From a virus, in the IMG/VR virus record IMGVR_UViG_3300024996_000004: DNA of 64,000 nucleotides. The stretch is one strand, 5' to 3'. This document shows, in pieces, positions 1 to 64,000 of this stretch. The number at the start of each line of letters is the position of its first letter. Position 1 is the first letter of the stretch. The notes under the pieces were generated by a model. That model saw only the letters and a list, made by a program, of their open reading frames with translations, was not told where the DNA came from and made no database searches. Position numbers and translations under genes: made by a program.

Positions 1-196
1 CATAGGCTATTTTATCTGGTCTATAAGCATAAAACAAAGTTATTGTGAATTGTATATCTGTGGCCGAATTTTTTTCAAATGGTAATTTTTCCCACCATCC
101 TAGAAAATTTCCTAAATTGTCTGTAGTTCCACCCGCAACCATCCTGCAATATGGTTGTAATAGGGAACTTTTGTTTTCATATAATTTAAATGCCAT
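1..196 (-). CDS. Baseplate wedge protein (T4 gp53/LysM-like), truncated by the window edge
   Basis: Manual translation from the ATG at 196 gives MAFKLYENKSSLLQPYCRMVAGG...FTITLFYAYRPDKIAY, which runs off the window. The YRPDxIAY motif is typical of gp53-like wedge proteins. It lies directly downstream of the 203-1060 gene. Confidence 0.55.
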   Translation of the reverse strand, partial: MAFKLYENKSSLLQPYCRMVAGGTTDNLGNFLGWWEKLPFEKNSATDIQFTITLFYAYRPDKIAY

Positions 197-202
197 TTTA
201 TA

Positions 203-1060
203 TTACCATTCCCAAAGCGTACCAGCTTTATATTGTGTATAATCAAATGATCCTAAATCTTCTGCCGATCTTACTTCTTTTAATTGTAAAGAAACTGTTT
301 GGATAATGGGAACCCATGCTTTTTTATCGGAAGTTTGTATATAATCAACTTCTGATGAATATTCAATATTTAAACCTTGTAACATCACAGGAATACCACG
401 GATTGCAGCACTGTATCCATATAGTCGCAGAGTTTCAGGCTCTGCTCCATGCGATTCTCCAAGATTCAATACGGGCATTCTCCATGCTTTTAATAAACTT
501 ATATTTTTAAAATTTAAATCAGCTTCTTGCGGAGTTCTTGAAACTAGTTTTGCGTTTACACCAAAACTTCTTGAAGGACTGCCCATATAGATGCTTATAG
601 ATGCTGCAGCACGAGTATCACTAATTTCAGCTATGATCATTGAACCATTTTCAGTTAAATCTGGTGTAATTAAAAAAGTTACATGATCCATTGTATTATT
701 AACACCATTATTCCGAGTTCCTAATGCACCTTGGATAGCATTTAAAGATTCGCCTGATGTTATTCCTCTGCTACCTTCACCTGTTCTTCCTACTAATGAA
801 ACTTTCTGCTCATCGGCACCTAACAAATATTGTCTGTCAAAAAAATCGTTTGATGAACTATAGAATGTACTAGGCGGCAAATCTAAAGTTTTTTGAGCTT
901 GATATTTAGGTGTGTTATTGGCGATATCATACATAGTTATATCATGTGAACTGGTACTACCTGAAGATTGAACAGAATTTTTCCATCCTCCTGTAGGATC
1001 AGGAATAGAACCATCTTGAAATGCTGATGGTGGTAAATTGAATGAAACGGGACCGGCCAT
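203..1060 (-). CDS. Baseplate/tail-tube-like structural protein
   Basis: 285 aa. The VTF..TPDLTE...SRSFGVNAKLVSRTPQEA..N...LKAWRMP segment resembles tube-initiator/baseplate proteins of jumbo myophages. A late promoter motif lies upstream (1082-1089). Confidence 0.45.
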   Translation of the reverse strand: MAGPVSFNLPPSAFQDGSIPDPTGGWKNSVQSSGSTSSHDITMYDIANNTPKYQAQKTLDLPPSTFYSSSNDFFDRQYLLGADEQKVSLVGRTGEGSRGITSGESLNAIQGALGTRNNGVNNTMDHVTFLITPDLTENGSMIIAEISDTRAAASISIYMGSPSRSFGVNAKLVSRTPQEADLNFKNISLLKAWRMPVLNLGESHGAEPETLRLYGYSAAIRGIPVMLQGLNIEYSSEVDYIQTSDKKAWVPIIQTVSLQLKEVRSAEDLGSFDYTQYKAGTLWEW

Positions 1061-1081
1061 GTAATAATACTCTATTTCTGA

Positions 1082-1089
1082 TATTTATC
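1082..1089 (-). promoter_or_regulatory. gp55-type late promoter (GATAAATA)
   Basis: Reverse complement of tatttatc, 21 nt upstream of the start at 1060. Matches the T4 TATAAATA consensus at 7/8. Confidence 0.6.
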
Positions 1090-1125
1090 ATTGGAAAATG
1101 TTCAATTTTATTGGATTTTTTGGAA

Positions 1126-1133
1126 CATAAATA
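1126..1133 (+). promoter_or_regulatory. gp55-type late promoter (CATAAATA)
   Basis: Sits 24 nt upstream of the ATG at 1158 and diverges from the promoter at 1082. Confidence 0.6.
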
Positions 1134-1157
1134 ATCTTACTAATAAAGGTAATATCT

Positions 1158-1985
1158 ATGTTAACTAATGAGAATAATAATCCATTATTAAAAAAATTAA
1201 ATAAATCAAATACTTTGCCTCCTATGACATATCGACTTCCATCTAAAGGACTTCCATATGAGAATGGTGAATTATCTGATGAAGTAATTGATGGTGAATT
1301 TTTAATTTATCCCATGTCTATGTTGGATGAAATATATTTAAAGACTCCAGACATGTTATTTCAAGGCACTGCCATTGAAAAAACTATTAGTAGATGTTGT
1401 CCTCAATTATTGAAACCTCTCGATTTATTATCTAAAGACGTGGATTTCGTTCTTACTGCCATGAGACAAGTGTCTTATGGAAACATTCTTAGCGTAGACT
1501 TTAAATGTGAATGTGAGAAATCAAAACAAATAGAATTAGAAATTCCTATTTCTGGATTTATTAATACGGCTAAATCGATCACACCAGAAACTTTGAATAA
1601 TTTAACTTTCGAACTTGAAGGATTTTTAATAAAAGTCAAATATGTAACATTTTCACAAATGTTGGCTTTAAATGCAGTAAATTCTCTAGAAACTCCAGAT
1701 GAAATATTTGAAACTTTTGTAAAAAATCTTGCTGCAAACATAGAATCCATCGATGAAGTCGATAACGTCGATAACATTTTAGAATTCATTAGAATGCAAA
1801 CAAGGCATTTTCAACTTGAATTATTGAAAAAAATACAAACTGTTAATGAATGGGGAGTTGATTTTGATTATACGTTCACTTGTAAATGGTGTAATACTAA
1901 GCAAACTTATCCAATATCATTGAATCCTACCAGTTTTTTTACAGAACCCTCCGATCAGGAAGTGCTGAAGAAAAGAAGCGCTTAA
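1158..1985 (+). CDS. Baseplate hub assembly protein / tail assembly chaperone (T4 gp26/gp51-like)
   Basis: LPSKGLPY and PM(S)MLDEIYLKTPD..F.G.AI motifs, two CxC/CxxC pairs (CECE, CKWC), and a C-terminal LNPTSFF. Confidence 0.7.
   Translation: MLTNENNNPLLKKLNKSNTLPPMTYRLPSKGLPYENGELSDEVIDGEFLIYPMSMLDEIYLKTPDMLFQGTAIEKTISRCCPQLLKPLDLLSKDVDFVLTAMRQVSYGNILSVDFKCECEKSKQIELEIPISGFINTAKSITPETLNNLTFELEGFLIKVKYVTFSQMLALNAVNSLETPDEIFETFVKNLAANIESIDEVDNVDNILEFIRMQTRHFQLELLKKIQTVNEWGVDFDYTFTCKWCNTKQTYPISLNPTSFFTEPSDQEVLKKRSA
1934..1940 (+). promoter_or_regulatory. Putative -1 ribosomal frameshift heptamer T_TTT_TTT
   Basis: AGT TTT TTT ACA is in phase with the 1158 ORF (X_XXY_YYZ). The -1 frame is open from 1901 to 2176. 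Confidence 0.65.
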
Positions 1986-2176
1986 ACCTCGATTTGGAGG
2001 AACAAAGACGAACTATGTATAAAAATGGAATTGAGTTGATGTATTTCATGCGCGGTGGCTTGACTAAAGAAGAAATGTTAGACCTTACGCCTTATGAAAG
2101 AGAAATAATTTCAGAGTTTATTAAAGAACGTCTTGATATTGAACTTAGTAAAAAACATACTCAACCCATATATTAA
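1940..2176 (+). CDS. -1 frame extension of the chaperone (gpGT-like C-terminal domain); the ORF track calls it from TTG at 1994
   Basis: Reads YRTLRSGSAEEKKRLNLDLEEQRRTMYKNGIELMYFMRGGLTKEEMLDLTPYEREIISEFIKER, which resembles small tail-chaperone extension domains. Confidence 0.6.
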   Translation, partial: YRTLRSGSAEEKKRLNLDLEEQRRTMYKNGIELMYFMRGGLTKEEMLDLTPYEREIISEFIKERLDIELSKKHTQPIY

Positions 2177-2180
2177 TATC

Positions 2181-2876
2181 ATGAACATAATAGCAATCGA
2201 TCCTTCATTAATATGTACTGCTTTAGTGATTAATGATAAAAAATTCATTTACGTACAAGAAAGTAATGTGTTATCAGAAAAAACTGGAAAAATGAAAAAA
2301 TGGTTTGAATTGTGTTCACCGTTCATTACTTATCGTTACATAAATTATATAAAAGCTTTGATTCATTCTGATCAAGAGATTTATAAGCTTATTCAATATA
2401 ATGAAATAACTGATTTAATCATATCAGACATAATATCGAATATTAATCCATCTGAAGATACAAAAATAGGTATTGAAGGATATAGCTATTCATCATCTTC
2501 AGGACCATTGATTGATCTTGTTACTTTTAGCACTTTATTGAGGTCAAAGTTATATACTAAATTATCTAAAAATATATCAATACTTCCACCTTCAAGTCTT
2601 AAACTTGCGGCTGCAAAATTAACCTATCTGCCTATTGTTAAAGGTAAAAAAGTATTAAAGTATGAATATCGAAATGAACAAGGTATTTCAGGTGGAAAAT
2701 TTAGAAAACCTGAAATGTATAAAGCTTTGATAGACAATCAACAACTGAAAAGTTCATGGGTTGAATTCCTACGGTTACATCATTCGGATATATGTGGTTT
2801 GAATACAGTTCCTAAACCTATTGAAGATATGAACGATGCCGTTCTCTTATATGAAATACTAAAATGCAATAAATAG
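2181..2876 (+). CDS. RuvC-like (RNase H fold) Holliday junction resolvase
   Basis: MNIIAIDPS (catalytic Asp), IGIEGYSY (Glu), and a C-terminal DMNDA. The ATG at 2181 is preferred over the track start at 2133. Confidence 0.7.
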   Translation: MNIIAIDPSLICTALVINDKKFIYVQESNVLSEKTGKMKKWFELCSPFITYRYINYIKALIHSDQEIYKLIQYNEITDLIISDIISNINPSEDTKIGIEGYSYSSSSGPLIDLVTFSTLLRSKLYTKLSKNISILPPSSLKLAAAKLTYLPIVKGKKVLKYEYRNEQGISGGKFRKPEMYKALIDNQQLKSSWVEFLRLHHSDICGLNTVPKPIEDMNDAVLLYEILKCNK

Positions 2877-2899
2877 CTTGATAATCGGTATTTTTAAGT

Positions 2900-4078
2900 A
2901 TGGCATCAACAAAAGAAATATTTTCAGAAATAAATCAAGCTATAAATTCGGATAATTCATCAAAAAGACCTACAATGTCTTGGATTGCTGGTGTTTTTAA
3001 AAAAATACGTGAATTTAATAGAATGGAAAACGCTCTAGAACGTTCTGATGAATTGAATGATGATGTAAGAGAGAACTACATTAATTCTTTGAAACTTCGT
3101 GATATTGCTTTAGAAAATGGATTGATGACCCGAGAAATCAAAGACAATGGATTTCCAAAATATGAAGTTACGGATAAAGGTAGTAAATTTCTACAAAATC
3201 TGGCTAAACATATTCAATCTTGGAATTCTATTAACGATTTAACCTTTAAACAATTACGCAGTAAATATCAAGAAGGTAAATATTCTGTTGATCAAGAATG
3301 GGCTGCATCACTTCCAGAAAATGAACAGGAAGCCTTAAAAATTTATTCACAATTAACTAATAAAGAATTCAGATTTCTTATTGGGTTAAAAATGGATAAA
3401 GATCGTAAACAAAGCTATACAAGCCGTATTGAAACTTTAGAAGAAAAGGATTTCGAATCTTATAGTTTATTAAGAGATATTGGTATTATTACTAAAAATA
3501 ATACTATTAACAATAATGTTGTATCAAATTTATTTTCAACATTATCAAAGTATGACGAAGCTCATTTGCGCTCTTTTAACAAATCCGTAAGCAAAAGTGC
3601 CAATGACATATCAGCTAAGAAAGGATTAGCTAGAAACTATCTTAATAAAAGTTTAGATAATACTTCCTCTAGGAGTTCAGATATTGGTATTCGTGCTAGA
3701 GAGTTTATAGAAAATTCTAATGATTGTGTTAAATCATGGATCGTATCTTTATCTTCTGGCCGCAATGCTAAATGTGGTCAAGTAGATTTTGAAGAATTGA
3801 GATTACAAAATATTATTACATCTACACAATCTAAAGAACTAACCAATTTTGGTAACATTGTCGCCTCAATTATTAAAACTGATCGTGATATGAGTTCATT
3901 CAACGATCAAGATACAGTCAATTCTAGAATGCCTATGAATTCTGTACGTGCTAATGATAGACAACGACAACGTTCCAAAATTCAACAAGGACGAGCAACA
4001 GAGTTCAATAAACATTTACATAAAGTAAAAGAAAGCAAAAATCTATCCTTCAAAAAATATTTGATAGAATCGAATTAA
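2900..4078 (+). CDS. Hypothetical late (possibly virion-internal) protein
   Basis: 392 aa ORF after AATAAATA (2868-2875). It has winged-helix-like segments (GL...YEVTDKGSKFL). No family recognised. Confidence 0.6.
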   Translation: MASTKEIFSEINQAINSDNSSKRPTMSWIAGVFKKIREFNRMENALERSDELNDDVRENYINSLKLRDIALENGLMTREIKDNGFPKYEVTDKGSKFLQNLAKHIQSWNSINDLTFKQLRSKYQEGKYSVDQEWAASLPENEQEALKIYSQLTNKEFRFLIGLKMDKDRKQSYTSRIETLEEKDFESYSLLRDIGIITKNNTINNNVVSNLFSTLSKYDEAHLRSFNKSVSKSANDISAKKGLARNYLNKSLDNTSSRSSDIGIRAREFIENSNDCVKSWIVSLSSGRNAKCGQVDFEELRLQNIITSTQSKELTNFGNIVASIIKTDRDMSSFNDQDTVNSRMPMNSVRANDRQRQRSKIQQGRATEFNKHLHKVKESKNLSFKKYLIESN

Positions 4079-4083
4079 AACAC

Positions 4084-4113
4084 TTGACAAGGTTGCAGGA
4101 ACAAGGTTATAAT
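4084..4113 (+). promoter_or_regulatory. sigma70-type promoter TTGACA-18-TATAAT
   Basis: Perfect hexamers at 4084-4089 and 4108-4113. No ORF follows for about 400 nt. Confidence 0.7.
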
Positions 4114-4122
4114 ATCTTTAAC

Positions 4123-4429
4123 GCTTTTAATAAAAATCTTTTGCTCTTATTTAAAAAGCACTTATTTTTTCTTTTTCTAAGTACTTTATAGTGCTGGTTA
4201 AGTACTGAATTCAATTAACAACTAAAACAGATATTAATATGAACGTAGTGAATATTAATATCTTATTTGTTTTTATAATGAACGTAGTGAATTTAAAAAC
4301 AAATAATATTATTGCTTTTGCTTTTAATAAAAAGAGCTTTTGCTTTTGCTTTTGCTTTTTTTAAATATAATTACTGGTTTTATTATAAATCACATGATAG
4401 CATTTTATAGAATTTTTTCAAGCACTATA
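4123..4429. repeat. Repeat-rich non-coding region (candidate replication origin or ncRNA)
   Basis: ATGAACGTAGTGAAT twice (4239-4253, 4278-4292); GCTTTTAATAAAAA twice (4123-4136, 4320-4333); six GCTTTT units (4314-4359); inverted pair TATAGTGCT (4187-4195) / AGCACTATA (4421-4429). Confidence 0.6.
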
Positions 4430-4448
4430 ATATAAATGAAATTTTGAT

Positions 4449-4477
4449 TTGATAATCGGATGTAAACATGATATAGT
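4449..4477 (+). promoter_or_regulatory. sigma70-type promoter TTGATA-17-TATAGT with extended -10 TG
   Basis: Upstream of the helicase-gp47-gp46 operon. Confidence 0.6.
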
Positions 4478-4508
4478 TCCAAATCAAATACATTAAGAGC
4501 TATATAAC

Positions 4509-6113
4509 ATGTCATTAGATATTATACAATATTGGCCGATGGAAGGATATAAGCCAAGAAAATCACAATTGGAAGTTCTCAATTGGATTCAGAATTTGCC
4601 TTCGCACATCAAATACATTTTATGTGAAGTTCCTGTTGGTGGTGGTAAATCACCATTAGGAATCAATTACAGTGCATATCTAGCTAATTCATTAGGTAGT
4701 TCATTTATTTTAACACCACAAAAAATATTACAAAAGCAATATCAAGATTCATTTGATAGAAGTCGTCTATTTTCGCTTTATGGAAAAAGCAATTATACAT
4801 GTGTTCCGAAAGACACAAATTGCGATATCGGATCAGATATAAAACCTAAATGTGCTCAATGTCCACATAGAGATGCTATGGCTACAATGAAGCATTCACC
4901 TAATATAGTACTTAATTACACATTAGCATTACTTCTTTTTATGCTCAGCCCTGAACTTTCGCTTGGAAAACGGGAATTATTAGTATTTGATGAATGTCAT
5001 CAATTGGAAAATCATCTTACCGAATTTAAAGCACTTCAAATAGGTGATAAGAGATGTAGACAATTTAAAGTAAAATCTATTTCACCTAAGAATGAATATG
5101 AGGCAATGGATTGGATTGAAAACACCTATTTTCCAGCTGTCAAGCATGAATATAACATTCTAAAATCTGTTGTAGATGAAATCATGAATCGATATGAACG
5201 CAATGAAGCTATGGATAAAGCGGATGCAGATGTAATTGGTAAGCTTAAAGATATCGTAAAACATATGGACGTGATAAACCACTATATAAAATTAACCAGA
5301 GATGAGTTAATTGATAATTATGCATTAATTAGAGAGAAAACCTTTTTCAAGTTCAAACCTCTTTATGGAAAAGATATATTCCATGAATATTGCAAACCCA
5401 TGGCCAATAAGTTCTTGTTCATGTCATCTACTATATTGGATAAAGATGCTTATTGTCATGATTTAGGCATTCCACCTAATGAAGCTGCTTTCATTTCTAT
5501 CGATTCTGAATTTCCTATTGACAATAGACCAGTATTTTATTCTCCTGCCATGAAAATGACATACGGATGGGATAAGGATGATAAAAAACAATCACGTAAA
5601 AAGATGATCGAAAAAATAATCGAAATATGCAAAACACATGTTGATGATTGTGGTATTATTCACACTGGCAGTTTCAATGTTGCAAGTTGGTTATCTAAAG
5701 AATTAGAAGGAAAAATATCTCAACGCATAATGCATCATAATCCAGATTCTGATTATACTCGGGATCAAGTTATTGACGAATTTACAAATAATGAAAACAA
5801 TGAAAAATTATTACTCATTAGTCCAAGTATTACAGAAGGACTTGATCTTAAAGAGGACAAAGGTCGCTTTAACATTATTTCTAAAATACCTTTCCCGAAC
5901 TTATCCGATAATTGGATTAAACGAAGAATGGAATTATCAAAAGAGTGGTACACAAGACAAGCCATGTTGGGTGTAATACAGGCAACTGGCAGAACGACTA
6001 GAACGATAGAGGATTGGAGTTACACCTATATACTAGATCAATCATTTGATATGTTATTGAAAATGTACTATAAACATACTCCAAAATGGTTCAAGGATTC
6101 TATTATCAGATGA
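4509..6113 (+). CDS. DinG/YoaA-like SF2 DNA helicase
   Basis: VPVGGGKS (Walker A), VFDECH (DEAH-like), an Fe-S-type Cys cluster (C..DTNC..G...KPKC..CPH), SPSITEGLDL and QATGRTTR. Confidence 0.85.
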   Translation: MSLDIIQYWPMEGYKPRKSQLEVLNWIQNLPSHIKYILCEVPVGGGKSPLGINYSAYLANSLGSSFILTPQKILQKQYQDSFDRSRLFSLYGKSNYTCVPKDTNCDIGSDIKPKCAQCPHRDAMATMKHSPNIVLNYTLALLLFMLSPELSLGKRELLVFDECHQLENHLTEFKALQIGDKRCRQFKVKSISPKNEYEAMDWIENTYFPAVKHEYNILKSVVDEIMNRYERNEAMDKADADVIGKLKDIVKHMDVINHYIKLTRDELIDNYALIREKTFFKFKPLYGKDIFHEYCKPMANKFLFMSSTILDKDAYCHDLGIPPNEAAFISIDSEFPIDNRPVFYSPAMKMTYGWDKDDKKQSRKKMIEKIIEICKTHVDDCGIIHTGSFNVASWLSKELEGKISQRIMHHNPDSDYTRDQVIDEFTNNENNEKLLLISPSITEGLDLKEDKGRFNIISKIPFPNLSDNWIKRRMELSKEWYTRQAMLGVIQATGRTTRTIEDWSYTYILDQSFDMLLKMYYKHTPKWFKDSIIR

Positions 6114-7159
6114 AAACGTTAAACAAGGCTGCAATTTTCGGTGATTTACATGTAGGGGCCAAAAATGGTTCTATTCAATACAATGAAGATTGTTTAGAAT
6201 ATATTACATGGTTTTGCAACAATGTAAAAAATGATTCAACAATTGATCACATTGTTGATGTCGGAGATTTCTTCGATGATAGAGCAAAATTATCAACATT
6301 TACTTTGGATTATGGTTATCGAATATCAAAAATGATCGACGATTTAAATCTTCCATTTTATCGCTTGTTGGGAAACCATTCATTAGGACAGAGAAATAAT
6401 CGAGATGTTCATAACATGATTAGTTTTTCAACAATGAAAAACACGACTTTAATTGAAGAAATTACAATCATGAAACATTTTGGTAAAAAGGGAGCAGTTT
6501 TAGCCCCATATTTGTTTAAAGATGAGTATCCTGAAATGCTCAAGTATGTTGAATATCCATACGCTTACATGCATGCAGAATTCAATGGATTTGTTATAAC
6601 AGGTGATTCTATTCTGTGTGAAAATGGAGTAGATCATTCAACTTATAAACAATTCAAACGGATCATTACTGGACATTTTCATCGTCGTGATGAGAAAGAT
6701 AATGTTACTTACATTGGAAATACCTTTCCAACAAACTTTGCAGATGCTAATGATTCTAAGCGTGGTATGGCAACTCTTGAATATGACACAAATAAAATTA
6801 CATTTATTGATTGGTCTGAATGTCCTACTTATATTAGAACAAAACTATCTAAAATATTAGAATCACCTAAAGATATATTAAAATCGAAGGCTACGGTACA
6901 ATGTCTGGTGGATATCGATTTGACACATGAAGAGTCTATCGAATTGAAATCTAATTTAATAAAAAAGTATAATTTGCGTGAATTAACTTTAGATGAAGGG
7001 TTTAATATGAACAAAAATTTGGATGGAGATACAGAAGTTGATGATGAACTCGTCTTAGAATCTCTTGATACAATAATTAAAGAAAAATTAAAAACAGTAT
7101 CTGTTGAAAAAATCAAAACGGATACATTAATAAAACTATATGATGATTTGAAGTTATGA
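6110..7159 (+). CDS. gp47: Recombination endonuclease, Mre11/SbcD-like subunit (T4 gp47)
   Basis: GDLH, GDFFD, LGNH and TGHFH metallophosphoesterase motifs. The ATG at 6110 overlaps the helicase stop (ATGA). Confidence 0.9.
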   Translation: MKTLNKAAIFGDLHVGAKNGSIQYNEDCLEYITWFCNNVKNDSTIDHIVDVGDFFDDRAKLSTFTLDYGYRISKMIDDLNLPFYRLLGNHSLGQRNNRDVHNMISFSTMKNTTLIEEITIMKHFGKKGAVLAPYLFKDEYPEMLKYVEYPYAYMHAEFNGFVITGDSILCENGVDHSTYKQFKRIITGHFHRRDEKDNVTYIGNTFPTNFADANDSKRGMATLEYDTNKITFIDWSECPTYIRTKLSKILESPKDILKSKATVQCLVDIDLTHEESIELKSNLIKKYNLRELTLDEGFNMNKNLDGDTEVDDELVLESLDTIIKEKLKTVSVEKIKTDTLIKLYDDLKL

Positions 7160-9396
7160 AAACGCCTATTAAATTTATATCATTATCGTTAAGAAATTTT
7201 CAATCATATGGTAATAATAAAACTACAATATCTCTTGATTTTTCAGACCCTACTCTTATCATTGGTCGAAATCTTGATGCCATGGTTAATGGTCAAATAG
7301 ATTCAAATGGTTCAGGTAAAACCACACTCATTAATGCTTTGTCATGGGTATTATACGATAAACCCATATCGAAAATATCACAAGATCGGTTAATTAATAA
7401 TATTAATAAGAAAAATTTGGAAGTAACATTAATCTTCGAAAAAGATGAAAAATATTATAAAATAATTCGTTATAGAAAAAACAAAACACTTGGCGATAAT
7501 GGTGCAAAAGTATATCAATCTGATACATTAGATTTTTCTGATAATGATATTGCACGAGACAGCATTGCTAACATTAATACACAAATAGAAGAAATTGTTG
7601 GAATTCCTTATGATATATTCACCAGAATTGTCATTTATAGTGCACGTAACGAACCATTTTTTTCATTGCCAGTAACATCAACATCCGGCAAGTCAAATCA
7701 ATCTGACATTATGGAAGAACTTTGTGGTATTACAGAAATAAGTGCCAAGGGTGAATTATTAAATAAAACTCTGAAAGAAGATAAGAAAGAATTAGAATCG
7801 CTATTAAGAATTGAAGAACAAATTACACAACAAAAAGAACAATATAAAGACAAATTAAAGCTATTGGAATCTCGGGTAAAATCATGGGATGAAAATCAAT
7901 TAGAAAATATAAAAATTGCTTCCAATAAAATTGATGAATATAAAAATATTGATTTTGATTTTCAGAGAGAATGTATTAATCATTTTAATAAACTAAACAA
8001 ATCATTAGAAAAAATTCAAAACACCATTTCTATCAAAACACATGAAGCATCTACATTAAAATCAAAATTATCGTCTGCTCAAACGTGGCAAGAGAATCAT
8101 GATAAGGCTATTGAAAAACTTATAGAATCTATTACCACTTATGAAGGAATATCTTTCGACAAAGAGTTGGAATATCTAAATCAATATGATGTAATCAACG
8201 ATGATATAAAAACTTATCGCCAAAGTGTTGAAGAGAAAACCAAAAAAATAGCAGACAACAGTAAAAAGATGTCTAAGAATACAACAGAGATAGAACATTT
8301 GCAGGATAACAGATGCCCATACTGTTTACAGAAATTTGTTAATGTTCAAGAAAAATTGGATAGTCTTGAAAAAGAATCTGGTGATTTATACACACAAAAT
8401 GTAAATTTGGAAAAAGAAACAAATAAAATTATAAGATTAATTGAAGATTTAAAAGATGAGAAATCTAAATTGATAGATATGATGAAATATTCGTCTATTA
8501 CTGAACTCAAAAATGTCGAAAATCAATTTAATGCTTTAACCAAAGAATTAGAAGTTTATCAGAATCAATCAAATCCATATGAGGATGTTGACACAAATCA
8601 AATAATATCAGAAATAACAAAATATGATGATGAATTGAATAGACTACAAACATCTAAAACATCTACAATAGAAAAAATTAACATCGTTAAAGCTGAAATG
8701 AAATATACATCGGAAACTTCATTAGCAAACGATTATAATGCTATGTCTAATCTTTTTGAAAAAATAGAAAAGTTGAAAATAGAAGTAAATCCACATTTAG
8801 AAACATTAAATGACATCAATCAAATAAAATTTGATAGTGAAAACTCTAAGAAAATAGACAGCCTAGAAGATATTATCTTACATAAAACGTTTCTTTATAA
8901 GTTATTGACTAAGAAAGATTCATTCATCCGTAAATCATTATTAAATAGAAGTCTACCATATCTTAACAAACAACTTAAGAAATATTTGAGTGAATTAGGC
9001 ATGCCACATAAAGTAGAATTCACAGAAGATTTGACCGCTTCTATTAGTCAATTCGGTAATGTTTTGGATTTTGATAATTTATCTTCTGGTCAACAAGCCA
9101 GAGTTAATTTAGCATTATCGTTCTCTTTTAGAGATGTCTTACAATTACGATATGGAAAAATTGGTTTCTGTATTCTTGATGAATGTTTAGATGTCGGATT
9201 AGGTTCGGTCGGTGTGCAGATGGCAGCTAAAATGATAAAGAAGATAGCAACATCTGAAAAATTATCCATGTTCATTATTTCTCATAGAGACGAAATAACT
9301 AATCTATTTCCAAATATTATGGAAATAGAGTTAGATAAAGGGTTTTCAAGAATATTAGATTCTAAATTATCATCAAGCGCTGTAGAATTAATCTGA
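7156..9396 (+). CDS. gp46: Recombination endonuclease, Rad50/SbcC-like ATPase (T4 gp46)
   Basis: NGSGKTT Walker A, coiled coil with CPYC zinc hook, LSSGQ signature and ILDE Walker B. Confidence 0.92.
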   Translation: MKTPIKFISLSLRNFQSYGNNKTTISLDFSDPTLIIGRNLDAMVNGQIDSNGSGKTTLINALSWVLYDKPISKISQDRLINNINKKNLEVTLIFEKDEKYYKIIRYRKNKTLGDNGAKVYQSDTLDFSDNDIARDSIANINTQIEEIVGIPYDIFTRIVIYSARNEPFFSLPVTSTSGKSNQSDIMEELCGITEISAKGELLNKTLKEDKKELESLLRIEEQITQQKEQYKDKLKLLESRVKSWDENQLENIKIASNKIDEYKNIDFDFQRECINHFNKLNKSLEKIQNTISIKTHEASTLKSKLSSAQTWQENHDKAIEKLIESITTYEGISFDKELEYLNQYDVINDDIKTYRQSVEEKTKKIADNSKKMSKNTTEIEHLQDNRCPYCLQKFVNVQEKLDSLEKESGDLYTQNVNLEKETNKIIRLIEDLKDEKSKLIDMMKYSSITELKNVENQFNALTKELEVYQNQSNPYEDVDTNQIISEITKYDDELNRLQTSKTSTIEKINIVKAEMKYTSETSLANDYNAMSNLFEKIEKLKIEVNPHLETLNDINQIKFDSENSKKIDSLEDIILHKTFLYKLLTKKDSFIRKSLLNRSLPYLNKQLKKYLSELGMPHKVEFTEDLTASISQFGNVLDFDNLSSGQQARVNLALSFSFRDVLQLRYGKIGFCILDECLDVGLGSVGVQMAAKMIKKIATSEKLSMFIISHRDEITNLFPNIMEIELDKGFSRILDSKLSSSAVELI

Positions 9397-9409
9397 TTCT
9401 ACAGCGCTT
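9375..9409. terminator. 14-bp perfect hairpin spanning both stop codons of the convergent gp46 and gp55 genes
   Basis: AAGCGCTGTAGAAT (9375-9388) / ATTCTACAGCGCTT (9396-9409). U-tails are short, so terminator function is uncertain. Confidence 0.45.
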
Positions 9410-9882
9410 TCAGTATTATCCAGATCATTATCAAAAATGGTTTCTTGGACATAATCATTACTGGTCATGTTATCACTAAAGTCATCATGTCCATTTCTGT
9501 CCAAGAATGAGAATGATGCATTTTCACCATGTGAAATTAATATTTCATCTCTAATATCACGTTGCTTTCTTTCGGAATTATCAAACTGGAAGAAAGCATG
9601 CTTTATGGTTTGAGTAAAATATGCGAAAGGGTTGTTACTTTTCGTACAATCAAAACCTTTCCAAACTTTCACTATAGTTAATAGGGCAAAAGATTGCATG
9701 TCATCATTATAGGTATAATTAGCAAAACGTCCTTTCATAGCAAACCTATGAGTTAATAACATTAACATTTTCGTTAAATTATCAGTCATTTTATTCTGAG
9801 CATTACTAATTTCTAATTCTTTTAAAAGGTCTGCATTGTTAATATAATTTTTTTTCTTTTTGGGTTTAACTTCGGATGCCAT
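9388..9882 (-). CDS. gp55: Late-transcription sigma factor (T4 gp55-like)
   Basis: YINNADLLKEL, FANYTYNDDM and NPFAYFTQ motifs. Lies next to gp46/gp47 as in T4-like phages. Confidence 0.88.
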   Translation of the reverse strand: MASEVKPKKKKNYINNADLLKELEISNAQNKMTDNLTKMLMLLTHRFAMKGRFANYTYNDDMQSFALLTIVKVWKGFDCTKSNNPFAYFTQTIKHAFFQFDNSERKQRDIRDEILISHGENASFSFLDRNGHDDFSDNMTSNDYVQETIFDNDLDNTESAVESD

Positions 9883-9967
9883 ATGTTATTACCTTTATAT
9901 TTTATAACATAAAGAAATTTAACATAAATTAAATAATAATGTCAAGTTATTTTAAAATATTTGTCAA

Positions 9968-9975
9968 GATAAATA
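9968..9975 (+). promoter_or_regulatory. gp55-type late promoter (GATAAATA)
   Basis: 29 nt upstream of the tape-measure-like gene. Confidence 0.6.
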
Positions 9976-10004
9976 TCGTATATATTTCGGACACTTAGTT
10001 AATT

Positions 10005-12896
10005 ATGGCTATAACACAACAAGATGCACAAATGTTAGCTGATGCTATCGTTAAATCATTAAAAGGTAACAGTCAATATCAATCCAGTAATAGTGCTTTT
10101 GCTTCATATAAAAGTGATTCCAAACTTGATATTAAACAGTTAGAACAAATCGTAAAAAATAATGGTGATATAGCTAAACAATTTGGAACCATGTTAAGAA
10201 ATCTTACTCAACGTGGTACAGCATTGGAAGGGGTGTATAAAGAATTAGAAAAATTAACTAGAAATCAATCCGAAACTACACGTAAATCCGCTTTAGCATT
10301 TGCTGACCTATTAGAAGTTGTTCGCAAAGGTGCAAAAGGAGCGGGTGACGAATATGATAAAATGATAGCCACATTAAAGTTCGTCAATGCTACTACTACA
10401 CAAGTTGTAGCTAATATGAAAGATATGGGAAAAACTTTATCAAATTTTGATGCCTTAACAGCTAAATCAGCAAAAATGACAGCTGAAAAAACTGAACGAG
10501 AAGCTCAATATATAAAGAAAATAGCTGAAGCTCAAGATGAACTGGATAATGCTAGAAAAAATAAAAAATCTACAGTAACTGCAAAAACAAATCTAAAAAA
10601 AGCACAAGATGATTTTGATGATTTTTTGATATTTCATAGTAAGAATAATAAAATATTAGATGAAACTAATAAATCGTTGAATGAGGTATCAGCACAATTT
10701 GATAATATTATAGAAACTCTTGAGGATTATAATAAAATTACTGATGTATTGACTGATGAAGAAATGCAACAAGTCAAAAATATCAAAGCTTTAAATGCTG
10801 AACAACGTAAAATATTATTAGATAAAGTCAACACTAAAGTAGGAGAAAGTGCTAAAGGATTACATCTTAGTATGAATGGTGCTGCTTCTGGTATAACTAA
10901 AAGTGCTGATAAAATGGGTAATGCGTTTTCAAAAGCCGGTGAATATAGCTTAAAATTTGGTAAATTATTAGTTAACTTAATTCCGGGTCTAGTTTCAGAC
11001 ATGCAATCTAGATTAAGATTTAATGTAAACACCACAGGATATTTGTCAGGCATTGCGCATGGATTTTCAGAACAAGAACGTGCAGAGATTATAGGCACTA
11101 ATCGTATTGGGTTACGAGGTTTAGGCGCAGGTAATGCAGAACTAGGATTCTCTAATACAAGAGAATTACAGAATACGGCACACATATTTGGTGCTATAGG
11201 TGCCGAAGCAATCCAAAAAGCATTAGCATATCAACAAACTGGTATAGGCATGGGCATCAGTACAAGTAATGCGACTGGTACAATGACTCAAATGAAGTTC
11301 ATGCACAAATTCTCGGAACAAGTTGGCATGACTGATGATCAGCTAAAAGATTTTTATGATAGTTTAACTGCTATGGGCGAAATGTCTAATGAAGTCCAAT
11401 CATTACAGAATAAATCGGAAGAAGAACGTCAAAAAATTGTTAATAATGAAATAGCACAACGTACAAAGTTGAATACTGTTTTGGGTATGAGTATAGAACA
11501 ACAAAAACAGGCTGCACAAGCTATAGTGAATTCTAAATTTAGTACTATTGAAAGTAGTATTAAAGCTCAAGTAAGCATGCAAATGTATATACAACAATTT
11601 AATAAGGCTAATCCTAATAATAGAATTGATTCACGGACTGCGAAAATTTTACAAAATACTGCTAATGCTGCAGGAACAACTGATCTTGTACAAATGCAAG
11701 GAATTATTGGAAAAAATACTGGTTTATCGGAGAGTGAAAGACAAAGAATTGCAAAGACTTTGACAGATATTTACGTTTCTGACAATAATAGAATTAAATC
11801 AGCACAAGATGCATTTATAGCTAGTGGAAACACTACGGGAAGAGCCGCTTCAGCATACCAGAATCAGCAAGTAGTTACTCAACTTCAAAGTGCTTTGGGA
11901 AGTAATAGAGCACAAAATGCTATAGAAGCTACAATAGAAGCTACACGAGCAAAAGCCATAGGACCGAACGCCGTAGGAAAGGAATCATTCGATTCAATAT
12001 GGGGAGCGGCAGAAAAAGTTGGTAATGGTTTATCTAAATTGGATGAAGCTGTATTGCGTACTACTGAAGTATTTACAGGATTGAATAAATCATTTGGTGG
12101 TGGAGCTTCTGGATTATTGAGTGGAATTGTTTCTAACGCTTTTGGATACCTTGCAGGAAAAGGAATTATAAAAGTAGGTGGATCAATTCTAGGTAGAGTA
12201 GCTGGAGGGACTGCTGGAGCCGCTGCAGAAGGTGGAATGTTAGCTTCAGCAACTTCATTATTAAAATTAGCATTACCCGCAATAACGGTAACAGCTGCAG
12301 CTGTTGCTGGAACATTAGCAGGTAGATTTATTTACAGTAAAATGGAAAATAATATTACTGGACGAGTTGCAGGTTTTCAAGTTGCAAGCATAATGGCTGA
12401 ATTGGGAAATGAAAAAGCACAACAAGCAATAAAACAAGATATAATAAGCGGCCAAGTACAAAAAACGGGTGACACTAGACGAGCACAATTAAAAGCTGTA
12501 ATTGATGCACAGAAATTGGCTGGAACTACACGTTCTGATACTGATATTCAAAAAGCAATTGGATTAACTAAACAATACAAATCATTATATAATGTAAACA
12601 TATCCAGTGAATATGCACATTACTCGGACACGTTGAAAGCAGCTACTTATTCGCCAAATCAAGCTATTGCACAATCTGCGAAGGAACAACTGGCTGCTAT
12701 GAGTAGTAGTGAAACTCAACAACAACAGAATACTAATGCATTATTAAAAGCTACTCAAGAGACAGCTAATAATACGAAAGTTACTGCTGATAAAGCCAAA
12801 GATGATAAAAATAAAGATATGAATAATGCTGCGACAACGGACTCTGCCTATGTTGCCCACTTGAGACAACTTGCAGCATCTAATTATAGTTTCTAA
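10005..12896 (+). CDS. Tape-measure-like protein
   Basis: 963 aa, helical and rich in Ala/Gly/Gln/Lys, with a hydrophobic Gly/Ala segment near the C-terminus and a late promoter upstream. Confidence 0.6.
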   Translation: MAITQQDAQMLADAIVKSLKGNSQYQSSNSAFASYKSDSKLDIKQLEQIVKNNGDIAKQFGTMLRNLTQRGTALEGVYKELEKLTRNQSETTRKSALAFADLLEVVRKGAKGAGDEYDKMIATLKFVNATTTQVVANMKDMGKTLSNFDALTAKSAKMTAEKTEREAQYIKKIAEAQDELDNARKNKKSTVTAKTNLKKAQDDFDDFLIFHSKNNKILDETNKSLNEVSAQFDNIIETLEDYNKITDVLTDEEMQQVKNIKALNAEQRKILLDKVNTKVGESAKGLHLSMNGAASGITKSADKMGNAFSKAGEYSLKFGKLLVNLIPGLVSDMQSRLRFNVNTTGYLSGIAHGFSEQERAEIIGTNRIGLRGLGAGNAELGFSNTRELQNTAHIFGAIGAEAIQKALAYQQTGIGMGISTSNATGTMTQMKFMHKFSEQVGMTDDQLKDFYDSLTAMGEMSNEVQSLQNKSEEERQKIVNNEIAQRTKLNTVLGMSIEQQKQAAQAIVNSKFSTIESSIKAQVSMQMYIQQFNKANPNNRIDSRTAKILQNTANAAGTTDLVQMQGIIGKNTGLSESERQRIAKTLTDIYVSDNNRIKSAQDAFIASGNTTGRAASAYQNQQVVTQLQSALGSNRAQNAIEATIEATRAKAIGPNAVGKESFDSIWGAAEKVGNGLSKLDEAVLRTTEVFTGLNKSFGGGASGLLSGIVSNAFGYLAGKGIIKVGGSILGRVAGGTAGAAAEGGMLASATSLLKLALPAITVTAAAVAGTLAGRFIYSKMENNITGRVAGFQVASIMAELGNEKAQQAIKQDIISGQVQKTGDTRRAQLKAVIDAQKLAGTTRSDTDIQKAIGLTKQYKSLYNVNISSEYAHYSDTLKAATYSPNQAIAQSAKEQLAAMSSSETQQQQNTNALLKATQETANNTKVTADKAKDDKNKDMNNAATTDSAYVAHLRQLAASNYSF

Positions 12897-12913
12897 CAAT
12901 ACCTCTAAAATTG

Positions 12914-12921
12914 GATAAATA
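12914..12921 (+). promoter_or_regulatory. gp55-type late promoter (GATAAATA)
   Basis: 24 nt upstream of the portal ATG. Confidence 0.6.
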
Positions 12922-12945
12922 CCATGATGAATAAGAGAACGTAGT

Positions 12946-14682
12946 ATGGAAATACCTGATGCGAATCATGGCAAATTAGTAAAATTCTATAAAATAATTA
13001 CGCCTGAATCTGCACGTACAAGTGTGGAAAGTAGTCAAGATATTCTTGGTGATCATGGCTTGTATGGTAATTATAGTTGGGTCCATAAACTATTACAAGG
13101 TAGCACTGTAAGGTTACAACGTTATCGCGAATTCGATATGATGGATGAAGATACTGATGTTAATAGAGCATTAGATATCATTACTGAAGAAATTGTAGGT
13201 AATAATCCAAAAGCTGAATTACCCATGTCTATAAAGATTACTGCAGGAGAAGAACAACAAATCTCTAGCAGAGTCCTTGTAACTTTAAATGCAGCATTAA
13301 AAACATGGTGCAACATACATCGATGGAATCGAAGATTATTTCATACAGTTCGTAATACCATTAAATATGGAGATTCATTCTTTTTCAGAAATAAAAGCGT
13401 AAATCTTCCATTTATTTTTTGTCATCCAAAGAATGTTGTGGGGGCCATTGTATTAAAAGATGATGTGACAGATGTAAAAGGTTGGCAGATTAGATCAGAT
13501 TATAAAAAAGCTACACAAAATGTCAATTATACATTAACTTCAACTGCCGAATCATATAACATTGAAAACTATTCAACAGCTGAAATTGTTCGATTTGGTT
13601 TGCATGATGATATGAGTGATGAAGCTCCTTTCTCACGATCAGTGCTTACTGCTGCATATAAAGTTTTTAAACAAAAACAAATGTTGGAAGACTCAATTTT
13701 AATCTACAGAATCTCTCGTGCTCCCGAAAAGCGAGTATTTAAGATAGAATTAGGAAATACGCCACCACATTTACGTGCTCAAATTCTAGAAAATGCTAAA
13801 AATGAAATAAAACAAAGAAAAATCCCATCGTTCAGTGGTGGTGGTAATGGTGAACAAATGGATTCAATTTACTCACCGATTTCACAAAATGAAGATTTTT
13901 TCTTTTCTATGAAAAATGGTGCCGGTTCCACGGTTGAAACCCTTCCCGGTGGAACATTAGGCAATGGTGAAGATGCTAACTTACAATACTTTTACCATAA
14001 AATGTGGAGAGCATTACGTATTCCACAATCTTATATGGATAATAGTACCGAAGGTGGTTCAATATTTAATGATGGAAAAGTTGGCATCGCTTATCAACAA
14101 GAAATAAAATTTACATTATATATTGAATCTTTACAAGTTCATTTCGAAGATGTATTAGATAGAGAGTTTAAAAAATTCTTATTAGATCAAAATATAAATT
14201 TCGATCCCACAATATTCAGAGTAGTTTTGCCAGAACCATCGAATTATAAACAATCTCGTGAAAATGAAATAGACCAAGCTTTGGTAAGTCTTGCTACTAA
14301 TGCTATGGGTATTGATTGGCTTTCTCGTCGTTTCATTGGAACGAAATATTTACAACTAACTAAGAATGAAATGATATTGAATGACCGTATGAAAAGAGAA
14401 GAATTGGGTCTTGATCCAAACGGTGGCATCAGAGATATGGCTAAAGTATATTCTCCCGAAAATGCTGATTCTGGAGGATTTGACGGTGGATTAACTTCAG
14501 GTGGTGGTAATCTTGGAACTGATGTCGGTCCTATTGGATTAGGTAATGAACCTGATGAAGAATTAGGTGGAGAAGAATTTAATGCTGAAGAAGAATTAAA
14601 TAAACCCGTAGGTAATGAAAATAAATCTACAACTCCTGAAGCTAAACCAAATGAAACGTCAAAAACACCTGAAAATGTATAA
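12946..14682 (+). CDS. gp20: Portal protein (T4 gp20-like)
   Basis: YREFDMMD, MLEDSILIYRISRAPEKRVFKIELGN, EDFFF, GSTVETLPGG and YFYHKMWRALRIP motifs. Confidence 0.95.
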   Translation: MEIPDANHGKLVKFYKIITPESARTSVESSQDILGDHGLYGNYSWVHKLLQGSTVRLQRYREFDMMDEDTDVNRALDIITEEIVGNNPKAELPMSIKITAGEEQQISSRVLVTLNAALKTWCNIHRWNRRLFHTVRNTIKYGDSFFFRNKSVNLPFIFCHPKNVVGAIVLKDDVTDVKGWQIRSDYKKATQNVNYTLTSTAESYNIENYSTAEIVRFGLHDDMSDEAPFSRSVLTAAYKVFKQKQMLEDSILIYRISRAPEKRVFKIELGNTPPHLRAQILENAKNEIKQRKIPSFSGGGNGEQMDSIYSPISQNEDFFFSMKNGAGSTVETLPGGTLGNGEDANLQYFYHKMWRALRIPQSYMDNSTEGGSIFNDGKVGIAYQQEIKFTLYIESLQVHFEDVLDREFKKFLLDQNINFDPTIFRVVLPEPSNYKQSRENEIDQALVSLATNAMGIDWLSRRFIGTKYLQLTKNEMILNDRMKREELGLDPNGGIRDMAKVYSPENADSGGFDGGLTSGGGNLGTDVGPIGLGNEPDEELGGEEFNAEEELNKPVGNENKSTTPEAKPNETSKTPENV

Positions 14683-14722
14683 TAAATTTAAATACAAATA
14701 AATACTAACAATAGGAATTGAG

Positions 14723-15286
14723 ATGAACGCAAAAGAATATTTAAAACAGTTTGTACAAGCTATAGTCAACGGTAATAACGATGAAGCTAAGGTTGCACAC
14801 AAACAATATACAGAATTGAAATCTAAAGAAATTTTCAAGAATAATGTCACTGAAGCTAAATTGACTCCGGGGTATTCCGATTATGCTATTGATAGAAGCG
14901 ATGATGGTGATCAAATAACCAACAGGCAGCGTGGAATAAATTATGAAACAGATGATTCTCCAATGAAATTCGAAGTTTCATTTTTTCACCCTGATAGAGA
15001 TAATGAAGGACGCGATACAACATATCCAGCCACAGAAATAGATAAAAAATACACTAAACAATTTGCGACCATGCGCCAAGCTGAAAAATATCTCAATTCT
15101 CCTTATGTATTAGATATGATTAAAAATTATAGAAAAGCAAACCAAAGTATTCGTCCTAGTGAAAATGATATAGGATCGGTTAACTACAATCCTGAAACTA
15201 ATTTGGTAGGATATATAAATCAAATTAATTTAACGAAAGCTGGGCAAGCTGATTTTGATGAAGTTCAATCGGAAAGATTCTATTGA
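14723..15286 (+). CDS. Hypothetical head-associated protein
   Basis: 187 aa, between portal and protease, after AATAAATA (14697-14704). Contains VTEA, a possible protease site. Confidence 0.55.
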   Translation: MNAKEYLKQFVQAIVNGNNDEAKVAHKQYTELKSKEIFKNNVTEAKLTPGYSDYAIDRSDDGDQITNRQRGINYETDDSPMKFEVSFFHPDRDNEGRDTTYPATEIDKKYTKQFATMRQAEKYLNSPYVLDMIKNYRKANQSIRPSENDIGSVNYNPETNLVGYINQINLTKAGQADFDEVQSERFY

Positions 15287-15570
15287 AAATCCTTGACGTT
15301 TTACCATCATTAGATGAAAAATTTGATCCTTCTAACAGAGATTATATCAAAACCACTGTTCCTGTAAAAAATGTTATAGGTGCTAAGTTACCAAATGCGT
15401 TTGATAGCACATATCATAAACCAGTAGTTTATAGAAACGGCGATTCAGTAGATGACGAAATCGGTTTAACCTTTGATAGTCACGATTATGACAAGGATGT
15501 GAACATATCCAAGGATGGTATCCATTCCAAGAAAAGTAGAAAGAAGAAGTTAGACAATGAAGATGAATAA
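15283..15570 (+). CDS. Hypothetical protein
   Basis: 95 aa with a TTG start overlapping the previous stop. N-terminus MKILDVLPSLDE. Confidence 0.5.
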   Translation: MKILDVLPSLDEKFDPSNRDYIKTTVPVKNVIGAKLPNAFDSTYHKPVVYRNGDSVDDEIGLTFDSHDYDKDVNISKDGIHSKKSRKKKLDNEDE

Positions 15571-15754
15571 ATGTTTTAAAGATTACATAAATTCTATTAA
15601 GGGTTCTCCATATTTTTATTTGGAATCTAATACAGATGATTTCAAAGAAGCTGAAAAGGAAGCTGGAATAGATAAAACGCAAGATGAAAAAGATGAACAA
15701 AATAGCAAGTCTTTATTACAATATTTGCTAAATATTTCAGCTACCCACCAATAA
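15557..15754 (+). CDS. Hypothetical protein
   Basis: 65 aa acidic ORF within the head gene run. Confidence 0.45.
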   Translation: MKMNKCFKDYINSIKGSPYFYLESNTDDFKEAEKEAGIDKTQDEKDEQNSKSLLQYLLNISATHQ

Positions 15755-15768
15755 TGAGGAAATTATAA

Positions 15769-16497
15769 ATGAGTATGAAAAAGTTTTTAGAAGAATTCTT
15801 TGACGCGGTTGTTCAAAAGAATGATGAAGCTGCAGCTGCAGCGTTTGATGCATACGCTCCTGCAAAAGTTGTTGCTATGATTAAAAGCGTTAAAGAAGCC
15901 GAATCACCTATTAAATTAAAAGGTGATGATGTCTATGTTAACGGAAAAAAGGTTGGATGCCTTAAACATGATGTTGATAAAGATGAAAATCTAGAGTTCA
16001 TCCCAGATCAAGGTAAGAAAGCTAAATTCGCCAAACTTCCCGATTTGTATGCTCATTTGAGCAAAGAATATAAGTTAACCGAAGCCAAAGAAGAAAAACA
16101 ACTTTGGGGACTTTATTGTGGCAAAAGAGGTTCTGGTAAACTTGGATTAGAATTTTCAGGTACTAAGAAAGAATGTGAAGAAGAAAAACATTCTTATAAA
16201 GAAGATGATGCAAATAAAGATTACGTTTATAAAATCGTAAGAATTAATGATAATTCTCCACAGACTATTAAAGAATCTGTGAAGGACTTTGAATCAGAAG
16301 TTCAGAGTCTTGCACCACGCTTAAAACTTAAGAAATTGGATGCATTCACTGATGATGAAGGTGAAGGTCTTGATGCTGATGGGGACCATGATGGTCCAGA
16401 AGATGCTAAAGAATGTGATGAAATTCGTCAGAAGCCTTTGAAGGATTTAATCAAAAAGGTTAAAGATGGTGGTCGTGAAACTAAGGTGAAAGGTTAA
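15769..16497 (+). CDS. Prohead core-like protein (gp67/gp68 position)
   Basis: 242 aa, highly charged, immediately upstream of the protease, with GAGG RBS. Has several xxE-A/S sites (VKEA, LTEA, IKES). Confidence 0.55.
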   Translation: MSMKKFLEEFFDAVVQKNDEAAAAAFDAYAPAKVVAMIKSVKEAESPIKLKGDDVYVNGKKVGCLKHDVDKDENLEFIPDQGKKAKFAKLPDLYAHLSKEYKLTEAKEEKQLWGLYCGKRGSGKLGLEFSGTKKECEEEKHSYKEDDANKDYVYKIVRINDNSPQTIKESVKDFESEVQSLAPRLKLKKLDAFTDDEGEGLDADGDHDGPEDAKECDEIRQKPLKDLIKKVKDGGRETKVKG

Positions 16498-16502
16498 TAG
16501 TA

Positions 16503-17126
16503 ATGGAACTTCTAATTGAAACATATACTGCAGATGAAGCCAATGTTATTACAGAATCGGTTAATGATGGTAAGGAAATTTATTTAAGTGGTAGATTTTT
16601 ATCCGGTAATTTAAAAAATCGTAATGGTAGAATTTATCCAGTAAATGAAATTATGCAAGCTGTTACATCATTGAACGAAGGTATTAACCAACATGGTTCT
16701 ATTGCTGGTGAATTAGATCACCCTGCTGATAGGTTAACTACTGAACTTAAATATGCTTCACATGTTATTACAGAAATCCATATGGACGGTGATAATGCAG
16801 TGGGAAAAATGAAAATTATGAACACTCCTAATGGACTTGTAGTGAAGGAACTGATTAGAAATGGTTTTAGACCTGACGTATCAAGCCGCGGGGCAGGAAA
16901 TGTAAATCAAGATGGTATTGTTGAAGGATTTATTATTCAAACAATTGACATTGTAAATCAAGCATCTGGCATTGGATGTAGTCCGATATCAGTTTATGAA
17001 GCAATTCAAGATAATAAATTTGGTCGCAGATCAATATCGTTAGCCGAAGCATTACTTGAAGATAAAGATGCTCAGAAATACTTCATTGTTGAGGTTAAAA
17101 AATTTATGAATTCTTTAAAATTTTAA
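16503..17126 (+). CDS. gp21: Prohead core protease (T4 gp21-like)
   Basis: KNRNGRIYP, GELDHP, VSSRGAG and IDIV..AS motifs. Confidence 0.93.
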   Translation: MELLIETYTADEANVITESVNDGKEIYLSGRFLSGNLKNRNGRIYPVNEIMQAVTSLNEGINQHGSIAGELDHPADRLTTELKYASHVITEIHMDGDNAVGKMKIMNTPNGLVVKELIRNGFRPDVSSRGAGNVNQDGIVEGFIIQTIDIVNQASGIGCSPISVYEAIQDNKFGRRSISLAEALLEDKDAQKYFIVEVKKFMNSLKF

Positions 17127-17152
17127 AATGATATTTTAAAAAATTGATCTAT

Positions 17153-17190
17153 AATAAAAAATGCTCTATAATTATAGAGCATTTTTTATT
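17153..17190. terminator. Intrinsic terminator (18-bp perfect inverted repeat)
   Basis: AATAAAAAATGCTCTATA-AT-TATAGAGCATTTTTTATT after gp21. Confidence 0.75.
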
Positions 17191-17201
17191 GGATAATTTA
17201 T

Positions 17202-18905
17202 ATGCTTTTAAATGAATTAAAAGAACTATTGATGAAACCAAGGTGGCAAACATCATTTGCTAAATCTTCTAGACCGATAGTGACAGAAGCTAAAATGTTG
17301 ATGGTAGAATTGACCAATTTTTTACCTCAAAACGCATCGTATTCTCAACGTGCTTGGCATATACTTAATGATACCGACGAAATACCAAATTGCATTGAAT
17401 GTGGTAAAGTTACACATTGGGGAAGTTGGAACTCTAGGACAACTTATTCTACATTTTGCTCTGATATATGTGCTAAAAATTCACCATTAACCAAAGAGAA
17501 GCGGCGTCAAACTGTATTAAAAAAATATGGTACAGAATATGTAACGCAATCTAAAGTTTTTAAAGAAAAATCCGAAGCTACTAATTTAAAGCGATATGGT
17601 ACAAAAAGTTCATTATCAAACGAAGATGTTCGCAATAAAATAAAAATTTCTAATTTAGAGAAATATGGTTCAGAAAATCCTTTCGGTTCAGATGAAATTA
17701 AGAACAAGATAAAAAATACCATGATCGAAAAATATGGAGTAGACAATGCACGCCATATTTCAGGAATGTCTGATAAGATTAAAAAATTGAACATTAAAAA
17801 ATATGGAGTAACACATCCATCTAAACTGGAATCAGTTAAAAATAAAAATAAAGAGACAAATTTAGCTAAGTATGGCAAAAATCATATGCAGCAACATATA
17901 TCAGATGATGCATTAACATTATTAAATGATGCATCGTGGTTAACCGATCAACATCATAACCAAAAAAAAACTATTACTGAAATAGCAGAATTTTTAGGAA
18001 TATATGATACTACCTTAAACAGTTATTTTAAAAAATATAATATCGAAACTAAACATTTTTTCACATCGGCACCCGAAAAACATATATGTGAATTTCTAAG
18101 TACATTTAACATAAAATATATACAAAATTGCAGAAATGTAATATTTCCATATGAACTTGACATTTATTTACCGTCTCACAATTTAGCTATTGAATATTGT
18201 GGATTATATTGGCATTCAGAGATTCGAATACCTAAAAATTACCATAAAAATAAATATATGTTATGTAAAGAAAAAGGAATAAGACTTATTCAGATTTTTG
18301 AACACGAATGGCTTCAGAATAAAGAAATTGTGAAATCGAAAATATTGAATGTATTAAAAATATCAAATGTGCAAAAAATTTTTGCACGCAAAACTATCAT
18401 AAAAACTGTTGAATCACAAATTAAAACAAATTTCTTTAATCAATATCATATCCAAGGAAATGGATCGAGTTCTATCAATTACGGATTAACATATGGAAAT
18501 GAATTAGTAGCTGTTATAGGATTTATTAAAAATCATGACGGTTCATTTACATTGAACAGATATGCAACATCGTGTCGTGTTGTTGGCGGGTTTAGCAAAC
18601 TTTTGACACATTTTGAAAAACAATATAATACGCCTAAAATCATAACTTTTGCTGACTTACGATGGAGTGAAGGTAGTTTATATTACAATAACGGATTTAT
18701 ATTAGATAAAGAATTAAATCCTGATTATTGTTGGACGACTGGTAAAAAAATATTTCACAAATTTAATTTTAGACATGCAGGTATGAAAAATAAATTAAAA
18801 AATTATAATCCATCTTTATCGGAAACTGAAAACATGCATAATCATCATTATTATAGATTATATGATTGTGGTAAACTGCGATTTGTAAAAAACAAAACAT
18901 CTTAA
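17202..18905 (+). mobile_element. Free-standing homing-endonuclease-like gene (Hef-like) with KYG repeats
   Basis: Zinc ribbon (CIECG...FCSDIC), six or more (K/E)KYG repeats, a PD-(D/E)xK-like ELDIY...LAIEYCGLYWH segment, and a C-terminal LNRYAT..GGFSKLL..FADLRWS domain. Confidence 0.7.
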
Positions 18906-18945
18906 ATTTGTCTTGAATATTTGAATGATTTGATAAAACCCAAGA

Positions 18946-18979
18946 AATAAAAAAGTCTACATATGCAGACTTTTTTATT
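18946..18979. terminator. Bidirectional intrinsic terminator
   Basis: AATAAAAAAGTCT...AGACTTTTTTATT between convergent genes. Confidence 0.75.
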
Positions 18980-18999
18980 TCAAATTGACGAATTATTTT

Positions 19000-19347
19000 T
19001 TAATCTAACTCAACATCGAAATCTGGTTCATTAATATCATCATCTGACATACTTGAACGTGATAGTTCTTGACGCTTAGATTGATCTAATTGTCTACGTT
19101 CTGTACTACCATACTTGACAGCTAATCGCAGAGCTTCCTCACCTGTTTCTGTAGCTTCTAGACTCATACCATTCACTAATCCAAGGTCTACAAGTCTATC
19201 AACAGCATCTTGTGATGCTTGTGATGCAATGTCATAGTCAAAACGATGATCAACTATTTTTTTCAATAATCCAATTTGCAAAGGTGATAACTGTCTATAA
19301 GCTATCATTGGACTAACTTCTTCTTTCAATATATCTAAAATTTTCAT
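19000..19347 (-). CDS. Hypothetical late protein with winged-helix-like segment
   Basis: 115 aa, MKILDILKEE N-terminus, GATAAATA on the minus strand at 19373-19380, and LVDLGLV...TETGEEAL. Confidence 0.6.
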   Translation of the reverse strand: MKILDILKEEVSPMIAYRQLSPLQIGLLKKIVDHRFDYDIASQASQDAVDRLVDLGLVNGMSLEATETGEEALRLAVKYGSTERRQLDQSKRQELSRSSMSDDDINEPDFDVELD

Positions 19348-19426
19348 TTATGAATTCCGTTATTGTAACTATTATTTATCACTTGCAATTTAAAATCAAG
19401 CCAAATAATCGATAAAAGTTTTAGAC

Positions 19427-19454
19427 TTGACTTCATCTTTAATGATGATACCAT
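19427..19454 (+). promoter_or_regulatory. sigma70-type promoter (TTGACT...TG-A-TACCAT)
   Basis: Upstream of the 19462-22055 operon. Confidence 0.45.
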
Positions 19455-19461
19455 TAATAGT

Positions 19462-19833
19462 ATGGAAAATTTGATAATTACTCTGAATAAACCTAATAGA
19501 TGTTGTGGAAGTACAACAGTTATACAAGAACTGTTGTTAAAAAGATTTAATCCAGAAATGACATATATTATAATTTCAAAAAATCAACGGCATTCTAAAA
19601 CATTTATAGAAGAAATATCATATAAATGTACTATACGAGGGAAAAATATTAATCACAATCTATGGAAACCGTATTCATATAATAACATCACAATGGATCG
19701 GTTACGCGGTTATAGAAATTTAGTAATAATATTAGTGGATTATTCAAACATGTGCAAATTTGATTTACATGAATTAACTTGCATTGTAAAGAATTCTGTA
19801 ATAATTATAGAAAATGATTCCACATTAATTTAA
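19462..19833 (+). CDS. Hypothetical protein (degenerate P-loop-like fold)
   Basis: 123 aa; NRCCGSTT resembles a decayed Walker A motif. Confidence 0.45.
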   Translation: MENLIITLNKPNRCCGSTTVIQELLLKRFNPEMTYIIISKNQRHSKTFIEEISYKCTIRGKNINHNLWKPYSYNNITMDRLRGYRNLVIILVDYSNMCKFDLHELTCIVKNSVIIIENDSTLI

Positions 19834-19847
19834 CATAAGGAAAAATT

Positions 19848-20402
19848 ATGACTTGTATTATAGCACATGTAAAAAATGGTGTAGGTTACATGGCAGGAGA
19901 CTACTTAGCCAGTAATTCTCATATGAAAGTAGATAGAAAGGATGATAAAGTTTTTGAAAAACATGACATGTTATTTGGATTTACTTCATCGTATAGAATG
20001 GGACAAATATTGAAATATTGTTTCGAACCGCCCAAGAATGAACCAAAGTTAACTGACCATGGCTATATGGTTAAATTATTCATCCCAGAACTGATTAAGG
20101 TGTATAATGATAATTCTTATGGAATGAAAACAACGAAGGGTGATGCAGTTGGTGGAACGTTTTTAGTGATCAGAAATGGAAAAATATTCTGTATTGAAGG
20201 AGATTTTCAAGTTGGTGAATATAAAGACAATATATGGACTTGTGGTTCAGGATATGAAGTAGCTTATGGAGCTATGAAAGCTTTTGAATACTCAGATTTT
20301 TCTCCTGAAGAAAAATTGAGAAAATCAATTACAATAACTTCGGAAATTATTGGCTCTGTAGGGAAGAGATGTAAAATTATAAAAAAGGATTTTCAAAAAT
20401 GA
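19848..20402 (+). CDS. Ntn-hydrolase, HslV/proteasome-beta-like peptidase
   Basis: N-terminal (M)TCIIA gives a catalytic Thr1; GDYLAS, KV, and CGSGYEVAYGAM follow. Confidence 0.75.
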   Translation: MTCIIAHVKNGVGYMAGDYLASNSHMKVDRKDDKVFEKHDMLFGFTSSYRMGQILKYCFEPPKNEPKLTDHGYMVKLFIPELIKVYNDNSYGMKTTKGDAVGGTFLVIRNGKIFCIEGDFQVGEYKDNIWTCGSGYEVAYGAMKAFEYSDFSPEEKLRKSITITSEIIGSVGKRCKIIKKDFQK

Positions 20403-20572
20403 TTTATAGTTTTCAATGCAATACCAAAAAATGTTCAAATTATCATAAAATTGAAGATAGATTAATCAGAATGGATGATGTCGATAAACAAACATGTAAA
20501 GATTGTGGTAAATTAATGGATCAAGTTGATACATTTTGTACATCGTTTATTCTAAAAGGAAAATTTCACTAA
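20399..20572 (+). CDS. FmdB-family zinc-ribbon protein (57 aa, not in the ORF track)
   Basis: MIYSFQCNTKKC...CKDCGKLM...FILKGKFH. Translationally coupled on both sides (ATGA and TAATG). Confidence 0.7.
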   Translation: MIYSFQCNTKKCSNYHKIEDRLIRMDDVDKQTCKDCGKLMDQVDTFCTSFILKGKFH

Positions 20573-20958
20573 TGGAATATAGAACTAGAAAATTAATCAA
20601 ACACGAAGATTTGAATCCTAGTGGAACACTATTTGGTGGCCGAGCATTAGAAATGTGTGATGAAGAGATGGCAATATTCGTATCATGTGTTTTAAATAAT
20701 CCTAAGCATGTTGTTACAAAGTTTATGAGTGCAATCAATTTTAAAGCACCCGCACATTTAGGAGATATTATTGAAATTGGAACCAATTTAATAAAATTCG
20801 GAACTACATCAGTAACAATATCATGTTCATTACGAAACAAAACTACTTTACAAGAAATTTTAACTATTGATGAATGTGTATTTGTAAATTTGGATGAAAA
20901 TGGTAAACCATTAGCACATGGATATGGTCAACATTCAATTCAAAATGAAATTTTTTAA
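20572..20958 (+). CDS. Acyl-CoA thioesterase (HotDog fold, YciA-like)
   Basis: DLNPSGTLFGGRALEMCDE, INFKAPAHLGDIIE and FVNLDENGKP motifs. The ATG at 20572 is preferred. Confidence 0.85.
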   Translation: MEYRTRKLIKHEDLNPSGTLFGGRALEMCDEEMAIFVSCVLNNPKHVVTKFMSAINFKAPAHLGDIIEIGTNLIKFGTTSVTISCSLRNKTTLQEILTIDECVFVNLDENGKPLAHGYGQHSIQNEIF

Positions 20959-20964
20959 ATTAAT

Positions 20965-21489
20965 ATGAAACTTTATTATACCGGAGTCGGCTCAAGAACT
21001 ATTCCAATTGATGTTGCACATCAAATGACACATATTGCACATATACTACAGGAAATGTATACATTACGATCTGGAGCAGCATCAGGTTCGGATGAGAGTT
21101 TTGAATTAGGATGCACAAATAATAATAAGGAAATATACATTCCATGGAAAGGATTTAATCATAATGACTCAAAGCTTTATTATCAATCTGATATAGCATT
21201 TGATATAGCATCACAATATCATCCGAATTGGAAAAATTTAAAAGACTCTGTTAAGAAACTACATGCTAGAAATGTTCATCAAGTTCTTGGATTAGATTGT
21301 TCAACGCCATCATCTTTTTTAATTTGTTATACACAAGATGGATGTGAAAGTCATAAATCTAGAACTAGAAATACAGGTGGAACAGGACAAGCTATATCAA
21401 TAGCATCAGAACATGGAATAGAAATAATAAACATGAAAAACTTATTATGGAAAGAACGATTTGAAGATATTACGGGTATAATTATATGA
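20965..21489 (+). CDS. SLOG-superfamily protein (DprA/Smf- or YspA-like)
   Basis: YTGVGSR, LRSGAASGSDESFE, YIPWKGFN, RNVHQVLG and TGGTGQAI motifs. Confidence 0.7.
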   Translation: MKLYYTGVGSRTIPIDVAHQMTHIAHILQEMYTLRSGAASGSDESFELGCTNNNKEIYIPWKGFNHNDSKLYYQSDIAFDIASQYHPNWKNLKDSVKKLHARNVHQVLGLDCSTPSSFLICYTQDGCESHKSRTRNTGGTGQAISIASEHGIEIINMKNLLWKERFEDITGIII

Positions 21490-22055
21490 AGAAACATTAT
21501 GACGAAATGATGAAACGATATGATGAAGTAATGAAATGTTTTGACCACATCATGAACATGTTTCCAAAAATTACAACAAATTTTATTTTTGATTCATTTA
21601 AAAAAATTGAAAAGAATGAAAAAATTGACAAAGGAAAGGTAAAACAAGTAATTATCATTAGAAAAGATTTGAACATGACTAAAGGGAAAATGTGTGCTCA
21701 AACAAGTCATGCAAGTTTAGGTGTTATTTTGAATTTAATGGAAAATAAAACCAAATCATCAGATATAGGAAATCCCAACAAATTCTTTAAACAAAAGATA
21801 TTGACATATTCTAATGACAGTGCATTGGACATATGGCTTAATGATAAATTTACTAAAATATGTGTCTATGTTAATTCTGAACAAGAATTATTAGATTTAC
21901 AAAAACGTGCTGAAAAAGCTGGTCTTATAAATTGTTTAATAAAAGATGCAGGAGATACTATGTTTCACGGTGTTCCTACTTTCACAACTCTAGCAATAGG
22001 TCCAGCATATTCATCAGAAATCGACCCGATTACGAAAAGTTTACCATTGCTTTAA
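21486..22055 (+). CDS. pth2: Peptidyl-tRNA hydrolase, PTH2 family
   Basis: KQVIIIRKDLNMTKGKMCAQTSHAS, KICVYVNSEQEL, IKDAGDT and TLAIGP motifs. Confidence 0.9.
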   Translation: MKKHYDEMMKRYDEVMKCFDHIMNMFPKITTNFIFDSFKKIEKNEKIDKGKVKQVIIIRKDLNMTKGKMCAQTSHASLGVILNLMENKTKSSDIGNPNKFFKQKILTYSNDSALDIWLNDKFTKICVYVNSEQELLDLQKRAEKAGLINCLIKDAGDTMFHGVPTFTTLAIGPAYSSEIDPITKSLPLL

Positions 22056-22063
22056 ATATATTG

Positions 22064-22110
22064 TATAAATAAATTTAAAGCTTGACAGTTGTAAGAATTA
22101 CAGTAATAAT
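22064..22110 (+). promoter_or_regulatory. Tandem late (TATAAATA 22064-22071) and sigma70 (TTGACA 22082-22087) promoters
   Basis: Both lie upstream of the prkA operon. Confidence 0.55.
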
Positions 22111-22142
22111 GTATTCAAATATTAACGAGGCTATATATCACT

Positions 22143-25046
22143 ATGTCAACATTAGCAAATAATTTCAAAGATTCATTCTTATCAAAGAAACAAGAAGAAT
22201 ATTCAATCGAAGAATATTTGGAGTTATGTAAAACTAATAAAGATTATTATGCCAATGCTGCTGAACGTATGTTAAAGGCTATTGGAGAACCAATTCTAGT
22301 AGACACTGCTAATGATTCTAGATTATCTCGCATTTTTTCTAATCGTAAAATAAAAGTTTATCCAGCTTTCAAAGATTTTTATGGTATGGAAGATGTAATA
22401 GAGAACATTGTAAATCATTTTAAACATGCTGCGCAAAATCTTGAAGAATCTAAACAAATTCTCTATCTTCTTGGTCCTGTTGGCGGTGGTAAATCTAGCT
22501 TGGCTGAAAAATTGAAAAAATTGATGGAAAAAGAACCTATATACGTCCTTAAAGCTAATAATCAATTATCACCCATTTTCGAATCTCCATTGGGACTATT
22601 TTTCGAAGATAAATATGCAGATATATTAGAAGAAAAATATAACATTCCTAAGCGATATTTGAAAGTAACTGCATCTCCATGGGCCATTAAACGTCTAAAT
22701 GAATTTGATGGAGATTTATCAAAGTTCTCTGTAGTTAAAATATATCCATCTATTCTCAATCAAATTGCTGTCTCTAAAGCTGAACCGGGTGATGATAATA
22801 ATTCAGATATTGCCGTGCTTGTAGGTTCAGTTAATATTAATAAACTTCAAAAATATGGAGAAGATGATCCCGATGCTTATGGATTTACTGGATCATTGAA
22901 TATTGCTACTCAAGGCATTATGGAGTTCGTTGAAATGTTCAAAGCTCCGTTGAAGATGTTGAATCCATTATTAACAGCTACTCAAGAGCGTAATTACAAT
23001 GGTACAAGACGTTTCGGAGCTATTCCATTCCAAGGTGTAATCTTGAGTCATTGTTTTAGTGATGATACCGAATTATTAACAAAACAAGGATGGTTAACTC
23101 ATGATAAAATCGATAGCAATACTGAATTAGCTACATTGAATACTGATACAAATATTATTGAATTTCAAAAACCATTGAATGAATATAAGCAACATTATTC
23201 AGGTAAGATGATTCATTTTTCATCTAATTCAATGGATCATTTGGTAACTCCTAACCATAAAATGGTTTATCATACTCAATTTAATGATACTTGGAATCGT
23301 GTAACTGCGGACGAATATGGTGAAACTGGTAAAATAGTCGCAGTGAGTGGAATTACTAATATTCCCGATTATGATATTTCCGATGAAATGTTACGATTAA
23401 TTGTATGGACTGTAACTGATGGCACATTGCAAGGAAACAAAATTCGTTGGCATTTAGGCAAAGATCGAAAGATTGAGCGTTTAACTCGATTACTTGACGA
23501 TATGCATATTGATTATCAATTAATAGATACTAGTTATGTAACTGTTGGAGGTCTTCATACTAAAAATATTGTTATTGAAAACTCTTTCAATTTAGATAAA
23601 TCTTTACCAGAATATTTCCATGAATTATCTTCAAGACAAGCACAAATTGTATTGGATGAATATTCTCATACTGATGGTACGAGAACTGCAACATCACGTT
23701 CAACAACAATTGGAATTGGAACATCATATGATTCGAAAGATGTTATTACACATTATCAGCTATCTTCAAACAAGATTGAAGATATTGATATGTTACAATA
23801 TCTATCGGTATTGTCAGGCAATAAAGCTGATTTAACTTCTCACACTAAAGGTAGATACACAGCGCAAAATTTCTTGTCTATTCGACTTGGTGTGACTGAA
23901 ACTCGTACCGATTATGCACGAAATGAGACTACTTATGATGGTTTGGTGTTTTGCTATGAAACTCCCAATCATACATTAATCGCTCGACGCAATGGTAAAG
24001 TCATTGTTACAGGAAATAGCAACGAGCAGGAATTTGACACATTCAAGAATAACAAAGCTAATGAAGCGTTTCTTGATCGTGTGAATTTAATTAATGTTCC
24101 ATATTGCTTAAGAGTAAGTGAAGAAGTCGAAATTTACAAGAAGCTCCTTAACAATTCTGAATTAAGTAATGCGCCAGTTGCTCCTAAAACATTAGAAATG
24201 TTAGCACAATTTTCTATTCTATCAAGATTATATGAACCAGAAAATTCAGAACTATTTCCAAAACTGTTATCTTATGACGGTGAGTATATTAAAGAAACTT
24301 ACCCAAGAGCTAAGACTTATAAAGAATATAAGGAACAAGCTGGTGTAAGAGAAGGCATGGATGGATTGTCTACACGATTCGCATATAAAATTCTAAGTAA
24401 AACTTTTAACTATGATACTGATGAAATCGCAGCCAATCCAATCCATCTTATGTATATCTTAGAGAAACAGATTATGCATGAATCTTTCTCTAAAGAAAAA
24501 GAAGAACGTCTAATCAATTTTATTGAAGCACATTTAAAAACTAAATATGCAGAATTCGTTGGTGAAGAATTACAAAAGGCTTACTTAGAATCATATAAGG
24601 ATTACGGACAAAATTTGTTCGATAATTATATAAAATATGCCGATTTCTGGATTCAAAATAATGATTATCGTGATCCTGATACAGGAACCATGATGAATCG
24701 AGATACATTGAATTCAGAGTTGGAGAAGATAGAGAAGGCTGCAAACATTTCCAATCCTAAAGATTTCCGCAATGAAATCGTAAACTTTGCATTACGTGTT
24801 AAAGCTGAAAATGGCGGAAAAAGTATTGATTGGACTTCTTACGAAAAACTGCGTAGAGTCATTGAAAAACGCATGTTCTCTCAAACCGAAGACATTTTGC
24901 CGATCATATCTTTTGGAACTAAAAAGTCATCTGATGATCAAACAAAACATCAAGATTTCGTTAATAGAATGCTTTCAAGAGGATATACTAATAAACAGGT
25001 TCAACTTATTGTTAATTGGTATATTCACTATTCCAAATCTAACTAA
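22143..25046 (+). CDS. prkA: PrkA/YeaG family AAA+ serine kinase, intein-containing
   Basis: GPVGGGKSSL Walker A, EFVEMFKAP, LNPLLTATQE, NEAFLDR and GLSTRF. About 645 aa after intein removal. Confidence 0.93.
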   Translation: MSTLANNFKDSFLSKKQEEYSIEEYLELCKTNKDYYANAAERMLKAIGEPILVDTANDSRLSRIFSNRKIKVYPAFKDFYGMEDVIENIVNHFKHAAQNLEESKQILYLLGPVGGGKSSLAEKLKKLMEKEPIYVLKANNQLSPIFESPLGLFFEDKYADILEEKYNIPKRYLKVTASPWAIKRLNEFDGDLSKFSVVKIYPSILNQIAVSKAEPGDDNNSDIAVLVGSVNINKLQKYGEDDPDAYGFTGSLNIATQGIMEFVEMFKAPLKMLNPLLTATQERNYNGTRRFGAIPFQGVILSHCFSDDTELLTKQGWLTHDKIDSNTELATLNTDTNIIEFQKPLNEYKQHYSGKMIHFSSNSMDHLVTPNHKMVYHTQFNDTWNRVTADEYGETGKIVAVSGITNIPDYDISDEMLRLIVWTVTDGTLQGNKIRWHLGKDRKIERLTRLLDDMHIDYQLIDTSYVTVGGLHTKNIVIENSFNLDKSLPEYFHELSSRQAQIVLDEYSHTDGTRTATSRSTTIGIGTSYDSKDVITHYQLSSNKIEDIDMLQYLSVLSGNKADLTSHTKGRYTAQNFLSIRLGVTETRTDYARNETTYDGLVFCYETPNHTLIARRNGKVIVTGNSNEQEFDTFKNNKANEAFLDRVNLINVPYCLRVSEEVEIYKKLLNNSELSNAPVAPKTLEMLAQFSILSRLYEPENSELFPKLLSYDGEYIKETYPRAKTYKEYKEQAGVREGMDGLSTRFAYKILSKTFNYDTDEIAANPIHLMYILEKQIMHESFSKEKEERLINFIEAHLKTKYAEFVGEELQKAYLESYKDYGQNLFDNYIKYADFWIQNNDYRDPDTGTMMNRDTLNSELEKIEKAANISNPKDFRNEIVNFALRVKAENGGKSIDWTSYEKLRRVIEKRMFSQTEDILPIISFGTKKSSDDQTKHQDFVNRMLSRGYTNKQVQLIVNWYIHYSKSN
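23052..24017 (+). mobile_element. Intein (322 aa) with degenerate LAGLIDADG endonuclease
   Basis: Starts CFSDDTELLT, contains the block B motif LVTPNHKM, LAGLIDADG-like LIVWTVTDG and EYSHTDG, and ends RRNGKVIVTGN followed by Ser. It splits the conserved PrkA H-SNE motif. Confidence 0.92.
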
Positions 25047-25058
25047 TGGTAACTATTG

Positions 25059-26381
25059 ATGCCTATTATTATTGATAGAACTAAGGAGAGTAAGAATAAA
25101 AGCTCTCCTAATCGTGACAAATTTATAAAGCGTGCAAAAAATAACATTAAAAAGTCTATCAAAAAATATATTACTGATGAGGCTGATATTAAGTCGATTT
25201 CCAATGGAAAGGACAAACGTGTACGAGTTTCTAATAAATCATTAGATGAACCTCAAATTGTTCATTCCCCACATAATGTTCGTAAACATGTATATGTTGG
25301 CAACAAAAATTATGTGGCTGGTGATGAAATTGAAAAAGATAATGAAGAGTCGTCTAGTAGTGGTTCGGGTCCGGGCGAACTTATGAATGATGATTTTTAC
25401 TTCACATTATCTCATGAAGAATTTTTGCAATTATTTTTTGATGATCTGGAATTACCCGATTTAATAAAAAAACAACTGATCAGTGAAGAAGATTTTCAAA
25501 CTAAGCCTGCTGGATTTACAGCAGATGGCCCACCATCGCGATTAGACTTATTGCGGACAATGAAGAACTCATTAAAGAGAAAATATTCGATTTTTGGTTC
25601 TATTGAAGAAGAATTAGAAAAATATTATAAACAATTAGAAGAAACTGAATCCGAAGAAGATAAACTCATTATTCAATTAAAAATTGATGATTTATTGAAG
25701 CAGAAAAACAATATTCCATTTATTCAAGATTTGGATTTAAGATATAGAAAAACTGAAATTGTACCTATTCCAGTAACTCGCGCAGTCATGTTCTGTTTGA
25801 TGGATGTCAGCGGAAGTATGTCAGAATGGCATAAAGAAATGGCTAAACGATTTTTCATGATTTTGTATCTATTTCTGACTAAACAATATGAACATGTTGA
25901 TATCGTATTCGTAAAACATCATCATGAAGCCTTTGAGGTTGATGAAGATAATTTCTTCTATTCTCCCGAAAGTGGAGGCACTATTGTATCTTCGGGATTA
26001 GACATGATTAATACAATTATTAATGAAAGGTTTAATAAACCATATTATAATGTATACATTTCACATTGTAGTGATGGAGATTCATGGCGCGATGATGATG
26101 AGGCCGTGATTACTAATATGAGAAAATTATTGAATAAAACACAATATTATGCTTATATAGATATTGATAGAAAAGATGGACATGAGAACCCTATATATGC
26201 ATTGTTTGGAGTGAAAAATACAAACACAACGGATGAAGATTCCGATTTAATAAAAATTTTCACAAAAATTAAAGAAGATTTCCCTAAAAAACTTTCCGAA
26301 AAATTACAATTAAGACATATTACAGATGCTTCACATATCTATGATGTATTCCGAAGCTTGTTTGAGAAGAAATTATCATGA
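25059..26381 (+). CDS. yeaH: YeaH/YhbH (DUF444) vWA-domain protein
   Basis: IIDR..NKS..NR.KF, FFDDLELP, DLDLRY, AVMFCLMDVSGSM (MIDAS), ESGGTIVSS and SDGD motifs. Confidence 0.92.
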   Translation: MPIIIDRTKESKNKSSPNRDKFIKRAKNNIKKSIKKYITDEADIKSISNGKDKRVRVSNKSLDEPQIVHSPHNVRKHVYVGNKNYVAGDEIEKDNEESSSSGSGPGELMNDDFYFTLSHEEFLQLFFDDLELPDLIKKQLISEEDFQTKPAGFTADGPPSRLDLLRTMKNSLKRKYSIFGSIEEELEKYYKQLEETESEEDKLIIQLKIDDLLKQKNNIPFIQDLDLRYRKTEIVPIPVTRAVMFCLMDVSGSMSEWHKEMAKRFFMILYLFLTKQYEHVDIVFVKHHHEAFEVDEDNFFYSPESGGTIVSSGLDMINTIINERFNKPYYNVYISHCSDGDSWRDDDEAVITNMRKLLNKTQYYAYIDIDRKDGHENPIYALFGVKNTNTTDEDSDLIKIFTKIKEDFPKKLSEKLQLRHITDASHIYDVFRSLFEKKLS

Positions 26382-27889
26382 CAGAAAAACTAAGAACAAC
26401 AGGTGATTGGACATACGAATTATTATCTCAATATTACAATGAAATAGAAATCATTGCAAAAGATGAATTGGGATTAGATGTGTATCCCAATCAATTAGAA
26501 GTCATTTCATCACAACAAATGTTAGATGCTTACAGCACGCATGCCATGCCTGTTATGTATAATCATTGGCGTTTCGGTAAATCTTTTGTTCAAAATCAAA
26601 CTGCATACGACAAAGGTCATATGAATTTGGCTTATGAAATAGTGTCGAATACTAACCCATGCATTTCATATCTTATGGATGAAAATAGTATCATGATGAT
26701 GGCGCTTGTTATTGCACATGCTGGATTTGGTCATAATTACTTTTTCAAGAATAATTATCTTTTCCAAGAATGGACAGACGCATCATCTATTGTAGATTAT
26801 TTGCTTTTTGCAAAGAAATATGTAACATATTGCGAAGAAAAATATGGCGCGGAAGAAGTCGAACAATTTTTAGATGCTTGTCATGCTTTAGAATTGTATG
26901 GTGTTGATAAGTACAAAAGAAGTAGAAGTTCCATTAAGCTTAATGAACATGAAAAAAAGCTTGAATCCATGATGTTCAACGCTAAAAATTATGATGATGT
27001 TATAAGTTCTACAGTACCCAAAAAACAATCTGATCCTAAAACAGACGAACATGAAAGTAAGTTTGCAAATTTTGAAAATATGGAACCTGAAGAAAATTTG
27101 CTATATTTCTTAGAAAAGAAAGCGCCATATTTGGAAGAATGGCAACGAGAGATTATTAGAATAGTACGTAAAGTTTCACAATATTTCATGCCACAACGAA
27201 GCACTCAATTAGGTAATGAAGGATTTGCTGTCATGGTGCATTATTATATCATGAACAGATTATACGAAAAAGGAATAGTCGATGAAGGATTTTGGTTAGA
27301 ATTTTTAGAATCACACACCGCCGTTATTGGTCAACCCGGTTACGATCATCCGTATTATGGTAGAATTGGCATTAATGTTTACGCTTTAGGGTTTGCAATA
27401 TACATGGATATCAAACGTATATGCATGGAACCGACCGATGAAGATAAAGAATATTTTCCATGGGCAGGAAATGGTAATTGGATAGAAACCATTAAAAAAG
27501 CAGCAAAAAATTATAGAGATGAAAGTTTTATTCAACAATTCTTATCTCCTAAAGTTGTTCGTGATTTTAAAATGTTTAGTATCCTAGATGATCCTGACGA
27601 AGATGTCATCAAAATTACCAACATTCACAATAGAGAAGGTTTCTTAGCTATACGTGATGCTTTAGCTAAAATGTATGATATTTCTGAAAGATTACCCAAT
27701 CTTCAAGTCTACAAAGTAGATGTGGAGACTAGAACTCTACAACTTAGACATATATCATCTCAAAATAAATATTTGGACGAGAATGAAACTGTTTCAGTAT
27801 TAGATCATCTTAGACATATATGGAATTTTGAAATTGAATTATCATCCATAGATGATGATGGTAATGTTTATGAAATATTTAACTGTTAA
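26378..27889 (+). CDS. spoVR: SpoVR/YcgB family protein
   Basis: YPNQLEVI, MPVMYNHWRFGK, AYEIVSN.NPCISYLM, AHAGFGHNYFFKNN and NEGFA motifs. Confidence 0.93.
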   Translation: MTEKLRTTGDWTYELLSQYYNEIEIIAKDELGLDVYPNQLEVISSQQMLDAYSTHAMPVMYNHWRFGKSFVQNQTAYDKGHMNLAYEIVSNTNPCISYLMDENSIMMMALVIAHAGFGHNYFFKNNYLFQEWTDASSIVDYLLFAKKYVTYCEEKYGAEEVEQFLDACHALELYGVDKYKRSRSSIKLNEHEKKLESMMFNAKNYDDVISSTVPKKQSDPKTDEHESKFANFENMEPEENLLYFLEKKAPYLEEWQREIIRIVRKVSQYFMPQRSTQLGNEGFAVMVHYYIMNRLYEKGIVDEGFWLEFLESHTAVIGQPGYDHPYYGRIGINVYALGFAIYMDIKRICMEPTDEDKEYFPWAGNGNWIETIKKAAKNYRDESFIQQFLSPKVVRDFKMFSILDDPDEDVIKITNIHNREGFLAIRDALAKMYDISERLPNLQVYKVDVETRTLQLRHISSQNKYLDENETVSVLDHLRHIWNFEIELSSIDDDGNVYEIFNC

Positions 27890-27916
27890 AAATGTGGTTA
27901 AAAATAATTTTATTTG

Positions 27917-27966
27917 TATAAATAGTTTTATGAAGTACTTGACAAACCAAATTTTCATGTTAAGCT
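27917..27966 (+). promoter_or_regulatory. Promoters of the tRNA array: TATAAATA (27917-27924) and TTGACA (27939-27944)...TG-T-TAAGCT (27961-27966)
   Basis: Both lie upstream of the leader peptide ORF. Confidence 0.6.
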
Positions 27967-27998
27967 TCTACCATATCGAAACACAACAGAGAAAAGCT

Positions 27999-28094
27999 AT
28001 GAACACAATTAATAATAATAAAAATTATGATCATAATATTGACTATAAATTTAGTCAAAGTGCTTCTTTGTCTATTGGAAAAGGTAACGAGTAA
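27999..28094 (+). CDS. Putative attenuator leader peptide (31 aa)
   Basis: MNTINNNKNYDHNIDYKFSQSASLSIGKGNE, with a purine-rich AGAGAAAAG upstream. It overlaps the antiterminator strand. Confidence 0.65.
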   Translation: MNTINNNKNYDHNIDYKFSQSASLSIGKGNE

Positions 28095-28149
28095 AATCAT
28101 AACCTAACCAGAAATTCAAAGAAGCTCGCGAAATGTGAGCTTTTTTATT
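28062..28149 (+). terminator. Attenuator: antiterminator (28062-28070 / 28117-28125) competing with a terminator (28122-28142 plus U-tract)
   Basis: GCTTCTTTG pairs with CAAAGAAGC (9 bp), with inner TGG/CCA and AGGT/ACCT pairs. Terminator is AAGCTCGC-GAAAT-GTGAGCTT-TTTTATT. The two structures share nt 28122-28125. Confidence 0.75.
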
Positions 28150-28194
28150 GTAATAAAATGATCTTTTAAAAATTTAAATAATATGAAAATATTT

Positions 28195-28278
28195 GGGCAA
28201 GCGGTGAAGTTGGAGAGTCACACCTGTCTGTAAAACAGGCGCTATGCTGAGTAGGTTCGATTCCTACCTTGCCCACCA
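28195..28278 (+). tRNA. tRNA-Tyr(GTA)
   Basis: Acceptor GGGCAAG/CTTGCCC, anticodon arm CCTGT-CTGTAAA-ACAGG, long variable arm, TTCGATT T-loop, encoded CCA. Confidence 0.92.
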
Positions 28279-28337
28279 TTTTTGGATATTTTATTCTATA
28301 TTAATAAAATATTCACAAAATAATGAGAATATTTTGG

Positions 28338-28414
28338 GGTAACTATGATGGAGTGGTATACATACTATGCTGTGAACATAGGTTTCGTCGGTTCGATTCC
28401 GACTAGCTACCCCA
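28338..28414 (+). tRNA. tRNA-His(GTG)
   Basis: G-1:C73 pair, anticodon arm CTATG-CTGTGAA-CATAG, T-arm GTCGG-TTCGATT-CCGAC, CCA. Confidence 0.9.
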
Positions 28415-28430
28415 AAGTATTCTTAATAAT

Positions 28431-28508
28431 GGTACATGAGGCTGCTAGGTGTGGCTGCTGACCTGTCACGTCAGAGATAGCTCGGTTCGAATCCGTGATG
28501 TACCGCCA
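28431..28508 (+). tRNA. tRNA-Asp(GTC)
   Basis: Acceptor GGTACAT/ATGTACC, G73, anticodon arm CTGAC-CTGTCAC-GTCAG, CCA. Confidence 0.9.
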
Positions 28509-28518
28509 ACCAATTTAT

Positions 28519-28593
28519 GGGATGATAACTGAGATGGATTAGGAAGGCACTGAAGATGCCTTGAGGTTGGATCGTTACCAACTCATCCCACCA
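28519..28593 (+). tRNA. tRNA-Phe(GAA)
   Basis: Acceptor GGGATGA/TCATCCC, anticodon arm AGGCA-CTGAAGA-TGCCT, atypical T-loop ATCGTTA, CCA. Confidence 0.85.
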
Positions 28594-28599
28594 ATTTAT

Positions 28600-28677
28600 G
28601 GATTCTAGCGCGAAGAGGTAAGCGACTCGACTTTTAATCGAACAGACTACCGGGTTCAAGCCCCGGAGAATCCACCA
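28600..28677 (+). tRNA. tRNA-Lys(TTT)
   Basis: Acceptor GGATTCT/AGAATCC, anticodon arm TCGA-CTTTTAA-TCGA, T-arm CCGGG-TTCAAGC-CCCGG, CCA. Confidence 0.88.
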
Positions 28678-28683
28678 AAATAT

Positions 28684-28757
28684 GCGTTTGTAGTTCAAAG
28701 GTAGAACGGGAGTCTGTTAAACTCTTGACGGTGGATCGATACCACCCTGACGCGCCA
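28684..28757 (+). tRNA. tRNA-Asn(GTT)
   Basis: Acceptor GCGTTTG/CTGACGC, G73, anticodon arm GGAGT-CTGTTAA-ACTCT, T-loop ATCGATA, CCA. Confidence 0.87.
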
Positions 28758-28771
28758 AACAAAGAAACAGC

Positions 28772-28846
28772 GGGTCACAAACTTTGATGATGAAGCCACG
28801 CCTCTTAAGCGTAGAGAATTCGGTTTGAATCCGAAGTGACCCACCA
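28772..28846 (+). tRNA. tRNA-Lys(CTT)
   Basis: Acceptor GGGTCAC/GTGACCC, anticodon arm ACGC-CTCTTAA-GCGT, T-arm TTCGG-TTTGAAT-CCGAA, CCA. Confidence 0.85.
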
Positions 28847-28851
28847 GATTA

Positions 28852-28880
28852 TTGACTAGGTTTTAAAAACATGTTAAGAT
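28852..28880 (+). promoter_or_regulatory. sigma70-type promoter TTGACT-17-TAAGAT with extended -10 TG
   Basis: Immediately after the tRNA array. Shares CATGTTAAG with the 27961 promoter. Confidence 0.6.
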
Positions 28881-28906
28881 AATGAAAATGTATGCGGAAT
28901 AACAAT

Positions 28907-29176
28907 ATGGCTTTATATACAAAAACACATAACCCTAAAGACATTCCTGAATCAGGCGATTTAAAAATAAAGCGTAAAATTATTTGGTATCCAAAAACAC
29001 TTCGATATTATGAAGATGGAAAAAGTTTATCAAGCTGGATTTATCAAACAAGATGGTTAGGAATCGAAACGATTATATATCGCTATAGTTATGAATCTAT
29101 TTTAACGAAAACAGGACATATTGTTAATGAATGGAAATGGGTTCCGTGGGCATGGGATCGATGGGAAAAAGTTTAA
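28907..29176 (+). CDS. Small Trp-rich hypothetical protein
   Basis: Ends WKWVPWAWDRWEKV. The start could be 28892 or 28907. Confidence 0.55.
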   Translation: MALYTKTHNPKDIPESGDLKIKRKIIWYPKTLRYYEDGKSLSSWIYQTRWLGIETIIYRYSYESILTKTGHIVNEWKWVPWAWDRWEKV

Positions 29177-29181
29177 AATAT

Positions 29182-29271
29182 AGTACGTGACCGAGCATAG
29201 TGAACGGGATCGGCTGATAACCGATTGAGAATATAATCTCATGAATGGTGCGATACCATTACGTACTACCA
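29182..29271 (+). tRNA. tRNA-Ile(GAT) with long (class II-like) variable arm
   Basis: Acceptor AGTACGT/ACGTACT, anticodon arm ATCGG-CTGATAA-CCGAT, 18-nt variable region with TGAGA/TCTCA stem, T-loop TGCGATA, A73, CCA. Confidence 0.82.
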
Positions 29272-29311
29272 CAGATAAATGTGATATTTCAACAAGATTT
29301 GAGAGTAATAT

Positions 29312-30144
29312 ATACATTGGATTTTACAAAATAATTTATTTAATGAAGAAGGTTATCAAGTATTGCTTGATAACCTTCTTCGTTTTAATTTTAAATATTC
29401 TATTCACAAAGTTGTTCCTTTTATTGGTGAATTAATTCCTGAACCCGAGATTGATACTAAAAATGTCATATGTATGGGTTCATACTCTTTGAGGAATGTA
29501 GCAAAAAAATATGAATGAAATCCCGGAGTGTTTAATTTAGAACCACAAACTTTTGAGATTCAAAAACAGCATTGGGGTGAAAATATGCTCAATTATGAGT
29601 CTATAATAGCACCATTCAAGGATGCGATTTTCACTGAAGATCATATGTTTATTCGACCTATTGAAGATTCTAAATCTTTCGCCGGTAAAATCATTTCAAA
29701 AGAAGAATTTGAAGCTTGGCAACATTCTATAGTGAAGCTTAAAGAAGATTATGGTCAAGGACAAAATTTTGGTGATCAATTAATTCAGATTTCATCAATT
29801 AAGAAAATTTATGCTGAATATCGTTTTTGGATTGTAGATCAACAGATAATTTGTGGATCGTTATACAAACGTGGTGATAAAGTTATCTATTCACCAAAAT
29901 AGATAATCATGTATATTCTTTTGTGACGAAAATTCTTAAGACTAAAGACAATTGCAAAAATGTAACATTATCTGTAACTAATAATGGATGGCGACCGCAT
30001 GATGCATTTGTGCTTGATGTATGCGAAACAGATAAAGGTATGCGTGTAGTAGAAATTAATACTTTAAATTCTGCCGGATTTTATGCTTGTGATATAGCAC
30101 AATTAGTTTTGGCATTAGATAATAAATTTAATATAGAAAATTAA
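29312..30144 (+). pseudogene. Disrupted ATP-grasp (R2K-like) protein gene
   Basis: Continuous frame IHWILQNNLFNEEGY...KKYE*NPGVF...FIRPIEDSKSFAG...EYRFWIVD, then a -1 shift near 29896-29899 into FVLDVCE..VVEINTLNSAGFY. Lesions: ATA at the start position, TGA at 29516-29518, and the frameshift. Confidence 0.78.
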
Positions 30145-30198
30145 CTTATTCTTATCAATAATTTTTTTAATTGAAAAAAGAACAAATCAATTAGCAAA

Positions 30199-30228
30199 TT
30201 GACAATCTTTATGAAATTATGTTACAGT
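30199..30228 (+). promoter_or_regulatory. sigma70-type promoter TTGACA...TG-T-TACAGT
   Basis: Upstream of small early ORFs. Confidence 0.55.
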
Positions 30229-30235
30229 ATATAGT

Positions 30236-30403
30236 ATGAAAAGAAAAGATGAATTAATAGAAGAAAAGAATCGAGAGATAGAAAAGTACAGAAATATTCT
30301 AAACAGATATCATGGAAGATGGTGGGATCAAGGAAAACGATATTTAGAAAAATTAACTAAAGAACTTGAAGAGCTTGAAAATGTTAAAGAGTTTGAAAAA
30401 TAA
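30236..30403 (+). CDS. Small coiled-coil hypothetical protein (55 aa, not in the ORF track)
   Basis: MKRKDELIEEKNREIEKYRNILNRYHGRWWDQGKRYLEKLTKELEELENVKEFEK. Confidence 0.5.
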   Translation: MKRKDELIEEKNREIEKYRNILNRYHGRWWDQGKRYLEKLTKELEELENVKEFEK

Positions 30404-30623
30404 AATTATAATTTTTATGTATGAAAAATATGCTCTTATATATGGTAACATAATTAGTTATGGATTCATGGGTGAATGTTCTGGTGAAAAATATTATGAA
30501 TTCATGTATAATTTTTGGCATAAAAAATATTTAAATTTAGGTTACAATGATATAAATTTTAATGTTTGGATTAATGCTGGAGGATATGGTTCAACATACA
30601 AACATTTATTAAAACAAAAATAA
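30366..30623 (+). CDS. Hypothetical protein (start uncertain, possibly ATG 30417)
   Basis: ORF in the early gene run. Confidence 0.4.
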   Translation: MKSLKMLKSLKNKIIIFMYEKYALIYGNIISYGFMGECSGEKYYEFMYNFWHKKYLNLGYNDINFNVWINAGGYGSTYKHLLKQK

Positions 30624-30653
30624 ATTAGAAAAGTTATTAACGGAAATTATTAT

Positions 30654-30863
30654 ATGACACATGATCTTAGAACAATTAAAAGATTGAAAAATGATAATTG
30701 GATTGTAGTACGAATGTCTGATTTAAAAGAAAATGATATTTTTCAAATGTTTGAAAGTAATGGTGAACAGGTGAAGAATACTTGGATAGCCACATCAGAT
30801 GCTTATCCAGATGTCACTCATGAAGGATTATTTGCAATAGATGCAAAGGAATGTTGGACATAA
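30654..30863 (+). CDS. Hypothetical protein
   Basis: 69 aa with GGA RBS. Confidence 0.55.
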   Translation: MTHDLRTIKRLKNDNWIVVRMSDLKENDIFQMFESNGEQVKNTWIATSDAYPDVTHEGLFAIDAKECWT

Positions 30864-30924
30864 TAAATCTTAAGGTTAAAATAATGTTTAACAATAAATA
30901 TTTGATATCATTTATAGAGAATAC

Positions 30925-31371
30925 ATGCACATTTTAACACTGTTAGAATCCAAAAATATTATTGCTGAATATATAAAATATTTACAAAAGCATAACATTC
31001 CTATGGATGGTGGAAATTGTGGCGTCTTTTCTATAGCATTATCAGAAATATTTGGTAAAGGTAAAATAGGAATATTAACCAATCTTGAAACAGAACAAGA
31101 GTTATTAGAAGATGAACCTGACATATATCACATGACATATATTAAAAATAATGTTACATATGATGCCATCGGAATAACAACTTCCCAAAATTTATTAGAT
31201 ATTGCGAACGATCAATATAGAAATTATAATCCAGAATATTTCATATTTAATGTTCCAGAAGAATTGAATGCTGTTGAAACCATTGTAAATAGAAATACTG
31301 ATTATTCATTAAATATAAATGATTATAAAAAATTTTATGATCAATTTAAACATGATAAAAATATATATTAA
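30925..31371 (+). CDS. Hypothetical late protein (GGNCG...H.. papain-like/peptidase-like motif possible)
   Basis: AATAAATA at 30893-30900; MHILTLLES N-terminus; GGNCGVFSIAL, YHMTY and YDAIG. Confidence 0.55.
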   Translation: MHILTLLESKNIIAEYIKYLQKHNIPMDGGNCGVFSIALSEIFGKGKIGILTNLETEQELLEDEPDIYHMTYIKNNVTYDAIGITTSQNLLDIANDQYRNYNPEYFIFNVPEELNAVETIVNRNTDYSLNINDYKKFYDQFKHDKNIY

Positions 31372-31386
31372 TAAATGGTGAACATT

Positions 31387-31635
31387 ATGATGGATTGGAA
31401 TCTTATTAAAAGCTTAAATGAATCATCGAAATCTTTCCATGTTGGAGATAAAGTGGGTTGGAATTCTGAAGCTGGACACGTTCAAGGAACGATTAAAGCT
31501 GTGCATACTAAAGATTTTCTAGTCAATGGCTATACACATCATTGCACGCCGGATGATCCACAATATGAAATTCTTTCAAATAAATCAGATCATGTTGCAT
31601 ATCATAAAGCCTCAGCATTACATCATCTAAAATAA
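31387..31635 (+). CDS. Hva1-type Tudor domain protein (DUF2945-like)
   Basis: FHVGDKVGWNSEAGHVQGTI...PDDPQYEILSNKSDHVAYHKASAL. Confidence 0.8.
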   Translation: MMDWNLIKSLNESSKSFHVGDKVGWNSEAGHVQGTIKAVHTKDFLVNGYTHHCTPDDPQYEILSNKSDHVAYHKASALHHLK

Positions 31636-31715
31636 ATATAATACTTGATAACACAAACAAATCATGATATTCTCGACATTGTAAATCATAATTACATTAT
31701 TGAGAATATTTTATC

Positions 31716-32312
31716 ATGTCTAAAAAATATGCAATGTTAATCAAAGTTGATGGTGCTAATAATAACAACAAATTCTATGAAATAACATGGAACGATGATG
31801 ATTCAGTAACTGCACGATATGGCCGTTGTGGAAATATTGGTGTTACTGAAAATAAAGGTTATGGAGAAGCAGCGTTTGATAAAGTTTTTAAAGCAAAAAC
31901 TAATCCAAGTAAAGGATATAAGAAAGTTGATGTATTGACCAATGAATCAACTGGTGCTCCAACAAATTCATCGAACAAGATAACATCTTCATTAACAGAA
32001 ATTGCGAAACGAGATATTGCTAATAACAATCCTATTATGGATGATTTGTTAGATCGCCTAGCAAAAGTTAATCAACATCAATTATTACAAGCAACTGGTG
32101 ATCAAATCGACATTGTTAATGGTGTTGTTCAAACTGTTTTAGGACCAATTACTTTAAATTCAGTAACCAATGCTCGTACAAAATTAAATAATTTGAAAAA
32201 ATTAATCCAATATGGGACATTGGATGACACATATCTAGATGATTTAAATCAATATCTAACTTATATACCGCAAGTTGTTCCAAGAAATCGTGGATGGCCA
32301 ATACATTTTTGA
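31716..32312 (+). CDS. WGR-domain PARP-like protein, N-terminal part
   Basis: NNNNKFYEI...VTARYGRCG (WGR-like), FDKVFKAKT..KGY, then a helical regulatory-like region ending YLTYIPQ. Confidence 0.75.
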   Translation: MSKKYAMLIKVDGANNNNKFYEITWNDDDSVTARYGRCGNIGVTENKGYGEAAFDKVFKAKTNPSKGYKKVDVLTNESTGAPTNSSNKITSSLTEIAKRDIANNNPIMDDLLDRLAKVNQHQLLQATGDQIDIVNGVVQTVLGPITLNSVTNARTKLNNLKKLIQYGTLDDTYLDDLNQYLTYIPQVVPRNRGWPIHF

Positions 32313-32998
32313 CAAATTATTCTTCTTTTGACAAACAATATGAATTATTAGATCAAATTGAACAATCAATTCATTTACACGAAATGACTCCAAAAACTGT
32401 AGAAACTAATCCTAAAAAAGAAGTTTCTAAAATATTTGGATATAGTCTAGAAAAAATGCACGATAATAAAGAAATAAGCAGAATTGAAAAATATTATCGT
32501 TCCAATATAAACAAATCTCATGCCTGTTCTCATCTTAAGTTGAAAAATGTTTATAAGTTAAGTAATGATACTGCAACTGAAATTTTCGTGAAAAAATCTC
32601 AAAAACTTGGAAATGTTAAAGAATTATGGCATGGGACTCGAATTTGGAATATATTAAGTATTCTTAAGAGTGGTCTAAGAGTACCAACAGCCAGTCAAGT
32701 TATGGTAGGATCAATGTTTTCTAGAGGAATATATTTCTCTGATCAATCATCAAAAGCTATTAACTACGCATGGGGATATTGGGACAACAAAGGGAGAACA
32801 AACAATTGTTTTGCTTTTATAGCTGGCGTAACGATGGGAAAAGAGTATATACCATCAAAACCATTTAATAATGGTATACCATCTGGATATGACTCATGTT
32901 TTGCCATGGCACATCGTAGTGGAGTTCAAAACAATGAAATGGTTGTTTACGATGAATCTCAAGTCAATTTAAAATATTTATGTGAGTTTGACGGATAA
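32294..32998 (+). CDS. PARP-like ADP-ribosyltransferase catalytic part
   Basis: H-Y-E triad: LWHGTR, GSMFSRGIYFSD..SKAINY and NNEMVVY. It lies in the -1 frame relative to the 31716 ORF. Confidence 0.85.
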   Translation: MANTFLTNYSSFDKQYELLDQIEQSIHLHEMTPKTVETNPKKEVSKIFGYSLEKMHDNKEISRIEKYYRSNINKSHACSHLKLKNVYKLSNDTATEIFVKKSQKLGNVKELWHGTRIWNILSILKSGLRVPTASQVMVGSMFSRGIYFSDQSSKAINYAWGYWDNKGRTNNCFAFIAGVTMGKEYIPSKPFNNGIPSGYDSCFAMAHRSGVQNNEMVVYDESQVNLKYLCEFDG

Positions 32999-33065
32999 AA
33001 TATCATTAATCAGATACAAATATTACAATCAATATAATTAATTATTTACTTTAAAGGATAAAAAT

Positions 33066-33494
33066 ATGGAACATGAAACTAGTACGGGCACATTATTTCT
33101 ACCAACCGATACTCGTGACAATTTTATTGTCATTGATGGTATTACTCCATTACAAGCTCTTAATTTTGTAAATGTAGAAACAAAAAGAATTGTTGATTCT
33201 AAAAAAATTAAAAATAATTCTAACAAAGTTGTAGATGATGACCACATGATATTTGTAACAATTGCTAATAATAATGAAGAATTATTTTTACAGTTTTGGT
33301 CATTATCTAAATTAGAATATTCCGACACTCCAAAAATTCGTGGTGATAGAGCAATATATTTTAATGAAACTAGTGGTATAGTTGGTATGGGAACTACCGT
33401 AATTTACAATCGTAATTGGGCTACTATAGGTTTCGATGATCCAAAATTTCATAACATGATTCATGAATTTGTAAACGTAATAAATGAAGGTTGA
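33066..33494 (+). CDS. Hypothetical protein
   Basis: 142 aa with AAGGA RBS. Confidence 0.6.
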   Translation: MEHETSTGTLFLPTDTRDNFIVIDGITPLQALNFVNVETKRIVDSKKIKNNSNKVVDDDHMIFVTIANNNEELFLQFWSLSKLEYSDTPKIRGDRAIYFNETSGIVGMGTTVIYNRNWATIGFDDPKFHNMIHEFVNVINEG

Positions 33495-33500
33495 AAATAT

Positions 33501-33800
33501 ATGATTAATGTATTATTGATAATTATAAGTTTATTTGTATTATGGTATATTATAACTAAATCTCAACATCCGAAAAATTCAGGAGTTGTAAGAACAAAAT
33601 GTATCAAACAACCTGATAAAGATTGTACTTATCAGATTAAATTTACTGACAATAGTATACAATGCTCTGGACATTTCGGATGTTGCAAAGTTATTGATCA
33701 ATTGAAAGCTATCAATAAATTTGGTTGCGAAGCTATCCCTAACAAAAATTATAATGGAATATCAATTACAAAACAATTTCAAGATCAAAGTTTAAAGTAA
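33501..33800 (+). CDS. Small membrane-anchored Cys-rich protein
   Basis: N-terminal hydrophobic helix and six Cys. Confidence 0.5.
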   Translation: MINVLLIIISLFVLWYIITKSQHPKNSGVVRTKCIKQPDKDCTYQIKFTDNSIQCSGHFGCCKVIDQLKAINKFGCEAIPNKNYNGISITKQFQDQSLK

Positions 33801-33852
33801 AAAAATACTATCATGAATAAAGATTCAAGTGGTCCTCAATGGTAAGAGAAAA

Positions 33853-34782
33853 ATGATGCATAGTGACATACTTAATTTAGTTAAAGAATTAACTTTACGC
33901 GATACTAAAACTCTCTCACAAAAAACTTTAAAACTCTCTAGCGAAACTGGTGAATTAGCTTCTAAGGCTTTGGCTTATGATAATATATCTGGTGATCGCT
34001 TTCGTTTTGTATCTAAAGAACATATATTAGATGAAGTTGCTGATGTTATGTTAGTAGCATTATCCATTGCTTATTCATTAGAATACACAGATGAAGATAT
34101 TTCATCTATGATGAAAGATAAATGTATCCATTGGTCTAAATTATCAGAACAGGATGTATCAGATGGTAAATATCCTTTTGAAATACATTTCACCGTATTA
34201 GTAAAATATTTACAAGGCTTTATAGAATCATGTAAGTTGTGGGGCGATATAAAACCAATTGTATTAGATTTATATCATGAAGATGGCACCGATATTCAAG
34301 TAACAACTTCTACAGTTGTCTATGGGTCATTATCCGATGCCATTTCTACAATGACTAAAATTAACAAAAGATTATCTGGTTATGGCTGTCATATTATTAG
34401 AGAAAAAATAGAAACAGTTCCATGGCATCCTGCCATTGATACTGTAGAAGGTAAATATTTTGAATCTCACGCGACAATCATTGTCAATAATGTAGCAGAT
34501 ATTGATGTATTGCGCGTTATGGGAAAAGAAGTCGGGTTACACATTTCAAGAAATGTACTCAAACCCAAAAATGATGATGAATCTATCAAGGTGATGGGAA
34601 CACTACGATCATCAATATTTGATAATATTATTAAACATAATGAAGATTTTATCAAAGCAATGAAACATATCAAAACTAAATTTGAAATATTAAAAACTAT
34701 TACCGAATATGCTATTTTGGATTCTAATGAAGATGTGGACGCTAAATGGTTAGGTAAATCACAGTGTTTAAGTAATGGTTGA
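33853..34782 (+). CDS. MazG-like NTP pyrophosphohydrolase fused to an unknown C-terminal domain
   Basis: KLSSETGEL...ILDEVADV (MazG acidic motif), followed by PFEIHFTV...REKIETVPWHPA...YFESH. Confidence 0.7.
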   Translation: MMHSDILNLVKELTLRDTKTLSQKTLKLSSETGELASKALAYDNISGDRFRFVSKEHILDEVADVMLVALSIAYSLEYTDEDISSMMKDKCIHWSKLSEQDVSDGKYPFEIHFTVLVKYLQGFIESCKLWGDIKPIVLDLYHEDGTDIQVTTSTVVYGSLSDAISTMTKINKRLSGYGCHIIREKIETVPWHPAIDTVEGKYFESHATIIVNNVADIDVLRVMGKEVGLHISRNVLKPKNDDESIKVMGTLRSSIFDNIIKHNEDFIKAMKHIKTKFEILKTITEYAILDSNEDVDAKWLGKSQCLSNG

Positions 34783-35557
34783 TTATAACAAAAAAATTAT
34801 AAATGTATGGTGGTCAAAAACACCATTACCGGGAAATTTTGGTGATATATTAACACCTTATATCATAGAAAAATTAACTGGATTCAAAGCTGTTCATACT
34901 CAACCACAAACATCTTCTGATCATGTTTTATTAGGTATAGGAAGTATTATAGATAAGACAACGCCAAATACTATAGTATGGGGATCAGGATGTATGAGTA
35001 AAGATACATGTGCATCATTACATTCAACTTATTTGGCTGTTAGAGGACCATTGACAAGAGATATAATTAGTAATCGTGGTATAAAATGTCCTGAAATTTA
35101 TGGTGACCCAGCATTACTACTACCTAATTTATACCAACCTATCATAGGTAAGAAGTATAAAATTGGCATATTTACTCATTATGTTGATTATAATAAAGTT
35201 TCACAATGGTATGGAAATGATGATAATATCAAGATTATAAATCCAATTGATAAAAATATAGAAAATGTTGTCAATCAAATGTTACAATGTGAACGTATTA
35301 TAAGTAGCTCGTTGCATGGCATTATAGTCTCCAACGCATACAATATACCGACAATATGGGTAAAATTCTCTGATCTATTATCGGGTGATGACACTAAATT
35401 TTCTGATTATTTTCTATCACAAGGTGTGAAGCAAACGTTTACAAAAATAAATCATAAACTGACATTAGAATCATTGTTAAATTTATCTTATTTTGAAACC
35501 AAAGAGTTTGATAGTGAACCATTACTTAAAGCATTTCCTATTAAAGAACGAATATGA
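34775..35557 (+). CDS. Polysaccharide pyruvyl transferase (ExoV-like)
   Basis: GNFGDILTP, GIGSI, VWGSG, AVRGPLT, GDPALLLP, SSSLHGII and KFSDY motifs. Confidence 0.88.
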   Translation: MVDYNKKIINVWWSKTPLPGNFGDILTPYIIEKLTGFKAVHTQPQTSSDHVLLGIGSIIDKTTPNTIVWGSGCMSKDTCASLHSTYLAVRGPLTRDIISNRGIKCPEIYGDPALLLPNLYQPIIGKKYKIGIFTHYVDYNKVSQWYGNDDNIKIINPIDKNIENVVNQMLQCERIISSSLHGIIVSNAYNIPTIWVKFSDLLSGDDTKFSDYFLSQGVKQTFTKINHKLTLESLLNLSYFETKEFDSEPLLKAFPIKERI

Positions 35558-36291
35558 ATTATTTAAAACCTACAACTTCCGACAAACAAATTTATGATAT
35601 CATCTACGATAAAATAAAAACTAAAACGCCATTTTGTCTTACTCGATTTGGTGATGGTGAAATATATTTTATGAATAGAAATGCTCCTGATTGGTTACAA
35701 ATGAAAGTATGTAAATTGTGGAATTATCATTGGCCGAATGATATGAACAAGATATACTATGAATTGAATTTAATTTTTGATAGTGCTTTGGAAGGTTCAG
35801 ATGTTATAGGATTATTGAATCCTAACAATCCTATATGTAAAACCATAAAATATGATGATAAAAAGTGGTCAATATCAACAGATAAAGTTTCAAAAAACAT
35901 CTTGATATGTGATAATCAAATAGTAAGAAATAAATTATTTGGGAACATTAAAAATTTCAAGAAAATAATTCAAGGAAGATCGGTAAATATCATATCTCCA
36001 AATACAGTAAGATTGCAGGATAATAATCTGGATGAATTGTTAGAAACGGATGTTACTTATTATCATATTGATAATGACAGAAAAAAGATGCTTGAGTCAT
36101 TATTATCAATAAAATCGGATATAGTGTTATATGGTGCGAGTTTATATGGAAAGGATTTAGGTGTAATATTAAAATCATATGGGAAGATAGCCATTGATTT
36201 CGGTGCCACTCTAGATGCTTGGGCTGGGTTAGTAACAAGACCGTGGTTTAATGAAGGACAAGGACAAGAACATTGCTTAATTCGAAGATAA
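35554..36291 (+). CDS. GT-D-fold glycosyltransferase-like protein
   Basis: CLTRFGDGE and IAIDFGATLDAWAG motifs typical of GT-D (DUF1792-like) domains. Confidence 0.7.
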   Translation: MNYLKPTTSDKQIYDIIYDKIKTKTPFCLTRFGDGEIYFMNRNAPDWLQMKVCKLWNYHWPNDMNKIYYELNLIFDSALEGSDVIGLLNPNNPICKTIKYDDKKWSISTDKVSKNILICDNQIVRNKLFGNIKNFKKIIQGRSVNIISPNTVRLQDNNLDELLETDVTYYHIDNDRKKMLESLLSIKSDIVLYGASLYGKDLGVILKSYGKIAIDFGATLDAWAGLVTRPWFNEGQGQEHCLIRR

Positions 36292-36294
36292 ATA
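36287..36294 (+). promoter_or_regulatory. gp55-type late promoter (GATAAATA)
   Basis: 18 nt upstream of the aminotransferase ATG. Confidence 0.5.
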
Positions 36295-36312
36295 TGAAGA
36301 AGAGACTTTCTC

Positions 36313-37317
36313 ATGATTTCATATATTCAAAACAAGCATGTTAATCATAATCGTGTAATAGAATTATTAGATATATCCAAAGCCAAGAATCATTATACTA
36401 ACGCCGGACCAGTTAAAACATTATTAGAAGATAAACTCACAGAACTGATTAATCTTCCTAAAAATAAACGGGTATTATGTGTATCCAACGGCACAACGGC
36501 ACTACACGTCTTAATGTCATATTATGACAAATTATATGATAAAAAATTGAAATGGATAACACCAGCTTTTACTTTTCCAAGTTGTGTAGTTAATCATTCA
36601 AATACTAAAATCGTAGATATAAATCCAGAAACGTATACATTAAATCCTGAAGATGTCGATGATGCTGATGGTATCATTATTACAAATCTTTTTGGAACCG
36701 TAATAGATTTTGATGCAAGTCAATTTAAAGATAAAATTGTTGTATATGACAATGCTTCATCATTTTTATCAAAAACCAAAGAAAATATTAATATATGTTT
36801 ATTGGGGAATGCATCGTTTGGATCATTACATCACACTAAATCATTAGGATTTGGAGAAGGCGGATTCATTGTTATAGATGATTATATGTACGATGACATG
36901 CAAGCGTTGTGTGGTTTTGGATTCAAATTATCTTCTAGAACTCATGATATAGCAGCATCAAATTACAAAATGTCGGATGTAGCAGCAGCCTATATATTGC
37001 AACACATTGAAAATTATGACATCAATAAACATATTATAAATCAAGAATTATATAGAGAATATTTGATTGATCTACCATTATTTAATTATAGTTCAAAAGT
37101 CTTTTATGGAAATATCCCCGTAGTTTTTAAAAATGTCATCGAACCTATGGTATTTCGAGATGTTGGTATAGAAGCCAATAAGTATTATAGACCATTAGTA
37201 GAGCTTCCATATTCTAAACATTTATATGAAAGAATTATAAATTTTCCTTTGCATGAAAATATGACACAGGAAGAAATAATGTATATTTGTAATATGATTC
37301 ATAAACATAATATATGA
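36313..37317 (+). CDS. DegT/DnrJ/EryC1/StrS nucleotide-sugar aminotransferase
   Basis: VSNGTTALH, TPAFTFPS, YDNAS, SLHHTKSLGFGEGG (PLP Lys) and NYKMSD motifs. Confidence 0.9.
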   Translation: MISYIQNKHVNHNRVIELLDISKAKNHYTNAGPVKTLLEDKLTELINLPKNKRVLCVSNGTTALHVLMSYYDKLYDKKLKWITPAFTFPSCVVNHSNTKIVDINPETYTLNPEDVDDADGIIITNLFGTVIDFDASQFKDKIVVYDNASSFLSKTKENINICLLGNASFGSLHHTKSLGFGEGGFIVIDDYMYDDMQALCGFGFKLSSRTHDIAASNYKMSDVAAAYILQHIENYDINKHIINQELYREYLIDLPLFNYSSKVFYGNIPVVFKNVIEPMVFRDVGIEANKYYRPLVELPYSKHLYERIINFPLHENMTQEEIMYICNMIHKHNI

Positions 37318-39230
37318 TATTATTAACAGATATTCTTTTTCCGACAAAATATGCTAAATGGCGTATAGAAGAAATCAAAGCTTTTATTGATACATTCCAA
37401 ACTGATATTTTAGTTTATAAAATAGATTCATATGCAGGAATCAATTATGAAGTAGATTATGAATGTATGAAGGAATATTTTGATTTATCAAAATACAACA
37501 TAATAATATTTGATTCAAAATATAATTATTTAAACAAATATAATACAAAAATTGATGGAACAAAATGGAATCGTAAAGGAAAACACAGTTTTCTATTCAC
37601 ATTATCGGATACGGTAGATATGTCGAAATATGATACGATTTATCATATTTTTTTATCATCTTATCAAAGATTCAATTCCGAATATACGGTAAAACCAAAT
37701 AAACAATTTATTCATTTATATCCCGGTGGTGGATATTCTCATTCAAAGTCTTTAGTGGGTTTATCTAAAGATGTTAATGTTATATGTACTCAACCCTTTA
37801 CATCTACAGATGTAAAATCACACAAATTATACAATTCTATTGATGTATATGGAAGCACATTATTAAGCAAAACTGAAAAAGAACGATTTAAATCAAAAAA
37901 TGATTCGCAATTGAATATATGTTTTTCTAGTATGGGGCAAGGAATCCAAAAAGGTAGTGATTTATATACTGCAGTTGCAGATAGTTATCTTAAATTATAT
38001 CCCAACGATGATGTACAATTTACGTTCATAGGATCAACAGCAGGATTGACAAATTTTAGTAAAAATGTAAATTTTATAAAACCAATGTCTCAAGTCGAAC
38101 TAGATGATTTTTATTATCACAATGTAGATATATTAATCAACACAGAAAATGGAAGCGCTTTGAACGGTTGGCCGTTAGGTGTTGAAGCGGCACTACAAGG
38201 AGTAGTATTGATAACTACTGATGTACATCATTCTAATAATTATTTTAAGTATACGAATGACATGTTAGCTATTATTGATACGAAAAATCAAACACAAATT
38301 ATCAACATTATTAAAGACTTGTACAACGATAGAAATAAATTACTAAGAATGTCAAATAATATTCAAAAACATTCAAAACAAATATTTTCTTATGATAATC
38401 AACAACGCAAAATATTTGATTTTATTAAAAAGAGTAATTCTAAGGTCGGAATAGAATCGTATAGATCAATATGTCCATATTATGCACACGAAGATTCTAC
38501 CTATAAATTGAAACCAAATTATTATAATCCCATGCAATCGAGTCATGTTGACATAATTCATTCAAATTTTAAAGAATTAATATTTGATGCTATTGAAAAT
38601 GTTAAACCTTTGACTATGACACGTTATAACGATGGTGAATGGATATCTCTTTTAAAAATTCAAGATAATAAATTATACCCCATTCATTTTCCAAAATGGG
38701 GTCAATCTGGTCAAAATTTCGTAGATGATAAATTGTTTCCTATCATTGAAAATAATATAGAATACTATATTGGAATATCATCTGAAGTAATGAAGAAACC
38801 ATATATGATGAAACATATAGTTCCATACATAAAAAATTTCAATATATTTGATGGTGGACTATTTGCAAGAATGAATTTAGATGGATCATTCTTACAAATG
38901 TTAAAAATGTTAAAAAATAGGAATGTTATTGTTGTCGGTCCAGAATATTTGAATAAATTGGCTTCAAAATTTAATTTTAATCATATAAAAACTAACATAA
39001 AAAATGTTTGGAATGACTATGATCTTATTCATGATGAAGTTAAAATAATGATAGACAAATTAGATAATCCCGTGATATTGTATGCATGTTCATTCGTAGC
39101 AAAAGTATTAATAGATAAATTTTATCATGATTACGATAATTATTTGTTACAATTAGATGTGGGTGCAGCATTAGATGTGTACGCAGATGTTAATAGTAGA
39201 CCATGGCATGGAAGTATTTCCAAGGAATAA
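37314..39230 (+). CDS. Two-domain glycosyltransferase (GT-B/GT4-like plus GT-D-like)
   Basis: N-terminal QKGSD...ELDDFY..VDILI...GWPLGVEAALQGV.LITTD (GT4-like). C-terminal MTRYNDGEW...LDVGAALD (GT-D-like). Confidence 0.78.
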   Translation: MILLTDILFPTKYAKWRIEEIKAFIDTFQTDILVYKIDSYAGINYEVDYECMKEYFDLSKYNIIIFDSKYNYLNKYNTKIDGTKWNRKGKHSFLFTLSDTVDMSKYDTIYHIFLSSYQRFNSEYTVKPNKQFIHLYPGGGYSHSKSLVGLSKDVNVICTQPFTSTDVKSHKLYNSIDVYGSTLLSKTEKERFKSKNDSQLNICFSSMGQGIQKGSDLYTAVADSYLKLYPNDDVQFTFIGSTAGLTNFSKNVNFIKPMSQVELDDFYYHNVDILINTENGSALNGWPLGVEAALQGVVLITTDVHHSNNYFKYTNDMLAIIDTKNQTQIINIIKDLYNDRNKLLRMSNNIQKHSKQIFSYDNQQRKIFDFIKKSNSKVGIESYRSICPYYAHEDSTYKLKPNYYNPMQSSHVDIIHSNFKELIFDAIENVKPLTMTRYNDGEWISLLKIQDNKLYPIHFPKWGQSGQNFVDDKLFPIIENNIEYYIGISSEVMKKPYMMKHIVPYIKNFNIFDGGLFARMNLDGSFLQMLKMLKNRNVIVVGPEYLNKLASKFNFNHIKTNIKNVWNDYDLIHDEVKIMIDKLDNPVILYACSFVAKVLIDKFYHDYDNYLLQLDVGAALDVYADVNSRPWHGSISKE

Positions 39231-39233
39231 AAT

Positions 39234-39827
39234 ATGAAATATGCAATCATAGGTGCTGGTGGATTCGGTAGAGAAGTTTATCATCAAATGAGAAATTCAT
39301 ATCCATTCTCAACTATTATTGATTTTTTTGTTGATGATGAATATGTTACAGAAAAAACGTTATCATTAAGTAGTTTAAATATTGATGAATACAAAGTGTT
39401 AGTTGCGGTTGGTGATCCTATTAAACGTTCACAAATTGTAGAAAGACTTCCAAGCAAAACTAATTACCATACTTATATCCATCCATCAGCAATTATTTGT
39501 GATCCATCGATTACTATAGGTGAAGGCTCTATTATATGTGCTGGATGTATTTTAACTACTAACATTAATATAGGAAAACATGCTCATCTTAATTTGCATA
39601 CTACCATTGGTCATGATTGTGAAATTGGCGATTTTTTCACTACTGCACCAAAGGTTGCCATATCAGGTAATTGTAAAATAGGTGATCACGTTTATTTTGG
39701 CACTAATTCCTGCATTAAAGAGAAAATTTCTATATGTAATGATGTAACTATAGGATTAAATGCTGGCGTAGTAAAAGATATAAATGTTCCCGGAATTTAC
39801 GTTGGAACGCCTTGTTTTAAGAAATAA
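39234..39827 (+). CDS. Sugar N/O-acetyltransferase (PglD/NeuD family)
   Basis: IIGAGGFGRE, AVGDP..R, IHPSA, hexapeptide repeats, TIGHD and YVGTP. Confidence 0.9.
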   Translation: MKYAIIGAGGFGREVYHQMRNSYPFSTIIDFFVDDEYVTEKTLSLSSLNIDEYKVLVAVGDPIKRSQIVERLPSKTNYHTYIHPSAIICDPSITIGEGSIICAGCILTTNINIGKHAHLNLHTTIGHDCEIGDFFTTAPKVAISGNCKIGDHVYFGTNSCIKEKISICNDVTIGLNAGVVKDINVPGIYVGTPCFKK

Positions 39828-39834
39828 GTTTTAG

Positions 39835-39842
39835 TATAAATA
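39835..39842 (+). promoter_or_regulatory. gp55-type late promoter (TATAAATA)
   Basis: Perfect match, 12 nt upstream of tRNA-Val. Confidence 0.6.
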
Positions 39843-39854
39843 AACATACATTTT

Positions 39855-39928
39855 GCTCGATTAATTTAATGATAAAATGCTGATTTTACATGTCAGACAC
39901 GATGGTTTGATTCCATCATCGAGTACCA
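39855..39928 (+). tRNA. tRNA-Val(TAC), AT-degenerate
   Basis: Acceptor GCTCGAT/ATCGAGT, anticodon arm CTGAT-TTTACAT-GTCAG, T-arm GATGG-TTTGATT-CCATC, CCA. The D-loop GG is replaced by GA. Confidence 0.7.
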
Positions 39929-39934
39929 AAATTT

Positions 39935-40148
39935 GTAGAATCCACTGCAAAAGGTTAACTAATAATCCATAAATTAGACTGATCGCAATCAGACGCGAAG
40001 TGCGAAGGTGCCACTGCTACCACAATCGATAAGTGTAGTGGGTCAACCAGAAGACCGTGTTCTGGATATCTTTGTTGATGATATAAATTCAACATTCTAG
40101 TAAACTGCTGGTGATGTAACTAGAATAGGATAACCAGCACCCATTTTT
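39935..40148 (+). ncRNA. Unassigned structured RNA with 3' H-type pseudoknot
   Basis: GC-enriched, with no ORF. Hairpins at 39959-39977, 39979-39992, 40011-40041, 40047-40065, 40073-40094 and 40095-40125. Loop TGCTGGT (40106-40112) pairs with ACCAGCA (40133-40139). Confidence 0.6.
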
Positions 40149-40202
40149 TATATAAAAATTTAACACTGATCTAAATAATTTTAATAAAATGGATAATTAA
40201 TC

Positions 40203-40844
40203 ATGTTCAAAAACATGTTATATTATATTAGCATTATTGTATTAGTGTTTATAATTTCACTCTGTTCAACATCAGCAAAAAATACTTTACTTAATATTAA
40301 TTATAATATTACATTATATGGTGAAGTTAACCATGTGACGGCTAATGAAATAATTTCACGCATTCATCAATTGAACAAAATTAACACCAAACATCCAATT
40401 TTCCTTTTTATAGATTCTCCCGGTGGAAGTTTGTTAGCCGGAACAAAAATTATCGATGCTATGCAACAATCAACACATCCAATTTATACTGTTGATGTGG
40501 GTATGGCGGCAAGTATGGCTGCATACATTCATTCCTACGGAGATAAACGTTATATGTTGCCTCATGCAGTATTAATGTATCATAATGCATCTACTAGTTT
40601 TGATGAAGCTCCTTTGAACGTCATTGCTTCTAGAGTTGAAATGTTAATGAAAATGATGGCTATACTTGATATGAATATAGTAAACAGAAGCGGCAATATT
40701 ACTTACAATCAATTAAAACAAAATGAAGCCAATGGATGGTGGGTAATGACAGATGATGCTATGAAATATCATCTTATAGATGGTGTCATTTCTCTTGAAT
40801 ATTATCCACTTTCACAGCCCAAATCGATTATAATCAATAAATAA
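40203..40844 (+). CDS. clpP: ClpP-like serine protease with N-terminal hydrophobic segment
   Basis: IDSPGGS, GMAASMA (catalytic Ser), RYMLPHAVLMYH (His) and A.KYHLIDGVI motifs. Confidence 0.85.
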   Translation: MFKNMLYYISIIVLVFIISLCSTSAKNTLLNINYNITLYGEVNHVTANEIISRIHQLNKINTKHPIFLFIDSPGGSLLAGTKIIDAMQQSTHPIYTVDVGMAASMAAYIHSYGDKRYMLPHAVLMYHNASTSFDEAPLNVIASRVEMLMKMMAILDMNIVNRSGNITYNQLKQNEANGWWVMTDDAMKYHLIDGVISLEYYPLSQPKSIIINK

Positions 40845-40850
40845 TTAATT

Positions 40851-41360
40851 ATGATTTACAGAAAATTTCCTTATAAAACTGACTGGCTTGAAAGTACCAA
40901 GATTTTTAATGAATCTATCAAAGCGATTGAATCAAAATTTAAGATAGATAGAACTCATGATATTCCATATGTTGCTGGATATTCTAAAGATGGTAAAATA
41001 ATTTTTATTGATAAAGATATGCCAGAATCGTTCAAAAACAAAACAGGTAAAACCATTAAAACAGATAAATATCTGATATTGCATGAAGCTATTGAAATTA
41101 CTCTAATCAAAGCCTATAATGAAATATATCAATTAGCTCACCAAATAGCATTAAGAGTGGAGCGTGATGCTGTTGAATCTAATGGTATATCATGGAAAGA
41201 ATACAATGATTTTATGATGAAATATGTAAAGAAGATTGGTGATATACAACAATATAAAAATATTCCTCATGATCTAGATTTAATGCCTTATACAGATGAA
41301 GACCAAAAAATCGTCAATGGAATATTAAAGAAATATAAACCTATTATAAAGAGAAATTAA
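40851..41360 (+). CDS. Hypothetical late protein with HExxE (metallopeptidase-like) motif
   Basis: AATAAATA at 40836-40843; DIPYVAGYS, LHEAIE and AHQIA. Confidence 0.55.
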   Translation: MIYRKFPYKTDWLESTKIFNESIKAIESKFKIDRTHDIPYVAGYSKDGKIIFIDKDMPESFKNKTGKTIKTDKYLILHEAIEITLIKAYNEIYQLAHQIALRVERDAVESNGISWKEYNDFMMKYVKKIGDIQQYKNIPHDLDLMPYTDEDQKIVNGILKKYKPIIKRN

Positions 41361-41858
41361 ATGAAAATACAAAACATTCTAGAAAATTTTATGCACGACG
41401 ATATGGATGATGATTATGATCGTCCAGCCTTGAACAAAGGTTTTACTAAGGGCGAATCTAATGTTTTAGAAACAAATGTGAAAGTTGACAATGTTCAAGT
41501 TAACTTCGAAGTTTATCAGGATACGTTTTCAAAACTAGAAGGAGATGGGTGGAACGAGCCATTTTATTCATCTAATTATGTGGGCGATGTCACAAAAATT
41601 AAAATTAGTACTATGAATTATATTCCTTTAAATTTTGATTTTGATGTTGATTATGAATTGAGTTATCCAATTTCAGAAGACGAAAAATTAGATTTTGTTG
41701 AATACTTAAAAAATGATATGGTAACTGATTGGGAAGAAAAAGATCAACGAGTCTTTGAAAAGTATTTGAAACCATTATTTAATAATAATCAATTCTTACA
41801 AACCATGTTTAATAATATTGATACAGAATTGGATGATGTCGAGATTGGCGAAATTTAA
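41361..41858 (+). CDS. Acidic hypothetical protein
   Basis: 165 aa, MKIQNILEN N-terminus. Confidence 0.55.
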   Translation: MKIQNILENFMHDDMDDDYDRPALNKGFTKGESNVLETNVKVDNVQVNFEVYQDTFSKLEGDGWNEPFYSSNYVGDVTKIKISTMNYIPLNFDFDVDYELSYPISEDEKLDFVEYLKNDMVTDWEEKDQRVFEKYLKPLFNNNQFLQTMFNNIDTELDDVEIGEI

Positions 41859-41909
41859 CATCATTAGTCTATTGATTATGATATAAATAATAATCAATGA
41901 GTATAATAT

Positions 41910-42239
41910 ATGTACGATCTTATTAAACAATTAAATGAAATCGCACAAGATAGACAGCCTATTATCAAAGTTACTATCGAAAAAGATGATACTTTAGAAA
42001 AAGTATTGGATATTCAACATATTCCATTGAATAATATTAATGTTTATGTTTTAAGGTTAATTAAGCAATGGTTAGCGCAATTTAAAGACACGTTTGAATT
42101 GAAATTTAATACCATAGAAGATGGTCCACTAAATGATCTTACTATAAAAGCTATTAGTAAAACGGGAAAAATAATTAAATTTGATATATCAAAATTAACT
42201 TTTAGTGATGTATCAAATATCAAAAAACTATTGTATTGA
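41910..42239 (+). CDS. Hypothetical late protein
   Basis: TATAAATA at 41882-41889; MYDLIKQLNE N-terminus. Confidence 0.55.
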   Translation: MYDLIKQLNEIAQDRQPIIKVTIEKDDTLEKVLDIQHIPLNNINVYVLRLIKQWLAQFKDTFELKFNTIEDGPLNDLTIKAISKTGKIIKFDISKLTFSDVSNIKKLLY

Positions 42240-42264
42240 CAACTAACTTATAATAAAGTATACT
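42236..42264 (+). promoter_or_regulatory. sigma70-type promoter TTGACA-17-TATACT
   Basis: Upstream of the vWA gene. Confidence 0.75.
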
Positions 42265-42287
42265 CGATCTTAAATAGAGAATTTTAT

Positions 42288-42986
42288 ATGTCAATAACAA
42301 TGCCGAAATTACCAAAAGACTTGTCTACTAATAATAAAACTCAATTGATAAATGAGATTCAACAAACAATTGATTCTTATATGAATAGATTGGCGAAACA
42401 AAATAATGTTTATATCACTTGTATTTTAGATAGATCGGGTTCTATGGCGTCTACTATTAAAGATGCTATTGGTGGATTTAATACATTTTTGAAAGAACAA
42501 CAAGAATTAACAGTAGATAACAATGCTATGATGAGCATTCACATGTTTGATAATGATTATATTACTCATGTTAAAGATACATCTGTTAGAGATATCAGCC
42601 CATTAACTGATAAAATTTATAGTCCTAGAGGGAGCACTGCTCTAAATGATGCTATAGGTGAAACATTGACCGAATTATTAAAAGTTGATAATAAAAATAA
42701 TATTATTGTAATTCTTACTGATGGTGAAGAAAATTCATCTAAAAATTTTAATACAGACCAAGTAAAATCCTTAATCACAAAATGTGAAGAAAAAGATTGG
42801 AAATTTGTTTATTTAGCAGCAAATCAGGATGCTTTTTCGGTCGCAAAGTCTTATGGTATCTATAAAGGATTTATTTCTAATTATGTTGCTAATAGCGAAG
42901 GTATTAAATCAGTATATTTAACTGCTACAAATTCTGTATCAGAATATCGCGCACAAGTAGATAGTAACACTTATAAAATTATTTAA
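42288..42986 (+). CDS. vWA domain protein
   Basis: ILDRSGSM (MIDAS), PRGSTALNDAIG, ILTDGEENSS and YLAANQDA motifs. Confidence 0.88.
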   Translation: MSITMPKLPKDLSTNNKTQLINEIQQTIDSYMNRLAKQNNVYITCILDRSGSMASTIKDAIGGFNTFLKEQQELTVDNNAMMSIHMFDNDYITHVKDTSVRDISPLTDKIYSPRGSTALNDAIGETLTELLKVDNKNNIIVILTDGEENSSKNFNTDQVKSLITKCEEKDWKFVYLAANQDAFSVAKSYGIYKGFISNYVANSEGIKSVYLTATNSVSEYRAQVDSNTYKII

Positions 42987-43016
42987 ATAGATTAGTTTCA
43001 TAGGAAACTAAAAAAC

Positions 43017-43045
43017 TTGACATATTAAACTTATTAGTTTAGAAT
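43017..43045 (+). promoter_or_regulatory. sigma70-type promoter TTGACA-17-TAGAAT
   Basis: Upstream of the porin-like gene. Confidence 0.75.
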
Positions 43046-43084
43046 GTTAGAATGTTAGGATAACAAATCAATGGAGAATATGTT

Positions 43085-43816
43085 ATGAAGAAATTTTTAA
43101 TGATACTGGCTGCTGTAACACTTTCTGTTACAACTTTTGGTGTATTAGCAGCGACATCTGATGCATCACAACCATCATTTAGTGGCAGCATTGATGCAAC
43201 TTCTCGTGCAGATTATCGCGGTCAAGAGTATTCAACTGGTCCAGACTTAAATCTAAGTTTGAAAGTCTCTGATATCTGATTAACAGGTTTATATGTACGC
43301 GGAGATTTTGGCAAGGTTGGCAATACATTTCCGTTAGATTCTGCCGGTTCTGCAATTGAAAGTGATGTTGGCGTAGGTTATACATTATCTTTAACTCAAG
43401 ATTTTAAGATTGATATGAGCATGAATCATGTATACAATGCCCAAGAATTTTTGACTAAGCGCGATGGTCAATTAATGCCATCAGATTACAATGAATTTCG
43501 TGCAAATGCAACATATAATGTATTATTTGCACAAATCGGACAAGGTATTGGTCAAAATAAGAATACTTATGTTGCTCTAGGCGTAAATATTCCAGTGACT
43601 GATAAGATAAAAGTTGGTGGTGCAGTATCAGCATATCATTATCAGTTGAATGGATTTGAAGGTTCAAGTACTCGTTATAACAATTCTGAAGTATTTGCAT
43701 CTTACAATTTGTTGAAGAATGTTTCGGTGTACGGTAAATATTCATTCGGTGGAAAGAATCTTTCAAATGAAGTTCTTGCAAATTATGGTATTGTAGGCGT
43801 TCAAGTTAAAATCTAA
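43085..43816 (+). pseudogene. Outer-membrane beta-barrel (TorF/porin-like) protein interrupted by one in-frame TGA (43277-43279)
   Basis: Signal peptide MKKFLMILAAV...; the track ORFs 43085-43279 and 43415-43816 share a frame, and the gap reads LTGLYVRGDFGKVG...DVGVGYTLS with no other stop. Amphipathic beta strands and C-terminal YGIVGVQVKI. Confidence 0.72.
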
Positions 43817-43840
43817 ACAACGCTTCACATAATTAAATAT

Positions 43841-43882
43841 AAAACCACGGGCATTGACATCCGTGGTTTTTTAGTTTATTAT
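43841..43882 (+). terminator. Intrinsic terminator whose loop carries the -35 of the next promoter
   Basis: AAAACCACGG...CCGTGGTTTT hairpin; TTGACA (43854-43859)-17-TATTAT (43877-43882). Confidence 0.65.
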
Positions 43883-43925
43883 CGTTAAAAGTAAAACAAA
43901 TCACATTTAATGGAAGTATTATATT

Positions 43926-44318
43926 ATGAAAACATTTATGTTAATAACAGTAATGATATTGTCATTTATTATGTCTTTTAATGTCGTTGCACAACAAAGA
44001 TACCATAATTATGATAATCGATATCATTATCAATCTCATGTGTATCACGATTATAATCGTAATTATCATTATGATAATCGTCCGTATTATTGGAACAGAA
44101 CTGAAACGAATCGTAATCCATTGTATAGGAATCATCATTCACGATTTGGGTTCATTCCTTGGGTTGTTGGTGGTGCTATTTTATTTGGATCAATACAAAT
44201 TCCGCGTAATCAAACTATTTACATAGAATACGGTAATGTTTATCAAAGAGTTGACACATATTGTTTTGATCAATATAATAACCGATATTTCTGTGGTTAT
44301 CAATGGATTCAACAATAA
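43926..44318 (+). CDS. Exported low-complexity His/Tyr/Asn/Arg-rich protein
   Basis: Signal peptide, then RYHNYDNRYHY repeats, a hydrophobic FIPWVVGGAILFG segment, and a C-terminal C...C pair. Confidence 0.6.
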   Translation: MKTFMLITVMILSFIMSFNVVAQQRYHNYDNRYHYQSHVYHDYNRNYHYDNRPYYWNRTETNRNPLYRNHHSRFGFIPWVVGGAILFGSIQIPRNQTIYIEYGNVYQRVDTYCFDQYNNRYFCGYQWIQQ

Positions 44319-44328
44319 ATAGAACAAT

Positions 44329-44417
44329 GGAAAAGTGCGTGAGTCAGGATTAAACGGGCACCCTGCTAAGGTGTAATCAGAAATGATTCGTGGGTTCGAA
44401 TCCCACCTTTTCCGCCA
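44329..44417 (+). tRNA. tRNA-Ser(GCT)
   Basis: Acceptor GGAAAAG/CTTTTCC, G73, anticodon arm GCACC-CTGCTAA-GGTGT, long variable arm, CCA. Confidence 0.92.
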
Positions 44418-44423
44418 TCTTAT

Positions 44424-44498
44424 GGCTACTTAATTCAATGGTAGAATGTTTCTTTCATATGGAAAACGTTGTTGGTTCGATTCCAACAGTAGCCACCA
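44424..44498 (+). tRNA. tRNA-Met(CAT) (elongator Met; Ile2 not excluded)
   Basis: Acceptor GGCTACT/AGTAGCC, anticodon arm TTTCT-TTCATAT-GGAAA, T-arm GTTGG-TTCGATT-CCAAC, CCA. Confidence 0.82.
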
Positions 44499-44502
44499 AT
44501 CC

Positions 44503-44531
44503 TTGACATTTTAATTGATAATTGATAGAAT
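44503..44531 (+). promoter_or_regulatory. sigma70-type promoter TTGACA-17-TAGAAT with extended -10 TG
   Basis: Upstream of ORF 44555. Confidence 0.75.
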
Positions 44532-44554
44532 CCTTACCATAGAAAGGATAAATT

Positions 44555-45211
44555 ATGAATAATCAAAATTTTGTTAACATATGTCGAACAATAACACATA
44601 TTAGTTTATTATCCGAAAATAACCCATATCATAATTACATAAATGTAAATGATATAATGCAATTTCAAAAAATATTTGAAAACAATCCTACAGACGTTGG
44701 AGTGTCAAAAATAACTTACTGGAAGTATTCAGCTGTTTCATTACGATGGGCAATATTTAATCTAAATGTGCTTTCACCAACGTATTTTGACGATGAAGAT
44801 TTAATATTGGAAATTAATATAGAAGATCAAAAACCTTTTACATGCAAAAAATTTACATTTAGTTATTTGTTTGGTGACATGGAAGTATTGCAAAATGCAT
44901 TAAATGATTATTATCAACATCTTGTAAAATTAGATCATGAAAAGATGGAAACTACTGATTCGATGACAGATAAGAAAAATCCTTTAGAAGAAACTCAATC
45001 TATTTATGATGAATGTTACACAGCTTTCAGAACAAATCAAGTCGCATGTAAATTTTCAAGAACATTCAAAAGAATGCATAGAATTTTAAATGATGTGGAA
45101 GATACATTTAGACAAAATGATTATGAAGATTCTATTATTGCATTAAATTCCTTAAATGAATATTGTGAGCATATGATTACGAAAATAAAGGACATTAAAA
45201 ATAATGAGTGA
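44555..45211 (+). CDS. Hypothetical protein
   Basis: 218 aa with AAGGA RBS. Confidence 0.6.
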   Translation: MNNQNFVNICRTITHISLLSENNPYHNYINVNDIMQFQKIFENNPTDVGVSKITYWKYSAVSLRWAIFNLNVLSPTYFDDEDLILEINIEDQKPFTCKKFTFSYLFGDMEVLQNALNDYYQHLVKLDHEKMETTDSMTDKKNPLEETQSIYDECYTAFRTNQVACKFSRTFKRMHRILNDVEDTFRQNDYEDSIIALNSLNEYCEHMITKIKDIKNNE

Positions 45212-45635
45212 AGAAATAAAAGTGACTGGATCACATGGCGGTTCAAAATATGATGGTGATAAGGCTCAATACAGTTTACTGCCACCAGATTCATTAAAGG
45301 CTGTTGCAGAAGTAATGACAGAAGGTGCAAAAAAGTATTCTAAAAATAATTGGTGTGGTTTAGAATTGTCGAGAGTATTGGATGCAATGTTGAGACATAT
45401 TAATGCATTTCAATCAGGCGAAGATTATGCGTTAGATTCACATCAACATCATTTGGCACATGCTATGGCTAATGCTATGATGGCTTATCATATAGCTTTG
45501 AATTTTACTGAACAAGATGATAGATTGTTTAAATACTTAGAACCGAAAACTAAAGCGTATGATTTAAATTTTGATAATAGTTATAAAAAGTGGACTAATC
45601 AAAAAATTCAAAGTCATATAGATATTGACGATTAA
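45204..45635 (+). CDS. dATP/dGTP diphosphohydrolase-domain protein (DUF5664-like)
   Basis: KYDGDKAQYSLLP, VMTEGAKKYSKNNW, AMLRHINAF..GED and HLAHAMANAM motifs. Confidence 0.85.
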   Translation: MSEEIKVTGSHGGSKYDGDKAQYSLLPPDSLKAVAEVMTEGAKKYSKNNWCGLELSRVLDAMLRHINAFQSGEDYALDSHQHHLAHAMANAMMAYHIALNFTEQDDRLFKYLEPKTKAYDLNFDNSYKKWTNQKIQSHIDIDD

Positions 45636-45715
45636 TCAATAACGATATGGTTATCAATATTTTCGATCATAAATAAAATGTTATATTGATAAATAAAATA
45701 AATGTAATAAATTAT

Positions 45716-45791
45716 ACGTCGGTAATTCAATTGGGAGAAATTTTGCCTCCAAAGCAAAAAGTTGTAGGTTCGAGTCCTACCCGGCGTGCCA
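45716..45791 (+). tRNA. tRNA-Trp(CCA)
   Basis: Acceptor ACGTCGG/CCGGCGT, G73, anticodon arm TTTGC-CTCCAAA-GCAAA, TTCGAGT T-loop, CCA. Confidence 0.9.
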
Positions 45792-45794
45792 CAT

Positions 45795-45824
45795 AAAGCT
45801 CAAGAATATTCTTGAGCTTTTTTA
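45795..45824 (+). terminator. Intrinsic terminator
   Basis: AAAGCTCAAGAA-TA-TTCTTGAGCTTT followed by a U-tract. Confidence 0.8.
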
Positions 45825-45853
45825 TTGACAATTTTTATATTCCATGATACGAT
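45825..45853 (+). promoter_or_regulatory. sigma70-type promoter TTGACA-17-TACGAT with extended -10 TG
   Basis: Upstream of the 45877-47470 operon. Confidence 0.7.
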
Positions 45854-45876
45854 TTAGACTAATTTAGGATAACATT

Positions 45877-46359
45877 ATGTCATTAGAATCGCATGCAAAA
45901 TATGAATTAGCAAGAGCCGGACTTTTCGATAAGGATAGTGATTACGGTGGAATGATAGCTGAATCAGTGCTCGATTTGATTAAACTTTTTGCTTCTCAAG
46001 GTCATTCTGGTGGAAGTGCTCAATGCGTAATAAAATTATTCGATACATTAGTTAAGTTTAACAATTTATCACCTTTAACGGGTGAAGATTCAGAATGGAA
46101 TGATGTTTCCGATATTTCTGGTGAGTATATGCTGCAAAATAAGAGAAATTCAGCAGTCTTTAAATCTAGTAAAGGTACATATTATTTGGATGGCAAACTA
46201 ATTGTACAACCCGATGGTTCGGCTTATCACGAAAAAGTTTCTATAAAATTTCCATATATTCCATCAACACAAATTGTTTATTTTGATCATTATGGAAACG
46301 AAATTTCCGAAAAAGAATATCGAGAAGATTATAATAACGCAAATCAGGATTCGGTGTGA
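45877..46359 (+). CDS. Conserved phage hypothetical protein
   Basis: HAKYEL..AG...FASQGHSGGSA...LSPLTGEDSEW, a motif set that recurs in phage ORFs. Confidence 0.65.
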   Translation: MSLESHAKYELARAGLFDKDSDYGGMIAESVLDLIKLFASQGHSGGSAQCVIKLFDTLVKFNNLSPLTGEDSEWNDVSDISGEYMLQNKRNSAVFKSSKGTYYLDGKLIVQPDGSAYHEKVSIKFPYIPSTQIVYFDHYGNEISEKEYREDYNNANQDSV

Positions 46360-47060
46360 CTTACAAAAACAAAAATAAAATACAGGCATTTGATAAAAAC
46401 CTTAATATACTCGGCAGAGATTTTATAGTTGGTGATATTCATGGTTATTATACGATGTTGAGAAAACTTTTGGATAAAATCAATTTCAATCCAAAGTCTG
46501 ATAGATTATTTTCTCTTGGAGATTTAATTGATCGTGGTCCAGAATCTAAAGAAATTTTATCATGGTTAAAATATCCATGGTTTTTTGCTATTATGGGAAA
46601 TCATGAAAGAATGATGAAAGAATTCTTTGAAAAGAAAGATTGGCAAAACTCTTATGTATTGCATGGTGGTAAATGGTTTATTGATCTTGATCCATATTCA
46701 CAAGGTTTATATGTAGAAATTTTGAATAATTTACCTCATATGTTTGAAATAGATACTATTAACGGCAAAGTAGCTATGGTTCATGCTGAAGTTCCTGTTA
46801 ATGATTGGATAGAATTTAAACAACATTTTGACAAGTATGAAGAGCGATCATTATGGTCATTTGATTTATTCAATTATATGAATAATGGAAACAATGTCGG
46901 AAATATTCAATATATTGATCATCTTGTTCACGGACATGTTTCAGTAGATAAACCAATGCAATTTAATAATCGATATTATATTGATACCGGAGCCATAGCC
47001 AAAACATTGACATTGATGGAAATTAATCATGCTGATGGATTCAAATATCATCAATTATGA
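46356..47060 (+). CDS. Ser/Thr protein phosphatase (lambda NinI / PphA-like)
   Basis: VGDIHG, LGDLIDRGP, MGNHE, HGH and IDTG motifs. Confidence 0.9.
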   Translation: MTYKNKNKIQAFDKNLNILGRDFIVGDIHGYYTMLRKLLDKINFNPKSDRLFSLGDLIDRGPESKEILSWLKYPWFFAIMGNHERMMKEFFEKKDWQNSYVLHGGKWFIDLDPYSQGLYVEILNNLPHMFEIDTINGKVAMVHAEVPVNDWIEFKQHFDKYEERSLWSFDLFNYMNNGNNVGNIQYIDHLVHGHVSVDKPMQFNNRYYIDTGAIAKTLTLMEINHADGFKYHQL

Positions 47061-47071
47061 GGCCATAAAAT

Positions 47072-47470
47072 ATGATGAATCTTGAAGAAGCATTAACAAC
47101 AATAAACATATATTTTATAAGTAATGAACCACGTTCTATAAACATCCATGAACATATTTCTAATAGAACGGATGGACTTTATAGAAATTATTACTTAAAA
47201 TTAAGATCATCTGAAATTGATAATAAATCAAAAATGTTATTCATATGGCATGATTCCATATATCTTTGTGACATCGAAAAACCATCCTTTTCAACAAGTG
47301 ATTATCTTCTACCTGAAATGTTTAAAATAAATTTTGCATTCAATAAAAGTATTCTAGAAAATAATTATGATTTTAAAATATTATTTAACAAAATTATTGC
47401 TTGTATAGAAGATACTCTTAATTCTTCCATTTCTGAAATATCACGAGATACTATATCGTATATGCAATAA
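47072..47470 (+). CDS. Hypothetical protein
   Basis: 132 aa with GAGG RBS. Confidence 0.55.
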   Translation: MMNLEEALTTINIYFISNEPRSINIHEHISNRTDGLYRNYYLKLRSSEIDNKSKMLFIWHDSIYLCDIEKPSFSTSDYLLPEMFKINFAFNKSILENNYDFKILFNKIIACIEDTLNSSISEISRDTISYMQ

Positions 47471-47473
47471 TAT

Positions 47474-47502
47474 TTGACAATTGTAAAAATAATTTATATA
47501 AT
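47474..47502 (+). promoter_or_regulatory. Perfect sigma70 consensus promoter TTGACA-17-TATAAT
   Basis: Directly upstream of acb2. Confidence 0.85.
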
Positions 47503-47524
47503 TTATTGAAAATAGGAATGTATA

Positions 47525-47752
47525 ATGGACAATCAACATAAATTAATAAAAGGTTATCGCGATCTTTCTCAAGAAGAAATTGACATGATGAATCTTATTA
47601 AAAATGATTTAGGTACAAAATTAGAAAATATGATTGACGAAGTTTGGAAATTAGAAAACTCCGATAAACGATGGATTGCTATAGCTAAAACAGATTTTCA
47701 AACAGGATTAATGGCTCTTGTTCGTGCTATTGCTAGACCAGACTCATTTTAA
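47525..47752 (+). CDS. acb2: Acb2 / T4 Vs.4-like anti-CBASS cyclic-oligonucleotide sponge
   Basis: [23 protein letters not shown]...[27 protein letters not shown] closely matches the Acb2 N- and C-terminal signatures. Confidence 0.9.
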
Positions 47753-47758
47753 AATTTT

Positions 47759-47947
47759 ATGTCAATAAAATATTATCAGGATAACATTCAAATACCATCA
47801 ACGCCAGTGTACATCACATTGGAAGTCATCGAAGATATTCAAAACAATACCAACAATATCGAATTAATTCAAAGTTATATTGATATTTTGGTGAAAAAAT
47901 ATCCACTCTATGAGATGGAAATTAATGCATTTATAAAATCTTTGTAA
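47759..47947 (+). CDS. Small hypothetical protein
   Basis: 62 aa, cotranscribed with acb2 up to the terminator. Confidence 0.5.
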   Translation: MSIKYYQDNIQIPSTPVYITLEVIEDIQNNTNNIELIQSYIDILVKKYPLYEMEINAFIKSL

Positions 47948-47972
47948 AAAATAATTATATCATTTTTAAGAG

Positions 47973-48002
47973 AAATCCAGTCAGAAATGACTGGATTTTT
48001 TA
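47973..48002 (+). terminator. Intrinsic terminator
   Basis: AAATCCAGTCA-GAAA-TGACTGGATTT followed by a U-tract. Confidence 0.85.
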
Positions 48003-48146
48003 TTGCTTGAAAATATTTCTTCAAGTTTTTCATTGACTTATGAAATATTTTTCTAAAATAATACATAATTATTTTAATTATTTTTCTATATAAATCAATA
48101 ACTTACATAATTCTATATTATCTTTTTACATTAATTACATTCACAC

Positions 48147-48154
48147 TATAAATA
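48147..48154 (+). promoter_or_regulatory. gp55-type late promoter (TATAAATA)
   Basis: Upstream of the scaffold and MCP genes; AGGAG RBS at 48183-48187. Confidence 0.7.
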
Positions 48155-48194
48155 ATATCTGCAATTTTAAATAATTATTTACAGGAGTGCCTTA

Positions 48195-49118
48195 ATGGAC
48201 GAATTATTGAAAAAGTTATTCGAATCAGAATTGTTAAATGATGATTCAAAAAAAGAATTGACAGAAGCATTTGAAGCTAAAATCACCGAAGCTGTTGAAG
48301 CTGCTAAAGCTGAGACTGAAGTAAAAGTTCGTGCAGAATTAACTGAACAGTTTATCGTTGAAAAGGATGCAATCATTGAAGCTTTAGATACTAAAGCTGA
48401 AGAATTCCTTAACAAGCATATGAAAGAACTTAATGAAAGCGTAGCCGATTTCCGCGATCTTGAAGCTGAATATGCCGCACGTTTAGTTGAAGAAAGAAAG
48501 AATATTTCTGAAGCTGTTAAAAGTGATATGGCTACACTTATCGATCAATTGGATGCTTTCAATACTCAATGTCTTGAAGAAGAATTTGCAGAATTTGAAG
48601 AATCAATCAATGAAGTTAAAAAGTTACAGTTTGGTGCCAAAATTTATGAAGCATTTGCCAAGACATATGACTCAAATTTTGCAGACTCAAATGATACTTT
48701 GAATAAATTAAAAGAAGCTGAAGTCAAGCTTGCTGAAACTGAAAAGTCTCTTAATGAATCTGTTAAGGCTCTAAAGTCAGTTAAACGCGATCAAAAGATG
48801 ACTGAAGTTCTTGAACCTCTAAGCGGCCTTCCCCGCGAAGTCATGGAAACTATCCTCAAGTCTACTCCAACCGAGAAGCTTGAAGAAGCCTATGATAAGT
48901 TTATTGGAAGAGTGTTAAATGATGTAAGTAAGTCGGAGAAGGAAAGTGTTGTTACACCTGTACTAGCCGAAAGTGAAAAAATAGATGCTGTAAAAGAAGA
49001 TGTAACTGTAGTAACAGGTGATGTTACTCCTATTACAGAATCAAAGCAAGAAACTAAGACAAAGCTATCTGAAGCAACCAGTGCTCGTCTGAAAAAGCTT
49101 GCTGGCGTTGAAGAATAA
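48195..49118 (+). CDS. gp22: Prohead core scaffold protein (T4 gp22-like)
   Basis: Acidic coiled coil (FEAKITEAV, KIYEAF), immediately upstream of the MCP. Confidence 0.85.
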   Translation: MDELLKKLFESELLNDDSKKELTEAFEAKITEAVEAAKAETEVKVRAELTEQFIVEKDAIIEALDTKAEEFLNKHMKELNESVADFRDLEAEYAARLVEERKNISEAVKSDMATLIDQLDAFNTQCLEEEFAEFEESINEVKKLQFGAKIYEAFAKTYDSNFADSNDTLNKLKEAEVKLAETEKSLNESVKALKSVKRDQKMTEVLEPLSGLPREVMETILKSTPTEKLEEAYDKFIGRVLNDVSKSEKESVVTPVLAESEKIDAVKEDVTVVTGDVTPITESKQETKTKLSEATSARLKKLAGVEE

Positions 49119-49149
49119 GTAATATTTGGCTAACTATAGGAGAAATAAA

Positions 49150-50556
49150 ATGGCTGAACAAGATAAGATGTTAACAGAAAATTGGACCGAAACAAAGGAA
49201 ACTTTGCTTCAAGGTCTTCCAAAAAATAAGGTAGAAGTTGTAAGTACTGTATTGGAAAATCAACGTGCTATGCTCTTGAAAGAAACTGCTTCTGGTGGTT
49301 CAATCGGTGCTGGTGACATTGCTAACTTCCGTAAGACTTTGCTTCCGCTCATTCGACGTGTGATTCCGGGTACTATTGCTACCGAAATCGTTGGTGTACA
49401 ACCAATGGCCGGTCCAGTATCTCAAATCTTCACACTTCGTTATAAGTATGAAGAAAATATGGTACACGATGATTCACGTTCACAATTCGGTGGATATGAT
49501 ATCACAGCTGGAGACGAAATGTTTGGTAACGCCAAGCCTATTCGTGCTTTCTATGCTGGTGGTACTAATGCTGCTCAAGCTGCCGGTGCTTCTGGTTTCA
49601 GCGCTGCCGGTGCTGACGGTACTTCTGCTCCCGGTAACATTACTGGTACTGCTGAAGGTGAAGGCTGGGCTTCTGATCCAAACGTGACTCAATACGATAC
49701 TGGTACTACTTTGTATGGTAATCCAGTTGGTGGATCACTATACGGTGGTAACTCAAGCTTCCTAGAAGGTTCTGGTGGCCGTAAGGTTTCATTGGAAGTT
49801 ATCTCACAAGCTATCGAAGCCAAGAGCCGTAAGCTACAAGCTTCATGGACCATTGAAGCCATGCAAGACTTAAACAGTCAACATGGTATGGACATTGAAA
49901 CTGAAATGACTAAGGGTATTTCTGCCGAAATCGTAAACGAAATCGACGCCGAAGTAGTTTCAGACTTGCTTGCTCTTGCTGGTACAGTTCGCGTGTTCGA
50001 TCTAGCTGCTACTTCAGGTACAACCTACGCTCCTGCCTTCATTGGTGATCGTTTGGCTAACTTGGGTCCAGTGATCAATGCAGTTTGTAATGAAATTGCT
50101 CGTAAGACTCGTCGTGGTGCTGGTAACTTCATCGTGGTTTCACCCATGATCGTTTCGGCTCTACAAAGTGCTGCTAAGGCTGTGTTCGCACCTGCTATTG
50201 AAGGTTCATTCAAGTCACCTACTAACACCATGTTGGCTGGTACTTTGAATGGTACAATCAAGGTGTATTCATACCTTTGGGATCAAGCTCAACCGGGAAC
50301 TTCTGCTCCTGCTGGTTCTGACAAGATTCTAGTTGGTTATAAGGGTGGAAACGGAGAAATCGATTCTGGATACTTCTACTGCCCATATGTGCCTTTAATG
50401 TCAACAGGTACTGTGATTAACCCTGTGACCATGCAACCTGTGGTCAGCTTGATGACTCGTTACGGTAAGGGAATCCTAACTGATACCACAACATCATTGG
50501 GTAACAGTGCTGATTATTATGGCAAAGTGAATGTTGTCAACCTAGAGTTCGTTTAA
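49150..50556 (+). CDS. gp23: Major capsid protein (T4 gp23-like)
   Basis: LENQ, LPLIRRVIP, VGVQPMAGPVSQIFTLR, RKLQASWTIEAMQDL, YCPYVPL and MTRYG motifs. ATG 49150 with AGGAGA RBS; GC-richer, highly expressed codon usage. Confidence 0.96.
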   Translation: MAEQDKMLTENWTETKETLLQGLPKNKVEVVSTVLENQRAMLLKETASGGSIGAGDIANFRKTLLPLIRRVIPGTIATEIVGVQPMAGPVSQIFTLRYKYEENMVHDDSRSQFGGYDITAGDEMFGNAKPIRAFYAGGTNAAQAAGASGFSAAGADGTSAPGNITGTAEGEGWASDPNVTQYDTGTTLYGNPVGGSLYGGNSSFLEGSGGRKVSLEVISQAIEAKSRKLQASWTIEAMQDLNSQHGMDIETEMTKGISAEIVNEIDAEVVSDLLALAGTVRVFDLAATSGTTYAPAFIGDRLANLGPVINAVCNEIARKTRRGAGNFIVVSPMIVSALQSAAKAVFAPAIEGSFKSPTNTMLAGTLNGTIKVYSYLWDQAQPGTSAPAGSDKILVGYKGGNGEIDSGYFYCPYVPLMSTGTVINPVTMQPVVSLMTRYGKGILTDTTTSLGNSADYYGKVNVVNLEFV

Positions 50557-50595
50557 TAACGTGCAATAGCATTGGTTAGACCTTTGCAAACTCTT

Positions 50596-50629
50596 GAAAG
50601 CCCTAGAAAAATCTAGGGCTTTCTTTTTT
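50596..50629 (+). terminator. Intrinsic terminator after the MCP
   Basis: GAAAGCCCTAGA-AAAA-TCTAGGGCTTTC-TTTTTT. Confidence 0.88.
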
Positions 50630-50672
50630 GTATTTTGTAATGCTGATGAATATTACATTTTAAAAACGCATG

Positions 50673-50701
50673 TTGACATTTTGTATTTGTCAAGTTATGA
50701 T
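50673..50701 (+). promoter_or_regulatory. sigma70-type promoter TTGACA-17-TATGAT
   Basis: Upstream of the tandem endonuclease genes. Confidence 0.7.
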
Positions 50702-50724
50702 CGATTATTGTTTAATGAGAAAAT

Positions 50725-51939
50725 ATGCCTGCAAAAATCACTAAAGATATTTTTATTAAGATGAATAAACAACGAAATGAAAAGTTTTCAGATTGTAAAG
50801 TTTATTTTGATAATCCCGAAGCTGTAGAGACAAAAAAGCCATTTAACTGTCATTGCGATCTTGGACATGAATGGACAGTGACTGCATATTCTAGACATAT
50901 GAAAGGTCAAGGCTGTCCCAAATGTATTGAAATAAAACATAAGAAAGTGATCAGAAACAAAGCTTTAGAACAGTTAATATCATTATATAGCGGTAAATAT
51001 TCTTACCCAAATTTTGATAAAGAATATATAGATTCTACATCGAAAATTACTATTATTTGCTCAGACCATGGTGAATATACAAAAAGTTATTCACGCCATT
51101 ATGGTGGTGACGATTGTTCTTTATGTAAAAGATTAATAACACAAGATGAATATAGGATTTCAGACGAATACATGAAATTATTTGAAACCATGAAGTTGCG
51201 ATTAACTAATCTTAATAGTAATTCTAATATGCATCAAGACATTGAATGTCTGATATGTGGGAATGTATTCAATGCTACACCAAAATCTAAAGTGTCTAAC
51301 TATAGATTTTGGGGATCAATTGGTTGTCCGAAATGCACAGAGACAGAAAGATATAAGGATATTAAAAACGAAGGATTGTATAAATTGATCAATTCTAATT
51401 ATGAACTTCATACTCCATATGTCGGTGTAAAAACAAAGATTCTGGTGCATAATAAAACATGTTCATGCAAAAGACAATGGTGGACACAACCAGCAAATCT
51501 TTTCATTCATGAAAATATGTGTAAACCTTGTAATAACGAAAGAAAACGAGAGTTCATGTTGGAATTATGTAGAATCAATTCAGAAAATGCTCTGAAAAAT
51601 AAGGAAGGATTCGAAAAATATGAAAGTCAAGTTAATTTATTGTCTAATCATAATTATAGAAAACACATTGACGCATTATCTAATCATGGTGAGAAGATTC
51701 GAGGTCGAGGATTATATCACTTGGATCATATCATTCCCATCACTTATTGCTTTGTTAATAATATACCATATGAATTATGTGGACATATAGATAATCTTAG
51801 AATGATTCCAGAAAAAGAAAATTTGATAAAATATAATAAAATTACAACAAAATTTCCAAAAATATTTGAAAAATATACAAAAATTATTGATGATAGTGAT
51901 GATGAAGATAGTGAAAACGAATTGATAACAGAATCATGA
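50725..51939 (+). mobile_element. HNH homing-endonuclease-like gene with zinc-ribbon repeats
   Basis: Repeated C..GH.W...GCPKC units and a C-terminal YHLDHIIP...NLRMIP..ENLIK (HNH). Confidence 0.75.
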
Positions 51940-52751
51940 CTCAAAGAGGATGGAAAAGAAATGATGGGACCATCATAAAGAAAGAAGTGATTTATAATGA
52001 TTCCATCATTGCTAAAAAGTTATTAGAGCGAAACGCGAAATTTCCAGAGAAGCGTGTCTATTTCGACGGTAATCAGTCGTATAAAGGGATGAATGAAAAA
52101 TATCATTTCAAGTGTGATGAAGATCATCATTATGATGCAAAGTTATCGAACGTTTTGAATCCTCCACATTATGCTGGATGTAAAACATGTGCACAGAATC
52201 GCATAGGCGTATTATTTGCAAAAGAGGTAGAACAGACTGTTAAAGATTTTAATAAAGTGCATAATAAGTTTTATAGTTATCCATTTATAAACAGAGAATT
52301 AAAAAATTCTCATTCAATGATTACTATAAAATGCCCTAAACATGGATTATTTAAACAGCGAGCATATTGTCATACTTCGGGACAAGGATGCCCGAGTTGT
52401 GGAATGAGAAATTATTCCAAAAAATGTTTAACATGGCTGGATAAAATTATGACAGAAGAGAATATTTTTATTCAACATGCATTAAATGGCGGAGAATTTA
52501 GAATTCCATTGACACGATATCATGTCGATGGATATTGTAAAGAAAATAATACAATCTATGAATTTCATGGATCATGGTTTCACGGTGATCCAAACATTTT
52601 CGATTCAGATGTTATGATTTATGACAAAACTGCAGAAGAGCGATATAGTGCCACCAAAAACAAGGAATCAAAAATCTTGTCACTTGGATATAATCTTGTA
52701 GTTATGCGGGAATCAGAATGGGATAAATTAAAAATATCATCGGAGAATTAA
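51936..52751 (+). mobile_element. PD-(D/E)xK/Vsr-like homing-endonuclease-like gene with zinc ribbons
   Basis: CPKHGLF..H.SGQGCPSC; YHVDGYC..NNTIYEFHGSWFHG; GYNLVVMRESEW. Confidence 0.75.
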
Positions 52752-52775
52752 CAATATCATCGGAGAATTAACAAT
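52733..52775 (+). repeat. 20-bp tandem duplication over the stop codon of the endonuclease gene
   Basis: AATATCATCGGAGAATTAAC twice (52733-52752, 52753-52772), plus a partial AAT. Confidence 0.9.
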
Positions 52776-52808
52776 TATAACATAAATATTTAAAAATGGT
52801 AAATATTT

Positions 52809-53225
52809 ATGACAGATGTAAAGCTTCCCCGTGGAATCAGAAATAATAATCCGGGAAACATAAGAATTGGACAGAACTGGCAAGGCGAAGCATCCAATAA
52901 TACTGATGGATCATTTGAACAATTTAGCTCAGCACAATATGGTATTAGAGCTATAACAAAAATTCTTCAATCATATTCAAAACAGCATATCTATACTATT
53001 AGAACCATTATTGATCGTTGGGCACCGCCTACAGAAAATGATACCGAATCATATATTAATAATGTTAGTAAAAGTTCCGGCTATGGTGTCGATGATTGTT
53101 TAAACATGCAAAGCCCAGAAGTTATGTCAGCTTTAGTCAAAGCTATTATATTTCATGAAAATGGACAACAACCCTATAGTGATGATATTATCAATGAAGG
53201 TGTACATTTAGGATTGACAACCTAA
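52809..53225 (+). CDS. NNPGN-motif protein (lysozyme-like / 'structural protein P5' family)
   Basis: RGIRNNNPGNIR, F..F.S..YGIRA, IIDRWAPP.ENDTESYI and I.FHENG motifs; CATAAATA at 52781-52788. Confidence 0.75.
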   Translation: MTDVKLPRGIRNNNPGNIRIGQNWQGEASNNTDGSFEQFSSAQYGIRAITKILQSYSKQHIYTIRTIIDRWAPPTENDTESYINNVSKSSGYGVDDCLNMQSPEVMSALVKAIIFHENGQQPYSDDIINEGVHLGLTT

Positions 53226-53227
53226 CC

Positions 53228-53256
53228 TTGACTTAATTCAATTAAAGATTTAAAAT
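53228..53256 (+). promoter_or_regulatory. sigma70-type promoter TTGACT-17-TAAAAT
   Basis: Upstream of thyX. Confidence 0.65.
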
Positions 53257-53278
53257 GGTTCAATAATTGGAAAAATTA

Positions 53279-54256
53279 ATGACCATTTCAGCAAAAATCA
53301 TAGCAGATAGTATTACTGTAGAAGGAAAAAGAATTACCACTTTTGAATTAGAATATCCACGATTCATTCTAGCAGAACTTAATACTCATAGATTACTTAG
53401 TCGAAATAGCAGTTCCAGCCGCGCTATCACAGTTAAGAAAAATATTGAAACGATTATCAATGATACAGCAATGCCTTCCCATTGGGGTAAAAACCAACCC
53501 GGAATGAGTGCCAAAGAAGAATGTGATAATTTGATTTATGTTGATTCAGAATGCCAATTGACCCGAGAAAATTGGTGGTTTAATGCTAGAGATGCTGCAA
53601 TTGATTATGCGCAAGGATTTGAAAAATCTGGATATCATAAACAAATTGTGAATAGACTTCTGGAACCATTTTCTCATATGAAAACTGTGGTTACTGGTAC
53701 AGAACTTGAAAACTTCTTTTGGCTTCGTGATCATGAAGATGCTCAACCAGAAATTCATATTCTGGCATCACGAATGAAACAAGCTATGGACAATAGTATT
53801 CCTACGCAATTGGGTGTTGGCGATTGGCACGTCCCTTATTATTTCGATGGATGTTGGAGAGAACATATAGTTTATGAGGCTCCCATTGTAAGTGATGAAA
53901 CATTTGATAGAAATGGGTTTACTTTAAAAGAGGCTATTGCCATTAGCGCATCACAATGTGCTCAAGTTTCTTATAGAAAAACCGATGATTCTTTAGAAAA
54001 AGCGGAAAAAATTTATGAACGATTAGTTCATTCATTTCCGCCACATTTTAGTCCCATGGAACATCAAGCGACTCCAATGAAAGTAAAATATGATGAATCA
54101 GGATTGCCCATTGTATCATGGGATGTAGGAATAACGCATATGGATAGATACAACAATATGTGGTCAGGTAATTTTAAAGGATGGATTCAAAATAGACAAT
54201 TGATGATGAACGATCTTAAATTGAAGTCTATGACATCAGTTCCTTTTGAGGATTAA
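53279..54256 (+). CDS. thyX: Flavin-dependent thymidylate synthase (phage Thy1/ThyX type)
   Basis: RFILAELNTHRLLSRNSSSSRAI, HKQIVNRLLEPF, AQVSYR and HFSPMEHQATP motifs. Confidence 0.88.
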   Translation: MTISAKIIADSITVEGKRITTFELEYPRFILAELNTHRLLSRNSSSSRAITVKKNIETIINDTAMPSHWGKNQPGMSAKEECDNLIYVDSECQLTRENWWFNARDAAIDYAQGFEKSGYHKQIVNRLLEPFSHMKTVVTGTELENFFWLRDHEDAQPEIHILASRMKQAMDNSIPTQLGVGDWHVPYYFDGCWREHIVYEAPIVSDETFDRNGFTLKEAIAISASQCAQVSYRKTDDSLEKAEKIYERLVHSFPPHFSPMEHQATPMKVKYDESGLPIVSWDVGITHMDRYNNMWSGNFKGWIQNRQLMMNDLKLKSMTSVPFED

Positions 54257-54258
54257 TT

Positions 54259-54558
54259 ATGAAACTTAATGATTTTGATGATAAAGAATATCCTGAACAT
54301 GATAGAACATCATGTTCAGATGAACATCCAATAAATTCAAGCATTGACGGAAATGCATGCAAACGTTGTAATGCATTTTATTTTCAATTAGCCGAAGAAC
54401 GTAATGCTAAATTAGATAAATTAAAACATCTTTTACATCTTTCAATCAACGCATATGAGGAAGATGATCGTAATAATCTTGAAAATTGTTTAATTCAAAT
54501 GATTGAATTATTCAATAAAAATAATAAAAATCCAATCAATAATGTGAATATTTTATAG
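54259..54558 (+). CDS. Hypothetical zinc-binding protein
   Basis: HDRTSCSD...CKRC motif; GAGG RBS. Confidence 0.6.
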   Translation: MKLNDFDDKEYPEHDRTSCSDEHPINSSIDGNACKRCNAFYFQLAEERNAKLDKLKHLLHLSINAYEEDDRNNLENCLIQMIELFNKNNKNPINNVNIL

Positions 54559-54600
54559 TAAGATTGATTACAAAATAAATAACTGTAATGGAAATATTTT

Positions 54601-55029
54601 ATGATAAAATTAGAAAGATTTTCTTCTACAGATGAAGGAACATTTGGAAAGTTGACATTTGATGATTTTTGTTGTTACACAGTGGAACGACCGTGGTTGG
54701 ATAATAAACCTTTCGAGAGTTGTATTCCAGAAGGTGAATACATTTTATCACATTATACATCTCCAAAATTTGGAAAAGTATTTGCAGTTTTGGGTGATAC
54801 TGTATCACTCTATCCGAAAATTGGTGCGAAACGTTCGGGCATCCTTATACATATTGCAAATACGATGCACGATTTAGCAGGATGTATAGGTGTTGGAGAT
54901 AGTATAGGTGAAATAAAAGATCAAAAAGCTGTTCTAAATAGTGCTATAACTTTTAAAGAATTTATGACAAAAATTAATGCATATGACAATATCCCATTTT
55001 TTATTTCGTATCAAAAAGGCGATATTTAA
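54601..55029 (+). CDS. DUF5675-like protein (L,D-transpeptidase-like fold, possible endolysin)
   Basis: T.G.L....CYTVERPW...SCIPEGEY and RSGILIH.AN..DLAGCIGVG; AATAAATA at 54574-54581. Confidence 0.75.
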   Translation: MIKLERFSSTDEGTFGKLTFDDFCCYTVERPWLDNKPFESCIPEGEYILSHYTSPKFGKVFAVLGDTVSLYPKIGAKRSGILIHIANTMHDLAGCIGVGDSIGEIKDQKAVLNSAITFKEFMTKINAYDNIPFFISYQKGDI

Positions 55030-55031
55030 TT

Positions 55032-55358
55032 ATGAAACAGAGTTTATCGTTTAAGGAATATTTGGACACTAAAGCACAATTGAAAAGTGCAGGAGAAAAT
55101 TGTCCAAGAGTAAAGCGATTATATGAAGCTAGAAAGTATTGTAAAATACCATTAACTGAAGATATGTTCGATGATAAAAAACAATATATCTCATTAAAAC
55201 CTAAAGATAAAATAGAAATATTATGGGAATATATTTCTATAGAAAATCCTACTCCAAAGCATATTATGTTAACCTTCGATGATGATCAAATCATGCATTT
55301 TTCGTGGTCTGATGCAAAGATTCGAAAATGGGTAGAAACCACTCTAACATTAATTTAA
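55032..55358 (+). CDS. Hypothetical late protein
   Basis: 108 aa, MKQSLSFKEYL N-terminus. Confidence 0.55.
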   Translation: MKQSLSFKEYLDTKAQLKSAGENCPRVKRLYEARKYCKIPLTEDMFDDKKQYISLKPKDKIEILWEYISIENPTPKHIMLTFDDDQIMHFSWSDAKIRKWVETTLTLI

Positions 55359-55414
55359 TTCCATATTGAACGCATTGAAACCATAAATATATCTGATTAT
55401 ATTAGGAACCTTCA

Positions 55415-56104
55415 ATGCAAGATGTTATACAATTATTATCTGATTATGGATGGGGTGTTGGCATACTGATGATAATTGGGTATGTGTTATGGGTATATTT
55501 CAAACATAAAATACCGTCATTATTCTCAGATAGAGCATCCGACAATCATTTGTCAAACATAGACCAGTCTATTCGATTGGATAATAGTGCCAATTTATCA
55601 TATCATTCATTTTTTGCTAATGCTCAATATAGATTGAATGTGGAAGTCCCTAATCTAGACTTATTGCCTAATAAACCTGTTAAACAACAAATGTTTCGCG
55701 ACATTTTAGGGATATATATTAGAAACCTGTATAAAACTTGTAAAGATATATCTGATTTAGATATGAATGATTGGTCGCCTGAAAAATGGTGTGATGAAAT
55801 CACTCGAAAATTAAATAGTAATATGTCTGAATTTATTTCCGCATGTCTTTCTCATGGTGTTCCTGAAATTGTTATGACTAAATTCTTCAAATGGCATCAA
55901 CCAACTCAAGAAATTTTATTTGAAGGAGTTATGTCATTAGGTAATTCAACTATTTTTAATAGTAATGTTATTAGAACAAATACATTATTTTTTATATTAA
56001 ATTTATTACTTGTCACGACGATAGCAGATTCTGAAAAAACTTTAAAAGAATTGAATGGTGAGATTCATGGAAAAATTTATAATGGTCAAACCATTGAGGA
56101 ATAA
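55415..56104 (+). CDS. Membrane protein with one N-terminal TM and a large soluble domain (holin-like topology)
   Basis: YGWGVGILMIIGYVLWVYF segment; CATAAATA at 55382-55389. Confidence 0.5.
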   Translation: MQDVIQLLSDYGWGVGILMIIGYVLWVYFKHKIPSLFSDRASDNHLSNIDQSIRLDNSANLSYHSFFANAQYRLNVEVPNLDLLPNKPVKQQMFRDILGIYIRNLYKTCKDISDLDMNDWSPEKWCDEITRKLNSNMSEFISACLSHGVPEIVMTKFFKWHQPTQEILFEGVMSLGNSTIFNSNVIRTNTLFFILNLLLVTTIADSEKTLKELNGEIHGKIYNGQTIEE

Positions 56105-56109
56105 TTAAT

Positions 56110-59070
56110 ATGTCAATATATCAAGGCTTTGCTGATGTTTCTGGAAGCATCGAAAAAGAAGGACAAGAAATAACCATCCAATTCACAAGAAATTCAGATG
56201 GAACTGGCACTATTACTTGGAATATTCCACCGCCTTCACAAGGATGTGCAACAGGTACACAAGCCTACAATGGTATCGTCGTTACTATTGATAAAAAAGC
56301 TGCTAATTATATCACAACGTCTCCAAGCAATGGTATTATGTACAATGGTGATCCTACAGCTGATCCTGATTTGAATGTTGGTAGCAAATTAGATACTGCA
56401 TTAGTTATTGGTGCATTTTATAATGATAAAACCACAACATCATTAAAAGTATCAAATATTGATCCTAATACATTTTATTACGTTTCGGGTTATGCAGTTG
56501 ATAATGTGGGAACTTATCACCGTGAAGGTGTTCATGCCTATTCACTTCCTACTGGTGTTGATGTAGGTGAAACACTTTATTATAATGCTTATCAAGATAT
56601 TATTCTATTGCCTCGTGATAGCGCAACTACAAAAATTACTGAAGATACACTAACAGGTTTAGATAAAACTAAAACTTATCCACTTCACATTCTTATTGAC
56701 GGAACAGAAAACAAATATTTGCAAATTCAAGGTTCTGAAGCACAAAGTTATCGTGATCTTGTAACAGCTATTAACAATCAATTTAAGTTAACGACATATA
56801 ATTCATACAATAGTCCATTACCACCACATGCTAATGAATTATTTTTAAATCTTAATAACTCGACTTTAAATTTATGGAATGGTTCATCTTATAGTGATCA
56901 GGATGTATTATTTTCCAATGTTGATCCATCATTAGCAACACAAGGAGTTTATTGGTTAAATCCAGATAATAACATTATCAAAATGTATGAAACAGGTGGA
57001 TGGACTACACAATCCGTTATAAATTATGCAACTGACCCAACGATGCCATCATGTGGGACATTATGGTTTAATGGAACAGATGCTTATGAGTGGGACGGTG
57101 ATCATTGGTGTAAACTATGCCTTTACATACAATCGAGAAATCCATCATTAGCTCCATTATTAGATTGCACTTATTATTGGTACAATATTGAAAGTGGAAT
57201 ATTAACAAAATGGAGTGTAAATCATCAAGAATTTGAAGATGTCTTAGCCATAATTTCAGATAAAGACCCTAATACTCTTGGTGTTGGTGATTTTTGGTTT
57301 AATGAAACTGATGGTATTATGTATAAGTATTCAGCAGGCATGTGGAATGTTAACGTCAATACTCGTTATGACCAACCTAATGCTGAAGGTGATTTAGATT
57401 ATCCTACAGCTAATGGATATTGGTTGAATCCTGTTACACAAGAATTTTTCAAACGAGATTCTACGAATACTTATTGGATTCCTACATCATACACTATGTA
57501 TCCCACTGATCCAATGATTCGATCAAGTTGTGAATTATGGTGGAATAAAACGCCATCCGTAGATACTTTATATGCATGGGATATAGTGGATAATGAATGG
57601 AAAGCTGTAAGCAATTTTATACAACAAGTTATTGATCCATCACTCCCTCCAAACTTGCCAAATTGTGCAGTTTGGTATAATCCTACAACTCAAAAATTGA
57701 TGTATATTTTGGGTAACAGTTGTTCATCTCCAGATTATATTAATTATCTATATAATCCTATTCATCCAGTTGTAGGAACATTATGGCATAATACTACAAC
57801 AGATACTTATTCAGTTTGGAATGGCACTGGATGGGATAGTATCAAACCTTTAATTTCAACGTTTGATCCTTACATATTATATAATGGATATTATTGGTTT
57901 AATCCAGATAATAACGTGTTAAATAAGTGGAATGGTACTGCATGGATTAATACCCCATATTCAATAACGACATTAGTTCCTGAAATTGGAACACAATGGT
58001 TGAATACATCAACAACTGAATTATATCAATGGAATGGAACAACTTGGATTGTAGAATTACCTATAATTACGGTACAGTTTAAATATCAAGTAAGTAAATA
58101 TCCATCATTAAATGGTAGACCATATCTATTCTTCTTGTTTAATCGTGCGGGATGTGGTCATAGCATTCGAATTATGCCAGATGCTGATGGTATATTTGCG
58201 CTTCTTCCTTATCATTCTGTCATTTATGATGAACCAAAAATAGGAACCAATGGTCCTGATCCGGGTTCTATGTATGAACAAATTGGCGTTGGTACTGATG
58301 GCTCGCCCGATGAACGCCGAATTCTTCATGAAACTATACGAACCTTATTAGGTAACATCGGTGTTCAAGTAGAATTAACAAAAACTCAAATTGATCAATG
58401 TATTGACAACGCTTTATTGATGTTTAGACGTTATTCAAGTTATGCTTATACTAGAAACTTTTTCTGGTTAGATGCTCAACCTAATCAACAGACTTATGTT
58501 ATGGCATCACATTGTGTAGGATTTAATAAAATTACTAATATTAGAGCTATCTATAGAATGCGTGCAGGTTGGATTAGAACTGGTTTAGCAGGTAATGAAC
58601 TATTTGGTATCGCGGCTTTGCAACAATTGTATAGCATTGGCACATTTGATATGTTAAGCTATCATCTAATGTCATCTTATATGAAAGAATTAGAACAATT
58701 ATTTGCTACTAGAATTATGTTCCAATGGGTAGAAACGACTAGAGAATTAAGACTATTTCAACGAGTGTTGGAAGGAGAACGTTTATTAATTGATGGAACT
58801 ATTGAAAGAACTGAACAAGATATATTAACAAATAGAGCATCTGCATTGTGGATTCAATCATGGGCTTTAACCGAAGCTAAGAGAATTCTATCTCAAGTTA
58901 GAGGAAAGTATTTGAATCTTCCCGGTCCTAATGGAAGTACAAACTTGAATGCTCAAGATTTAGCATCACAAGCTGAAACAGAAAGAACGACATTATTAGA
59001 AGAATTACACGATCCGGCTATGGGTAATTTGGAAGATGTTGGTTTGGCAGCACACTTTGTTATAGGATAA
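56110..59070 (+). CDS. gp13: Neck protein (T4 gp13-like C-terminus) with large Trp-repeat insertion
   Basis: C-terminal LLGNIGVQVELT..QIDQCIDNAL...K..LSQVRGKY..LPGP.G.T.LN matches gp13. The centre has about 11 W(Y/F/L)N...W.G..W repeats. Confidence 0.8.
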   Translation: MSIYQGFADVSGSIEKEGQEITIQFTRNSDGTGTITWNIPPPSQGCATGTQAYNGIVVTIDKKAANYITTSPSNGIMYNGDPTADPDLNVGSKLDTALVIGAFYNDKTTTSLKVSNIDPNTFYYVSGYAVDNVGTYHREGVHAYSLPTGVDVGETLYYNAYQDIILLPRDSATTKITEDTLTGLDKTKTYPLHILIDGTENKYLQIQGSEAQSYRDLVTAINNQFKLTTYNSYNSPLPPHANELFLNLNNSTLNLWNGSSYSDQDVLFSNVDPSLATQGVYWLNPDNNIIKMYETGGWTTQSVINYATDPTMPSCGTLWFNGTDAYEWDGDHWCKLCLYIQSRNPSLAPLLDCTYYWYNIESGILTKWSVNHQEFEDVLAIISDKDPNTLGVGDFWFNETDGIMYKYSAGMWNVNVNTRYDQPNAEGDLDYPTANGYWLNPVTQEFFKRDSTNTYWIPTSYTMYPTDPMIRSSCELWWNKTPSVDTLYAWDIVDNEWKAVSNFIQQVIDPSLPPNLPNCAVWYNPTTQKLMYILGNSCSSPDYINYLYNPIHPVVGTLWHNTTTDTYSVWNGTGWDSIKPLISTFDPYILYNGYYWFNPDNNVLNKWNGTAWINTPYSITTLVPEIGTQWLNTSTTELYQWNGTTWIVELPIITVQFKYQVSKYPSLNGRPYLFFLFNRAGCGHSIRIMPDADGIFALLPYHSVIYDEPKIGTNGPDPGSMYEQIGVGTDGSPDERRILHETIRTLLGNIGVQVELTKTQIDQCIDNALLMFRRYSSYAYTRNFFWLDAQPNQQTYVMASHCVGFNKITNIRAIYRMRAGWIRTGLAGNELFGIAALQQLYSIGTFDMLSYHLMSSYMKELEQLFATRIMFQWVETTRELRLFQRVLEGERLLIDGTIERTEQDILTNRASALWIQSWALTEAKRILSQVRGKYLNLPGPNGSTNLNAQDLASQAETERTTLLEELHDPAMGNLEDVGLAAHFVIG

Positions 59071-59073
59071 TTT

Positions 59074-60816
59074 ATGTCTGATTGCATTCCATGTCAAATG
59101 AATTCACCTAAAACTTTATCTTCTCAAAATCCAACAATATCACCTACTGCGACGTTAGATTGTGGAACATCTATTAATACAGATGGCAATTGTGCATTAA
59201 ATTCTGATGGAACTCCCATTGTAACTCCAACAACATCATCCAATGCAGCATGTGTGGATAATGGTTCAGGATTGAAATGTCCAGTGAATCCAATATGTTC
59301 ACCATGGGATTTAACACAAAACTCTGATACATGTGAAGTTGACGGTTATATTGCCGAACAATTACAAGTTGCGGGAGCAGTGTTAAATGTTTATAAACTT
59401 TTAGGCATTCATGAACAAGGAAAACTTATAGATTTAATTGGTAATGGTGCTCCTATTTCTAATGGATCATTATTTAATTTTCCGGCAAGCAATGCTTTTA
59501 CAAAATATGTAACAGAATGGCGTTCGGCTCAAACTGGAAACAACGTTGTTACAGAAAGTTATTTAGGATATGATTTTGGACCTATTAGATTATCTAATGG
59601 CCGAGTACGATATGGTATTGAAACATCAGTAAAACACGATGTATCCATGATAAAAATAAAACAGGGATGTAATTCTGAAAACAGAATCACACAAGCTAGA
59701 ATAGAACGTTCATCGGATGGTCTAAAATGGTATGGAGCCGCTGTTATTAATCTGCCCGATTGTGACGGGTTAGTTACTATTCCATTTAATAAAACGGTTC
59801 CATCAAGATTCTGGAGAATTAGACCGTTAACATTCAATGGTTCTGTTGATGATTATTGGACGGTACAAGCTTTGCAGTTAATCGATTATGAAGAAACAAA
59901 TATTTCTAATATTCAAGATAGAATATTATTGGAAAATCGAGACAGAGATTATCAAACTACTATTATTCCGATGAAGTGTTATTATAATCCTATTGATGTT
60001 CAAGCCAATGCATCGAAATTTGGTTTCTTTCAGACTGATGTATACACTATTCAAGTTAGTTTTGGTGAAACTGTAAATTCATTAGGTCGCCCGTTTGTGA
60101 TAGGTGACATATTACAATTGCCATCGGAAACTCAATATTCTGCAACGATGAAACCTGTATTGAAATATCTTGAAGTTACTGATGTAGCGTGGAGCACAAC
60201 AAGCTATACTGCAAGTTGGATTCCGACTATGCAACGATTGTTGGCAACTCCTGTTATGGCTTCTCAAGAAACGCAACAAATATTTGGTAAATTGACAGAA
60301 GATCAAGATTCTACCGGATTGGTAGATATTGATGATGGCAATAATCAAAAATATCAGGATGTCTCAACATTCTCACAAACTAGCAAAGCTTTAGCTAATG
60401 ACGCCGTTCCTGAACGTGGTCAAGATAATTCCAGTATTGCAGAAATATCACAAGAAGCAGTAGATTATGCAAAAACTAATTTACCCGGTTTAAATATGAA
60501 CAAGTTGAATGCTTCTAAAAACGCTTACAGTGACGATGCACTGCCACCCAATGGATTACCATTCACTGTAGGCGACGAATTCCCCGTAGCCCCTAAAAAT
60601 GGCGATTATCATCGTTTGACATACACGCAGTTAAGTAAGAATGGAAAAGATATTCCTCCTAGACTATATCGCTTTTCATCTAGAAAGAAATTTTGGATAT
60701 ATTTAACAACAGATATGCGCTATGCTGCTAGAAAAACTAAACCAAAATTGCAAGAATTCACCGATCCACAATCTGTAAATGAATTAACAATTCCATTCCC
60801 AACATCTACTCCATAA
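59074..60816 (+). CDS. gp14: Neck/head-closure protein (T4 gp14-like) with discoidin-like insertion
   Basis: EQLQVAGAVLNVYKLLG, ILLENRDRDY, FGETVNSLGRPFVIGDILQLP and P..P.NGDYHRL..; the inserted region reads YLGYDFG..SSDGLKW..RFWRI. Confidence 0.7.
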   Translation: MSDCIPCQMNSPKTLSSQNPTISPTATLDCGTSINTDGNCALNSDGTPIVTPTTSSNAACVDNGSGLKCPVNPICSPWDLTQNSDTCEVDGYIAEQLQVAGAVLNVYKLLGIHEQGKLIDLIGNGAPISNGSLFNFPASNAFTKYVTEWRSAQTGNNVVTESYLGYDFGPIRLSNGRVRYGIETSVKHDVSMIKIKQGCNSENRITQARIERSSDGLKWYGAAVINLPDCDGLVTIPFNKTVPSRFWRIRPLTFNGSVDDYWTVQALQLIDYEETNISNIQDRILLENRDRDYQTTIIPMKCYYNPIDVQANASKFGFFQTDVYTIQVSFGETVNSLGRPFVIGDILQLPSETQYSATMKPVLKYLEVTDVAWSTTSYTASWIPTMQRLLATPVMASQETQQIFGKLTEDQDSTGLVDIDDGNNQKYQDVSTFSQTSKALANDAVPERGQDNSSIAEISQEAVDYAKTNLPGLNMNKLNASKNAYSDDALPPNGLPFTVGDEFPVAPKNGDYHRLTYTQLSKNGKDIPPRLYRFSSRKKFWIYLTTDMRYAARKTKPKLQEFTDPQSVNELTIPFPTSTP

Positions 60817-60878
60817 AACATTCGCATTGATTTAAACCTGAATACCTGATAAATTATGTAGGTTAGGATAATTAAAAT

Positions 60879-62300
60879 ATGAATGTAACAAAGCAAAAGA
60901 TGATTTTAGAATATCTATTATCATCCAAAGATTTATATGCACGAGTAGTAAACATAATAAAACCGAATTATTTTGATCCTGAATTACGTCAAGTCTTTTT
61001 ATTTGTTCAAAAATATTTTGAAAAATATTCAACTCTACCAAAATTAGATAAAATCAAAGCGGAACTTGATCAAGATTTTACATTAAAAACCTTAGATAAA
61101 GACGATATAAATTACATATCAGAAGAATGTGAAAAATTTGCCAAAGAATCTGCCATTAAAGATGCTATACAAATGTCAATGCAAGATATGGTTAAAGGCA
61201 ACTATGATAAAGTTACAACAAACATATTAGAAGCAGTGAAGATATCTATAGATAGAGATGTTGGCATAGATTTATATGATAATCCCGAACAACGATTGAA
61301 AGATTGTATTGATTCATTGGAATTAATTCCAACAAACATAAAGGCATTGGATAATATTCTAGGTGGATGCGCTAGAAAACAACTTACATTAATATCTGCA
61401 AACTCAGGTGTAGGTAAATCAGTATTAATGTCTAACTTGGGTGATAATTATGCTGCAGCTGGATATCATGTTTTATATATTTCATTAGAACTCTCTGAAG
61501 ATATGATTTTTACTCGTTTAGCTTCTATTGCTACGGGTGAAGATACAAAAACTTGGAAGCAAAATATTCCTAAAATTGCATCGAAGATTAATGATATAAA
61601 AGAAGCTGGTGCAGGTTCTTATGTTATCAAACGCATGAAGAATGGTTCTAATGCTAATGACATTAGAGCTTACTTGAAACAATATCAACTGATATTCGAA
61701 AGAACTCCTGACATTATTATTGTTGATTATCTTGATATTATGACACCCATTGGTGGAATTTCGGGATTAAGTATATCAGAACAAGATAAAGCAAAATCCG
61801 AACAATTATACGAAATTGGCGTAGACTATGATGCCATTATGTTCTCTGCATCTCAACAGAACAGAGATGGCATTAAACAAGCTTCGCCAGATCAAGCTGT
61901 TATTGCCGGTGGATTTGCCAAAATAAATATTGTGGATAATTATATGTCAATCCATATGACTCCTGCTATGCGACTGGAAGGAATTATGATTTTGTATTTC
62001 CTTAAAACGCGATCATCATCAGGTGTTGGGGATAATATAGTTCTCAAATTTAATAGAGATAATTTACAAATTACAGATAATGATGATGAAGGAAAAATGA
62101 GAGCAATGGTTGCAAGATTATCTAAAGCAACTAAAGCAATTTCGCCAACAAAAAATGAAACATCAAATCCATCTTCATCTTATTCAGTAATGACTGAATC
62201 TATTGAAGGATTGCCTAAAGATGATAACGATGATCAGTCAGAAGTAGTCGATGATAACATTGAGGATATTTTAAATTTTATGTCGTTTATAAACCGATGA
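60879..62300 (+). CDS. gp41: Replicative DnaB-like helicase (T4 gp41-like)
   Basis: SANSGVGKS, YISLELSE, IIIVDYLDIM, SASQQNR and KTRSS motifs. Confidence 0.9.
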   Translation: MNVTKQKMILEYLLSSKDLYARVVNIIKPNYFDPELRQVFLFVQKYFEKYSTLPKLDKIKAELDQDFTLKTLDKDDINYISEECEKFAKESAIKDAIQMSMQDMVKGNYDKVTTNILEAVKISIDRDVGIDLYDNPEQRLKDCIDSLELIPTNIKALDNILGGCARKQLTLISANSGVGKSVLMSNLGDNYAAAGYHVLYISLELSEDMIFTRLASIATGEDTKTWKQNIPKIASKINDIKEAGAGSYVIKRMKNGSNANDIRAYLKQYQLIFERTPDIIIVDYLDIMTPIGGISGLSISEQDKAKSEQLYEIGVDYDAIMFSASQQNRDGIKQASPDQAVIAGGFAKINIVDNYMSIHMTPAMRLEGIMILYFLKTRSSSGVGDNIVLKFNRDNLQITDNDDEGKMRAMVARLSKATKAISPTKNETSNPSSSYSVMTESIEGLPKDDNDDQSEVVDDNIEDILNFMSFINR

Positions 62301-62308
62301 GGATAAAA

Positions 62309-62560
62309 ATGAAAACAAGTAATGTGATAGAAAAAACAACTAACTTAAAAATGAATAATGCTGAAGTAAAAGTTGCTTCATTACCGGAGGAAATTCGATA
62401 TGAAGTTGAAACATTAGACAGATTTAATCAAAAGAAATTGGATATACTTAGTGAGTTGGAAATTATAGAATTGGCTATTCATTCACAAAAATTAAAATTG
62501 GGTGAAATGATAACAAAACTATCCAAACCTTTACAAGAATCGGATACCGACAAAGAATAA
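62309..62560 (+). CDS. Small coiled-coil hypothetical protein
   Basis: GAGG RBS before the ATG at 62309. Confidence 0.55.
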   Translation: MKTSNVIEKTTNLKMNNAEVKVASLPEEIRYEVETLDRFNQKKLDILSELEIIELAIHSQKLKLGEMITKLSKPLQESDTDKE

Positions 62561-62590
62561 GCACATAAATAGAGGAAATGAGTCGGAATC

Positions 62591-63061
62591 ATGATTAAAG
62601 GATTGACAACTAAAAAATCTGCATTGGAGAATTTTTTCAACTTACCTGATGTTGTAGATGATGAATCTAAAGAATTGCAAGAAGCAAAACATGCAGAAGA
62701 ATCTTCGTATGATACTAAAGATGTTGAAAATGAAAATCTTTTCGATGAAGTATATAATAAAGCATTGAGCACATATGAAAAAATATTGGACGATATAGAA
62801 GACATCGATCCTAAATATGGTGCACGAAATTATGAGGTTGCAGCAAACTTTTTAAGTACAGCTTTGCATGCTGCAGATAAACGTGCTAAACTTAAAGAGC
62901 ATAAAGATAAATTAAATAAAGTAACTAAGAAAGGTAATGTAACCACTAATAACACAGTCAACATAAACACCACCGATCTTATTAAACAGCTTAGAGCGGA
63001 AACCGTTATTGATGCCGAAGTTGTTGAAGTAACACCAAAACAGGATATTATTAATGAATAA
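62591..63061 (+). CDS. Probable terminase small subunit (T4 gp16-like)
   Basis: ARNYEVAANFL...KLK...NNTVNINTTDLIKQL pattern; CATAAATA at 62564-62571. Confidence 0.6.
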   Translation: MIKGLTTKKSALENFFNLPDVVDDESKELQEAKHAEESSYDTKDVENENLFDEVYNKALSTYEKILDDIEDIDPKYGARNYEVAANFLSTALHAADKRAKLKEHKDKLNKVTKKGNVTTNNTVNINTTDLIKQLRAETVIDAEVVEVTPKQDIINE

Positions 63062-64000
63062 ACAATTACTTTCGAATGCTACAGAAGATTTCATTTTAAA
63101 ATATAGAGCAGCAGTAAAAGTAAAGTTAACTAAAGAACAATTTGCAAACTATCTTGGAATTAAACCAAAATCAGTTTTGCGTCGTAAGCAAGAAATTGGC
63201 AAAACTATAGGATTACAGTTACCTTTTCTTATATCCAACAAAACTCTCCCATTAACTGATGATATTATTAATGGATATGAAACTGTTCTGTATAGCATGG
63301 CTGATGGATATATTAAATCTGAAAAAGTAAATAACGTAAATGATAAACTTAAAACCAATATTAAACCTAATCAACGCTATGTAATTACTTCTGCACAAAA
63401 TGCTACTCCTATTCATGAGGGATTTTTGAAGTCTTTGAAAACATACTGTGCATACAATGACGCACAATTGCTTATCATCCCATATCGTTATAAAAATCCT
63501 ACTTCAGTATTCACTGATTCTAATCAGGATTGGTGGCATAATTCATTATCTGAATACATCATTACTGACGAAATCAAAGTTGGTAAGCATATCCGCATTA
63601 TGGGCAATATTAAGATTCAGCCTACTGCAACATCGCCATTGTCAGGCTTTGATACTGTTGTTGGATTAGATTCGGCTATTTTCGGTCATCCTAATGTAGA
63701 ATTAAAAATGGTTCCGTCTGTACCCGGAAAAATGCCTAAAATGTTAGTGACTACAGGTTCAATAACTTCTCCCAATTATACTGACAGTAAAGCCGGTCAT
63801 AAGGGAGCATTTAATCATTCTTATAGTGCTGTTGTACTTGAAATTAATGATAATGAAACTTTCCATATCAGACATGTTACAGCTGATAATCGTGGATTTT
63901 TCCATGATTTGGATAAAAAGTATACATGGACTAACGTAGAAACTAACGTTAGAGTGACAGCATTGGTCGCTGGCGATAGTCATGCAGAGATTATTTCACA
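63054..64000 (+). CDS. T5 A1-like / metallophosphoesterase-related protein, truncated by the window edge (not in the ORF track)
   Basis: Manual translation: MNKQLLSN..N-terminal HTH-like segment, RYVITSAQNATPIHEGF, IQPTATSPLSG, IFGHP, TTGSIT.PNY..SKAG and LVAGDSH. Confidence 0.65.
   Translation, partial: MNKQLLSNATEDFILKYRAAVKVKLTKEQFANYLGIKPKSVLRRKQEIGKTIGLQLPFLISNKTLPLTDDIINGYETVLYSMADGYIKSEKVNNVNDKLKTNIKPNQRYVITSAQNATPIHEGFLKSLKTYCAYNDAQLLIIPYRYKNPTSVFTDSNQDWWHNSLSEYIITDEIKVGKHIRIMGNIKIQPTATSPLSGFDTVVGLDSAIFGHPNVELKMVPSVPGKMPKMLVTTGSITSPNYTDSKAGHKGAFNHSYSAVVLEINDNETFHIRHVTADNRGFFHDLDKKYTWTNVETNVRVTALVAGDSHAEIIS

Follow-up and report, generated by a model that had tools for sequence, protein, structure and literature searches.

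The window analyzed here is a 64-kb stretch of DNA from a large wastewater phage. Within it, a structured leader of ~220 nt lies between two promoters and an array of seven tRNA genes (Table 1). The promoters that an earlier note on this DNA had placed at 27917 to 27966 are both there: the motif TATAAATA at 27917 and TTGACA-16-TAAGCT at 27939. The TATAAATA motif has seven copies on the coding strand, all of them intergenic, and three on the opposite strand; sites of the TTGAC[AT] type number 24 and 13 on the two strands, respectively, and the majority are intergenic. Judging from its sequence, the promoter at 27939 to 27966 would start transcription near 27973. The sigma-70-like promoter directly 3' of the array has CATGTTAAG in common with it. 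A gene for a PTH2 peptidyl-tRNA hydrolase is found 6 kb upstream of the leader.

TABLE 1 Features of the leader, the tRNA array, and the adjoining sequence
Feature	Coordinates	Strand	Basis or remark
Late-type promoter motif TATAAATA	27917-27924	+	Sequence reading, motif count
Sigma-70-like promoter TTGACA-16-TAAGCT, TG extension	27939-27966	+	Sequence, promoter scan
Segment 1, overlaps ribosome-binding site	27986-27993	+	Paired with 28064-28071 until segment 3 is synthesized
Ribosome-binding site AGAGAA of leader ORF	27988-27993	+	5 nt before ATG at 27999
Leader ORF, 31 codons, ATG to TAA	27999-28094	+	Sequence, ORF list
Codons 2-18, 16/17 cognate to downstream tRNAs	28002-28052	+	Codon count, shuffles
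7-bp hairpin TTGACTA/TAGTCAA within ORF, loop with TATAAAT	28039-28058	+	Fold
Segment 2, antiterminator 5' arm GCTTCTTTG, codons 22-24	28062-28070	+	Minimum-energy fold
Segment 3, antiterminator 3' arm CAAAGAAGC	28117-28125	+	A-tract and first 4 nt of terminator stem
Intrinsic terminator, 8-bp stem, GAAAU loop, U-run, tail TTTTTTATTG	28122-28149	+	Fold, terminator comparison
tRNA-Tyr(GUA), His(GUG), Asp(GUC), Phe(GAA), Lys(UUU), Asn(GUU)	28195-28757	+	ARAGORN; CCA encoded in all
Marginal tRNA-Lys(CUU)	28772-28846	+	ARAGORN at relaxed threshold only
Second sigma-70-like promoter TTGACT-17-TAAGAT	28852-28880	+	Directly 3' of tRNA array
89-aa orphan ORF between array and tRNA-Ile	28907-29176	+	ORF list, gene caller
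tRNA-Ile(GAU)	29182-29271	+	ARAGORN; 335 nt past array
Strong 20-bp terminator closing the unit	29342-29384	+	-26.9 kcal/mol

Of the seven tRNAs that the earlier note counted in the array, six are solid ARAGORN calls, but the seventh, tRNA-Lys(CUU), is marginal: its D-arm is weak, its T-stem has 4 bp, and neither ARAGORN at default settings nor Rfam calls it. The Rfam tRNA model recovered five of the six genes from Tyr to Asn and missed Asp, Ile, and Lys(CUU). The tRNA-Ile described 335 nt further on was called there, and the 89-aa ORF that precedes it matched only itself among 5.8 billion proteins. Other tRNA genes of this phage (Val, Ser-Met, and Trp) lie 12 to 45 nt from their promoter, without a leader. 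A cmscan of 27000 to 30500 against Rfam at E values up to 1 returned tRNAs only, plus two chance-level matches elsewhere; a T-box or other Rfam element was rejected on the ground that no curated covariance model matched.

The 31-codon ORF reported in the leader was found at 27999 to 28094 together with a typical ribosome-binding site. The duplex of AGAGAA with the anti-SD sequence has an energy of -2.9 kcal/mol; the median over 62 long genes is -3.1, and random ATGs give -0.6. Motifs of this type also stand in front of many phage genes. A start codon with a typical ribosome-binding site is thus located close behind the promoters, as it would be in an attenuator. A gene caller joined the leader ORF to a longer frame (79 to 80 aa) open from 27852. 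We rejected this frame as the real gene because it lacks a ribosome-binding site, runs into spoVR, and includes the promoters.

Residues 2 to 18 of the leader peptide are NTINNNKNYDHNIDYKF, and 16 of these 17 are N, K, Y, D, H, F, or I, exactly the count given earlier. Runs with 16/17 array-cognate codons occur at six loci in 105 kb read in all six frames, and two of them contain all seven amino acids. Comparison with AT-matched, stop-free shuffles confirmed the excess (P = 0.007 for 16/17, or 0.0015 if all seven types are required). The common AT-rich codons that the array leaves uncovered (GAA, TTA, CAA, and ATA, together 16% of phage codons) are absent from codons 2 to 18; beyond codon 18, CAA appears at codon 20, followed by Leu (TTG) and Glu (GAG) codons. 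The core of the run, 28010 to 28038, is a period-3 repeat of the AAT type, that is, a degenerate (AAT)n, and its reading frame is that of Asn. In seven of nine cases, a single-base change of AAT gives a codon for a member of the N/K/Y/D/H/F/I set, so a decayed (AAT)n tract would yield the same composition without any selection for sensing. Cognate codons are enriched beyond composition, as expected for an attenuator, with the qualification that much the same would come from a degenerate AAT repeat.

The same repeat fits a rival description of the locus, in which two promoters, a short ORF (a gene for a minor peptide or an open frame of no significance), and the usual terminator of this phage form an ordinary small transcription unit and the tRNAs are expressed constitutively. 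The codon match would then be a by-product of extreme AT-richness and the low-complexity (AAT)n tract. We take this to be a serious possibility, although one short of even odds. Among the points that tell against it, the 64-kb window contains no period-3 repeat other than this AAT tract, and the leader peptide is hydrophilic with low complexity, whereas the small ORFs that relatives carry in the same slot are of the membrane type.

Downstream of the ORF, the terminator that had been claimed at 28122 to 28149 was located as a hairpin followed by a U-run. The hairpin AAGCUCGC/GUGAGCUU covers 28122 to 28142 and extends to 28118 to 28146 when A-tract/U-tract pairs are included (-11.4 to -14.1 kcal/mol). 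A consensus terminator scanner did not call it, probably because the stem runs into the U-run. The element lies 27 nt after the stop codon of the leader ORF and 46 nt before tRNA-Tyr. It belongs to the standard terminator family of the phage (17159, 43842, 45795, 47973, and 50596), whose form is an A-tract, a GC-cored hairpin, a U-tract, and the tail TTTATTG, placed 26 to 36 nt past the stop codons of ordinary genes; the element at 28121 to 28149 shares its form, tail, and spacing with those at 17159, 43842, 45795, and 47973. The sequence between terminator and tRNA-Tyr (28150 to 28194) has no convincing promoter, as no sigma-70-like site of at least 9/12 was found there, and a terminator between the ORF and the tRNAs with no sigma-70-like promoter in between is again the arrangement of an attenuator. 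A 7/8 late-type motif is present in this interval; TTTAAATA stands at 28173 to 28180, 14 nt before tRNA-Tyr.

A terminator with the family tail TTTTTTATTG at the usual distance from a stop codon is also what an ordinary unit would have, and in such a unit the module would in addition end the prkA-yeaH-spoVR operon. The tRNAs could then come from leaky read-through or from an unrecognized promoter such as TTTAAATA. Read-through appears to be normal in this phage, since T-run hairpins directly precede other genes (7 to 18 nt before those at 17202 and 31716), and the 14 nt between TTTAAATA and tRNA-Tyr equal the spacing of tRNA-Val and tRNA-Trp from their motifs. However, TTTAAATA departs at A2, a position kept in all 15 coding-strand [TG]ATAAATA sites. 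A relative, L010, provides a further argument for an ordinary unit: downstream of its spoVR, it has a TATAAATA late promoter (its motif TGTATAAATAGT is the same as that at 27917 to 27924), an unrelated 48-aa ORF, and a terminator like the one here, all in the corresponding slot; next comes a gene for a Clp protease, and there are no tRNAs.

The pairing of codons 22 to 24 with 28117 to 28125 that the earlier note had proposed (GCTTCTTTG:CAAAGAAGC) is part of the minimum-energy fold. For a perfect 9-bp complement overlapping the terminator arm, dinucleotide shuffles give P of ~0.001. None of the 12 other terminators compared has one as long, although 2 of them have 8-nt upstream complements. If the unit were an ordinary one, this complement would be a decayed terminator remnant, and 28055 to 28077 does resemble a core-less terminator copy, beginning with TCAAAG and ending with CTTTGTCTATTG. 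Yet the two positions at which segment 2 departs from the terminator 3' arm each strengthen its pairing with segment 3, and decay would not have this effect. Moreover, an ordinary unit requires two independent coincidences, with P of ~0.007 and ~0.001 to 0.02.

Fold modelling gave a z-score of -4.9 for the leader as a whole and of -3.1 with the terminator left off (-3.14 for 27974 to 28116). In these models, the pairing of segment 1 is displaced after segment 3 is made. The probability of segment 2 pairing with segment 3 is 0.98 to 1.0 before segment 4 exists, whenever segment 2 is free, and that of the terminator is 0.97 to 1.0 with the ribosome at or past codon 18. A modelled ribosome that has not gone beyond about codon 17 lets the antiterminator form while the 3' arm of the terminator is still unmade. 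The ORF hairpin at 28039 to 28058 may be a pause hairpin. That antiterminator and terminator exclude each other, as claimed earlier, holds only in part. Segment 3 does overlap the terminator 5' arm, but the two structures share only 4 nt (28122 to 28125), and exclusion is therefore incomplete: at equilibrium, a 6-bp antiterminator stands alongside a 7-bp terminator, and the terminator probability drops from 1.0 to ~0.65. A ribosome at the stop codon, which sits between the arms and masks neither, leaves the terminator only, whereas the unmasked equilibrium keeps the terminator at ~0.65.

Strong fold z-scores would also be expected of a leader that acts through RNA only, either as a switch responding to temperature, a protein, or a small molecule or as a stable small RNA ending at the terminator, with the ORF incidental. 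In the full-length fold, the 5' and 3' ends of the 175-nt transcript pair, and the U-tract side takes up the ribosome-binding site and start codon, so that translation would be blocked; in addition, segments 1 and 3, like segments 2 and 4, are similar in sequence, allowing several alternative pairings. We nonetheless consider such a leader unlikely, because it leaves the normal ribosome-binding site and the array-matched codon content unexplained. Rfam family matches are absent at E below 1, and the one sequence at hand allows no conserved core resembling a ligand pocket to be defined.

Collectively, the attenuator-like anatomy is real and statistically non-random, and the leader signals are moderately beyond chance. 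We favor, with a probability of roughly 0.4, a transcription attenuator of the ribosome-mediated (leader-peptide) kind, which would control how far polymerases read through into the tRNA array. The trp/his-type attenuation logic put forward earlier is supported in part, insofar as the anatomy is non-random and the behavior in silico fits it, but the 4-nt overlap and the generic terminator and spacing detract from it, as do the AAT-repeat character of the codon run and the lack of any homologue of leader or array in our searches. We infer that the leader ORF is translated, that the hairpin terminates transcription, and that ribosome position alters read-through. Transcripts would begin at the late-type motif (27917) or at the sigma-70-like promoter (27939), and a ribosome loading at AGAGAA/ATG would read 17 codons nearly all of which are decoded by tRNA species encoded downstream. 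A ribosome that reaches the UAA at 28092 would sit between segments 2 and 3; segment 3 would then pair with segment 4, the terminator would form, and transcription would stop at 28146 to 28149. If the ribosome were delayed in codons 2 to 17, or absent, segment 2 would pair with segment 3 upon its exit from the polymerase, depriving the terminator stem of its four basal base pairs, and a larger share of polymerases would continue into tRNA-Tyr to tRNA-Lys. Output of tRNA would thus rise when decoding of NAY, AAR, UUY, and AUY, codons that the phage uses heavily, is limiting and fall when it is ample.

If attenuation of this kind operates here, its most economical interpretation is supply-demand feedback for the AT-rich codons of the phage, which explains the anatomy with fewer assumptions than nuclease rescue; the circuit would cover a response to host anticodon nucleases as a special case. 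Another version, in which the leader peptide is a multi-channel sensor and shortage of any of six or seven tRNAs turns on the replacement set, seems quite unlikely to us. The shortage in that case could come from anticodon nucleases acting on queuosine-family and lysine tRNAs or from other depletion. Rescue from anticodon nucleases, as put forward in the earlier note, is itself speculation, and we judge it very unlikely that the switch evolved as a counter-defense replacing tRNAs destroyed by PrrC, PARIS AriB, retron PtuAB, or colicin E5-type nucleases. The array does contain all four GUN-anticodon tRNAs (Tyr, His, Asp, and Asn) and both Lys tRNAs, and the four target tRNAs of colicin E5 are those for Tyr, His, Asn, and Asp. 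A published hypothesis holds that phage tRNAs counter PrrC, colicin D/E5, and VapC-type tRNases, with tRNA-Lys(UUU) as the target of PrrC and four tRNAs as targets of colicin E5 (PMC10264068); this agrees with a counter-defense role, as does the PTH2 gene upstream. On the other hand, the codons covered by the array include six of the ten that the phage uses most, and the sequence gives no distinction between nuclease attack and plain codon demand.

Phage tRNA genes are usually seen as constitutive helpers for codon usage or as passive decoys against tRNA-cleaving defenses. An attenuator at this position would instead connect tRNA genes to a sensor of translation speed whose input is the codons decoded by those same tRNAs, forming a direct homeostatic loop for decoding capacity; such control of any tRNA operon is undescribed in the literature that we searched. 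It would make the choice between demand compensation and counter-defense open to experiment, and it would provide a compact (~220-nt), easily tested genetic part reporting shortage of several tRNAs together. Were the sensor multi-channel as well, it would constitute an inducible tRNA-rescue circuit and the first known attenuator of tRNA genes.

The leader is known from one sequence, and all copies found were identical. INPHARED, IMG/VR, JGI metagenomes, GTDB genomes, and Logan-derived relatives yielded no homologue of either the leader or the array. Searches of 50,697 phage records with the leader and array (megablast and blastn) returned nothing or single-tRNA similarity only, and the exact terminator pattern identified no homologous leader in IMG/VR. 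Among spoVR relatives (45 to 64% identity) from IMG/VR and the 5.8-billion-protein set, tRNAs were absent within up to 10 kb. The neighboring R2K gene has three homologues, and the two loci retrieved have no syntenic array as judged by called genes; the 986-aa adaptor protein has no close relative in IMG/VR. Core patterns of tRNA-Asn and tRNA-Tyr occurred in 29 IMG/VR and 2 GTDB contigs, and the IMG/VR contigs scanned have arrays ordered differently; patterns for Tyr-His and Lys-Asn adjacency had no match in metagenomes. At 17 loci with a homologous tRNA-Tyr (16 IMG/VR contigs and phage Mendera), the upstream sequence showed neither similarity to the leader nor a cognate-rich ORF. A soil variant has seven differences in the 3' end of spoVR and none in 27848 to 28045; its divergence is patchy, and we therefore draw nothing from it. 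The sequencing runs compared were represented by contigs only, two of them labelled RNA but marked as probably DNA, and extension beyond the contig ends gained only ~2 kb, although contigs as long as 295 kb encode identical proteins.

The closest parallels are the enterobacterial multivalent attenuators (thr, with Thr and Ile; ilvGMEDA, with Ile, Leu, and Val; and trp, his, and pheA), which likewise have a promoter-proximal ORF rich in regulatory codons, alternative 1:2, 2:3, and 3:4 pairings, and an intrinsic terminator upstream of the genes that they control. For pheA, the scheme has been described (PMC3082878), as has the general attenuation model (PMC1183508). The phage leader differs from these systems in that tRNAs rather than biosynthetic enzymes would be regulated, that seven amino acids are represented, and that its stop codon falls between segments 2 and 3, whereas in the enterobacterial leaders the ribosome masks segment 2. 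Its overlap with the terminator is 4 nt only. Its 1:2 pairing is also weak, and an untranslated phage leader is thus predicted to favor the antiterminator rather than to undergo super-attenuation. In the trp leader of Bacillus subtilis, antiterminator and terminator likewise overlap by only four nucleotides and are still alternatives, which would show that an overlap of this size can be enough, although control there is exerted by the TRAP protein and here would be exerted by the ribosome. Attenuation ties the supply of a translation component to the charging or availability of the cognate tRNA in pheST, through the pheM leader, and in the T-box leaders of aminoacyl-tRNA synthetase genes; pheM controls a synthetase and not tRNAs, and T-box leaders sense uncharged tRNA by RNA-RNA contact without an ORF, whereas the phage leader has an ORF and no T-box match. 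For a phage tRNA cluster, leader-peptide control is not described in the literature searched. In T4 and other large phages, tRNA genes are likewise packed into arrays within accessory regions, co-transcribed from promoters upstream, and processed from a long precursor. E. coli pheV may have an attenuator-like upstream region; the published leaders of E. coli pheU and pheV are 3 to 4 nt long.

The tRNA array is preceded by a leader of about 220 nt whose promoters, 31-codon ORF, and hairpin with a U-run, as described in the earlier note, were all present. The best single reading of this leader is a ribosome-mediated attenuator (probability of about 0.4), in which tRNA output would be set by the speed at which cognate codons are read. 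If real, it would be a novel variant of a known mechanism, one that acts on a class of target new to it.

Coordinates of the leader and related features
Feature	Coordinates	Strand	Remarks
PTH2 peptidyl-tRNA hydrolase gene			Upstream of leader
prkA-DUF444-spoVR operon	ends 27889		Upstream of leader
TATAAATA motif	27917-27924	coding	
TTGACA-16-TAAGCT with TG extension	27939-27966	coding	
Leader ORF	27999-28094		AGAGAA upstream
Segment 2 (codons 22-24)	28062-28070		
Segment 3	28117-28125		
Terminator (hairpin and U-run)	28122-28149		Fold, -11.4 kcal/mol; -14.1 with A-tract/U-tract pairs
Tyr-His spacer	28279-28338		60 nt
tRNA-Asp	28431-28508		
tRNA-Lys(CUU)	28772-28846		
tRNA-Ile	29182-29271		
R2K-type ATP-grasp gene	29528-30144		Split
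tRNA-Val(UAC)	39835-39928		
tRNA-Trp	45716		
Terminator family members	17159-17190, 43842-43875, 45795-45830, 47973-48004, 50596-50630		

The TATAAATA motif occurs seven times on the coding strand, always in intergenic positions, versus three times on the opposite strand. Sites of the TTGACA-16-TAAGCT kind are mostly intergenic (24 coding strand versus 13 opposite), and CATGTTAAG is common to the leader promoter of this kind and the promoter at 28852. Predicted anti-SD pairing of the leader ORF was -2.9 kcal/mol, on a par with the -3.1 median for 62 long genes, and beat that of 74% of random ATGs; purine motifs of the AGAGAA type lie upstream of many phage genes. Inside the ORF there is also an antisense sigma-70-like match (TTGACT-17-TATGAT, 28058-28030, minus strand, 10/12), and a palindrome at 28039-28058 has TTGACT on either strand. 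The leader stretch is identical in other assemblies of this phage. A soil-metagenome variant, compared over 27700-28045, has seven differences within the final 150 nt of spoVR (six of them at third codon positions) and none over 27848-28045, a stretch that includes the promoters and the leader's first half.

The seven-tRNA array described in the earlier note was recovered by ARAGORN for Tyr, His, Asp, Phe, Lys(UUU), and Asn, with Ile 335 nt downstream; the seventh gene, Lys(CUU), is marginal, with a poor D-arm and a call that required relaxing the threshold. The Rfam tRNA model gave no call with an E value below 1 for tRNA-Asp, tRNA-Lys(CUU), or tRNA-Ile, all of which have atypical D-arms or variable regions. 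The Tyr-His spacer contains a weak promoter-like match (TGGATA-16-TAAAAT), and the remaining array spacers are 6 to 16 nt long. The main array is set apart from the phage's other tRNAs, which have no leader and lie immediately behind promoters: tRNA-Trp begins 20 nt past GATAAATA, and tRNA-Val(UAC), called only at the relaxed ARAGORN threshold, begins 12 nt past a TATAAATA motif.

Segment 2 can pair with segment 3 (2:3, the antiterminator), which overlaps the 5' arm of the terminator. The terminator was not called by a consensus scan, which we attribute to a stem that continues into the T-run. When the upstream leader was dinucleotide-shuffled, 3 of 3,000 shuffles gave a perfect 9-nt complement that shared at least 3 nt with the 5' arm. 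The leader's complement is the longest among the 13 terminator-like hairpins of the genome, two others of which have 8-nt complements; given both results, a realistic probability for it is 0.001 to 0.02. Segment 2 is similar to the 3' arm of the terminator itself but departs from it at two positions, each time replacing a wobble or mismatch by a Watson-Crick pair with segment 3. This speaks for selection on the pairing and against a duplicate in decay. Relative to shuffles, the fold had a z of -4.9 for the whole leader and -3.1 without the terminator.

The earlier note took the two structures to be mutually exclusive, with a stalled ribosome freeing the antiterminator. Modeled folding matched the direction of this switch and predicted a modest equilibrium range; only four nucleotides (28122-28125) are contested and the 6-bp antiterminator can coexist with the 7-bp terminator. 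In transcripts ending before the terminator's 3' arm (segment 4), the predicted probability of 2:3 was 0.98 to 1.0 whenever segment 2 was free, whether or not the upstream part was included. With segment 4 present, that of the lower terminator stem was 0.81 without a ribosome, about 0.6 to 0.67 with a ribosome held at codons 2 to 10 or 15 to 17, and 0.97 to 1.0 with masking to 13 nt past the A-site at codon 18 or later. No gain for the antiterminator is predicted from stalls at codons 12 to 14, as segment 2 is then taken up by a small local hairpin. Folding order would favor the antiterminator, and in the Bacillus subtilis trp leader a 4-nt overlap suffices. In trp leaders a ribosome at the stop codon masks an arm, whereas here it would sit between both arms and mask neither; the untranslated trp form super-attenuates, which is not predicted here.

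As the earlier note had claimed, codons 2 to 18 (28002-28052) are enriched for the amino acids of the array tRNAs and tRNA-Ile (N, K, Y, D, H, F, and I; 16 of 17 codons), and the enrichment drops after F18. The phage proteome is 40.5% in this set. Stop-free outcomes of AT-matched shuffles of these 51 nt (12% GC), a comparison that note had suggested, averaged 12 of 17; at least 16 occurred with P = 0.007 (0.0015 with all seven types), and the best-window P for whole-ORF shuffles was 0.0005. In a six-frame search of the whole 105 kb, stop-free 17-codon stretches with at least 16 set members occur at six loci; all seven amino acids are present at only two of these, namely the leader and one protein's C-terminus. 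Array-region tRNAs cover six of the phage's ten commonest codons; the uncovered four (GAA, TTA, CAA, and ATA) are absent from codons 2 to 18. Past F18, codon 20 is CAA, and Leu and Glu codons (TTG and GAG) are seen again. A poly-Asn tract in decay would give the same look, since positions 28010-28038 form a degenerate period-3 AAT repeat and 7 of the 9 single-base neighbors of AAT encode set members; this is, however, the sole period-3 array of the 64-kb window, so such tracts are no habit of this genome. In our view the codon-array match is real and of moderate weight. Two independent features of the leader are unlikely by chance.

Nearly as likely as the attenuator is an ordinary unit in which a small ORF lies between a promoter and a leaky terminator; an RNA-only element is possible but rather unlikely. 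The leader's terminator belongs to the phage's near-uniform standard family (A-tract, GC-cored stem, tail TTTTTTATTG) and lies 27 nt past the ORF stop, within the 26 to 36 nt by which family members follow ordinary genes. In several members the TTGACA of the following promoter begins right where the tail ends. Comparable hairpins with T-runs lie 7 to 18 nt upstream of the genes at 17202 and 31716, suggesting that read-through is common. In L010, a relative on a metagenome-assembled contig (SpoVR 62% identical), the slot after spoVR (11500-11770) holds, right after that gene, TGTATAAATAGT, then an unrelated 48-aa hydrophobic ORF, and then a terminator with a CTTTTTATTG tail, the same motif and tail as in this phage, followed by a protease gene rather than tRNAs. 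The slot is a conserved position for small genes, and the leader's terminator may therefore do no more than end the prkA operon and a small gene. TTTAAATA lies 14 nt upstream of tRNA-Tyr, a spacing like that of tRNA-Val and tRNA-Trp behind their motifs, but departs from the otherwise invariant second position.

No match to the leader and array was found in phage records, IMG/VR, JGI metagenomes, or GTDB genomes; spoVR relatives had no tRNAs nearby, no such leader was present at 17 other phage loci with a homologous tRNA-Tyr, and the small flanking genes were orphans or uninformative. No case of tRNA genes or phage tRNA arrays under leader-peptide control turned up in a full-text literature search. 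The earlier note further read the attenuator as a rescue switch against anticodon nucleases, an attractive sub-case that has no specific support and that we consider improbable. The published hypothesis of phage tRNAs as a counter to PrrC, colicin D/E5, and VapC-type tRNases (PMC10264068) is context for this defense reading and no test of the leader.

The virus record containing the window is 104,899 bp long (31% GC). The 40-bp overlap of its ends (beyond the window) appears to lie inside a repeat-protein gene, an ORF extends off the contig end, just past which another assembly has a DUF285 gene, and contigs of up to 295 kb carry proteins identical to those encoded in the window. The record thus represents part of a larger phage; its 105-kb "circle" probably arose by false closure of a jumbo-phage fragment. 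Structural proteins are nearest to those of jumbo phages XacN1, CM1/RAS14, and Xoo-sp13 (44 to 47% identity), and the sequencing runs containing the phage are bioreactor, wastewater, and soil metagenomes. The R2K-type gene, split into ORFs of 124 and 73 aa, may be broken or recoded in this phage; one homologue is a single 213-aa protein with both R2K domains, others are 174 to 184 aa long, and a separate ORF for an R2K fragment is also present in one relative.

Follow-up and report, generated by a model that had tools for sequence, protein, structure and literature searches.

For about 50 years the purpose of phage-encoded tRNAs has been debated, and the chief proposals are codon compensation, host shut-off and counter-defence. 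The window analyzed here, a 64,000-nt stretch of viral DNA, raises this question in a specific form. It carries a compact tRNA array that an earlier note described as the full queuosine (GUN) set plus both Lys isoacceptors and Phe, and considered to be matched to the targets of tRNA-cutting nucleases rather than to codon usage. We asked what defines this set and when the phage would call on it.

Sequence evidence, including an XacN1-like capsid protein, identifies the window as part of the genome of an uncultured jumbo phage. The source record (G000) has a CheckV completeness of 30% and a terminal repeat of only 40 bp. Its major capsid protein is 85-89% identical to those of IMG/VR phages of 340-350 kb, and 61-65% identical to those of XacN1 and related phages (XacN1 itself, 65%). 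We compared four phages, namely G000, G001, G002 and G004, with XacN1 and G005 as more distant genomes. Megablast of the array region against cultured phages returned no match, and a distant search matched single tRNAs only, covering ≤11% of the query. The closest bacterial homologues of SpoVR, which is encoded near the array, were betaproteobacterial and ~50% identical, too distant to name a host. A linkage of the array to the prkA-yeaH-spoVR genes was rejected, because IMG/VR loci with the same SpoVR neighbour lack nearby tRNAs.

Composition, conservation and codon load of the array

The results of tRNA calling bore out the described cluster: Tyr(GUA), His(GUG), Asp(GUC), Phe(GAA), Lys(UUU), Asn(GUU) and Lys(CUU) genes lie head to tail at 28195-28846 (Table 1). 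They are separate from the other tRNA genes detected in the window by ARAGORN and Rfam (Val at 39855, Ser-Met at 44329-44498 and Trp at 45716). All seven listed members are present, and an eighth, tRNA-Ile(GAU), had been missed; it lies just downstream in G000 and inside the array in G002 and G004, has a fold z of -2.96 and gave no Rfam match. ARAGORN at default settings found six of the seven, with Lys(CUU) requiring a lowered threshold. Against Rfam RF00005 (gathering threshold, 29 bits), the Tyr, His, Phe, Lys(UUU) and Asn genes scored 41.6-58.9 bits. The tRNA-Lys(CUU) gene had no Rfam match, even when its region was searched alone, and its D loop is atypical, without GG; compensatory changes were found in 14 of its 22 pairs across the four phages. 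For tRNA-Asp, which has a D stem of 3 bp and one U-U mismatch in the T stem, compensatory changes were found in 13 of 18 pairs.

Several details were read directly from the genes. CCA is encoded by all seven, tRNA-His has a G-1:C73 pair, tRNA-Asp has G73, C38 and G10, and position 37 of tRNA-Phe is G, not A. The GUN anticodon loops are 7 nt long with U33-G34-U35-N36 (Tyr CUGUAAA, His CUGUGAA, Asn CUGUUAA, Asp CUGUCAC). A queuosine link through phage genes was rejected because no TGT gene is present: there was no PF01702 match in G000, G001, G002 or G004.

Table 1. Positions of the leader, tRNA and downstream features in the window
Feature	Position	Strand	Evidence
T4-late-like promoter motif TATAAATAG	27917-27925	+	Clade consensus YTAAATAG-W-TTTA; aligned, conserved in 4/4 phages
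Sigma70-like promoter: TTGACA, ~16 nt, (TGt)TAAGCT	27939-27966	+	Pattern match; conserved in 4/4 phages
Leader ORF, 31 codons, MNTINNNKNYDHNIDYKFSQSASLSIGKGNE	27999-28094	+	ORF conserved in 4/4 phages
Region 2, GCUUCUUUG, Ala-Ser-Leu codons; predicted antiterminator 5' strand	28062-28070	+	Invariant in 4/4 phages, also at third codon positions
Region 3, CAAAGAAGC, complementary to region 2, overlaps terminator stem base	28117-28125	+	Alignment and folds
Intrinsic terminator: AAGCUCGC, loop GAAAU, GUGAGCUU, U run	28122-28146	+	Present in 4/4 phages
tRNA-Tyr(GUA)	28195-28278	+	ARAGORN gta; Rfam 49.1 bits
tRNA-His(GUG)	28338-28414	+	ARAGORN gtg 28339-28414, plus encoded G-1 at 28338; Rfam 50.4 bits
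tRNA-Asp(GUC)	28431-28508	+	ARAGORN gtc; Rfam 35.3 bits (small region searched alone)
tRNA-Phe(GAA)	28519-28593	+	ARAGORN gaa; Rfam 41.6 bits
tRNA-Lys(UUU)	28600-28677	+	ARAGORN ttt; Rfam 41.8 bits
tRNA-Asn(GUU)	28684-28757	+	ARAGORN gtt; Rfam 58.9 bits
tRNA-Lys(CUU)	28772-28846	+	ARAGORN at lowered threshold only; cloverleaf fold
Second promoter, same type (sigma70-like): TTGACT, 17 nt, TAAGAT with TG	28852-28880	+	Scan and pattern match
94-aa ORF between array and tRNA-Ile	28892-29176	+	ORF call
tRNA-Ile(GAU), eighth module member	29182-29271	+	ARAGORN; 90 nt, long variable arm
Strong terminator-like hairpin	29342-29384	+	Sole scan call in 27700-29400

The roster of the array recurs in G001, G002 and G004, but the genes are rearranged and there are duplications, introns and HNH insertions. 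This constancy through rearrangement supports the view that the grouping is non-random. Complete relatives carry 39-43 tRNAs covering essentially all amino acids; the array is thus one block of a large complement, not a hand-picked set, and there is no selection of the set at the genome level. In the AT-richest phage, the syntenic stretch lacks the G001 tRNAs for AGG, CAG, GAG, ACG, GUY, ACY, GGY and GCN. The array is probably a co-transcribed tRNA operon and a conserved block, 'module A', of the jumbo-phage tRNA complement. An arms-race signature was rejected, since the median identity of the module tRNAs (0.67-0.69) gives no sign of faster divergence than that of the other phage tRNAs (0.68-0.73).

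The codon-usage comparison proposed in the earlier note came out opposite to its expectation. With load defined as phage codon usage alone, six of the seven decoding units were among the eight most used (ranks 1, 2, 3, 6, 7, 8 and 23 of 32; hypergeometric p = 2e-4), and the pattern was alike in the four phages. In reading heavily used phage codons, these six behave as codon-compensation tRNAs of the Bailly-Bechet type would. Together, Asn, Lys, Ile, Tyr, Phe, Asp and His account for 41.1% of phage codons. Load fails to predict His (rank 19-24), the sole unit that it leaves unexplained, and Glu and Leu(UUR), at ranks 3-6, lie outside the module. The chance of finding all four GUN units among seven of 32 decoding units is p ~1e-3, a post hoc value that becomes ~0.015 when codon load is considered. 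AAG is, as had been stated, the rarer Lys codon (14.0 vs 62.0 per 1000); in G002 and G004 most Lys codons are AAG, so Lys(CUU) looks inherited. The 'queuosine set plus Lys' pattern is mostly what codon load alone would produce in these phages, a sobering outcome for that claim, with only His left over.

The leader region and a predicted switch

Between the promoters and the first tRNA gene, all four phages have a small ORF followed by an intrinsic terminator. A simple scan of G000 called neither the leader promoter nor the leader terminator, and the case for both is conservation together with folds; the sigma70-like promoter was absent from the scan because its -10 hexamer matches at only 3 of 6 positions. 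A YTAAATAG-type motif also lies directly upstream of XacN1 tRNA clusters. In the ORF, 16 of the 17 codons after the start specify N, I, K, Y, D, H or F. Its length is 29-32 codons across the four phages, and residues 2-17 draw on all seven module amino acids and no others in G002 and G004, and on these plus one Thr in G000 and G001. Codon changes between the phages are synonymous or are substitutions within the seven-residue set, and none affects the Asp and His codons. The GC content of the leader is ~24% in a genome of 42.5%. Peptides of leader-like composition are rare in six-frame translations, and in that of G002 (350 kb) the sole 9-mer composed of exactly these seven residue types falls within the leader. 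No clear Shine-Dalgarno sequence precedes the ORF, but a loose test assigns one to just 34-50% of genes in these phages.

The complementarity between regions 2 and 3 (8-9 nt) is invariant, and their pairing forms in truncated-transcript folds of all four phages; as both regions are invariant, there is no covariation between them. The folds also gave an alternative partner of region 2, a purine-rich stretch ahead of the start codon. The leader stop codon lies 18-30 nt past region 2. The terminator shows one compensatory pair change in G000 (C-G to U-A), and the full-length minimum-energy fold favours it in three of the four phages, which means that a switch would need to be kinetic. The gap between the terminator and the first tRNA gene is only 14 nt in G002, leaving no room for a separate promoter. 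The corresponding AT-rich spacers of G000, G001 and G004 are 33-48 nt long, and an internal promoter could hide there.

Downstream of the array, the 94-aa ORF had no PHROG or Pfam match and no relative in IMG/VR. The terminator scan called nothing between the array and tRNA-Ile, and the hairpin beyond tRNA-Ile is probably the end of the transcription unit. The other tRNA clusters of G000, G001, G002 and G004 showed no matched leader and terminator; these other clusters and those of XacN1 lie directly behind promoters. Degenerate leader-pattern scans of IMG/VR and metagenomes returned only the three relatives already in the comparison, and G005, with a capsid protein 67% identical, has neither module nor leader.

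From the conserved promoter, the leader ORF and a terminator with a competing antiterminator, we predict that transcription of the array is inducible by tRNA shortage, in an attenuation of the trp/thr/ilv type. Transcription would begin at the tandem promoters, cross the leader ORF and meet the terminator. When the cognate tRNAs are scarce, a ribosome would stall at the N, K, I, Y, D, H or F codons and leave GCUUCUUUG free to pair with CAAAGAAGC at the terminator foot; the terminator would not form, and RNA polymerase would enter the tRNA genes. With smooth decoding, the ribosome would cover GCUUCUUUG and transcription would stop. We infer that the leader is translated and that the switch operates. 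A demand-matched, leader-gated operon that acts as a self-adjusting supply of limiting tRNAs in an AT-rich phage is a moderately probable account of the locus, and the usual cause of shortage would be demand rather than nuclease attack.

Competing explanations for the set

Alternatively, the block may replace host tRNAs cut by anticodon nucleases, with the leader as an alarm for their loss. The nuclease specificities given in the earlier note agree with the literature (PMC10264068, PMC11555353, PMC12409363), and published specificities, including PMC13096335, fit a replacement role in which the targets would be Tyr, His, Asn and Asp for E5-like nucleases, Lys and Asn for PrrC and PARIS, and Tyr for PtuAB/Septu. 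The four GUN tRNAs and Lys(UUU) are all in the array, even His with its low codon load, and a rescue device would require just such a shortage-sensing switch. RNA-ligase-family proteins (PF09414) occur in complete relatives and XacN1 encodes PNKP and Hen1 for tRNA repair (PMC5852040), making tRNA damage a plausible pressure on the lineage. AriB targets Lys(UUU), Thr(UGU) and Asn(GUU), and its cleavage of E. coli tRNA-Lys(UUU) is abolished by a U39-to-A change (PMC12409363); phage tRNA-Asn has A at position 39. The array's Lys(UUU), however, reads U36-A-A-U-C-G41 and retains U39-C40 of the AriB site. By isotype, Tyr, Lys and Asn agree with the targets of PtuAB, PrrC and AriB, whereas His and Asp match colicin E5 only, and Phe and Ile fall outside the nuclease targets cited in the earlier note. 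Colicin E5 is an interbacterial toxin, and we know of no anti-phage system with its specificity. The anticodon loops are also ordinary (Tyr, Asp and Asn as above; Lys CUUUUAA), and we take those of Tyr, Asp, Asn and Lys to be identical to the E. coli loops. Beyond the tRNAs themselves, RtcB and PNK3P genes were searched for and, like TGT, not found. Codon load already covers six of the seven units, the tRNAs of the lineage serve essentially every amino acid, XacN1 and G005 have their GUN tRNAs spread out, and the divergence of the module tRNAs is unexceptional. A shortage-sensing leader is thus compatible with rescue after tRNA depletion, but the claim that the set follows nuclease targets rather than codon usage is unsupported; a nuclease-target reading of the set is possible and not needed. 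We consider replacement of cleaved tRNAs unlikely. Rather less likely is the specific version of an inducible counter-defence, in which the loss of host Q-family or Lys tRNAs to cleavage would make ribosomes stall on the leader, so that the terminator would open and phage replacement tRNAs would be produced in a burst. If this version were true, the counter-defence target list would be written in the leader peptide.

General host independence would make the block part of a near-complete tRNA set, grouped without meaning beyond shared transcription, and serving to sustain translation while host tRNAs decay after shut-off or to widen host range. The 39-43 tRNAs of the relatives favour it, as do the promoters directly ahead of the other tRNA clusters and the 56 tRNA genes of XacN1, which cover all 20 amino acids and were read as independence and wide host range (PMC5852040). 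It leaves unexplained that the exact roster stays together through rearrangements and that a leader of the module's own amino acids is found at this block only, and we regard it as improbable. A historical accident, in which the roster is simply inherited and the ORF is either an unremarkable small gene or AT-rich spacer left open by chance, would suit an arrangement seen in only four related genomes; such peptides readily arise from AT-rich DNA, since K, N, I, Y, F and L have codons made of A and T only. Against this stand the constant roster amid shuffled gene order, the invariant Asp and His codons, the synonymous changes and low GC of the leader, the rarity of similar peptides in six frames and the conserved complementarity of region 2 with the terminator foot, and accident seems very unlikely. 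Under the demand-matched supply that we favour, the phage itself appears to name its tRNA unit, with seven amino acids spelled out in the leader, and to state when it is needed, namely when ribosomes stall on those codons. If unit and timing are both written in the leader, the question of what phage tRNAs are for would turn into a reporter experiment on read-through.

Relation to known systems

One close counterpart is the jumbo phage XacN1 (Yoshikawa et al. 2018, PMC5852040), which shares a related virion, many clustered tRNAs, CUA suppressor tRNAs and the YTAAATAG motif, and whose tRNAs match codons used more by the phage than by its host (PMC5852040). In contrast to the array, XacN1 divides the members into Lys-Lys-Tyr and Asn-Phe-Asp-Ile, has His beside Ala-Val-Ser, and shows neither a block uniting the seven amino acids nor a comparable leader; all that is found ahead of Lys-Lys-Tyr is a K- and Y-rich ORF of 13 codons.

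T5-like phages counter retron Eco7 with tRNA-Tyr, and PARIS with tRNA-Lys, Thr and Asn (PMC11555353, PMC11464382, PMC12409363). As here, phage Tyr, Lys and Asn tRNAs are clustered in a tRNA-rich region, and shortage of these tRNAs is the condition that our leader would sense. Protection in T5 was demonstrated experimentally and acts through variant nucleotides (such as A39 and C41 in tRNA-Lys) or a strong promoter, whereas the array has mostly canonical loops and also includes Phe, Ile, Asp and His.

The tRNA L-array of Anabaena PCC 7120 (trn operon, PMC8421152) resembles the predicted behaviour of the module in being supernumerary, normally silent and switched on under impaired translation. 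It differs in being cellular and plasmid-borne, in being controlled by a protein repressor, TrcR (PMC10272220), with no leader peptide, and in its broad roster, which is unmatched to any sensor.

A literature search found no published leader-peptide attenuator of tRNA genes. The closest parallel in mechanism is with the attenuators of amino-acid operons (thr, ilvGMEDA, his, trp and pheA; pheL, PMC3082878), which likewise have a short ORF rich in regulatory codons, mutually exclusive antiterminator and terminator hairpins, and sensed codons that match the product of the operon. The phage-borne leader described here would differ from them in controlling tRNA genes instead of biosynthetic enzymes and in sensing seven amino acids together.

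Gene calls and codon load of the tRNA block

Six tRNA genes (Tyr, His, Asp, Phe, Lys(ttt) and Asn) were called by ARAGORN head-to-tail on the + strand, with Rfam scores of 41.6-58.9 bits for Tyr, His, Phe, Lys(UUU) and Asn; the score of tRNA-Asp came from an Rfam search restricted to a small region. The Lys(CUU) gene was matched by Rfam in neither a wide nor a small-region search. A cloverleaf fold was predicted for it, and an alignment with its counterparts from three related phages shows pairing maintained through changes on both sides at 14 of its 22 pairs, and at 13 of 18 in tRNA-Asp. Read from the sequence, all seven array genes encode CCA, tRNA-His carries G-1:C73, and tRNA-Asp carries G73, C38 and G10. 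The ARAGORN and Rfam calls, with the covariation for Lys(CUU), confirmed the anticodons and coordinates listed in the earlier note, from which an eighth block member, tRNA-Ile(gat), was absent. This gene precedes a terminator-like hairpin, the sole one called by a scan of 27700-29400.

Features of the window around the tRNA block
Feature	Position	Strand	Evidence or remark
prkA(yeaG)-yeaH-spoVR trio	22143-27889		complete
T4-late-like motif TATAAATAG	27917-27925	+	kept in four phages
sigma70-like promoter (TTGACA, ~16 nt, TGtTAAGCT)	27939-27966	+	pattern match
Small leader ORF	27999-28094	+	present in four phages
Ala-Ser-Leu codons GCUUCUUUG	28062-28070		invariant in four phages
Complement CAAAGAAGC	28117-28125		overlaps 5' foot of terminator stem
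Intrinsic terminator (predicted)	28122-28146	+	present in four phages
tRNA-Tyr(gta)	28195-28278	+	ARAGORN, Rfam
tRNA-His(gtg)	28339-28414	+	ARAGORN, Rfam
tRNA-Asp(gtc)	28431-28508	+	ARAGORN, Rfam 35.3 bits
tRNA-Phe(gaa)	28519-28593	+	ARAGORN, Rfam
tRNA-Lys(ttt)	28600-28677	+	ARAGORN, Rfam
tRNA-Asn(gtt)	28684-28757	+	ARAGORN, Rfam
tRNA-Lys(ctt)	28772-28846	+	ARAGORN at lowered threshold only
tRNA-Ile(gat)	29182-29271	+	ARAGORN; 3' of 94-aa ORF
Terminator-like hairpin	29342-29384		
R2K-clade ATP-grasp domain	29528-30144		ORFs 29528-29902 and 29923-30144
WGR and PARP domain genes	31716-32998		PARP: Pfam E = 4e-29
tRNA-Val(tac)	39855-39925		Rfam 57.8 bits, missed by default ARAGORN
tRNA-Ser(gct)-Met	44329-44498		ARAGORN/Rfam
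tRNA-Trp	45716		ARAGORN/Rfam

Several features of individual tRNAs were also observed. The tRNA-Ile(GAU) gene is 90 nt long, has a long variable arm resembling a class II tRNA, and folds well (z = -2.96), with no match in Rfam. tRNA-Phe has G37 in the window phage versus A37 in the uncultured relatives G001 and G002, the Asp genes of G002 and a third relative, G004, have U37 (loop CUGUCUA), and U8 is missing from several array tRNAs. Between phages of the clade whose capsid proteins share 85-89% identity, the tRNAs share only 60-75%.

The IMG/VR record holding the window (104,899 bp, 31% GC, CheckV 30% complete) has a 'direct terminal repeat' of only 40 bp (record 1-40 and 104860-104899) and is probably an assembly fragment, not a complete genome. 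Its major capsid protein shares 61-65% identity with those of the jumbo phages XacN1, Xoo-sp13, CM1 and RAS14, and 85-89% with those of four uncultured IMG/VR phages. Three of these four have tRNAs and served for comparison: G001 (340 kb, 34.7% GC; 39 tRNAs by ARAGORN, 40 by Rfam), G002 (350 kb, 42.5% GC; 41 and 43) and G004 (171 kb, 39.4% GC; 32 and 30). Because these relatives carry tens of tRNAs, the array is one block of a large tRNA complement, not a hand-picked set. The cultured XacN1 has 56 tRNA genes for all 20 amino acids, matching codons used more by the phage than by its host (PMC5852040). tRNAs with the CUA (amber suppressor) anticodon, resembling those reported for XacN1, occur in G001 (152451-152540), G002 (26819-26975, two in tandem) and the more distant relative G005 (~111535-111607); none was found in the 105-kb record of the window phage.

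Codons were counted in 104 long ORFs of this record (32,113 codons), and the genetic code was split into 32 decoding units (NNY and NNR half-boxes). The ten commonest codons were AAA, AAT, GAT, GAA, TTA, ATT, TAT, CAA, ATA and TTT, and the seven amino acids of the array made up 41.1% of all codons. By codon load the units ranked Lys 1, Asn 2, Asp 3, Ile-AUY 6, Tyr 7, Phe 8 and His 23; six of the eight top-loaded units thus belong to the array (hypergeometric p = 2e-4; Mann-Whitney p = 8e-4), and the same pattern held in the three relatives despite their differing GC content. With six of its seven units in the top eight, the set does not bear out the earlier proposal that it matches nuclease target spectra 'rather than codon usage'. 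The presence of all four GUN units (Tyr, His, Asn and Asp, the queuosine set) among seven of 32 has p = 1e-3, but three are already in the top eight, and once load is accounted for only His is surprising (p roughly 0.015, by our own post hoc arithmetic). Load accounts neither for the presence of His nor for the lack of Glu and Leu(UUR), ranks 3-6, in the block. The Lys codon AAG occurs at 14.0 per 1000 in the window phage (AAA share 0.82) and is the major Lys codon in G002 and G004 (AAA shares 0.32 and 0.39); the Lys(CUU) gene therefore looks like an inheritance from relatives less rich in AT. The G001 tRNAs reading AGG, CAG, GAG, ACG, GUY, ACY, GGY and GCN are missing from the syntenic stretch of the window phage, the AT-richest of the four, and this absence likewise follows codon usage.

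The leader and its predicted RNA switch

The same leader arrangement lies directly 5' of the first tRNA in all four phages. The leader peptides are MNTINNNKNYDHNIDYKFSQSASLSIGKGNE in the window phage, MNTINKKNYDHNIDYKFSQGASLSDKGGW in G001, MNIFNIHNYDHNIDYKFSRGASLTVEMDKTCI in G002 and VNNKFIKNFDHNNDYKNSHGASLSEGSGTQEM in G004. Residues 2-17 are drawn from exactly N, K, I, F, Y, D and H in G002 and G004, and from the same seven plus one Thr in the other two; these seven, with Ile among them, are the amino acids that the block serves. Among the phages the N-terminal part varies in sequence but keeps its composition. Core changes either leave the residue unaltered (AAT/AAC, ATT/ATC, GAC/GAT, TTG/TTA) or exchange one member of the set for another (Y to F, I to N, F to N). 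Peptides of this kind are rare: six-frame translation of G002 (350 kb) gave no 9-mer of exactly the seven residue types other than the one in the leader, and 16-mers with 15 or more residues of the set number only a handful anywhere.

The Ala-Ser-Leu codons of the leader are invariant even at third positions, and their pairing with the complementary segment at the terminator stem was predicted in all four phages when the transcript was cut before the 3' arm. In full-length folds of three phages, the Ala-Ser-Leu segment pairs instead with a purine-rich stretch before the start codon. The terminator has one compensatory change in the window phage, C-G to U-A. The gap between the U run and the first tRNA is just 14 nt in G002, where the array would therefore be transcribable by read-through only. 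No matched leader was found at the other tRNA clusters of these phages, which lie directly behind promoters. The leader region has, as predicted from these features, the architecture of a multivalent leader-peptide attenuator.

The prkA trio lies directly upstream of the leader. Its 967-aa PrkA-like protein has an apparent intein-like insert (~residues 290-626) matching inserts in phage ribonucleotide reductases, and the nearest bacterial homologues of SpoVR (~50% identical) are from Chromobacteriaceae-type Betaproteobacteria. The R2K-clade ATP-grasp domain is split across adjacent ORFs, perhaps by a frameshift, perhaps as a truly split gene, and the adjoining WGR and PARP catalytic domain genes look like a phage PARP-like ADP-ribosyltransferase pair.

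Roster and order of the block among relatives

The block reads Tyr-His-Asp-Phe-Lys-Asn-Lys', then Ile, in the window phage (Lys', Lys(CUU)); Tyr-His-Asp-Phe-Lys'-X-Lys-Asn(intron), then Ile, in G001 (X, an unassigned tRNA-like gene); Tyr-Phe-Tyr-Ile-Asp-Asp-Asn-His-Lys-Lys' in G002; and Lys-Tyr-Phe-Tyr-Ile-Asp-Lys'-Asp-Asn-Asn-Ile(tat)-His in G004. It is conserved as a roster, not as a gene order. After it, all four phages carry the clusters Val/Gln/Thr, Thr, Ser-Ser-Met and Cys-Ala-Gly-Trp in series, and the window order Val, Ser-Met, Trp agrees with this. G005, at 67% capsid protein identity, carries the clusters Leu-Glu-Leu-Tyr-Phe and Pro-Val-His-Thr-Ile and has solitary Asp and Lys genes; XacN1, unlike the window, has Lys-Lys-Tyr and Asn-Phe-Asp-Ile, with His beside Ala-Val-Ser. 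Since the grouping dissolves in these two, the joint placement of all four GUN tRNAs is specific to this subclade. Intron-like inserts occur in Asn of G001 (~319035-319160) and a His-like gene of G002 (~204985-205110), and the G002 block holds an HNH-like ORF between tRNAs (spacers within 202348-205150), which suggests homing-endonuclease traffic in the block.

Explanations of the array and known systems

We lean modestly toward the array being an operon, induced by shortage, that would supply tRNAs for the seven amino acids; the tRNAs of these amino acids carry 41% of the decoding load. The shortage could arise from demand, host shut-off or nuclease attack. The earlier proposal is partly supported: the set appears to be a selected, co-regulated unit, but the clause 'rather than codon usage' fails the codon test suggested with it.

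That the array counters anticodon-nuclease attack on host tRNAs seems to us unlikely. The specificities on which the proposal drew are in print: E5 cuts Q-family tRNAs and PrrC cuts Lys (PMC10264068), PtuAB targets Tyr (PMC11555353), and AriB targets Lys(UUU), Thr(UGU) and Asn(GUU) (PMC12409363); Phe and Ile, however, fall outside them. A rescue device could well use a switch that senses shortage; RNA-ligase-family proteins are encoded by complete relatives, and PNKP and Hen1 by XacN1 (PMC5852040). Searches for TGT, RtcB and PNK3P genes found none. tRNA-Asn has A39, but Tyr, Asp, Asn and Lys have ordinary anticodon loops, and Lys retains U39-C40 of the AriB site. Compared between phages, block tRNAs are no more diverged than those of other clusters (median identities 0.67-0.69 vs 0.68-0.73), and outside the subclade the GUN set is not together. 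Colicin E5 is moreover an interbacterial toxin, and no anti-phage system known to us shares its specificity.

A counterpart of the leader in a cultured phage may exist in XacN1 (AP018399.1), where a 13-codon ORF (30428-30469; MNKPYYKRYYAKA) with Lys or Tyr at 7 of 13 residues lies just 5' of the Lys-Lys-Tyr cluster; a clear terminator was not visible there. We found in the literature no published multivalent leader-peptide attenuator controlling tRNA genes. The proposed arrangement would combine two known kinds, phage tRNA clusters and leader-peptide attenuation.

Follow-up and report, generated by a model that had tools for sequence, protein, structure and literature searches.

Two non-coding RNAs of unknown function, RNAC (species 1, 139 nt) and RNAD (species 2, 119 nt), are encoded in the tRNA cluster of phage T4 (PMC3014915). 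The GOLLD and ROOL RNAs, ornate large RNAs from phages and prophages whose function is likewise unknown, contain pseudoknots and often have tRNA islands as neighbours; a tRNA-Met gene precedes one GOLLD, and expression of GOLLD increases in late infection (bioRxiv 10.1101/2024.12.08.627333). Permuted tmRNAs of XacN1-like phages (RF04321/RF01850) also contain a pseudoknot and lie near tRNA genes. In bacteria, the small RNA 3'ETS-leuZ is freed from a tRNA precursor by processing nucleases and then acts in trans, and tRNA-spacer-derived RNAs of this type are short, weakly structured base-pairing sponges.

Here we describe an element that directly follows a tRNA-Val gene in a phage genome and very probably encodes a structured non-coding RNA. 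The window, the whole 64-kb stretch of DNA that was analysed, is part of a 104.9-kb IMG/VR virus record, in which the element is present once. The major head protein of the window phage shares 65% identity with its counterpart in XacN1, a Xanthomonas jumbo phage, and 85-89% with those of several uncultured phages of 170-350 kb, indicating that the window is a piece of a giant myophage genome of the T4 superfamily in which the tRNA island is dispersed. Homologues of the element were found in G001 (a complete 340-kb IMG/VR phage), L314 (a divergent Logan contig) and L330 (an ENA contig cut by its end). The locus comprises the following features:

39835..39842, + strand: TATAAATA, T4-type late-promoter-like motif 12 nt upstream of tRNA-Val, with putative promoter activity
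39855..39928, + strand: tRNA-Val(UAC) with encoded CCA (Rfam RF00005, 57.8 bits), AT-rich, with atypical D and T loops
39929..40139, + strand: structured non-coding RNA (very probably), whole element, 211 nt; homologues in G001, L314 and L330; no Rfam match
40140..40150, + strand: A/U-rich tail CCCATTTTTTA, where processing probably occurs; no canonical terminator

The element shares its position with the T4 RNAs, the first of which directly follows tRNA-Arg on the same strand, as the element directly follows tRNA-Val. However, it has no sequence or structure similarity to them. RNAC ends in a tRNA-like T-arm (GGTTCGAATCC), whereas the element lacks a T-arm, ends in a pseudoknot and is longer. 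Homology to T4 rnaC/rnaD was rejected, as R1, one of the two covariance models of the element (R1 and R2) used in our homologue searches, found no match to it in the T4 region; with filters off, its best score in the T4 tRNA region was 6.3 bits and lay elsewhere. Compared with GOLLD and ROOL, the element is three to four times smaller and does not match their Rfam models. It resembles the permuted tmRNA in having a pseudoknot, a similar size, the same phage group and a place near tRNA genes, but it has neither a tRNA-like domain nor a tag frame. An assignment as tmRNA, standard or permuted, was rejected, with ARAGORN and Rfam both negative; true permuted tmRNAs in related phages score 89-125 bits, and G001 encodes a separate true permuted tmRNA 235 kb from its element. 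Whereas RNAs of the 3'ETS-leuZ type are short and weakly structured, the element has 210 nt with seven helices and a pseudoknot. We also rejected a T-box riboswitch, given no RF00230 match, no terminator called and varying downstream genes. More generally, no Rfam family matched 39929-40139 even at E<=10, none in Rfam 15 came near or above its gathering threshold for the element, and the L314 copy was also without match to GOLLD/ROOL (E<=5), T-box, ribozyme or any other Rfam families. The element has its place in a loosely defined kind of RNA, phage RNAs embedded in tRNA clusters, together with T4 RNAC/RNAD and GOLLD/ROOL.

As a separate observation, XacN1-like phages have permuted (two-piece type) tmRNA genes as well as one or two CUA-anticodon tRNAs, which are of the amber-suppressor type and carry the ARAGORN label 'Pyl':

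L168:1501-1659, 2655-3075 (XacN1); L175, L184; L180:1445-1787; G001:89806-90109: tmRNA/CUA-tRNA loci

A preliminary description of this DNA, made from its letters, had proposed an unassigned structured RNA of ~210 nt that ends in an H-type pseudoknot, lies behind a tRNA-Val gene and a late promoter, is free of open reading frames and is richer in GC than its flanks. As possible roles it named a ribozyme, a nuclease decoy or an exonuclease-blocking element. The tRNA-Val, the TATAAATA motif and the absence of a known family were all borne out, as was the difference in composition (39-43% GC in the element versus 16-30% in the flanks), a value that places the element only within the top ~6% of 150-nt windows of the 64-kb window. 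The reading frames present are all short, and none is kept in the homologues. Four members and strong covariation now stand behind the proposed RNA.

The Rfam RF00005 match to tRNA-Val spans 39855-39925, its CCA ends at 39928, and the element starts at the next base, as it does in G001 and L314. This tRNA was not called by ARAGORN, and it was the sole match to a tRNA model. Its sequence is strongly AT-rich, with a D loop (AAUGAUA) from which the usual GG is missing, a T loop reading UUUGAUU and a G.U pair at position 1-72. The tRNA may be weakened, or may serve chiefly as a processing handle. The TATAAATA motif occurs five times in 64 kb (at 22064, 27917, 39835, 41882 and 48147), versus 17 copies expected by chance on both strands, and is thus strongly depleted. 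All five copies are on the + strand and, compared with the list of open reading frames, intergenic. Two of them stand before tRNA genes, which suggests late expression of these tRNAs. In phage RsoM2USA, the same motif lies ahead of tRNA-Val and of tRNA-Thr; the gap between these tRNAs was rejected as a homologue of the element because it is a protein gene. From the layout of the window locus, we infer that the motif may function as a promoter and that the element would be cotranscribed with tRNA-Val.

The three homologues bring the known members to four, one of which is a fragment. The copy in G001 (L082:1526-1735) is 74% identical to the window element. L314:3626-3827 is a divergent full-length copy (R1: 50.5 bits, E = 5e-13), and L330:1-60, cut by the contig end, retains the pseudoknot end only (R2: 18.8 bits, E = 3e-5). 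The latter two were reached via ClpP homologues and then by fetching their contigs. The ClpP gene of the window itself recurs unchanged in at least four independent samples. Four such contigs (L309-L312; one Logan, one JGI and two ENA) carry this gene together with the element and show no differences over the part covered, all 211 nt of the element being spanned by the Logan contig only.

In every member whose contig includes the junction, tRNA-Val(UAC) lies directly 5' of the element. On the 3' side the arrangement differs. ClpP follows directly in the window; in G001, tRNA-Thr and tRNA-Gln lie downstream and ClpP is absent. In L314, the element occupies the gap between tRNA-Val and tRNA-Gln(UUG), ending 8 nt short of the latter, and in L330 tRNA-Gln(UUG) starts 7 nt past the element end. 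Both contigs have tRNA-Thr, tRNA-Gln(CUG) and ClpP further downstream; ClpP directly follows tRNA-Gln(UUG) in L314, and in L330 all three tRNAs precede it. As the protein genes flanking tRNA-Val and the element vary among phages, the two travel as a unit. Within this unit, the element is 74% identical between window and G001 versus 62% for tRNA-Val, and the three tRNA-Val sequences (window, G001 and L314) differ strongly. The spacer between element and tRNA-Thr in G001 measures 86 nt (L082:1736-1821).

Further searches revealed a narrow distribution. Exact-motif scans of IMG/VR returned the G001 copy only, the remainder being chance matches or a Ser/Thr-rich repeat gene; a relaxed scan for the pseudoknot motif gave five further matches, all by chance. 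Motif scans yielded no matches in JGI metagenomes and two in bacterial genomes, both by chance. In a blastn search against INPHARED, tRNA-Val was matched and the element was not. R1 and R2, run over ~30 related phage records plus XacN1, Xoo-sp13, RAS14 and RsoM2USA, gave one weak match, inside a gene. An IMG/VR scan for layouts of two tRNAs around a ~200-nt gap found mostly further tRNAs in the gaps and no relative of the element, 130 sampled IMG/VR inter-tRNA gaps (from 80 loci scanned with R1) contained no match to it, and a protein search of IMG/VR with the ClpP of the window gave no matches. The element is missing from G004 and XacN1, which are both complete and closely related. In the sister arrays of L313 and G003, tRNA-Val(UAC) and tRNA-Gln(UUG) are 9 nt apart without the element, indicating that it is dispensable for this phage type. 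Overall, the element represents a narrowly distributed RNA family that is not yet catalogued, found in a small group of XacN1-like giant phages.

Phage genes for ClpP-like proteases were located in or beside tRNA arrays in most of L313, L314, L316, L317, L324-L326 and L330. At other ClpP loci, the gene lies just downstream of a peptidyl-tRNA hydrolase (PTH2) gene, and TelA, R2K and WGR-PARP genes are frequently nearby. In the ClpP-linked tRNA array of another phage, a gap of ~340 nt between tRNA-Cys and tRNA-Arg (L324:1755-2094 and L325:510-849) holds no tRNA or called gene. Neither R1 nor R2 matched there; this gap could contain a different RNA.

The element folds into seven consecutive hairpins (P1-P7); its seven 3'-terminal bases pair with the loop of P7 in an H-type pseudoknot. 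Relative numbering takes 39929 as 1:

39932-39938/39945-39951 (relative 4-10/17-23), + strand: P1 hairpin TTTGTAG/CTGCAAA, 6-nt loop with conserved UCC
39959..39977 (relative 31-35/45-49), + strand: P2 hairpin CTAAT/ATTAG, variable
39983-39987/40001-40005 (relative 55-59/73-77), + strand: P3 hairpin TCGCA/TGCGA, 13-nt conserved loop
40011..40041 (relative 83-89/107-113), + strand: P4 hairpin CCACTGC/GTAGTGG, 17-nt loop
40047..40065 (relative 119-124/132-137), + strand: P5 hairpin CCAGAA/TTCTGG, 7-nt variable loop
40073..40094 (relative 145-150/161-166), + strand: P6 hairpin TGTTGA/TCAACA, 10-nt loop TGATATAAAT
40095..40125 (relative 167-173/191-197), + strand: P7, pseudoknot stem 1, TTCTAGT/ACTAGAA, 17-nt loop
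40106-40112/40133-40139 (relative 178-184/205-211), + strand: pseudoknot stem 2, TGCTGGT/ACCAGCA, AGGA in the joining loop

P1 forms in window, G001 and L314, with two double and two one-sided changes across the three sequences. At the site of P2, each member has a hairpin of unrelated sequence (7 bp in G001, 6 bp in L314). P3 shows three double compensatory changes relative to G001 and reads CCAUA/UAUGG in both G001 and L314; a 3-bp extension (39978-39980/40007-40009) is possible. P4 is invariant between window and G001, and in L314 five of its seven pairs are changed on both sides and its loop has 10 nt. In P5, a C-G pair is replaced by U-A in G001, and the helix reads GUCGA/UCGAU in L314. 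Five of the six pairs of P6 are changed on both sides across the three sequences, and the loop pattern UGAU..AAAU is also present in L330. P7 carries double changes in G001 and L330 and retains five of seven pairs in L314, with a loop of 17 nt in all four members. Stem 2 forms all seven pairs in each of the four members; a G-C pair is exchanged for U-A in L330 and a U-A pair for U.G in L314, and the stem is otherwise invariant in window, G001 and L314. Pseudoknot geometry is constant: both stems measure 7 bp, and the loops have 4, 6 and 6-7 nt. Comparison of the homologous sequences thus supports an H-type pseudoknot, both stems of which are kept.

All complementary segments listed in the preliminary description exist in the sequence, and six of its eight proposed pairings hold up: P2, P4, P5, P6, P7 and the pseudoknot pairing TGCTGGT/ACCAGCA are kept in homologues through compensatory changes. 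The other two do not. A CTGAT/ATCAG hairpin is invariant in the close copies and lost in L314, and is displaced by the covarying P3, which forms from its loop. The pairing of GTGGGT with ACCCAT is not kept, ACCCAT reading AAAAAT in G001. Two helices, among them P1, had been missed.

Between window and G001, we counted 11 double compensatory changes and two one-sided changes, and every pair remained intact. When the same substitutions were scattered at random in 200,000 simulations, at most nine doubles arose, no run was free of broken pairs, and on average 12 pairs were broken. Across three sequences, for the helices aligning cleanly in all of them, 96.8% of cells were paired and 14 pairs were changed on both sides, which none of 500 shuffles reached; when partners were slid by 1-3 columns as a control, the count was 0-5. 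A script check found all helices to form in all members, the sole weak case being P7 in L314 (five of seven pairs). Folding energy by itself was not significant relative to shuffles (z = -1.8 for the window copy, and -0.85); it is the covariation, not the folding energy, that makes the case for more than chance. Only the + strand folds better than shuffles, and the G.U pairs sit on this strand; we therefore assigned the RNA to the + strand.

Three further candidate structures were rejected, each because it is not kept in L314: the long-range helix GGTTA/TAACC preferred by ViennaRNA, a kissing-loop dimer via AUCGAU in the P4 loop (the sole self-complementary loop motif) and a mimic of the CCA end by UACCAC.

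The conservation, fold and position of the element are the observations from which we infer its transcription, processing, stability and action in trans. In our preferred model, to which we assign a probability of roughly 0.55, an RNA of ~205-211 nt from the tRNA operon is transcribed with the tRNAs, released by host tRNA-processing enzymes and active in trans as a stable RNA. Its wedge position suggests that it would be made within a multi-tRNA precursor and excised by the enzymes responsible for maturation of the tRNAs on either side. Within the operon, the gene would begin at the base that follows the CCA of tRNA-Val(UAC) and stop a few bases short of the next tRNA or ClpP, and it would be transcribed together with the tRNAs, in the window from the T4-type late promoter. 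A cut in the U-rich stretch directly past the tRNA CCA would generate the 5' end; to generate the 3' end, RNase P would cleave at the next tRNA and the RNA would be trimmed back to the pseudoknot. The released RNA would be protected by the P1 hairpin on its 5' side and the pseudoknot on its 3' side, and would then act in trans as a stable RNA. The pseudoknot domain is the most conserved part (CUGCUGGUG, AGGA and the final CCAG). As most other loops vary in L314, we expect this domain to provide the recognition surface and the other hairpins a scaffold; the domain is probably the part recognised by a protein or other partner. In a bolder version, which we consider distinctly unlikely, the element would represent a new class of phage RNA that matures via the host tRNA-processing machinery and whose pseudoknot domain (CUGCUGGUG ... 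AGGA ... CCAG) either binds and neutralises a host factor or is catalytic; examples of such a factor would be a defence nuclease directed at tRNA and an enzyme of the tRNA 3' end.

The same location between a tRNA CCA end and the next tRNA start, with a spacer of 7-8 nt, would also suit a structured trailer or spacer that serves the neighbouring tRNAs in cis and is discarded after processing. It would, for example, shield the precursor from 3' exonucleases or time the maturation of tRNA-Val, and a 3' pseudoknot could indeed block 3'-to-5' exonucleases. However, sister arrays work without the element, with a spacer of just 9 nt in L313, and seven covarying helices with conserved loops over 210 nt far exceed the needs of a spacer. 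The element is, moreover, more conserved than the tRNA that precedes it. On balance, we regard a cis-acting trailer as unlikely.

The sequence that follows stem 2 bears on the possibility of a regulatory leader, similar to a riboswitch or attenuator, in which stem 2 and a U-rich tail would control read-through into ClpP or the downstream tRNAs. After stem 2, the window reads CCCATTTTTT, G001 AAAAUUUU, L314 ACAAUUUU and L330 CAAAUAU. An A/U-rich tail thus recurs (AUUUU, 3 nt past stem 2, in G001 and L314; AUAU in L330). It is not a canonical terminator, however: none was called at the 3' end of the element, 3-4 nt separate the stem from the U-rich run, L330 lacks this run, and homologues have tRNAs directly downstream. 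Such a leader might possibly sense a tRNA 3' end via UGGU in the P7 loop, as the tRNA-Val genes end in (U)ACCA, the complement of UGGU(G), but a tRNA contact of four bases would lose out to stem 2, which pairs over seven. Furthermore, the gene downstream is ClpP, tRNA-Thr or tRNA-Gln depending on the phage, and no T-box or other riboswitch matched at E<=10. Regulation of read-through is therefore a highly improbable role.

Slightly less credible still is a role in processing the tRNA transcript as a new catalytic RNA, self-cleaving or otherwise. A compact multi-helix fold with a pseudoknot and conserved unpaired segments, located exactly at processing junctions, would fit such an activity. Nonetheless, the element has no likeness to any Rfam ribozyme family, its loops are mostly variable in L314, and tRNA-processing enzymes already account for both ends. 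The variable presence of the element among related tRNA arrays might also reflect a DNA-level site or the remnant of a mobile insertion between tRNA genes instead of a functional RNA. We consider this very improbable, as compensatory changes are maintained across diverged members, the G.U pairs are strand-specific (the opposite strand would have A.C mismatches), and terminal repeats and an associated nuclease or transposase gene are absent. Finally, we give almost no credence to a gene for a ~30-residue peptide at 40008-40100 on the + strand: this frame is open in window and G001 with a stop at the same place, but it lacks a usable ribosome-binding site, its start codon differs between the two, its dN/dS is 0.55 with substitutions by codon position of 8/4/7 that do not favour the third position, length differences of 7 nt and 2 nt break it in L314, and coding does not explain the pairwise complementary substitutions.

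Structured RNAs beside phage tRNA genes recur without explanation, T4 RNAC/RNAD for decades and GOLLD/ROOL more recently. The small size of the element described here makes it accessible to chemical probing, structure determination and pull-downs; the adjoining tRNA genes fix its boundaries, and covariation backs its secondary structure, pseudoknot included. The tRNA arrays of sister phages without the element provide possible comparisons. If a partner is found, the element could reveal the purpose of this tRNA-linked class of phage RNAs.
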